From: a virus
Taxonomy: Duplodnaviria; Caudoviricetes
Virus record (IMG/VR): IMGVR_UViG_3300005805_000342
Span: 1 to 28,658 of that record
DNA: 28,658 bases
Reading direction: 5' to 3' (one strand)
Shown here: positions 1 to 28,658 of the stretch, piece after piece
Position numbering within the stretch: the first letter of the stretch is position 1
Layout: each line of letters opens with the position of its first letter
Notes under the pieces: model-generated
Seen by the model: only the letters and a program-made list of their open reading frames with translations
Told to the model about the DNA's origin: nothing
Databases searched by the model: none
Translations under genes and position numbers: made by a program

Positions 1-2
1 AA

Positions 3-85
3 TAGGGAGAGGGGGACTTGAACCCCCACGGGCAATGCCCAACAGATTTTAAGTCTGGTGTGTCTACCGATTCCACCACCTCCCC
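3..85 (-). tRNA. trnL: tRNA-Leu(TAA)
   Basis: Reverse complement GGGGAGGTGGTGGAATCGGTAGACACACCAGAC-TTAAAA-TCTGT...GGGGGTTCAAGTCCCCCTCTCCCTA; cloverleaf with long variable arm, anticodon TAA, no encoded CCA. Confidence 0.95.
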
Positions 86-114
86 AGAAAGCGATCTCTC
101 AACCGCATGAATGT

Positions 115-143
115 ATGATACCAGAATTAGAAGGGCATGTCAA
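115..143 (-). promoter_or_regulatory. sigma70-type promoter for tRNA-Leu
   Basis: TTGACA (143-138), 17 nt spacer, TATCAT (120-115), about 30 nt upstream of the tRNA. Confidence 0.7.
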
Positions 144-390
144 GAGGGGGAGGTCCAGCAAGTCCCATATCGGGAGTTTCAAGTGCTTTTTGCATCTCTG
201 CTAGTTCTTTCAGAACTTCTTCTGGAACTGGGGATTTTTCCATTACAGGAACAAGAAGAAAATCACCGTGATCTTCAGTTGTCACTCGCAAAGACATTCG
301 ATTTCGTCCAACAAGAACTTCACAGATAAACTCTGCATTTTCAACTAACTCAGTGAGATTGATTACAGGTACTTGTGTATTTGTGTTCAT
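127..390 (-). CDS. hypothetical protein, weak Phd/YefM antitoxin-like N-terminus
   Basis: 87 aa ORF coupled to the upstream ORF by a 4-nt overlap; VINLTELVEN...RVTTEDHGDFLLVP resembles the Phd beta-alpha-alpha-beta-beta pattern. Confidence 0.65.
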   Translation of the reverse strand: MNTNTQVPVINLTELVENAEFICEVLVGRNRMSLRVTTEDHGDFLLVPVMEKSPVPEEVLKELAEMQKALETPDMGLAGPPPLDMPF

Positions 391-584
391 AGTTTATAGA
401 TGCGTTGTTCAGGAGTAAGAACGTTCTGGCAGTATTCTACCATATTTTCGAATTGAATACGTCCTTCTTCAGTAAAAGGACAAGACTCAGACATAAATTC
501 ACCATCATGACCGTGCATTTCAATTGTACGTTTGGTGAAATCTAGAACCACATGGTCTAGTTCAGAGAAGACGTTGATTTCCAT
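387..584 (-). CDS. hypothetical protein (probably early)
   Basis: 65 aa ORF directly downstream of a near-consensus sigma70 promoter. Confidence 0.7.
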   Translation of the reverse strand: MEINVFSELDHVVLDFTKRTIEMHGHDGEFMSESCPFTEEGRIQFENMVEYCQNVLTPEQRIYKL

Positions 585-625
585 AGAGTTGTTTTAAGAG
601 AGTTCCTTTGAACCCTTACAGAGTT

Positions 626-654
626 ATCATAGCACCATGGGTCCCCCCTGTCAA
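626..654 (-). promoter_or_regulatory. sigma70-type early promoter
   Basis: TTGACA (654-649), 17 nt, TATGAT (631-626) with extended TGn. Confidence 0.8.
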
Positions 655-661
655 GGGGTCT

Positions 662-3124
662 CTAGTTAAGATTGATGAACGGTGCCTTAAGGTCGATGAC
701 TCCAGCAGATTTAATTGATACTGCTGCGCTACCATCTACAAATACACCTCCAGCAGCAGAAGTTAAAGATAATGCTCCTGCAGCAACAGAGATAGTCGCC
801 ACTCCCGCACCAACGGTAACAAAGAAACCAGAAGCACCAACTAGTAATGAAATTGGACCAGCAGTATTATTTACAGTATATCTAGGAACTGCATCTGCAG
901 CTGATCCACCAGGATTCAAAATCATGTCATATGAACCATGCATGATTGTAAAGATTCCAGACTTTAATCTAGGAATTGGTGGTAAATTAATATTACGAAT
1001 TAATGATGGGGTTTCTACGTAAATTGCATTACCAGCAGTTAATTTCAAGTCATTGGAACAGTTGATATTAAAACTAGGAACGTTTAGTGATAAATTATCA
1101 GAAATGATCTTTTGATCTGTACCTGCCTTTGCTGCTGTGGTAGTTCCCATAGCTTGGGTTTCAAATTTACCTCTACCAGAAATCTCAGTGTCACTATCAA
1201 ATGTAATTATATTCTTTCTCTGCTTATTACTATTGTCTCCTGCTGTTCCATCATTTTTTACTGGTTGTGGAGCTCCATTACACTTAAATGCGAGTCTTCC
1301 ACCAACTTCAATATCCAGATTACCTACAATCTTTAACTTATAATCTCCATCTACAGTATGTTGGAACGCAGCCTTATTATAGAGTGAAAAATCTTTTTCA
1401 CAGTCAATACCAAGAACATTTGGATATACTTTTTGAACACCTGAAATAGTATCTGCTCTATTTACTTGTTGATTTGCTCCAGCAGATTGTCCGTTTTGAA
1501 GTGCTAATTGTTGTCTTCTGTGATTTTCATACTCAGTAGTATTATGTGAAATACTAGTGGTTGTTGATCCATCAGCATCTCTTCGGATTGTTGCCCTTCT
1601 TCCTGGTGTGCTAAACTGTGCTTCATATGCACCATTGTTGTAGTTTGTTACTGCAGTTAAATATGGATCTGCTTCGTTTACAATTGAGTTAAGAACGTTT
1701 GTTGCTTGATTTAGACCAGAAAATCCACCACTACTACTTCCACATCCAGCATTTCCCCCAAGAGGACTTCCACCACTAAAATCACAAGAAGTCTGCCCTA
1801 AAAATGGTATAAATCCAAGTAACTCATCTCCTCCAGGTGCAGTTCTATCGCACTGAGTTGGAAGAAGTCCAATAATTAATGATATAATCGACGTAATACT
1901 TGACAGATCACTAATACTAAGATCCTCCAGATTTTCAAAGAAAGCTGTTCCCTGTTTAAGTACATCTGAAACTGTTCTAGCAACCGATACCGCAGCTGTT
2001 ACCGCATTTATAATGCTTTGGATTTGTGAAAATAGTTGTTCTATAGCACAAAGAATATCTGAAATAATTGTATTGAATGCATCTTCAACTAAGGAAAATA
2101 TTAAATCAAATGCTTGACCAAGCATTTGCTCAACAAATTGATCTACAGTTCCAGATAAAGCATTTAAAATACTATTGAAGAAACTACTATCAATATTACA
2201 GAGATAATTTAATACTAACTGAATAATAGACTGTAATGCGGTTGTATATACAAAAGGAATACCTAGAAAAGAAGTTAGTTTTAATGCTCTAATGACTGAT
2301 GCCATTTGAGTAACAAATAGTTCTTTAACTGCAGCAACAACTTCAGAACAAACTCCACTAATAAGATTTTTAATTTTACCAGTTAAAGAATCAACATTCT
2401 TAACTGTTCCATCAACAACACTAATCCAATCATCTCCCTCTGGAACAAGAGTGGCAATAGTAGCACCTAAGTCATTAAGCATATAACTTAAATGTGCTTC
2501 AAATGTGTTTGCTGATCCTGCAACACCATTAGCAGCAGGACGAGCTTCAGTATTAACGCCAAAGGTCTTTGGAAGATTAGCGTTTGCTGAATTTGATGGG
2601 TGTCCAGGAGCAACAGGAGTTCCTTGAACACTACTATTTGCATTTACACTTTGTCCAGTTCCTTTAGTTTCAGATTGTCCCGTTACTGGATTAGTGACAG
2701 AGAAATTAGAAGTATTATCAAACTCGTTGCTACCATATAAACTTTCTATGACACCATTAGTAGTTCCTGGTTTATATGCTCTAACAACACCCATAACAAC
2801 TGGTTGCTGAGCTTCTTGTCCGTCTAAGAAGAAACCCATAACCATAGCACCAGGTTTCAATTGACCAGGAGTTTTGCCAGTTCCCTCTTGTCCACCCTGA
2901 TCTGTTGGTTGTAAAACAATTGCCCAAGGCAGATCTTCATCTGGCATCTTATCTGCAAAGTTGTTTTCGATGCCAGTATACCAACCAGAAATTCTTACTT
3001 TAACTCTACCAATTTCTAGTGGATCTTGATCATTAACAACCTCACCAAACCACCAGAAGAATCCATCTTTTCCCATGAAGTCAACATTGGGCTCATTAAT
3101 AATTCCATCAAAAGTAGTTGGCAT
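662..3124 (-). CDS. gp5: baseplate hub / central spike, T4 gp5-like (N-terminal OB fold, no recognisable lysozyme domain)
   Basis: FFWWFGEVVNDQDPLEIGRVKVRI...LPWA...GAMVMGFFLDGQEAQQPVVMG is the gp5 OB-domain signature; C-terminal beta-strand repeats ending INLN. Confidence 0.88.
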   Translation of the reverse strand: MPTTFDGIINEPNVDFMGKDGFFWWFGEVVNDQDPLEIGRVKVRISGWYTGIENNFADKMPDEDLPWAIVLQPTDQGGQEGTGKTPGQLKPGAMVMGFFLDGQEAQQPVVMGVVRAYKPGTTNGVIESLYGSNEFDNTSNFSVTNPVTGQSETKGTGQSVNANSSVQGTPVAPGHPSNSANANLPKTFGVNTEARPAANGVAGSANTFEAHLSYMLNDLGATIATLVPEGDDWISVVDGTVKNVDSLTGKIKNLISGVCSEVVAAVKELFVTQMASVIRALKLTSFLGIPFVYTTALQSIIQLVLNYLCNIDSSFFNSILNALSGTVDQFVEQMLGQAFDLIFSLVEDAFNTIISDILCAIEQLFSQIQSIINAVTAAVSVARTVSDVLKQGTAFFENLEDLSISDLSSITSIISLIIGLLPTQCDRTAPGGDELLGFIPFLGQTSCDFSGGSPLGGNAGCGSSSGGFSGLNQATNVLNSIVNEADPYLTAVTNYNNGAYEAQFSTPGRRATIRRDADGSTTTSISHNTTEYENHRRQQLALQNGQSAGANQQVNRADTISGVQKVYPNVLGIDCEKDFSLYNKAAFQHTVDGDYKLKIVGNLDIEVGGRLAFKCNGAPQPVKNDGTAGDNSNKQRKNIITFDSDTEISGRGKFETQAMGTTTAAKAGTDQKIISDNLSLNVPSFNINCSNDLKLTAGNAIYVETPSLIRNINLPPIPRLKSGIFTIMHGSYDMILNPGGSAADAVPRYTVNNTAGPISLLVGASGFFVTVGAGVATISVAAGALSLTSAAGGVFVDGSAAVSIKSAGVIDLKAPFINLN

Positions 3125-3148
3125 TTAGTTATCAAAACGCTTCAAAAA

Positions 3149-3156
3149 TATTTATA
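3149..3156 (-). promoter_or_regulatory. T4-type late promoter (gp55 sigma) for gp5
   Basis: Exact TATAAATA about 25 nt upstream of the gp5 ATG. Confidence 0.8.
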
Positions 3157-3157
3157 C

Positions 3158-3184
3158 AAGAAAGGGAGGTGCTAAGACCTCCCT
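3158..3184 (-). terminator. Rho-independent terminator after the lysozyme gene
   Basis: AGGGAGGT-CTTAGC-ACCTCCCT followed by TTCTT. Confidence 0.75.
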
Positions 3185-3190
3185 CATCTA

Positions 3191-3832
3191 CTAAACTTCT
3201 ACCGTGATCAGTCGGTTCGCATAATCATGTGCATAATGAGTACGAGCACCATGAATGCCCCAACCAATCCAACTATACGCATCATTCATGTAAGAGTTGA
3301 TAGAACGTCCACTTTGCTTCATTCTATCTTCAATTCTCTTCCATTGAACTTCATTAGTCATATAACGAAGTTGCGTGTGAAGTGATGATGGTGACCCACC
3401 ATACCTCTTAGCAAAATCACCCAATCCATAATATCTGTTGGCAGATGTCCATTGAATCAGTCCATATCCTCCCCAACAGGAGTTATAACTGACTCTACCA
3501 CCACCTTCGCAAATATTAGCATGGAAATTACTTTCTTGCTTAATATTGCCCATGATAGTAGCAAGGGCGTTTCTGTCATTAATACCTTCATCTTGCAAGA
3601 ATGCAAGTGCAGTATTTTCATTATCATTACACCCTTTACAAATTAGCCTCTTCTCTTTTGGCTTTTCGGGAGCAACCTCTAGGATCGCTGTCTTCTCATC
3701 TACAAGATTCATTTTTTCAGTTGTGAAAGGAGGGGGTGGACCCTGCATCTTGTAGTTGACGAATGGCAGTGTTGCCGTACTGGTTGTAACCGATGCCAAT
3801 AAAGACATGGCTACTGTAAAGTGATTAAACAT
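3191..3832 (-). CDS. phage tail lysozyme-family (Phage_lysozyme2-like) cell-wall hydrolase with N-terminal signal-like segment
   Basis: ALATIMGNIKQESNF, GYGLIQWT and QLRYM motifs; hydrophobic/Ser-Thr N-terminus and PPPP linker. Confidence 0.8.
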   Translation of the reverse strand: MFNHFTVAMSLLASVTTSTATLPFVNYKMQGPPPPFTTEKMNLVDEKTAILEVAPEKPKEKRLICKGCNDNENTALAFLQDEGINDRNALATIMGNIKQESNFHANICEGGGRVSYNSCWGGYGLIQWTSANRYYGLGDFAKRYGGSPSSLHTQLRYMTNEVQWKRIEDRMKQSGRSINSYMNDAYSWIGWGIHGARTHYAHDYANRLITVEV

Positions 3833-3835
3833 TAA

Positions 3836-3915
3836 CTCCGATTGAACTCTACATCCGAATAGAAGGGGGGTACACCTAACTTCTCAGAAGGCACCTTCCT
3901 CGGCTCTAAATGGTA
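3836..3915 (-). ncRNA. candidate structured cis-regulatory RNA in the lysozyme 5' leader
   Basis: CCGA-GGAAGG...CCUUCU-AU-UCGG long stem enclosing a GCCU/AGGU helix capped by CU-GAGA-AG; GC-rich island in AT-rich context; family not identified. Confidence 0.5.
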
Positions 3916-3951
3916 ATACTCAAACTCTCATAATAAAAATTGGTATACCAA

Positions 3952-4023
3952 TGGGAACAGATAGATTTGAACTATCGACCTCTGCGTTATCAGCACATTG
4001 CTCTACCTCTGAGCTATGCTCCC
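3952..4023 (-). tRNA. trnI: tRNA-Ile(GAT)
   Basis: GGGAGCATAGCTCAGAGGTAGAGCA-ATGTG-CTGATAA-CGCAG-AGGTC-GATAGTTCAAATCTATC-TGTTCCCA; imperfect anticodon stem. Confidence 0.88.
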
Positions 4024-4026
4024 ATA

Positions 4027-4098
4027 TGGGCGATGACGGGATCGAACCGCCGACGTACACGGTGTAAACGTGCCACTCTACCGCTGAGTTAATCGCCC
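4027..4098 (-). tRNA. trnV: tRNA-Val(TAC)
   Basis: GGGCGATTAACTCAGCGGTAGAGTG-GCACG-TTTACAC-CGTGT-ACGTC-GGCGGTTCGATCCCGTC-ATCGCCCA. Confidence 0.95.
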
Positions 4099-4533
4099 GA
4101 AATGATAGTAGTCTTTGCTACCCCATATCAGTTTATTATCTATATATCCCGCATCACGGGATCTAAGTTGGTTAGGTGTAAGAATAAAGTCGGAATGAAG
4201 AATTGCACCACGAACGATACACTCCATTCCGATGTTTTTACCTTTCCATCTTCCATTATCAAGTGTAACTAAGACATCACACTTTTCATTCCGAGTACCG
4301 TCTAGTCCCCAATTCTGTATGATAATACCTGACTCTGTTTCGAATAATGTATTAAGTCTTTCTCGGTATGGTTTTTTCTCTCCTTCATAGTGATACCACT
4401 GTTTAGAAAGATACTTTCCATCACCGACAGATTCCCAAGAAGTCAGAATCCAGGCATATCTAGATGGGTTGCTATATGCTTGATCTCTGTTTGACCAGCG
4501 CCCAAGCAGGCAACTCAAGAACTCCGTAATCAT
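4078..4533 (-). CDS. cpeT: CpeT/CpcT-like phycobilin lyase (auxiliary metabolic gene)
   Basis: GRWSNRDQAYSNP, KPYRER, SRDAGY and LIWGS motifs typical of T-type lyases; 3' end overlaps tRNA-Val. Confidence 0.85.
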   Translation of the reverse strand: MITEFLSCLLGRWSNRDQAYSNPSRYAWILTSWESVGDGKYLSKQWYHYEGEKKPYRERLNTLFETESGIIIQNWGLDGTRNEKCDVLVTLDNGRWKGKNIGMECIVRGAILHSDFILTPNQLRSRDAGYIDNKLIWGSKDYYHFGRLTQR

Positions 4534-4557
4534 AACACAAAAACTTCAAGGTGTCAA
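4529..4557 (-). promoter_or_regulatory. sigma70-type promoter overlapping the cpeT start codon
   Basis: TTGACA (4557-4552), 17 nt, TATGAT (4534-4529) with TGn extension; the -10 box contains the cpeT ATG. Confidence 0.6.
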
Positions 4558-4766
4558 ACGTCGTATTTCTTACACTCTGCGGCATCTGGATTAGCATCAC
4601 AATATAATTCTAATGGTGTTGGATCCCGATCATCTTCGGGATGATTTACTTTATATGCCTGCAATGCATCCAACTCACTCTCAGTATGTCTTCTTGCCTG
4701 AGGAGAAGTGGTTGGATCATCTAAAATTTTCCTATCATGCTCAATATGCTTATCAATATTTTCCAT
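4554..4766 (-). CDS. cp12: CP12 Calvin-cycle inhibitor (phage type)
   Basis: C-terminal PTPLELYCDANPDAAECKKYD CP12 motif; N-terminus SPQARRH typical of cyanophage CP12. Confidence 0.93.
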   Translation of the reverse strand: MENIDKHIEHDRKILDDPTTSPQARRHTESELDALQAYKVNHPEDDRDPTPLELYCDANPDAAECKKYDV

Positions 4767-4790
4767 CGAAAGTATCCGAATGAACTAATA

Positions 4791-4798
4791 TATTTATG
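4791..4798 (-). promoter_or_regulatory. late promoter-like site upstream of cp12
   Basis: CATAAATA about 25 nt upstream of the ATG. Confidence 0.55.
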
Positions 4799-6155
4799 TT
4801 GAAGGTCTAGATGATCCTAAGGAATCTTTCACTAAAACAACTTCAGTTGACATAACCCCATTATTTAAATGATGACGAACACCTGCAATAACATATAATC
4901 CACTATAAATTTGATCCATTTCAACACTAGTATTGTCACTTATATTAATTGGTATTTCTACTGTTAATGGATTTCCTACATGTAGAGCAGCATTACCAGC
5001 AACTCTAATATTTAATTTAATTGCTTCAAAAGTAGCTTTTCTACAGTGAGTATAAATTGCTGTTTCTTCAGTTCTTGGTGTTACTACTCCACTGGTTAAA
5101 TTTAAGTTTTCCTTATCAGTAGAATCCCATGCATGAATCATATTAGTTCTCATTCTATTTCTTCTTGCTCTAGCATACATAGGAACATTTGAAGAATTTT
5201 CAAATGGATTTACTGTACCAAGGTGACTTTGATTTTCATATAACTGTGAAATTTTGAATCCAACTCCACCATAAGGTTTTTGATCGTTTGACGGTGTTGG
5301 AAATTTACTATTTGGTATTACATCTAAAGCAATTGTGGTATATAAACCAGCATAAGATCCGTTTCTTATAGCTAAGGTAGTATTAAAAACATCTGGATAA
5401 CTTATACTCTCAATATTACCAACATCAACAGATTCGCTAGTACTTCTTTTTGGTGAATATCGATATAATGGATGCCTAATTTTATTACCATTCCTATCAG
5501 TATATTCCGTAAAATTTAAAGCATCTTCAATAATTTTATCAAAGGATTTGAAATGAAATCCATCATAATTTTCATAGAAAATAAATCCGCTTTGTGCCTG
5601 TCCCCCAGAGCTCTGTTTTCTAATAGCTTTACCACCCATCCAGTTAATTGCATCGTAAACTCTCATGCCAGGAATAACACACTGAAATTTATCTCGGGTT
5701 TCCTCTATTTTCAGTTCTTTTCCATTTTGAGTTATATCCATCCCCTTTACTGAATCGGATAGTATTTCATTTACTATTTCAGAAACTTTCTTATTCTTAT
5801 ATGAACCAAAAACATAAGTCAATTCATTGGTAGCAGCTTCTAAAGAAACGCATTCTATCGTATACTTTGCATTTTTTTCCAACTTAATAATTGGTCCAAT
5901 TCTATACACTCTAAATGCATAAGCTTTAGATTGCTCTAGATCTGGTAAAGTAAATACCAACTCTAAGATTTCATCTCCCTTAAATTTTGTATATGTACTA
6001 ACCGAATCATTAACAACCAAACTAGCCCTGATACCAGGAAAATCAATACTTTCCGAAATATTAATTTCCGTTACCATAGAATCAAAACTAGCACCCCAAG
6101 TGCCTTCAGTTTCACTCTTAACTCTAACAGTTTCTAACTTATACTTCGTACTCAT
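4794..6155 (-). CDS. baseplate hub protein, gp27/GPD (late control D)-like
   Basis: EINISESI...ASLVVND N-terminus, FIFYENYDGFHFKS, and GNAALHVGNPL...YSGLYVIAGVRH C-terminus; lies just downstream of the tape-measure-like genes. Confidence 0.7.
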   Translation of the reverse strand: MSTKYKLETVRVKSETEGTWGASFDSMVTEINISESIDFPGIRASLVVNDSVSTYTKFKGDEILELVFTLPDLEQSKAYAFRVYRIGPIIKLEKNAKYTIECVSLEAATNELTYVFGSYKNKKVSEIVNEILSDSVKGMDITQNGKELKIEETRDKFQCVIPGMRVYDAINWMGGKAIRKQSSGGQAQSGFIFYENYDGFHFKSFDKIIEDALNFTEYTDRNGNKIRHPLYRYSPKRSTSESVDVGNIESISYPDVFNTTLAIRNGSYAGLYTTIALDVIPNSKFPTPSNDQKPYGGVGFKISQLYENQSHLGTVNPFENSSNVPMYARARRNRMRTNMIHAWDSTDKENLNLTSGVVTPRTEETAIYTHCRKATFEAIKLNIRVAGNAALHVGNPLTVEIPINISDNTSVEMDQIYSGLYVIAGVRHHLNNGVMSTEVVLVKDSLGSSRPST

Positions 6156-6156
6156 T

Positions 6157-9100
6157 TTAACTAAAAACCCCTATCTTTGGTTGATATAATGATGTTGTAG
6201 AACCCCAAGCAAGTTCAATCGGAATAACAGTTGATTTTCCTGGCAACAAAACTGGAGGTGTTGCTGGTGTTTGTGGAGAAGCTGCTGTTTTAGGAGCATT
6301 TGCAGTTGCCTTCAATGCTTCTGCAGTTGCCTTGGCAGCTGCTTCTTTAGATGCTTTTGCTTTATCATCTTTCGCTTTAGCTGCCGCATCACTAGCAGCA
6401 GAAACGTTTGTGGCTGGGGGAGCATACCCAAGACTTTGATTTAGTTTTTGAATTGCTGTTTCTAGAGCTTGGAATGGATCTTGTTGTGGTTGTTCTCCGT
6501 CTACTGGAATATTATTTTGTTGCGCTGGATCTGTTCCTGGTTTAGCACCTTGGATTGGTTTACCACCAATAGTAATATCGCTAAGTGCTCCTGTTTTCAA
6601 AGGATCAAAAGATCCATCCTGCCCAAAACTTAACTTGCTTCTGTGTTCATAATGTAAGTGGGGACCAGTCCCGACACCAGTATTCCCTAGTGTACCAATC
6701 TTAGTTCCAGGTTGTATAACATCTCCTTTCTTAACTAAGAATCCATCTAGGTGTGCAAAACGAAGAACCTTTCCAGGCTTCACTTCCAAATCAACAGTAT
6801 TACCATAACCACTATAGGTAGATGCATAAAGAACCTTACCACCAGTTAAAGATGTAATTGGAGTACCAGTAGGAACACCAGCAAGATCTACACCAGCATG
6901 AAACTTACCCCAACGAGGTCCATAGTTGGATGTTATAACTGCACCGCCAGAAGTAGCGGTTTTTAATCCAGCATCACCAGAACCCTTAGGATCTTTTACT
7001 TCTCCTCCTTTAGCATATCCAGGAAGAGCATATCCACCTTGTTTCGCTTGACGCATCCTTGATCCAGTCAAACCAGGATTATTTTTAGTTGCTGGAGTAT
7101 CAAAAGGTACTACAAATGCTCCACCAGCAGCTTTCTTAAATCCAACCCATTCAGTTCCATGACCAATAAAGGCAGTAGAACCACCGCCATCTAGAGATAC
7201 TGGATAACCAGACATAGGACCAGAGATCCATCCTCCTTCTGCTTTTTTCGGTGTTATAACAGGACCATATCTTCCGTTAGTTGGTTTTTCCCATTTATCT
7301 GGAGTATTTCCAGCTCTTCCTGCTCTCTTTCCTCTGGCTTTGAGAATTGCTCCCATTGCATAACTAAAATACCCAACAGGAGTTTGATCTCCACCAAACA
7401 TTCCCTTGAGTATTTTAACCTTACCATTCGATAGGTCTCTGACTAATGGACCGCCAAGATATTTTGGATCGATTAGTACAGATGATGTTAAATCAGTAAG
7501 AGGATCTCCTGGTTTTTTCCATTCAAAAACATCACCAGCATCATTATACCAATATCTATTATTTCCACCCTCAACTGGCATGAGTCCACCACCAGGAGAA
7601 TGTCTAGCAGATTTACCTTCTCCTGTAGTAGTACCCTGAATTCCTTTAAGAGTTCCATCATCTCGTAATCCTCCTGCTCTCTTTATTGATTCTTGAGCAG
7701 TATTAGTAGATCCACCAGCAGCTCCTCCTCCCTGAGCACCAGGAGTAGTTGTGGGGGTATCGGTGGGAGGAGGTGTATCTGTAGTAGGTGCAGGTGTAGT
7801 AGTTGAACTACCACCAATTTTGTTTCCAATCACCTGAACAGCAGCAAGCATATTGCTGAGTAATCCAAGTACAGAAGTATCTGCAACTTTCTTATAAGTT
7901 TTAGAATCTTCTTTTACTGCTACACCTTTACCAAAGATTTTATCTAAAACTCCTCCTTTTCCTCCTTTGGTTTTAACTTTACTATCTTTTGATGTCTTTG
8001 ATGTTAATCTTTTAACTAATGATGGAGGAACACCAAAACTATTTGCAATAGGAGCAATAATATTTCCAATTATAGGGGTCAACATTTTACCCGCAGGTGT
8101 TCCACTAACAATACTGGAAATATTAGCAAGAATACCAGCACCAATCCCTCTAAATGGTGCAATAAAAAGATCTGATAGTTTTTGTGCTTGTTTTGAGTCT
8201 CCACCACCTTTGAACATTCCTCCTAAAGAAGACAGTGGTTTAATGCCAGCATTCGCCATCCTCGCAGCATTACTGAGAGGCATACGCATTTCTGGTCCCC
8301 TTTCACCTATCAATGCTGATGTTGGTCTGGTTGCAACACCTCCCATTGCCAACTCTGGCAATCCACCACCAGATCCACCACCAGATCCACCACCAGCAAC
8401 GCTTCCAGGTTCAGCACTGAATTCACTAGGACCACCAGCCATCTGTGCTCCGACGACCAGTGGAACAGCAATGGTGGCCACAGCAGCAGCACCCTTCGCT
8501 ATTGCTCCTAAACGTCCTCCACCTCCTCCTGCTGCCCCCTTAGCACCCTGCTGAGAGGACCATGCACCAAATCCTCCACCAGCAGCAGCACGACCACCAC
8601 CAGCAACTTGCTTTGCTAAAGTTGCCTTTGTTTTAAATAGTGACGAATAGAGAGTCTTAAGTACCCAACCAACACCTTTTAAAACTAATCCTGGTTTCTT
8701 GAGAATTAATGCGCCACCAAGTATAGCCCCAAATCCAGTAATGAAAGTAACAAACCCACCAAGTTTTTGAAATATATTTTTCTTGCCATCTAACATGGTG
8801 GCAAGTCCATCAAACATCTTAACAATATTATCCCTGAGGAATCTAGAGAAGAAAGTAACTACATTAACGATTGCAGAAACAATCTTAATTAACTTCTCCA
8901 TATTTGCTGGATTACCCATCCATCTCAATACAGACTGAGTAACAACAAACTTAAGTAACGCACCACCAAGTTGAGCTAACCCAGCAAGAAATCCACCTGC
9001 TACTGCGGTTGCTGCTTTACCAACTCCTAAAGATGGGAATCCACTCCCACCTTTCTTCATCTTATTCTTTTCTTCTTTCTCTTTTTGAAATCTCTTCTTC

Positions 9101-9339
9101 TCTTCCTCAAACTCCTTGTCTTTTAGTTTAAGATTTTGAATTAATGCATCTCTAATCTGCTTATTAATTACAATAGTAGAGTTGATAGTAGCACCAATTC
9201 TATTCAATCCTGTGGTAAATGCTCGATATGAAACCTGAGATGCTTTCATTCCAGCATCTTTAGATGAACCACCTGCAGATGGTAAAGATACCATCTTATA
9301 CATTGTGACTTTAGAAGATTTAGGTGCAGTTACAGCCAT
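6157..9339 (-). CDS. tape-measure/baseplate-hub-like virion protein with M23 endopeptidase domain
   Basis: HAGVDLA...GYGNTV...FAHL...GPHLHYE M23 zinc motifs (about 6590-6940); coiled-coil and hydrophobic helical N-terminus; LAMGGVATRPTSALIGERGPE motif. Confidence 0.75.
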   Translation of the reverse strand: MAVTAPKSSKVTMYKMVSLPSAGGSSKDAGMKASQVSYRAFTTGLNRIGATINSTIVINKQIRDALIQNLKLKDKEFEEEKKRFQKEKEEKNKMKKGGSGFPSLGVGKAATAVAGGFLAGLAQLGGALLKFVVTQSVLRWMGNPANMEKLIKIVSAIVNVVTFFSRFLRDNIVKMFDGLATMLDGKKNIFQKLGGFVTFITGFGAILGGALILKKPGLVLKGVGWVLKTLYSSLFKTKATLAKQVAGGGRAAAGGGFGAWSSQQGAKGAAGGGGGRLGAIAKGAAAVATIAVPLVVGAQMAGGPSEFSAEPGSVAGGGSGGGSGGGLPELAMGGVATRPTSALIGERGPEMRMPLSNAARMANAGIKPLSSLGGMFKGGGDSKQAQKLSDLFIAPFRGIGAGILANISSIVSGTPAGKMLTPIIGNIIAPIANSFGVPPSLVKRLTSKTSKDSKVKTKGGKGGVLDKIFGKGVAVKEDSKTYKKVADTSVLGLLSNMLAAVQVIGNKIGGSSTTTPAPTTDTPPPTDTPTTTPGAQGGGAAGGSTNTAQESIKRAGGLRDDGTLKGIQGTTTGEGKSARHSPGGGLMPVEGGNNRYWYNDAGDVFEWKKPGDPLTDLTSSVLIDPKYLGGPLVRDLSNGKVKILKGMFGGDQTPVGYFSYAMGAILKARGKRAGRAGNTPDKWEKPTNGRYGPVITPKKAEGGWISGPMSGYPVSLDGGGSTAFIGHGTEWVGFKKAAGGAFVVPFDTPATKNNPGLTGSRMRQAKQGGYALPGYAKGGEVKDPKGSGDAGLKTATSGGAVITSNYGPRWGKFHAGVDLAGVPTGTPITSLTGGKVLYASTYSGYGNTVDLEVKPGKVLRFAHLDGFLVKKGDVIQPGTKIGTLGNTGVGTGPHLHYEHRSKLSFGQDGSFDPLKTGALSDITIGGKPIQGAKPGTDPAQQNNIPVDGEQPQQDPFQALETAIQKLNQSLGYAPPATNVSAASDAAAKAKDDKAKASKEAAAKATAEALKATANAPKTAASPQTPATPPVLLPGKSTVIPIELAWGSTTSLYQPKIGVFS

Positions 9340-9342
9340 TTA

Positions 9343-12300
9343 TTATATCGAGAATGTGATTGGAGTTCTTGGATATATAACCTGAGGTGCCGCAAATGCA
9401 GCTGCAGTATTTACAGAAGTATTTATTGGTAATGGAATAACACTGGGAGCTCCTGCTTCTTCTGATGCTTCTTTCATTGCTTTCACAGCAGTAGACATAT
9501 TATTAACTCCCTTAGCGGCAGCTGCAGAAGATCCTGTTGCTGCTAATTGAGGAGTATTCTTACCAAATGCTATCTCAGTTGTAGATGGTTTAGTACCTTG
9601 AGTTGTAGTAGTATATCCCAGTGTGGAATTTAGTCTATTAATTGCTTCTTCTAATACCTGGAATGGATTCTTCTGTGGTTCTTCAGGTGTCGAATCAGAT
9701 GGTCTTATTGTATTTGAATCAGATGGATTTATTGTAGTAGGTGCTCCAGATTCATCTTTTACTGTTGAATCTCCACCCATAAAACCTCTAGCCATGGCAC
9801 GAAGTTTATTTCCACCACTACCATTCGCTTCTCCCTTTTTCAGTTGCCAAAGATCCCATCGTTCACCAGTTCCTCCCCATCCCTTCGGACCATAATTATC
9901 ATGACCAGTATATCCATCTTTTAATGAAGCTGCTTCTGCATGAGTCATAACATTTTGTAGGTTAATATCACTTGGTTTCCATTTCCAACTCTTTGCGATA
10001 TTTGCAATTTCTTTCGCCATATTTGTAATCTGAATTGGTTTTGGAGGCATACTCCATGGGTCAGGATTACCACCCATAGCAGCAATACTTAATCCAACAC
10101 CAGTACCATTTCTCTTGTAGGTATGAGAAACAGATCTATCATTATAGTCATGAAGTCTAGCAACGGTTCCATCACCTTGTATAACTGAGTGATAATGACC
10201 AGGTTGTTTAAATTCATATCCACTAGCAGTCCAATGTAAAAATATTTTCCCTCCCTTAGCAAATTTAGAAGTATTCATTTCTTCCTTCAAAATCATCTTA
10301 TTTTCACTCAAAGGTCCATTTCCAGGTCTGGGATTAGTTAATAGACCACCTTTAGCCATTTTTGCATACTTACTGTAGACTTGATTACCATAGGTTATTC
10401 TATTATCATATCCAGGATCTCCAGGGCCTTCACCAGATCTTTCATATTGCTTAACAAATAAATGAGCAGCTTGTTGAACTGTCTTAGCACTTTTGAGAGT
10501 TCTTAAACTGAGTCCACCATCACCAGTATCAAGTTCATGCCAAACAAATTGTAATTGGGCTTCTAGTGTTTCTGGATTTAAATTTTTACTTTTAGCAAAA
10601 TTAACTAACTTTGGCCATCTATCTCTAGGATCCCATTGTGCAATTCCTTTATGTCCTATGCTGTTAGTAATTTTAGGATTTATATTAACTCCAGCCTCTT
10701 GCATGAAATTACCAACCAATCCTGCAGCTTGTTCTGGAGTCAATCCCTTAGATTTAAGATAATTAAATGCCTTCTCTGCATTTGCACTCCCAGTAAAATC
10801 TCCAGAAGTATCACCACCTCCTCTACGAGAAGGAGAAGGTGCTCCTCCACCACCACCTCCTCCTGATAAATTCTTCTTACTAACCCAAATTAAAGCACCT
10901 AAAATATTAGCAAGTTGACCTCTAAGCGTTAATGGATTATTTGCTGGATTTTTTTTATCCGTTATTCTAACTGTTTTATCTCCAATGAATAGAGAAATTC
11001 CACTATTATCTCCAGCATCAATTTCAAATTCTCCTTTTCCACCCTTATTAACAGTCTTACCTAAGGTATCACCACCACCTCCAGCAACTTTAGAAACACC
11101 AAAAAGATTTGCTGCAGATGCTAAATCAGATCCTATTAAGGACTTAGCAATTTCTCCTGCTGCGCCCATTCTGGATAATGCTGATTCTGTTGCTCCAATA
11201 ATGGTAGAAGCCATTGCACCACTACCACCTAGTTTACTTAAAGGTATAACTGCTTCTGGTCCATTCTCACCCAATCCAGCGATAGTTGGTCTATCGACAA
11301 TACCACCTTCAGCCATCCATGGAAGTTTGGGAAGACTATCTTTAATTCCTTTTATTGGACTTAAAATATTATTAATTAATCCCCCAAAAGCTTCATTTTC
11401 TTTTTTAACTAAATCTGGAAAGAAATCCCTACCAAATAAGTATGTGTCTAATACCATTGATAATGCTGATGTTGCGCCGCCAGTAAACAATCCAGCAATA
11501 TCCAAAATTGCAGATAAAGCTTCTAACGCAGCACCAGATTTATCACCATTCTTTAATCTATCGTAAGCAAAATATAGATTGACAAGACCACCTATAACTG
11601 GTATTGCTTTTCCACCAAGTTTCTTAAGAACTTCCTGTCCACCCTCTTTCTGAACCTTAGCCATGATCTTACTATAGCCAGGTATTTTCTGGATAGTTCC
11701 TACTGCCTTTTCACCAAGATTATTTGCAAGTTTAATTACACCTTTTTTCTCTAAAAAGTCGTAAGCTGCTTTAGCAATTGGTTGCATTGCCTTTTGAGTG
11801 CTAGATTTTATAAACTCTCCAGATTTAATGAGTTTATCTCTAGCACCTTTGGTTATGTTGCTGCCAAATTTTTTAAAATTTGCAAATGCTTTGGATAACC
11901 CACCAGTAACACTTTTTTTAAGATTAGATAAATTACTAGTAACACCTTTTTTAAGGTTAGTAAAGTTATCACCAATCTGAGTTAGTAAACCTTTTGGTTT
12001 TGGAGGTATTTTCTTAAATTTTCCTCTTACTTTGTTTAAAGCATCGCCAGGTTTTTTACCTGATTTAATAAGATCATCATAATACCTAGCAGCATCATCA
12101 CCATAATTTTCTGCTACCTTTTGAGCACCTCTGCCCAGCTGAGGTTTTGCTGATCCACCACCTCCCGCTGGGGTGGCACCGCCTCCGCCGCCTCCTCCTC
12201 TAGCAGATAAGAGATCAATCAATCCAATGATGTCATTAACAAGACTGAATGGATTTAATAAGTATCCAAGTGCTTTGAAACCTGCAATACCAATTAATAA

Positions 12301-12954
12301 TTGTCCTAATCCACCAAGTACTTCACCAAATCTATCTAAACCCTTCTTATCGCTACTTCCAAATACTTTTGCAAATCCAGTTAAAACTGCATCTGTAGAT
12401 TTGTAGGCAATATTAAATGCCCACTTAAAAACTGTAGAAAATGATTTAACAAATACTACTAACTTATCTTGATTCTTTCCATCGCCCATCCATCGAAGGA
12501 TAGTTTGCGATATTACAAATCTACCAACAAAAGATATTATTCCTGCAAATGGTCCAAATATTTTTTCTAACCATCCAAGGCTCTTCTTCTCCTTCTTCTG
12601 AACTTCCTTGGATACATCTTCTTGCTGCTTCTTATTGAAAGATTCGGATACGTCTTCTGCTTTTTGATCTTTTCTATATCCTTCTCTCTTCTTTCTAAAT
12701 GTTGTGGTCTGTGCTAGATATTTGTTCTCGTATATAATAATATCACGAATCTGTTGTTGGGTCTTACCCAGACCCTCCATAGCCATACCAATCCTATTAA
12801 TTGCCAGCATAGTAACGCGGGCAGATTTGACCTGTGAAGTTGCTCCTCCAGTAATGGTCTTTCCGCCCGCGATAATTGTTGCTCCACCACCCTTAGACTT
12901 TATGGATGATGGGTTAACAAACTTATATGGTTTAATAGTGCTGGTAAATGCCAT
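9343..12954 (-). CDS. tape-measure-like virion protein with phage tail lysozyme and amidase-like domains
   Basis: AAGLVGNFMQE...GIAQW...QLQFVWHEL lysozyme domain (about 10370-10790); IFLHWTA...YHSVIQGDG...HT..RN...THAE Amidase_2-like domain (about 9800-10250); MAEGGIVDRPTIAGLGENGPEAVIPL motif. Confidence 0.75.
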   Translation of the reverse strand: MAFTSTIKPYKFVNPSSIKSKGGGATIIAGGKTITGGATSQVKSARVTMLAINRIGMAMEGLGKTQQQIRDIIIYENKYLAQTTTFRKKREGYRKDQKAEDVSESFNKKQQEDVSKEVQKKEKKSLGWLEKIFGPFAGIISFVGRFVISQTILRWMGDGKNQDKLVVFVKSFSTVFKWAFNIAYKSTDAVLTGFAKVFGSSDKKGLDRFGEVLGGLGQLLIGIAGFKALGYLLNPFSLVNDIIGLIDLLSARGGGGGGGATPAGGGGSAKPQLGRGAQKVAENYGDDAARYYDDLIKSGKKPGDALNKVRGKFKKIPPKPKGLLTQIGDNFTNLKKGVTSNLSNLKKSVTGGLSKAFANFKKFGSNITKGARDKLIKSGEFIKSSTQKAMQPIAKAAYDFLEKKGVIKLANNLGEKAVGTIQKIPGYSKIMAKVQKEGGQEVLKKLGGKAIPVIGGLVNLYFAYDRLKNGDKSGAALEALSAILDIAGLFTGGATSALSMVLDTYLFGRDFFPDLVKKENEAFGGLINNILSPIKGIKDSLPKLPWMAEGGIVDRPTIAGLGENGPEAVIPLSKLGGSGAMASTIIGATESALSRMGAAGEIAKSLIGSDLASAANLFGVSKVAGGGGDTLGKTVNKGGKGEFEIDAGDNSGISLFIGDKTVRITDKKNPANNPLTLRGQLANILGALIWVSKKNLSGGGGGGGAPSPSRRGGGDTSGDFTGSANAEKAFNYLKSKGLTPEQAAGLVGNFMQEAGVNINPKITNSIGHKGIAQWDPRDRWPKLVNFAKSKNLNPETLEAQLQFVWHELDTGDGGLSLRTLKSAKTVQQAAHLFVKQYERSGEGPGDPGYDNRITYGNQVYSKYAKMAKGGLLTNPRPGNGPLSENKMILKEEMNTSKFAKGGKIFLHWTASGYEFKQPGHYHSVIQGDGTVARLHDYNDRSVSHTYKRNGTGVGLSIAAMGGNPDPWSMPPKPIQITNMAKEIANIAKSWKWKPSDINLQNVMTHAEAASLKDGYTGHDNYGPKGWGGTGERWDLWQLKKGEANGSGGNKLRAMARGFMGGDSTVKDESGAPTTINPSDSNTIRPSDSTPEEPQKNPFQVLEEAINRLNSTLGYTTTTQGTKPSTTEIAFGKNTPQLAATGSSAAAAKGVNNMSTAVKAMKEASEEAGAPSVIPLPINTSVNTAAAFAAPQVIYPRTPITFSI

Positions 12955-13106
12955 TATAGACTTGTCCTACCCTGCGCTTGCTTTTGTTGTTCCTGATACT
13001 TTTGTTTTTGATCTTCAAGATGACCAAGAAGTTTGTTAACATAATAGTCCTTTTCCCAAGGAACCATGTTTTCCAAATCAGAATAAGACCATTTATGATA
13101 ATGCAT
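12954..13106 (-). CDS. gp51: short gp51-like baseplate hub assembly protein (not in the ORF track); frame is open from the gp26 3' end
   Basis: Hand translation MHYHKWSYSDLENMVPWEKDYYVNKLLGHLEDQKQKYQEQQKQAQGRTSL*; TAATG coupling to the next gene; the frame extends upstream (RVALLHATLESHLETNFAL) to 13163. Confidence 0.85.
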   Translation of the reverse strand: MHYHKWSYSDLENMVPWEKDYYVNKLLGHLEDQKQKYQEQQKQAQGRTSL

Positions 13107-13156
13107 CAAAGCAAAATTAGTTTCCAAATGACTTTCTAAGGTTGCGTGGAGTAGGG

Positions 13157-13870
13157 CTACGCGAAAAAAGCTCCTAACCCCTCTAACTTGATTGTGCTCT
13201 TAACACCTGTCTTTGGATTCTCAACTTCGATATCATGTTCTAGTTTAGGCATATCAGAAAAGAAATTCTGTAGTTTTAAGAACTGATCACTCTTCATACT
13301 TTCAAGAAACTCCATAAGTTCTTTCTTGGTGTATGTCTTTACATCATGAACTTCTTCACCTTCATAAATTTGTTCCATGCAACTCACTGACAGTTCAAAA
13401 ATATTATCAACTGTAATATCTTCTCCCACAAAATTAAGTTTAACAAAAGTATCTAGTGATGGATACTTCATGATCAACCCAACTGTATCAGTCAACTCAA
13501 TTTTAGTTGAATGATTCTTTGGCCAAGTTACTTCAATAGATTCTAAATCTACCTCAATTTCAACTTGAGTTTCATCGTCATCTGGACAAGTTACCATAAT
13601 CTTAGAAACTTCACCAATAGACTTTGAACGAATCTTTAGGAATAGATATTCAATATCGAATGTTGCAAGATTATCGACCCTGCCTTTAAGATTAGTGCAG
13701 TTTTTAATAATTGTTTTGACTGCATTCATCATATCCTTTTCTTCGCCTAGTTGCATAGCAGTAAGAAGAAGTTTTTCTTCTTTAACTAGAAAGGGACGAT
13801 ATTTAACGGTTTCTTTTGTTGATGGCAATTCCAATTCATATTCAGGAACCACTAATTTAGGTAAAGGCAT
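13157..13870 (-). CDS. gp26: baseplate hub subunit, T4 gp26-like
   Basis: MPLPKLVVPEYELELPS...YRPFLVKEEKLLL...FDIEYLFLKIRSKSIGE...LEGLGAFF. Confidence 0.92.
   Translation of the reverse strand: MPLPKLVVPEYELELPSTKETVKYRPFLVKEEKLLLTAMQLGEEKDMMNAVKTIIKNCTNLKGRVDNLATFDIEYLFLKIRSKSIGEVSKIMVTCPDDDETQVEIEVDLESIEVTWPKNHSTKIELTDTVGLIMKYPSLDTFVKLNFVGEDITVDNIFELSVSCMEQIYEGEEVHDVKTYTKKELMEFLESMKSDQFLKLQNFFSDMPKLEHDIEVENPKTGVKSTIKLEGLGAFFA
13163..13169 (-). other. putative -1 ribosomal frameshift slippery heptamer T TTT TTC
   Basis: In-frame X XXY YYZ heptamer just before the last codon of gp26; the -1 frame reads into the gp51-like ORF. Confidence 0.6.
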
Positions 13871-13900
13871 AATTACTCCAATGTAATAATATCATAAAGC

Positions 13901-13908
13901 TATTTATC
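13901..13908 (-). promoter_or_regulatory. late promoter-like site for gp26
   Basis: GATAAATA about 30 nt upstream of the ATG; GGAG Shine-Dalgarno follows. Confidence 0.55.
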
Positions 13909-14782
13909 ATGTCGAAGGAGTAGTCTGTTGTCCACTTCCGTTCGCTGTTGTAGTTACCGTTGCCGTCTGAGAACCCTGCTGTTGAGCAGCTGGGTCATTT
14001 TGTAGTGAACTTGCTTGTGTTGCTTGCTGATTTCCAAGTGTATCAGGTACATTTTGAACTCCACTATTTTTTGGAACATAAAATCTATATCTTTCATAAT
14101 AGAAAGATACTTCCATGCTCATCGTTCCAGCAGGACCATTAGTAAGTTGCATATTACTAATGTTAAAAGGAAATACATTTGATAATGCCCAGCATCCAGT
14201 AACCTGATTCCATTTTACTTGTCCTGCTGTGTTTTGATCTGCAGTAGGATTAACTAAACTTACTGTGTCATTTGTCGGATTAATTCCACCTTTTTCATAT
14301 TTCATTATGTCCATAAATGGACAAACTGCATCATTATACCAAGAAACTCTATTACCAGAATCTTCGGTAATATAGTTCATCCATCTCTCAAAAAATACTC
14401 TAGTCTCTAATTGACGTGGTAAAGTAAAACTAATACTAATTTCGCTAAATGTTGTTCCAGTTGGATACCTATACAAAGAACCAACAGTTTTAGCATCTCC
14501 AGTTGTTATTTGTCTACTTGGAATAGTGACATCATTGGCATAATAAGTTAACATTCTCGATTTATCATTTCCAGGGCCGCCATAACTCAATCCACTAGTA
14601 TCAGCATTATTACCAGTAAAAAAGTCTGTAAAGTAGGTTCCTCCTGGTGACATACAGTTAGGCATTGACCTAAACCTAACCCAGTACATATTGTTAATAG
14701 AGGGAGGTTTTCTATTAACAAATGCCCTAAATCCTTGGAAACTATTCGCTCCAGAACCAGTTGTAGAGGTGAATGATGGCAT
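13907..14782 (-). CDS. baseplate tail-tube initiator-like protein (gp54/gp19 fold)
   Basis: VTIPSRQI...YPTGTTFSEISISF...FFERWMN...VFPFNISNMQL...VSFYYE pattern typical of tail-tube family proteins. Confidence 0.65.
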   Translation of the reverse strand: MPSFTSTTGSGANSFQGFRAFVNRKPPSINNMYWVRFRSMPNCMSPGGTYFTDFFTGNNADTSGLSYGGPGNDKSRMLTYYANDVTIPSRQITTGDAKTVGSLYRYPTGTTFSEISISFTLPRQLETRVFFERWMNYITEDSGNRVSWYNDAVCPFMDIMKYEKGGINPTNDTVSLVNPTADQNTAGQVKWNQVTGCWALSNVFPFNISNMQLTNGPAGTMSMEVSFYYERYRFYVPKNSGVQNVPDTLGNQQATQASSLQNDPAAQQQGSQTATVTTTANGSGQQTTPST

Positions 14783-14793
14783 TACTTTGTCTC

Positions 14794-14827
14794 TATAAAT
14801 AGATTTATTAGACCCAAATTATTTATG
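14794..14827. promoter_or_regulatory. pair of T4-type late promoters for the divergent genes
   Basis: TATAAATA on + (14794-14801) before gp4; CATAAATA on - (14827-14820) before the gp54-like gene. Confidence 0.65.
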
Positions 14828-15259
14828 GCTTATACTGGTCGTTATAAACCTGAAAATATTTTTAAGTATAAGGGCGATGTAAATAATATTATTTACAGAT
14901 CTTCATGGGAACTAAAGTTTATGATTTATTGTGATAGAAATAAAAATATTCTTGAGTGGGGAAGTGAAGAAATCTTTATACCATACACATCTCCCGTTGA
15001 CGGAAAACGTCATCGTTATTTCCCAGATTTTTACATTAAAGTAAAAAACAAGAATGGTGAAACTAAAAAATATCTTGTGGAGGTTAAACCGCAATACCAA
15101 ACACAAGAACCACAAAAGAAAAAAAGAGTGACAAAACAATATGTAAATGAAGTAGTGACATATTCAGTCAATCAGGCAAAATGGAAAGCTGCTGAAGAAT
15201 TTTGTAAAGATCATATGTGGGAATTTATTGTATTAACCGAAAACGAACTTAAGGTATAA
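14825..15259 (+). CDS. gp4: head completion nuclease, T4 gp4 (TnsA-like)
   Basis: YRSSWELKFM...WGSEE..IPY.SPVDG..HRYFPDF...EVKP...NQAKWKAA. Confidence 0.93.
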   Translation: MAYTGRYKPENIFKYKGDVNNIIYRSSWELKFMIYCDRNKNILEWGSEEIFIPYTSPVDGKRHRYFPDFYIKVKNKNGETKKYLVEVKPQYQTQEPQKKKRVTKQYVNEVVTYSVNQAKWKAAEEFCKDHMWEFIVLTENELKV

Positions 15260-15262
15260 AGA

Positions 15263-16282
15263 ATGGCAACATATAGATATCCAGATATAGCTCCAGTTGG
15301 TTCTGCTTCAGATGCAGGATTAGCTCAACTTGGTGCTAGTTGGAGTCCAGGTGGAGAAGGTTTAACAAGATGGGTTGACTATATAAAATTTGAATCCTAT
15401 GAGTTAGAATATAACGGATCAGCAATCTTAGATTCATTTAAAGATGGTACTTCAGCCAGTTCGAGTAATAATCAAGGAAGAAAATCAATAAAAGAAACAG
15501 TTTTTCTTTACATGCCAGCAAATATAGCGGCAAGTTATAGTGCAAATTATAACAATGTTGCTTTAGGTGTTGGTGGTGTAATGGCAGCACAAATGCTTGG
15601 TAGTAGTTCAAATACCCAAGTAGCCGAGGCATTAAAAAATGCTGCTGCTGGGGCTGCTCCAGAAGCAGGTTTCAATGCAGTTGGAGATGCTATAGGTGCA
15701 ATCAACCAAGCAATTGGAGTTGGAGGACAAGTAAGCGGTGGTGATCTTGCAGCTCTTACACAAGGTAGGATTTTTAATCCATATGAAGAGATGATATTCC
15801 AAGGTGCTAATTTTAGATCTCATCAGTTTGATTTTAAATTAGTAGCTCGTGACAAAACTGAAGCTGCAAATATAGAAAGTATTATAAAATTTTTCAAACA
15901 GACAATGTTACCAAAATACGATTCAGACATCGGTAACGCAAAGTCCAGTTCATCTGGAAGTGGAGGAGGAACAGCAGGAGAACAATTAAATTTTGCTGGA
16001 AGTGGAGAAAGAAGATACCTTAAAGTTCCTCGCAGACTAAAAGTTGAATTTGTAAGAATTAATAGATCTGGGGATGATTTATCTGGAACTGGATCTGCTA
16101 GTGCTAGTGCAATAAAATTATTCAAATTTAAAGATTGCATTATAGAAAGTTTTCAAGCAAATTATACTCCAGATGGAGGATATGTAACTACAGATGAAGG
16201 ATATGCCCCTGCTATCAATATTCAATTATCATTAAAAGAGGTTGCATTGGTAACTGCAGAAGACATCCAAGGAGGATACTAA
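15263..16282 (+). CDS. gp48: baseplate tail-tube cap, T4 gp48-like
   Basis: VFLYMP...NPYEEMIFQGANFRSHQFDFKL...IIKFFK...ANYTPDG...LSLKE; gp4-gp48-gp53 synteny. Confidence 0.85.
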   Translation: MATYRYPDIAPVGSASDAGLAQLGASWSPGGEGLTRWVDYIKFESYELEYNGSAILDSFKDGTSASSSNNQGRKSIKETVFLYMPANIAASYSANYNNVALGVGGVMAAQMLGSSSNTQVAEALKNAAAGAAPEAGFNAVGDAIGAINQAIGVGGQVSGGDLAALTQGRIFNPYEEMIFQGANFRSHQFDFKLVARDKTEAANIESIIKFFKQTMLPKYDSDIGNAKSSSSGSGGGTAGEQLNFAGSGERRYLKVPRRLKVEFVRINRSGDDLSGTGSASASAIKLFKFKDCIIESFQANYTPDGGYVTTDEGYAPAINIQLSLKEVALVTAEDIQGGY

Positions 16283-16283
16283 A

Positions 16284-16970
16284 GTGTCAAATTACTTTTC
16301 ACATTTACCCAACATCAAAGTTGGAATACCAGAAAAAAATTCATCAATCAAAAATTATATTGAAATAAAGAATCTGTTTAGAAGAGTAAAGGCAAAATCG
16401 CAAACTCTTAGAAACATGACTTATTTTGAAAAATATAGTATTCCTGGAAATGACAAACCATATAACGTAGCATATAACGTTTATAACAATCCAAAATACG
16501 AATGGATTATCTTATTGGTTAATGACATAGTTAACATTTATACAGAATGGCCTCTGTCTTCAGAAGAGTTTGAAGTAATGATCCGCGATAAGTATGGCAC
16601 CCAAGGAGAACTTCAAACACATCATTATGAAACAAGAGAAATAAAAGATCTTCAAGGAAATGTGATAGTACCAGCTGGATTAACTGTTTCTCAAGATTTT
16701 ACTAAAAAATTAAATAATGGTGTTATATTAGCTGGCGATGATATATTAGAAAATATTACTTATTATGAATATGAAACTAGATTAAATGAGTCAAAAAGAG
16801 ATATTTTCTTACCATACCCATCTGCATTATTCGCAATTGAAAATGAAATGAAAACGCTATTACAGTATAAGAGAAGTATTGATACAGAAGGAAATAAGAG
16901 CAACTTGAAAAATTCTGGTGATGATGACTTCTACTTATTCAAGTATATCACATCGGGAATTATTAATTAA
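16284..16970 (+). CDS. gp53: baseplate wedge subunit, T4 gp53-like
   Basis: YFSHLPNI...KNLFRR...WIILLVNDI...EWP...HHYET...YEYETRLNESKR; GTG start. Confidence 0.9.
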   Translation: MSNYFSHLPNIKVGIPEKNSSIKNYIEIKNLFRRVKAKSQTLRNMTYFEKYSIPGNDKPYNVAYNVYNNPKYEWIILLVNDIVNIYTEWPLSSEEFEVMIRDKYGTQGELQTHHYETREIKDLQGNVIVPAGLTVSQDFTKKLNNGVILAGDDILENITYYEYETRLNESKRDIFLPYPSALFAIENEMKTLLQYKRSIDTEGNKSNLKNSGDDDFYLFKYITSGIIN

Positions 16971-17002
16971 ATTGTAACAAAACTTAACATTCTTTTTTAC
17001 AT

Positions 17003-17040
17003 AAAAAATGGGGCGTTTTTGAAGCGCCCCATTGGTTTTT
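17003..17040. terminator. bidirectional Rho-independent terminator between convergent gp53 and gp32
   Basis: AATGGGGCGTTT-TTG-AAGCGCCCCATT stem flanked by an A-run and a T-run. Confidence 0.8.
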
Positions 17041-17057
17041 AATAGGTGATTTTGAAA

Positions 17058-18002
17058 TCAGTCCTCTTCAGCGAGGCGAGCAAAATAACTCAGGTCATCA
17101 TCTTCATCTTCACTAAAGGTAGGAAGAGAAGGAGCAGGTGCAGGAGCACTGTTCATTGAAGAACGGAATGAACTGACCTCTTCACCCCAACTAGAAGGTG
17201 CTGTAGGACGGGAAACAATCTCATCCTCTTCAGTCTCTTGATCAACACGACGAGCAGGTGCTTTGCTATTCAGCACAGTGTTAAGACGTGCTTCAAGTTC
17301 CTCAAAGGTCTTGAAGTTTTTCTCATCAGTAAACTCAGTCAGAGAATACTGCTTCTTCCACACTGCTTCCAGTTCATCATCACTCATGTTACCAAGAGTA
17401 CCAGGACGGGAGAACTCAGACTTGTCATAGTTCCAGTATCCATCAACCTTGCGGATCTTTACTTTGAAGTCTGCTCCTTGCCAGAAGTCGAAGGGGTTGA
17501 TGGGGGTTTCATCTTTGAATTCTGGTTGCATTGCTGCCATAATTTTATCAAAGATTTTCTTGCCAAACTTATAGAGGAAGACTCGTCCTTCATTCTCTGG
17601 ATGTGCTGGATCTTCCACAACATAGATGTTAGCATAATAGCTCAGTTTGCGCTTTTGTTTACGTGCGATTTCTTTATCTGCATCACTACCACTGTTCCAG
17701 AGTTGACGATTCATTTCGCCAACAGGATCCTTCTTGTTCAGAGTGGTGAGACTATTCTCAATGTACCAACCACCAGGACCTTGGAAAGCATGACTCCAAA
17801 CCTTTGCCCAAGGAATATCTTCCCCATCAGGAGCAGGCAGGAATCGAATAACTGCATAACCATTACCCGACTTATCCATCTCGGGTTTCCAGAGGCGTTC
17901 ATCACCACTAGAACCAGACTCAGGATTAGAGATCTTCTCGACCTCTTTAGTCAGTTTCTCAAAAACAGAATTGGATTGTTTCTTGAGGGTTGCAAAAGAC
18001 AT
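17058..18002 (-). CDS. gp32: single-stranded DNA-binding protein, T4 gp32
   Basis: DERLWKPEMDKSGNGYAVIRFLP...HAFQGPGGWYIENSLTT; acidic tail DDDLSYFARLAEED; start set at MSFATL (GGAG SD), not 18071. Confidence 0.96.
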   Translation of the reverse strand: MSFATLKKQSNSVFEKLTKEVEKISNPESGSSGDERLWKPEMDKSGNGYAVIRFLPAPDGEDIPWAKVWSHAFQGPGGWYIENSLTTLNKKDPVGEMNRQLWNSGSDADKEIARKQKRKLSYYANIYVVEDPAHPENEGRVFLYKFGKKIFDKIMAAMQPEFKDETPINPFDFWQGADFKVKIRKVDGYWNYDKSEFSRPGTLGNMSDDELEAVWKKQYSLTEFTDEKNFKTFEELEARLNTVLNSKAPARRVDQETEEDEIVSRPTAPSSWGEEVSSFRSSMNSAPAPAPSLPTFSEDEDDDLSYFARLAEED

Positions 18003-18071
18003 TTGTATTTCTCCGTATTTTTTGTATTTGTTTGGATTGGTGGGGCGTGACCCCCTCACCCGAACCATCAT

Positions 18072-18100
18072 ATCATACCCTATTTAGGCATCCCTGTCAA
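18072..18100 (-). promoter_or_regulatory. sigma70 promoter for gp32 with an embedded late-like CTAAATA
   Basis: TTGACA (18100-18095), 17 nt spacer containing CTAAATA, TATGAT (18077-18072). Confidence 0.75.
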
Positions 18101-18416
18101 GGGAGGCCAGCACGTTGTCTAAGTACTGGTTCATGGAGTCAAGGGACTCTGACAAAGTGTTGTACCCAAACATATTAGTGATCAGATCGATCCGATGCTT
18201 CATATCAGCAGCATCTTCATCTTCCATGGAAGACAGTTGTAGTCTAGTATAAAATAATTTTTGTTTTTCAATAAGTTGTTTTGTCTTATTGATGTGTTTA
18301 ATTGCTTTATCTTTTGGCATATCGCCAATTGCTTCTGCTGCTTTTTGCAGATCTAAGTATGTGTCGTAAATTGACTGTAGTTGTTCCTGAACGATTTCAG
18401 AATTAAAAAAGCTCAT
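18084..18416 (-). CDS. DUF1825-like conserved cyanophage/cyanobacterial protein
   Basis: MSFFNSEIVQE...IEKQKLFYTRLQLS..DEDA. Confidence 0.75.
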   Translation of the reverse strand: MSFFNSEIVQEQLQSIYDTYLDLQKAAEAIGDMPKDKAIKHINKTKQLIEKQKLFYTRLQLSSMEDEDAADMKHRIDLITNMFGYNTLSESLDSMNQYLDNVLASLDRDA

Positions 18417-19024
18417 ACCTTTTCTCTAACCGTTTTTAATATGATTGTCTTGTATTTCTTACAATCAATCTGTAGAAAGGGAGCATACTTTATTACTTGA
18501 GTTCTAACTTGTTTCCAAACGGGATCTGTTAACGTTTGATCAAATCTCTTAACATATCCCAAACAATTTTCAAAAATAATTAAGGTCTCTACACTTATCT
18601 CTTTCCTCAAATAGGACGTAAGAAGAATTGGATGACGACCCTTTGAACAAGTGAATAGACTGTCAAAGTTATCCTCATACGGAGAATCAATATTGTCTAA
18701 TAGACTACATATTTCCTCCTTAAAAATATATAGGAAACTCTCTCGTTTCTTTTTCCATTCTGTATAAGTCGTCTCTCCAGAAGGACGTATGATGTCCTTA
18801 ATATATCCCTTGTTATCACTTACAAAGTTAGACACGAAATACTCTTGTATTCTATCACGTTCGTACTTAGATGCAAGCTTCTTAAAGAAATAGGCGTCAT
18901 TCCTTTTATCGAATGACGCCTGACTTGCTCTAGTTTTTCCATTGAATCTAAAGTAATCGTAGTCATCTTTAGTGAAGTGAAGTTTAAGAGATAGATACAT
19001 CTGATAAACTTCAAATCCAGTCAT
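18413..19024 (-). CDS. gp59: helicase loader, T4 gp59-like
   Basis: FEVYQMYLSLKLHFT..YDYFRFNGK...FDKRND.YFFKKL...HPILL..YL...IS.ET. Confidence 0.9.
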   Translation of the reverse strand: MTGFEVYQMYLSLKLHFTKDDYDYFRFNGKTRASQASFDKRNDAYFFKKLASKYERDRIQEYFVSNFVSDNKGYIKDIIRPSGETTYTEWKKKRESFLYIFKEEICSLLDNIDSPYEDNFDSLFTCSKGRHPILLTSYLRKEISVETLIIFENCLGYVKRFDQTLTDPVWKQVRTQVIKYAPFLQIDCKKYKTIILKTVREKV

Positions 19025-19275
19025 AATGGTAAGATTCCTCTAGAGGTTTTCTTCATGTAATTTAAATTTTGTGCTTGATATTTCAATTTCTCTTTAAGTG
19101 GTTTTGAAATAAGTTTTGATACTGTTTCTATTTCAATATCATTATCTTCGCAATAAGTAACGACTGCTTCAATATAATTTACTAACCCATTAGAGTCTTT
19201 AACAATTCTCTCAATATTTTCAGAGAATTTTAAAGGAGTTAGAAATTTATCCTTTTTAATGTCGTTACTGTCCAC
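19021..19275 (-). CDS. gp33: late transcription co-activator, T4 gp33
   Basis: FSENIERIV...YIEAVV.YC...IE.ETV.KLISKPLKEKLK..A..LNYMK; GTG start at 19275 with AGAGG SD chosen. Confidence 0.9.
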   Translation of the reverse strand: MDSNDIKKDKFLTPLKFSENIERIVKDSNGLVNYIEAVVTYCEDNDIEIETVSKLISKPLKEKLKYQAQNLNYMKKTSRGILPL

Positions 19276-19939
19276 TCGCGCTACCTCTAGTAAAAGCATC
19301 AATATACTCCTTTAATAATGTAAAATAATAATCTAGATTTGTTTTTTCAATCACTTGACAGTGACCTTCTTCTGTTGCGATGATGATCACGATCTTTTTT
19401 GGTTGGATGCCAGTCAGTTCGTAAAACATAACTGCATAAGCAGTTGCTTGTACGAAGTAATTTTCAATCCATTCTTCTTTTTTATCTTTATCAGATGTCT
19501 TGAAATCGATTACTGCTAAGTCTCCATCAAACTCAGCAATACAATCAACACGACCAGCGACGCCAAGATAATCGGAATATAAAGCCCCTTCAAGCAAATG
19601 AATATTATTAATGCGATTAATAACAGGTTTCGCAACTTGAAAAAGTGTGAAAGGCAGAGGATTAAAAGTATCAGAAGTAATATTCCCATTTTTTAAATAC
19701 TGTTCAACAATACTATGAAACTCTGTTCCTCTTCCAGTTGCTCTTGCCGTCTTCCTGTTAGCAACTTCTTCGCCAACTCTTTGTCTCCACTCCTTAAAGA
19801 ATGCTGCCTTCTTGAATGAAGTAACAGTAGTGATAGAAGGATAGAACTTTCCAGATGGTACAGGATAAAATCTTTGCCCATCTCTATCTATGGACTCAAT
19901 ATCAGAAAGTTCTACAGGAAGATCAACAAAATTAAACAT
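19265..19939 (-). CDS. PD-(D/E)XK (Cas4/RecB-like) exonuclease
   Basis: YPSITTV...GRGTEFH...AGRVDCIAEFDG.LAVIDFKTS...YFVQATAYA. Confidence 0.85.
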   Translation of the reverse strand: MFNFVDLPVELSDIESIDRDGQRFYPVPSGKFYPSITTVTSFKKAAFFKEWRQRVGEEVANRKTARATGRGTEFHSIVEQYLKNGNITSDTFNPLPFTLFQVAKPVINRINNIHLLEGALYSDYLGVAGRVDCIAEFDGDLAVIDFKTSDKDKKEEWIENYFVQATAYAVMFYELTGIQPKKIVIIIATEEGHCQVIEKTNLDYYFTLLKEYIDAFTRGSASGQ

Positions 19940-20694
19940 CAGAAACCTAAATTCAATTTACTAATAATGTAGCTGCGTACAAGTCCAGAACGAACAATGT
20001 CATCAACACCAAACTCAATACAACAGAACTCTTCCATTGTCTCAAGAATTTTCATAAAGTCAAGAACACCGTTCTTTTCATTTTGTTTCACAAGGTCGGA
20101 TTGTGAAACATCACCAGAGAAAACAATTTTCGCATCTTGTCCAACACGAGTGATCATGGAATCAAGTTCATGGAAGTTTAGATTTGCAAATTCATCTACG
20201 ATGATGATGCAGTTATCAAGGGTAACACCACGAATGTATGAGGTTGACCAGAATGAAATAGTTTCCTGAGTTCTCAGGTTATTATACAGCATCTCGAATG
20301 CATTGTCATCTGGCATCTCAAACATAAACTTTACCATATTCTTATAGGGAATCTGATAAAGTGCAGACTTGTCTTCATGATCTCCAGGGAGGAATCCAAT
20401 CTCTCTGGTTGGAACTAGGGAACGTACAATGTAAATTTTATCGTAAGGAGTATTAGGATTTAATACTTCTCTAAGTGCAAGATAAAGACTGATAAATGTT
20501 TTACCCGTACCAGCACAACCATGTAGAACTAAATGTTTGTCTTCTGCCCAACAGTCAAACACAGCTTTCTGTGAATCTGTTAGTGGTTCAATGTTGAGAA
20601 GATGCTCATTGTTAATGGGCTTCTTTCTTCTCATTTGCTTTGCACTCATCCCTGCAGGTACTACTGCATTGTTGTTCCGTTTTTTTACTGGCAT
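19939..20694 (-). CDS. phoH: PhoH-family ATPase
   Basis: Walker A GCAGTGKT, IGFLPG, RGVTL, IIVDE, ITRVG, GD..QSDL, DIVRSGLV. Confidence 0.95.
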   Translation of the reverse strand: MPVKKRNNNAVVPAGMSAKQMRRKKPINNEHLLNIEPLTDSQKAVFDCWAEDKHLVLHGCAGTGKTFISLYLALREVLNPNTPYDKIYIVRSLVPTREIGFLPGDHEDKSALYQIPYKNMVKFMFEMPDDNAFEMLYNNLRTQETISFWSTSYIRGVTLDNCIIIVDEFANLNFHELDSMITRVGQDAKIVFSGDVSQSDLVKQNEKNGVLDFMKILETMEEFCCIEFGVDDIVRSGLVRSYIISKLNLGF

Positions 20695-20695
20695 A

Positions 20696-20926
20696 CTAGG
20701 TGAAACGAGAAAGGTTTGCTCTTGGGTGTGATGCCTGAACTCTAGACATTACTTCTTTAAAACCATCAGACTGTTTAGGGAGACCATAGGTAACTCCACC
20801 GATACCTGCAGACCAATCTTTTTCCCAGTCAGGATTGTCTTTCCTCCACTGATCATAATCGGCCATAGACATATAGAGTTCTTTAGTCTCTCCAGTCTTA
20901 TTGTTTTTGACGGGATATGTTGGCAA
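20696..20926 (-). CDS. conserved small T4-like phage protein (FmdB-like N-terminus)
   Basis: MPTYPVKN..TGE; TTG start with strong GAGGAGG SD; typical position upstream of phoH. Confidence 0.75.
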   Translation of the reverse strand: MPTYPVKNNKTGETKELYMSMADYDQWRKDNPDWEKDWSAGIGGVTYGLPKQSDGFKEVMSRVQASHPRANLSRFT

Positions 20927-20939
20927 GATACACCTCCTC

Positions 20940-21086
20940 TTATTTAGTGTTATGAACTTCAGACAATTCAGAGAATTCTTTTTTCAATTCTTTACGAATC
21001 TTTTGATAAAAATCTAGAATGTCATGATTATTATTGTAGACAAGACCGCAATCTTTAGCGATTTGAATTACTTCTTGATTATTCAT
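20940..21086 (-). CDS. hypothetical protein (48 aa)
   Basis: MNNQEVIQIAKDCG...; ATG 1 nt after the thyX stop fills the gap. Confidence 0.55.
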   Translation of the reverse strand: MNNQEVIQIAKDCGLVYNNNHDILDFYQKIRKELKKEFSELSEVHNTK

Positions 21087-21087
21087 T

Positions 21088-21774
21088 TTAATCGATCCTA
21101 ATACAAGGGGGTACATCTTCACATTCGCAATCACCACTACACCAACCAAGTGCCTCAGCAACACTAGGGAATTGGCAAATAAACACTTTCTTTGCTGCAT
21201 TAGCAATATCCATGTGCTCTTTTTGAGTGCCGTTAGCAGAACGAAGATTAATATAATGAATCCATGAACGACACGAGCCAGTCATGTAAATTCTGGTTGG
21301 GACTGCCAAGGGAAGCACGAAACGTGCTGATTCCTTTGCCACACCTGCAGCAAGCATATCATCATACAGATCCATAATGTCTGCAAACAAATGCTTGGTA
21401 CGACGTTCAAAACTTCTCTTGAGTTCAGGATCAAGATCATCAGTAGAGTTTTGACGATTCTTGGTGTCCTGCTTGCGAAGTTCGGGAACAGGAATCTCTT
21501 CAGTCAGGAGAGTTGCATCAGCATATCTTTGTGAAAATTCTTGATATGTGAAAGATCTATGACGAAGAATTTGAGCTGCGATACCACGATTGGTTTCAAT
21601 CTCAAGAGTCATAGTAGACTGTTCAAAAACAGACCAATGATTATGATCAATGCAATACTTTAGAAGTTTGGCATAGTTGGGGTTTTCCTGGTTTGCAGGG
21701 TTACTTACCCGTGCGATATATGCCATTGTCTTTTCTGCATCAGGAGTTACAGAAACTAAACAAACTTTAGCCAT
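21088..21774 (-). CDS. thyX: FAD-dependent thymidylate synthase
   Basis: HWSVFEQ, ThyX motif RHRSFTYQEFSQRY, AKESARFVLP, TQKEH. Confidence 0.96.
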   Translation of the reverse strand: MAKVCLVSVTPDAEKTMAYIARVSNPANQENPNYAKLLKYCIDHNHWSVFEQSTMTLEIETNRGIAAQILRHRSFTYQEFSQRYADATLLTEEIPVPELRKQDTKNRQNSTDDLDPELKRSFERRTKHLFADIMDLYDDMLAAGVAKESARFVLPLAVPTRIYMTGSCRSWIHYINLRSANGTQKEHMDIANAAKKVFICQFPSVAEALGWCSGDCECEDVPPCIRID

Positions 21775-22042
21775 TAGATCTTTTACCTCTCAAAATTCTT
21801 GCAACGATTACAACCCCGAGGGATTCAACATAACCTATCTTATCAAGACTGAACATTTTTGTCAAGGAAACGTTAAAAGCAAACATGAATAGCAGTGGAA
21901 GAATTACTGTATAAGTAAACAATCCATTAATGACTGCCATTAATTTTTCAACATTTTCTTGCTTTTCCTGTTCTTCAATTTGTTTTTGAAGATCTTCCTC
22001 TTCTTCTTTAGCAGGACCCCTAGGATCCAAATAAACTGTCAT
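21767..22042 (-). CDS. hypothetical membrane protein
   Basis: Acidic N-terminus plus two hydrophobic segments; start uncertain (22042 or 22054). Confidence 0.65.
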   Translation of the reverse strand: MTVYLDPRGPAKEEEEDLQKQIEEQEKQENVEKLMAVINGLFTYTVILPLLFMFAFNVSLTKMFSLDKIGYVESLGVVIVARILRGKRSNG

Positions 22043-22043
22043 C

Positions 22044-22460
22044 TTATTCGTCATTTTTCTTACAATCAGCACTCCAAGGAGAACATAGTCTCATCTCTCC
22101 ACCTAGAGATTGACACTCTTTAGTATAACATACTGTTGGATCAATGGCACTATCTATGAACCTAGGTTTATCAACTCCAGACTCTTTCAATCCAGATTTT
22201 TTGATGTAATCATCAATAGCATTATCAACATCACGTTTATATCTACGTTCTAGTTTGTCAGGATCTTTAAGTATAAGTTCATTAAGTATACTTTGTGGAA
22301 AATATTTTCTTTGAATTTCGTCCAATAAATCCCAAAGTCCATGCTCAGATACTCCAGTACACTGTGATAATGTTGCGATGATTGTAGAAACAACTACACC
22401 AACGATGATTAGTTGTTTCTTATCTGGTTTCTTTTTACCGAAGTTGAAATTAAAGTTCAT
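22044..22460 (-). CDS. hypothetical protein with N-terminal membrane anchor
   Basis: KKK-rich start, hydrophobic helix ending LSQC; C-terminal Cys cluster CYTKEC...C..W..DC. Confidence 0.7.
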   Translation of the reverse strand: MNFNFNFGKKKPDKKQLIIVGVVVSTIIATLSQCTGVSEHGLWDLLDEIQRKYFPQSILNELILKDPDKLERRYKRDVDNAIDDYIKKSGLKESGVDKPRFIDSAIDPTVCYTKECQSLGGEMRLCSPWSADCKKNDE

Positions 22461-22708
22461 TTCTTTTTCTTTTCCTTTTTAGGTGGATCCCACAATTTAG
22501 GATTGGTCCTACCTTCAGACTGTTTAAAGGTAATAAAATCATCACGATACCTATCCCAGTAATAATCAAAGATATCAACTTTTTTATCTGTAATCACAAG
22601 ATCATAACAAATAGAACCGTCCATTTTATATGTAACTAGGTAGCAGTTATAAGGTAAAGAACGATCTTCTGCTAGAGAAGGATCACAATCTTTATGGATA
22701 ATCTTCAT
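22457..22708 (-). CDS. conserved hypothetical cyanophage protein
   Basis: MKIIHKDCDP...LPYNCYLVTY...IFDYYWD...GRTNPKLW; TGATG coupling. Confidence 0.75.
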   Translation of the reverse strand: MKIIHKDCDPSLAEDRSLPYNCYLVTYKMDGSICYDLVITDKKVDIFDYYWDRYRDDFITFKQSEGRTNPKLWDPPKKEKKKK

Positions 22709-23160
22709 CAGGAACGACCTCCCCATTTAATTTGGGGAAAGGCTTCTTGTACTACTGCTTTTGTTATTCGATATTTATCTTGAAGTTTTTTATCCTTCAC
22801 CAGAACAAGTAACTCTGCTTCAGAAGAATGAAGTCCTTCAAGCATTTGGATAAACATTTGTTCACGCTTAAATTGTTTCAGAGTAGCATCTCCACCCTTA
22901 ATGAAGTAATACAGTTTACGTGCTTCTTTCTCAAGAACGGTATGTTCTGTTCCTGCAGGTGCTTCATTAGGACGGTAAGGAACTTCACCTTCAGGAATCA
23001 AAGAAACTACACTCTCATCGTAGTTCCAAATCAAAATAGAACGAAGTGCTTGTGTATTATTTTCCTGAAGGAGTTTGATTTTTTCTGCTTTAGTTTTTGC
23101 GTTTGATACCTTCTGAAGAACTTCAGAAATCAGAAGGCGATTGCTTGTAGTCATTGACAT
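22708..23160 (-). CDS. conserved hypothetical T4-like phage protein
   Basis: LISEVLQKVS...PEGEVPY...KREQMFIQMLEGLH..EA; usual neighbour of RNase H. Confidence 0.8.
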   Translation of the reverse strand: MSMTTSNRLLISEVLQKVSNAKTKAEKIKLLQENNTQALRSILIWNYDESVVSLIPEGEVPYRPNEAPAGTEHTVLEKEARKLYYFIKGGDATLKQFKREQMFIQMLEGLHSSEAELLVLVKDKKLQDKYRITKAVVQEAFPQIKWGGRS

Positions 23161-23161
23161 T

Positions 23162-24040
23162 TCAAAACTCCTCAATTTTTTCAAGTAAAGTAATAAGTTG
23201 GTTGCTCACAAAATAAGTATACATTTTGTTTCGTGGAGCTGGGGTCACTGAATCATATGATTCGATAATTTTTTCTTCAACCTCTACAGGTATATATGAG
23301 AAATCAATCAGGGTCAAATTTCTCTTATAATATTGCATCTGTTCTTCATTGCAAAACTGATCTGGGGATAGATTTACAATCTTATCCAAGGTCTTTTTAA
23401 TTAGTGGTCTCTGCCTCTTACCTTCAACAAAGGTATCGTCTGGGGAAAGGTAGTTTGGGATACCATCTGACTTATCACCTTTTAGTACATGCTCAATGAT
23501 ATATTGCTTTGGATTCATTCCAGAAACAAACTTTTTCATCACAGGATTATACTGCTTAAGCCAAGGATACTTCTGCAGTTGAATAAAATCTTTATCCCCA
23601 GAAAGAATAAGAACCTTCTCAACAGGTTGCATATCTTTCTGTAGACGAATATTCTTAACTGCAACTTGCTTGGTCATCACAGAAATAATATCATCTGCCT
23701 CAGCACCATCTACTTCCATAACTGTGTATGGCATATGTAAACGAATCTCGTCTCGGATTTCATTTAAAACTTCAAAGATCTGACTCCAATTAAAGTTGGA
23801 CTTTTCTCGATCTTTCTTGCGTGTTCCTTTATAGTAAGGAAAGAACTCTCGTCGCCAGTAACGCTTAGAGTCATAACAAAGGACTAGTTCACGCCCGTAC
23901 TCTTCACAAAACTTCTGGACATACATCCGAAGTGAGTTGAGTACCATGTGGCGAACTAGTCCTTTATCGATTCCTTCTGAGATTTTGGTTTGAACCATGA
24001 GATTGGAAATCATCACTTGGTTCATGTCGATAAGGATCAT
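23162..24040 (-). CDS. rnh: T4-type RNase H (5'-3' exonuclease / flap endonuclease family)
   Basis: MILIDMNQ...WRR..FPYYK..RK...EADD...ILSGDKDFIQL...GDKSDGIPN. Confidence 0.93.
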   Translation of the reverse strand: MILIDMNQVMISNLMVQTKISEGIDKGLVRHMVLNSLRMYVQKFCEEYGRELVLCYDSKRYWRREFFPYYKGTRKKDREKSNFNWSQIFEVLNEIRDEIRLHMPYTVMEVDGAEADDIISVMTKQVAVKNIRLQKDMQPVEKVLILSGDKDFIQLQKYPWLKQYNPVMKKFVSGMNPKQYIIEHVLKGDKSDGIPNYLSPDDTFVEGKRQRPLIKKTLDKIVNLSPDQFCNEEQMQYYKRNLTLIDFSYIPVEVEEKIIESYDSVTPAPRNKMYTYFVSNQLITLLEKIEEF

Positions 24041-24048
24041 GTTAGATT

Positions 24049-24288
24049 TTAATCATCTTCATCCTCTAGTATATCATCCTCATCGAGCAGTGTCAAGTAA
24101 GTCAGTTCATCTCGTAAGATCTCTCCATCTTCATCATACATCTCTGGGTGAAGTATGTGTTTTGCATATCCAGCCTTATCATACCAGGCATCAAATAGGT
24201 TGTTTGCAAACCAACCTCCCATAAAACCAACTATAAACGTTCCTATTGTTAGGAAAAATGAAATGTAAATAAACTCTAAATTGCCCAT
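24049..24288 (-). CDS. hypothetical membrane protein
   Basis: N-terminal TM helix, HPEMYDEDG motif, acidic tail; AGGAGAGG SD. Confidence 0.7.
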   Translation of the reverse strand: MGNLEFIYISFFLTIGTFIVGFMGGWFANNLFDAWYDKAGYAKHILHPEMYDEDGEILRDELTYLTLLDEDDILEDEDD

Positions 24289-24357
24289 GGGTCCTCTCCT
24301 AGATACAACAAATTATAAAGGGCCCAACCTCCTAAGTTCTAAACTTGTAAGTATTTA

Positions 24358-24612
24358 TTACACCCAACCCATTGCTCTAAAGTATTGAACAGATTCAGTA
24401 CATCCACCCAACTTTAGGTCATCACAAATTACCTGAGGGAATGTTGTACCTTCTCCAAACTCAGAATAAAATTGTTCTTTGGTGAAGTGCTCACCTAAAA
24501 TATATTCAGAATAGTTTGCTCCTTTACCAGTAAGAACGGTTTTGATTTTGTCGCAATATGGACATCCTTTCTTCGTATAGACTGCAAATTTTTTTTGATT
24601 AATTTTTGACAT
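24358..24612 (-). CDS. nrdC: glutaredoxin (NrdC-like)
   Basis: CPYC active site, TFPQV and LGGC motifs; GGAGG SD before MSKIN. Confidence 0.92.
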   Translation of the reverse strand: MSKINQKKFAVYTKKGCPYCDKIKTVLTGKGANYSEYILGEHFTKEQFYSEFGEGTTFPQVICDDLKLGGCTESVQYFRAMGWV

Positions 24613-24793
24613 TGGTTCCTCCAAATAAATTTTTAAATTTCTCAGTATCTTTTTTAATTTGAGTCAATGCTTTTACTTTTACATTTTCGTCTTTAACCCA
24701 AGTATCGTAATGATCTACAACTACTTGGATTACACTATTAAAAGTTTCCTGATGTAATTTGTTTAGTTCGGAAAAATCAAATTTAGAATTCAT
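24599..24793 (-). CDS. hypothetical protein
   Basis: 64 aa ORF filling the gap between tRNA-Pro and glutaredoxin. Confidence 0.55.
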   Translation of the reverse strand: MNSKFDFSELNKLHQETFNSVIQVVVDHYDTWVKDENVKVKALTQIKKDTEKFKNLFGGTNVKN

Positions 24794-24812
24794 TTTATTT
24801 TTTTATTTAGAA

Positions 24813-24886
24813 TCGGGATGACAGGATTCGAACCTGCGACATCTCGCTCCCAAAGCGAGTGCTCTACCAAACTGAGCTACATCCCG
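24813..24886 (-). tRNA. trnP: tRNA-Pro(TGG)
   Basis: CGGGATGTAGCTCAGTTTGGTAGAGCA-CTCGC-TTTGGGA-GCGAG-ATGTC-GCAGGTTCGAATCCTGT-CATCCCGA. Confidence 0.96.
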
Positions 24887-24890
24887 AAGG

Positions 24891-24975
24891 CGGAAAGGGT
24901 GGGATTCGAACCCACGGATGCTTTCACATCGCTAGTTTTCAAGACTAGAGCCTTCAACCACTCGACCACCTTTCC
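24891..24975 (-). tRNA. trnS: tRNA-Ser(TGA)
   Basis: GGAAAGGTGGTCGAGTGGTTGAAGGCT-CTAGT-CTTGAAA-ACTAG, long variable arm, GTGGGTTCGAATCCCAC-CCTTTCCG. Confidence 0.96.
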
Positions 24976-24976
24976 A

Positions 24977-24995
24977 TAAAAGGGGGTTTCCCCCC
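24977..24995 (-). terminator. terminator-like hairpin after the beta-barrel gene, abutting tRNA-Ser
   Basis: GGGGG-GAAA-CCCCC-TTTTA. Confidence 0.55.
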
Positions 24996-25010
24996 ACAAG
25001 ATTATATATC

Positions 25011-25379
25011 TCAGAAAGAGTAACGAACTTTCAGTTCACCACCAAGAGCAAAGACTTCGCTATCAAAACCATACTCACCAGCAACTTTAGCTTTGCCAGT
25101 CAGGTTTTTAGCGATAGGGAAGTTAATACCAACTTCACCCACAGCAACACCTTCATTGGTGCCACCATTGTTCCACTCGTAACCAGGGCCGATTTCACCG
25201 AATACGGTTACACCACCAGTCTTTTGCTCGTAACCAACACGAAGTTCGGTTTGAGCACCAGTGAAATCACCACCATCGGTAATGACGCCAGCAGCAGTAG
25301 TCTTAGACTCCACATAGGGAGCTGCCATAGCAGGTGCCGCCAGCATAGGCAGAACGGCAAGAGCAATGAATTGTTTCAT
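25011..25379 (-). CDS. small outer-membrane beta-barrel-like protein with signal peptide
   Basis: MKQFIALAVLPMLAAPAMA signal peptide; alternating Gly/aromatic strands; C-terminal KVRYSF BAM-type signal; GAGGA SD. Confidence 0.75.
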   Translation of the reverse strand: MKQFIALAVLPMLAAPAMAAPYVESKTTAAGVITDGGDFTGAQTELRVGYEQKTGGVTVFGEIGPGYEWNNGGTNEGVAVGEVGINFPIAKNLTGKAKVAGEYGFDSEVFALGGELKVRYSF

Positions 25380-25384
25380 AAAAA

Positions 25385-25621
25385 TTATTCCTCAGAATTA
25401 TTTAAGATTTCCCCTTCAGGGGAGTCAGTATTATAGGGCAATTCAGATCCCCTGTCAAGGGTTTTGATGGCATACAAGGAAGATTTAAAATATCTAGAGA
25501 CCTTCTTCATCTCTTTCCAAGTTTCTTTTTTACCCAATTCCTTTTTGTGGATTTTTTGTATTGCTCCAAGTTCATCCATTTGTTTAAGAATTTTTCTTGT
25601 CAAATAGTCATCTTTGCTCAT
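25385..25621 (-). CDS. hypothetical basic protein
   Basis: 78 aa ORF coupled by TAATG to the upstream gene. Confidence 0.6.
   Translation of the reverse strand: MSKDDYLTRKILKQMDELGAIQKIHKKELGKKETWKEMKKVSRYFKSSLYAIKTLDRGSELPYNTDSPEGEILNNSEE
25430..25458 (-). promoter_or_regulatory. consensus sigma70 promoter for the beta-barrel gene
   Basis: TTGACA (25458-25453), 17 nt, TATAAT (25435-25430). Confidence 0.85.
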
Positions 25622-28269
25622 TAAATTTCTCCTTGTATTTCTGTGTCAACACTTAAGTATTGTGTTCTGACAAATCCGTGCTTTCCATCAGAAGGTTCAT
25701 AATCATCTCGGGTACGGACATCATCAACTTTAATAGTAAATCTAAAATTAGTTCCTGGTTTGGTTGCACGTTTTACTCTATTTCCGTCAGATGGATCTGG
25801 AAATTGTAACACATGCCAACTATCAGAATCAGCAGTAATAATATCCCACCAAGGTTGAGTTCCCTGAGATTTTGTTGGTGGCATTCTACCTGGCAACTGA
25901 TCATTTTCAGCAAATCCAGTGCCTTTACCCCAAGGTGGTATGCCAACTAATCGAACTCTAGTAGACCAAGTATTAGATCCAGTTCTTATAGGAGTCCATT
26001 GCAGAGCAAGTTCTAAACTTCTTCCACGATATAAAGATGATCTTTCAGATGCATCTGAATTTTTTTCTCCTTGATAAGATCCAAAAAATAAATATCCTAA
26101 TCTACCATCTGTTAGTCCACTTGGATAACCCTCTGCTGCACCATCTTTAGTAACTCCCCAAAAATAATGATATTGGAAAGTTCTACCATTCATAAAATCT
26201 TCCCAAACTCCTGTACCCATTCCAGGAACAAGAATTTCTCTTGGAGATCCTGCATTAGTATACAATGGATATTCTACATTGTCAAATATAAATGTAAATT
26301 TTTGTGGTCTCCCTCCTCCAAATCCACCTCCACCTTTGCGAAGAGATGCATCGGCATTCGTAGGTGTATTCCATCCAGAGTGAAATCCGCCAACTGCTTG
26401 ATCAAAATATTCCAGAGATACCGCAGGATGATCTATAACATAACTCCATCCAGCAGACCCGCCCTGTCCTGTAGAGTCTCTATTTGAACAAGAACCGCCA
26501 GTAAGACCCATACCATCAGCAGTAAGACCTCTAGCACCTTCATTGCCTCCACCGCCTCCTCCGCCTCCTCCGTCACCCGAAGTGAGATTCTGACCATCTT
26601 TTCCATGTGCTTCTTTTGTTGACCATAGTGTACTACCATCTGGTTTTTTAATTTTCAATGCAAAACCAGCAGGATTTCTTTGCCAATCATTTTCACTTGT
26701 AGCATTTACACCATTACCAACAATTACTCGTATTACATATCTTCCAGAAGAAGAAATATTGTAATTGGAAATATCTGGATTTGCTGCACGAAACTCAGAT
26801 GTCCATCCAACTAGAGTCCAAGATTGAGCTCCTGATACAGTAGCAGGTAAAGAGGATGGAGGTGTTATAAAACCATTATTATTACTCATCAACTCATCCC
26901 CAAGAATGGCTTCAAAAGATCCATTATACAAAATGTCAGATACATAACTACCTTCTCCAGGATCAAACCAAGGAGCAATATAAACTGCCATTTGATTATC
27001 CGCTTGCATCTCAAATTTGTATGATCCAGTTACAGAAAAATTCAAATTAACTCTATTTTCTAATTCTTGTCCCGCATAATTTTGTTGTCCAGGATTAAAC
27101 CAAACTACATAATCATTAAACCATTCACTCCATAAAGAATGTTTTACTGGTGGTTCAAATACATTCTTAGCCATTAAAGTAGTAAATCTTGATCTACTTA
27201 AAGCATCAGAAGAAGTTTCTAAATCCTCATTCCAAGTGTAATTATCCCAATTACCCCAAGGTTTACCAGTAGATCCTTTGTAATAATTACACCCATTACC
27301 ACCTCCACCGCCGCCGCCACCTATAGAAGCAATCAATCTATCATTGAGGTAAACGTCCGTAGCTCCTCCACCGCTTCCACCGTATCCTGATACACCATTA
27401 GGACCAGCATAACCACCAAACCCTCCACGATTATATCCTGGTAAAGTCCTACGTGGTTTATTATCATAACTCCTTCCAGATAATCCTCCACCACCAATAA
27501 CAATTGTTAATTGATTTCTAACAAGAATATCTAAATTAACTGTGAGATATGCAAATGAACCAGTCCCTCCAGAATTATTTCCACTTCCAGTTGGTCCATC
27601 AGCAGCATCACCACCACCAGCACCTCCTCCTGCACCAAAAATAATAATTGATACGGCATTAATACCAATAGGTATAGTGTTGGTATAAATTCCAGGTGAA
27701 GAATAATAATCTAAGGCACCACAAATAAGACTATGGTAATAGCGATAAGTTATAGGTTGTAAACTACTTTGTAATCCAGTATCAGGAACAACAGGACCAC
27801 TATAGTCAGTAACAACAGGGCGGCAATGTCTAAAATAACTAATTGTTTGTGTGGTTCCATCTGGAAGTTCTAATTCAACTTCCTGCACTTCACATTCCAT
27901 TGTAGGAACATCTAAATTCAAATTTGATATTCCATTGTCAGGAATTGGATTATATGCAGGAACAAAATCAGGATCTTCTAGTTCTGCACAAAGCTCAGTC
28001 AAAATATTTTGACCGTCTCCACCATCGAATAAATTTGGTACATCACAAATAGGACCATATCCATCACCAGTCAAAAGATTTCTAACCTGAACTGTTCTAC
28101 AAATCTTAGGTGATATTCTATTTTGAGTAATTGTTTCAGTATCAAATTGAAATTCTTGACCTATATTTGGTTCATCAAGAATAACTTCTCTCGCAACAAA
28201 TCCCACCTCTGGAGGAGGAGCTATATCACAAATAGGTCCATATAATCCTTGTGGATAATATAACGTCAT
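25621..28269 (-). CDS. large glycine-rich putative virion/tail-fibre protein with possible PA14-like domain
   Basis: GAGGGAGGG and GGGGGGGGNG glycine-rich blocks flank GSYKFEMQADNQMAVYI...NPAGFALKI; duplicated YGPICD motif. Confidence 0.65.
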   Translation of the reverse strand: MTLYYPQGLYGPICDIAPPPEVGFVAREVILDEPNIGQEFQFDTETITQNRISPKICRTVQVRNLLTGDGYGPICDVPNLFDGGDGQNILTELCAELEDPDFVPAYNPIPDNGISNLNLDVPTMECEVQEVELELPDGTTQTISYFRHCRPVVTDYSGPVVPDTGLQSSLQPITYRYYHSLICGALDYYSSPGIYTNTIPIGINAVSIIIFGAGGGAGGGDAADGPTGSGNNSGGTGSFAYLTVNLDILVRNQLTIVIGGGGLSGRSYDNKPRRTLPGYNRGGFGGYAGPNGVSGYGGSGGGATDVYLNDRLIASIGGGGGGGGNGCNYYKGSTGKPWGNWDNYTWNEDLETSSDALSRSRFTTLMAKNVFEPPVKHSLWSEWFNDYVVWFNPGQQNYAGQELENRVNLNFSVTGSYKFEMQADNQMAVYIAPWFDPGEGSYVSDILYNGSFEAILGDELMSNNNGFITPPSSLPATVSGAQSWTLVGWTSEFRAANPDISNYNISSSGRYVIRVIVGNGVNATSENDWQRNPAGFALKIKKPDGSTLWSTKEAHGKDGQNLTSGDGGGGGGGGGNEGARGLTADGMGLTGGSCSNRDSTGQGGSAGWSYVIDHPAVSLEYFDQAVGGFHSGWNTPTNADASLRKGGGGFGGGRPQKFTFIFDNVEYPLYTNAGSPREILVPGMGTGVWEDFMNGRTFQYHYFWGVTKDGAAEGYPSGLTDGRLGYLFFGSYQGEKNSDASERSSLYRGRSLELALQWTPIRTGSNTWSTRVRLVGIPPWGKGTGFAENDQLPGRMPPTKSQGTQPWWDIITADSDSWHVLQFPDPSDGNRVKRATKPGTNFRFTIKVDDVRTRDDYEPSDGKHGFVRTQYLSVDTEIQGEI

Positions 28270-28304
28270 TGATATCGCAATTTCTTTACATTACTATTTA
28301 ACCA

Positions 28305-28331
28305 TAAAAAAGACCCCCCGAAGGGAGTCTT
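28305..28331 (-). terminator. Rho-independent terminator of psbA
   Basis: AAGACTCCC-TTCG-GGGGGTCTT-TTTT; UUCG tetraloop typical of T4-like phages. Confidence 0.9.
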
Positions 28332-28350
28332 AAAAACTATTGAGTTTTTA

Positions 28351-28658
<308 letters not shown>

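Follow-up and report, generated by a model that had tools for sequence, protein, structure and literature searches.

Leader RNAs and hydrolase control in phages

T4-like cyanophages carry several structured, covarying 5' leader RNAs, e.g., wcaG (RF01761), manA (RF01745) and PhotoRC-II (RF01717), which have no known ligand (PMC2864571). In T4, lysozyme is restrained at the level of translation (PMC3014915). The leader of its gene e, which resembles the RNA described below in placing RNA structure in the initiation region of a hydrolase and in the early and late promoters expected for it, hides the SD and AUG in a helix inside which the late promoters start (PMC3014915); S-PM2 and Syn9 are listed without an apparent gene e (PMC3014915). 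The operators of T4 RegA offer another likeness, an A/U-rich site beside the AUG, and are described as having no clear structure or conserved sequence (PMC3014915); regA is a core gene of cyanomyoviruses (PMC2984593). Finally, a survey of viral RNAs (Fremin 2023) includes two RNAs of aquatic Caudovirales that lie no more than 25 bp from DPBB_1 genes, compared here by their table rows only: DNAVirus_8392 (106 nt, 152 sequences, freshwater more than marine, some Synechococcus hosts, 10 DPBB_1) and DNAVirus_786 (74 nt, 35 sequences, 24 DPBB_1) (PMC10690425).

How and when T4-like cyanophages open their hosts is unclear, and the leader RNA analyzed here bears on this question. A likeness outside phages is the c-di-AMP (ydaO) riboswitch, which is found before cell-wall genes and is likewise a leader RNA preceding wall-remodelling enzymes.

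The leader and its neighbourhood

The element lies in a 28,658-nt stretch of DNA (the window; IMG/VR record IMGVR_UViG_3300005805_000342) from a T4-like cyanophage, where a gp5-like baseplate gene, cpeT, CP12 and tRNAs surround it. The RNA is on the minus strand, 3931-3841, between tRNA-Ile and a gene for a PF18013 lysozyme-fold protein (Table 1). It matches none of the wcaG, manA and PhotoRC-II models, being instead one irregular arm with an invariant foot before wall-hydrolase genes; of the three, wcaG and PhotoRC-II are present at other places of the same loci. Unlike gene e, it has no late promoter inside its 5' arm, with TAAATA upstream of the whole element, and no family-wide helix over the start region; unlike the RegA sites, it has both a clear structure and a conserved sequence; and, compared with ydaO, it has a far smaller core and no Rfam match.

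The earlier note, made from the window's sequence, had supposed an orphan RNA, and the searches bear this out: Rfam 15 at E values up to 10 gave no match, its sole listing being a lncRNA at E 8.9, and the leaders of relatives matched no family (19 loci at E up to 1, 10 loci at E up to 5). The leader is a new RNA family, undescribed in Rfam, of the same class as wcaG, manA and PhotoRC-II, with an unusual fidelity to wall hydrolases. We found no published description of it in the open-access literature searched: Table 4 of the S-CREM1 paper gives four other RNAs, none at the leader site (PMC9964418), the Fremin 2023 files searched hold no match to PF18013 (PMC10690425), and PMC12873609 holds none to rlpA or phage. 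Prior detection as DNAVirus_8392 or DNAVirus_786 is plausible, judging by the table rows; DNAVirus_8392 fits in length, habitat and host.

Table 1. Features of the leader and its neighbours in the window, in the direction of transcription
Feature	Position	Strand	Basis or remark
Sigma70-like promoter candidate TTGACA-17-TATGAT, before cpeT	4529..4557	-	motif scan
tRNA-Val(TAC)	4027..4098	-	upstream neighbour, outside the leader family
tRNA-Ile(GAT)	3951..4024	-	end lies 44 nt upstream of the leader's 5' GAG
AUGAG-N4-UGA block, long form only	3920..3931	-	among 178: ATGAG 144, ATTAG 17, ATGTG 1, none 16
Invariant core, 5' half, G(A/U)G	3904..3906	-	sequence conservation
P1, 5' strand, CCGA	3900..3903	-	covariation
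P2, 5' strand, GGAAGGUG	3892..3899	-	covariation alignment
P3 hairpin, GAGA (GNRA) loop at 3885-3882, long form only	3875..3891	-	alignment
Bulge between P3 and P2, 6-8 nt, three sequence subtypes, each with both downstream genes	3869..3874	-	
P2, 3' strand, CCCCUUCU	3861..3868	-	covariation alignment
P1, 3' strand, UCGG, preceded by AU bulge (3860-3859)	3855..3858	-	covariation
Invariant core, 3' half, AUG(Y)(H)GA(R)UUC(W)(W)U	3841..3854	-	start codon 11 nt past the end of UUC
Spacer to the start codon, GGAG in the window; 93-94% A/U in the family	3833..3840	-	
PF18013 lysozyme-fold protein, 213 aa	3191..3832	-	hydrophobic N-terminus
Terminator-like hairpin, between hydrolase and gp5-like baseplate gene	3162..3185	-	consensus scan only

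The PF18013 protein has weak similarity to phi29 morphogenesis protein 1 (3csr; E 0.0016), and its export is predicted from hydropathy only. The two tRNAs occupy the place that upstream promoter motifs usually take in the family, and the candidate promoter at 4557-4529 may give rise to a cpeT-tRNA-tRNA-leader-hydrolase transcript. Genes for a Phd-like antitoxin (130-390), a CpeT-like protein (4078-4533) and CP12 (4554-4766) lie close to the leader site in the window.

From its foot the fold runs through P1 (4 bp), the AU bulge, P2, a bulge of 6-8 nt and P3 with a GNRA loop. Much of this had been drawn in the earlier note: the paired segments CCGA (3903-3900)/UCGG (3858-3855) and GGAAGG (3899-3894)/CCUUCU (3866-3861) are present on the minus strand, and the region is GC-enriched, with 55% in 3855-3903 and 41.5% over 3833-3938 against 37.7% in the whole window. 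Of the inner GCCU/AGGU helix that it proposed, the GAGA loop stands, but G3892 pairs with C3868 rather than with the U of AGGU, a column pair that is GC in 86 aligned leaders, CG in 2 and UA in 1. The C-run, described in that note as unpaired, takes part in pairing to some extent, and other subtypes have GCGC or UCUC in its place. The twin UAGAG noted on both sides of the stem exists in the window but is a subtype feature that the short form of the leader does not retain, and the proposed SD, GGAG at 3839-3836, is just 3 nt from the AUG and recurs in only 11/178 long and 0/37 short leaders. Folded singly, the sequence shows no stability signal relative to shuffles on either strand (z = +0.20 for 3833-3938, -1.02 for the core); since this single sequence is no more stable than shuffles, the reality of the fold rests on homologues.

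Homologues and covariation

A search with the protein only returned 595 viral loci; among the best 80 of these 595, 78 had enough upstream DNA to be scored, and NGGAUGU(A/C)GA(G/A)UUC stands at the same offset in all 78. An alignment of 89 distinct leaders supports 13 base pairs, with 98.4% of 1144 cells paired and 9/13 pairs changed on both sides; its covariation score was reached by 0/500 shuffles, and slid controls were 47-65% paired. On a tree built without the tested columns, the 10 variable pairs account for 121 compensatory steps, compared with a null mean of 7 and maximum of 24 over 2000 re-pairings, an absolute count that is inflated because the tree rests on about 100 columns. P1 also covaries across long and short forms together (4/4 pairs, 98% of 100 cells). 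The presence of G-U pairs and a GNRA loop argues for the mRNA strand. The element is a real, conserved, covarying RNA leader: covariation in homologues, whose lack the earlier note had named as grounds for dropping the idea, was found in P1-P3.

Invariant core and reducible arm

Pattern scans revealed a short form in which only a small hairpin or a 6-nt loop is left of P2 and P3; S-RIM8 and RB11-B carry it too. It lacks the AUGAG-N4-UGA block, and its minimal representatives, L370 (where the inner arm is the 6-nt loop) and L563, retain only ~5 bp. The GNRA arm is dispensable, and the GAGA arm, C-run, twin UAGAG and GGAG are not family-wide. Both forms keep G(A/U)G, P1 and AUG(Y)(H)GA(R)UUC(W)(W)U, after which the sequence is rich in A/U as far as the start codon; in pattern-found loci the invariance of the core is partly built in by the search patterns. 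The junction bases, unpaired or weakly paired, are invariant in both forms, and the GG of P1 changes with compensation, to U-A, in RB11-B and L352. The last 10 nt before the start codon are 93-94% A/U across the family, with no conserved SD. Among 35 viral matches to a pattern that makes no demand for a start codon, the start codon follows UUC by 11 nt in 34 and by 10 nt in one.

Two readings of the core were tried and rejected. The CsrA/RsmA consensus is an invariant unpaired GGA; here, the GG is paired in P1 and undergoes compensated changes (RB11-B, L352). The core AUG has no common frame that would make it an upstream ORF: it meets a stop (AUG-UAG) in most long forms, is in frame in most short forms and out of frame in others.

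The AUGAG-N4-UGA block (3920-3931 in the window) can be read as a frame of three codons in most long leaders. Variants have ATT or ATG-TGA, and the block may be a motif at the sequence level and not encode a peptide. Some short forms (L340, L342, L370, L563 and relatives) have an upstream frame, ...GRYYRKDYFE..., that enters or crosses the leader, with its stop codon either within the leader or a little ahead of the hydrolase start. Because this frame runs into or through the leader, ribosomes arriving from upstream would unfold it in those short forms. Some of the loci L001-L080 have an additional GC-rich hairpin, in many cases with a U-run after it, 30-60 nt before the leader, where it separates the promoter motifs from the AUGAG block; it may stabilise the 5' end or act as an attenuator.

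Downstream genes and distribution

Searches gave 294 raw instances, 287 of which were kept (a long or cut reading frame) and 218 of which are distinct. A PF18013 lysozyme follows in 186 and a PF03330 RlpA (DPBB_1) transglycosylase in 24; the other eight are five cut fragments and three chance matches. A later viral scan gave 121 matches, with 70 before a hydrolase (57 lysozyme and 13 RlpA instances, partly overlapping the earlier set), two cut leaders and 49 chance matches. No third downstream gene family appeared among the 218 distinct instances or the 121 matches of the later scan.

All three bulge subtypes occur with both genes (lysozyme/RlpA counts of 92/6, 35/10 and 20/3), so leader and gene have been re-paired more than once. 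The leader precedes RlpA in S-PM2, S-CREM1 and S-CRM01 and lysozyme in S-SRM01, DSL-LC02, DSL-LC03 and S-RIM8; S-CREM1 has the same arrangement as the window (CP12, tRNA-Val, leader, hydrolase, gp5) with the other enzyme. That the leader remains in position while the gene swaps between unrelated wall hydrolases, both predicted to be exported, identifies the two as occupants of a single functional slot. Five complete genomes have one strong copy each; weak second model matches in S-PM2 and DSL-LC02 (E 0.03 and 0.25) are not the leader. Within this set, PF18013 has no match in S-CREM1 and matches S-PM2 only within a 1173-aa frame, and PF03330 has no match in the other three. The exclusion is not strict, as DSL-LC03 has a leader-bearing lysozyme and a separate, leaderless RlpA. 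Beyond the family, the leader is absent at 9/11 more distant named lysozyme homologues, at 4/6 other phage RlpA genes and genome-wide in S-RIM2, Syn33 and ACG-2014f; the distant lysozymes and other RlpA genes without a leader imply that the hydrolase gene does not need one.

A hydrophobic N-terminus is present in every downstream protein scored (147/147 long-form lysozymes, 36/36 short-form lysozymes, 24/24 RlpA). By a crude pattern, a lipobox-like cysteine occurs in 27/36 short-form lysozymes, 15/24 RlpA proteins and 0/147 long-form lysozymes, which may point to two export routes under one leader. A lytic role of either enzyme is presumed from family membership only.

Real leaders made up ~35 of 120 sampled matches out of an estimated 4600, which extrapolates to roughly 1,300 IMG/VR stretches. 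Host cyanobacterial genomes gave 0/151 with model R1 and 0/151 with R3, at 25-34 candidates scored per genome. A loose pattern had matches in 29/401 host genomes, compared with ~16 matches, counted by eye, for a reversed control; among 30 such host loci none had a P1 of 4 bp with a start codon at the right distance, and the 3' core was found in 0/30 host rlpA loci. Another pattern, too loose to be informative, was run on one of 64 parts of a genome-contig set and gave at least 120 loci; among 120 of them, three fit a tighter pattern and none was a leader.

The rlpA leader of S-CBWM1, a phage outside Kyanoviridae, has a look-alike (L813:270-335) with GUG-CCGC/GCGG-AUGUUG, a GAAA-capped hairpin and a different 3' end, seen by eye and not scored by model R3.

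Promoters and transcription

Motifs of both early and late type lie upstream of the leader. TAAATA occurs within 130 nt in 168/176 long and 12/36 short leaders, and a sigma70-like motif in 148/176 and 21/36; coding DNA, a weak control, gave 1/164 and 3/35 for the former and 0/164 and 0/35 for the latter. In the 168 long leaders, TAAATA is 27-84 nt upstream of G(A/U)G, and because it precedes the core, early and late transcripts would both hold the whole element. Paired early and late promoters are described for S-PM2 and Syn9, with NATAAATA as the late promoter (PMC2984593). In RNA libraries, small-share contigs of relatives span the leader and the gene start; they carry no information on ends, strand or level and possibly derive from DNA.

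Proposed mode of action

Some post-transcriptional role in cis is highly probable, and control would act at translation. Our preferred reading, which we hold tentatively, is that the leader is a translational operator: transcribed from the early- and late-type promoter motifs upstream, it would present the small invariant core flanking the base of P1 to a protein, whose binding would delay synthesis of the exported wall-cutting enzyme to a later stage of infection. The extent of the 30S footprint is well established, and its upstream edge would overlap the core, at -22 to -12. An exported hydrolase that reaches the wall without a holin would need restraint, as T4 lysozyme does (PMC3014915). 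Together with the small core and the dispensable arm, these two points lead us to prefer a protein-bound operator. A bare stem with ~12 invariant flanking bases, whose arm can be reduced to a 6-nt loop, resembles a protein operator, and a bound protein appears more likely than a riboswitch. The leader would offer a small, mutable handle on hydrolase control in the cultured phages S-PM2, S-CREM1, S-CRM01, S-SRM01 and S-RIM8.

Base pairing of the start region itself varies between forms. No helix holding it was found family-wide; a duplex of -5 kcal/mol or better does so in 86/147 long lysozyme leaders, 2/36 short ones and 1/24 RlpA leaders. Pairing of the core with codons 4-6 was rejected: it reaches -8.1 kcal/mol in the window and a mean of -5.7 in the GUAGAG subtype (n = 94) and is not strong in short or RlpA leaders.

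The earlier note had suggested an orphan riboswitch or translational switch timing a lytic enzyme. Its orphan part holds, as the leader covaries, lacks an Rfam family, sits at a fixed spacing and is kept across unrelated hydrolases; the switch part fares worse, with no covariation-backed alternative fold, a dispensable GNRA arm and no conservation of the SD it proposed. Such a riboswitch would recognise a small molecule (a second messenger, wall metabolite or ion) at its G(A/U)G / AUG(Y)(H)GA(R)UUC junction, UUC toggling between pairing with G(A/U)G and a GGAU-loop-RUUC hairpin to alter ribosome access. The invariant junction nucleotides of long and short forms could form a pocket, the downstream genes share one function, and the two mutually exclusive UUC pairings are sequence-compatible in 99-100% of cells; yet neither pairing has a single both-sides change, and the G(A/U)G:UUC helix contains a U-U mismatch in 19/37 short leaders. 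A riboswitch would also have no conserved SD or terminator as its target, matches no Rfam riboswitch and has no counterpart in the host genomes searched. Among cyanophages, glutamine riboswitches and orphan motifs do occur (PMC5473149, PMC2864571), but known riboswitch classes are rare in phages (PMC5473149, PMC9004378). We regard as rather unlikely both a riboswitch in general and a phage-only class that would use its compact junction to sense a second messenger or wall metabolite of the host, timing to host state an exported hydrolase that is possibly the holin-independent lysin of cyanophages. If a ligand exists, the leader would be one of very few phage riboswitches.

The A/U-rich, SD-less approach to the start codon, the fixed spacing, the optional extra 5' hairpin of many long leaders and the hydrophobic N-termini of all scored products would suit a constitutive element, one that enhances translation of an SD-less message for an exported protein, stabilises that message or helps to target it. 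One would expect to see a general enhancer in front of other genes, whereas the leader occurs once per genome and only before wall hydrolases, and its strict base invariance exceeds the needs of a stabilising hairpin; such a constitutive role is unlikely.

Cleavage at the foot of P1 by a host or phage ribonuclease, activating or inactivating the hydrolase message, strikes us as quite improbable. The minimal forms, with their ~5 bp, are too short for RNase III, although the long form offers a long irregular helix with asymmetric loops beside an A/U-rich start region. In T4, RegB cuts at GGAG/U in initiation regions and thereby inactivates messages (PMC3014915); in the leader, the GG forms pairs of P1, with compensated changes in RB11-B and L352.

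The sequence UUCAAU resembles a T-loop and the window's leader is 44 nt past tRNA-Ile, but readings as a tRNA trailer, degenerate tRNA, terminator or DNA promoter element are largely refuted and carry very little probability: a tRNA lies within 250 nt upstream in 4/206 instances, 43-47 nt away; there is no tRNA call, Rfam match or cloverleaf, a cloverleaf or a position directly at the tRNA 3' end being what marks a tRNA or a tRNA-trailer ribozyme; the degenerate tRNA or simple terminator that the earlier note had itself raised as a threat was not found, no GC-rich hairpin with a U-run lying within the element; and the promoter motifs are separate and upstream of an RNA whose G-U pairs and GNRA loop point to the mRNA strand.

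A different upstream element

A different conserved non-coding element lies 40-150 nt upstream of the lysozyme start in six loci (L323, L324, L327, L331, L333 and L368) and has no Rfam match; it is carried by S-RIM2, S-RIM8, Syn33, S-MbCM6 and Syn2. It comprises TAAATA, AUAUCGUCGUCGC, a GAGGGG/CCCCUC-type stem around UAACUGGC..AUCCAGUUGAC and a U-run; possible readings are a late small RNA and a terminator that overlaps a promoter.
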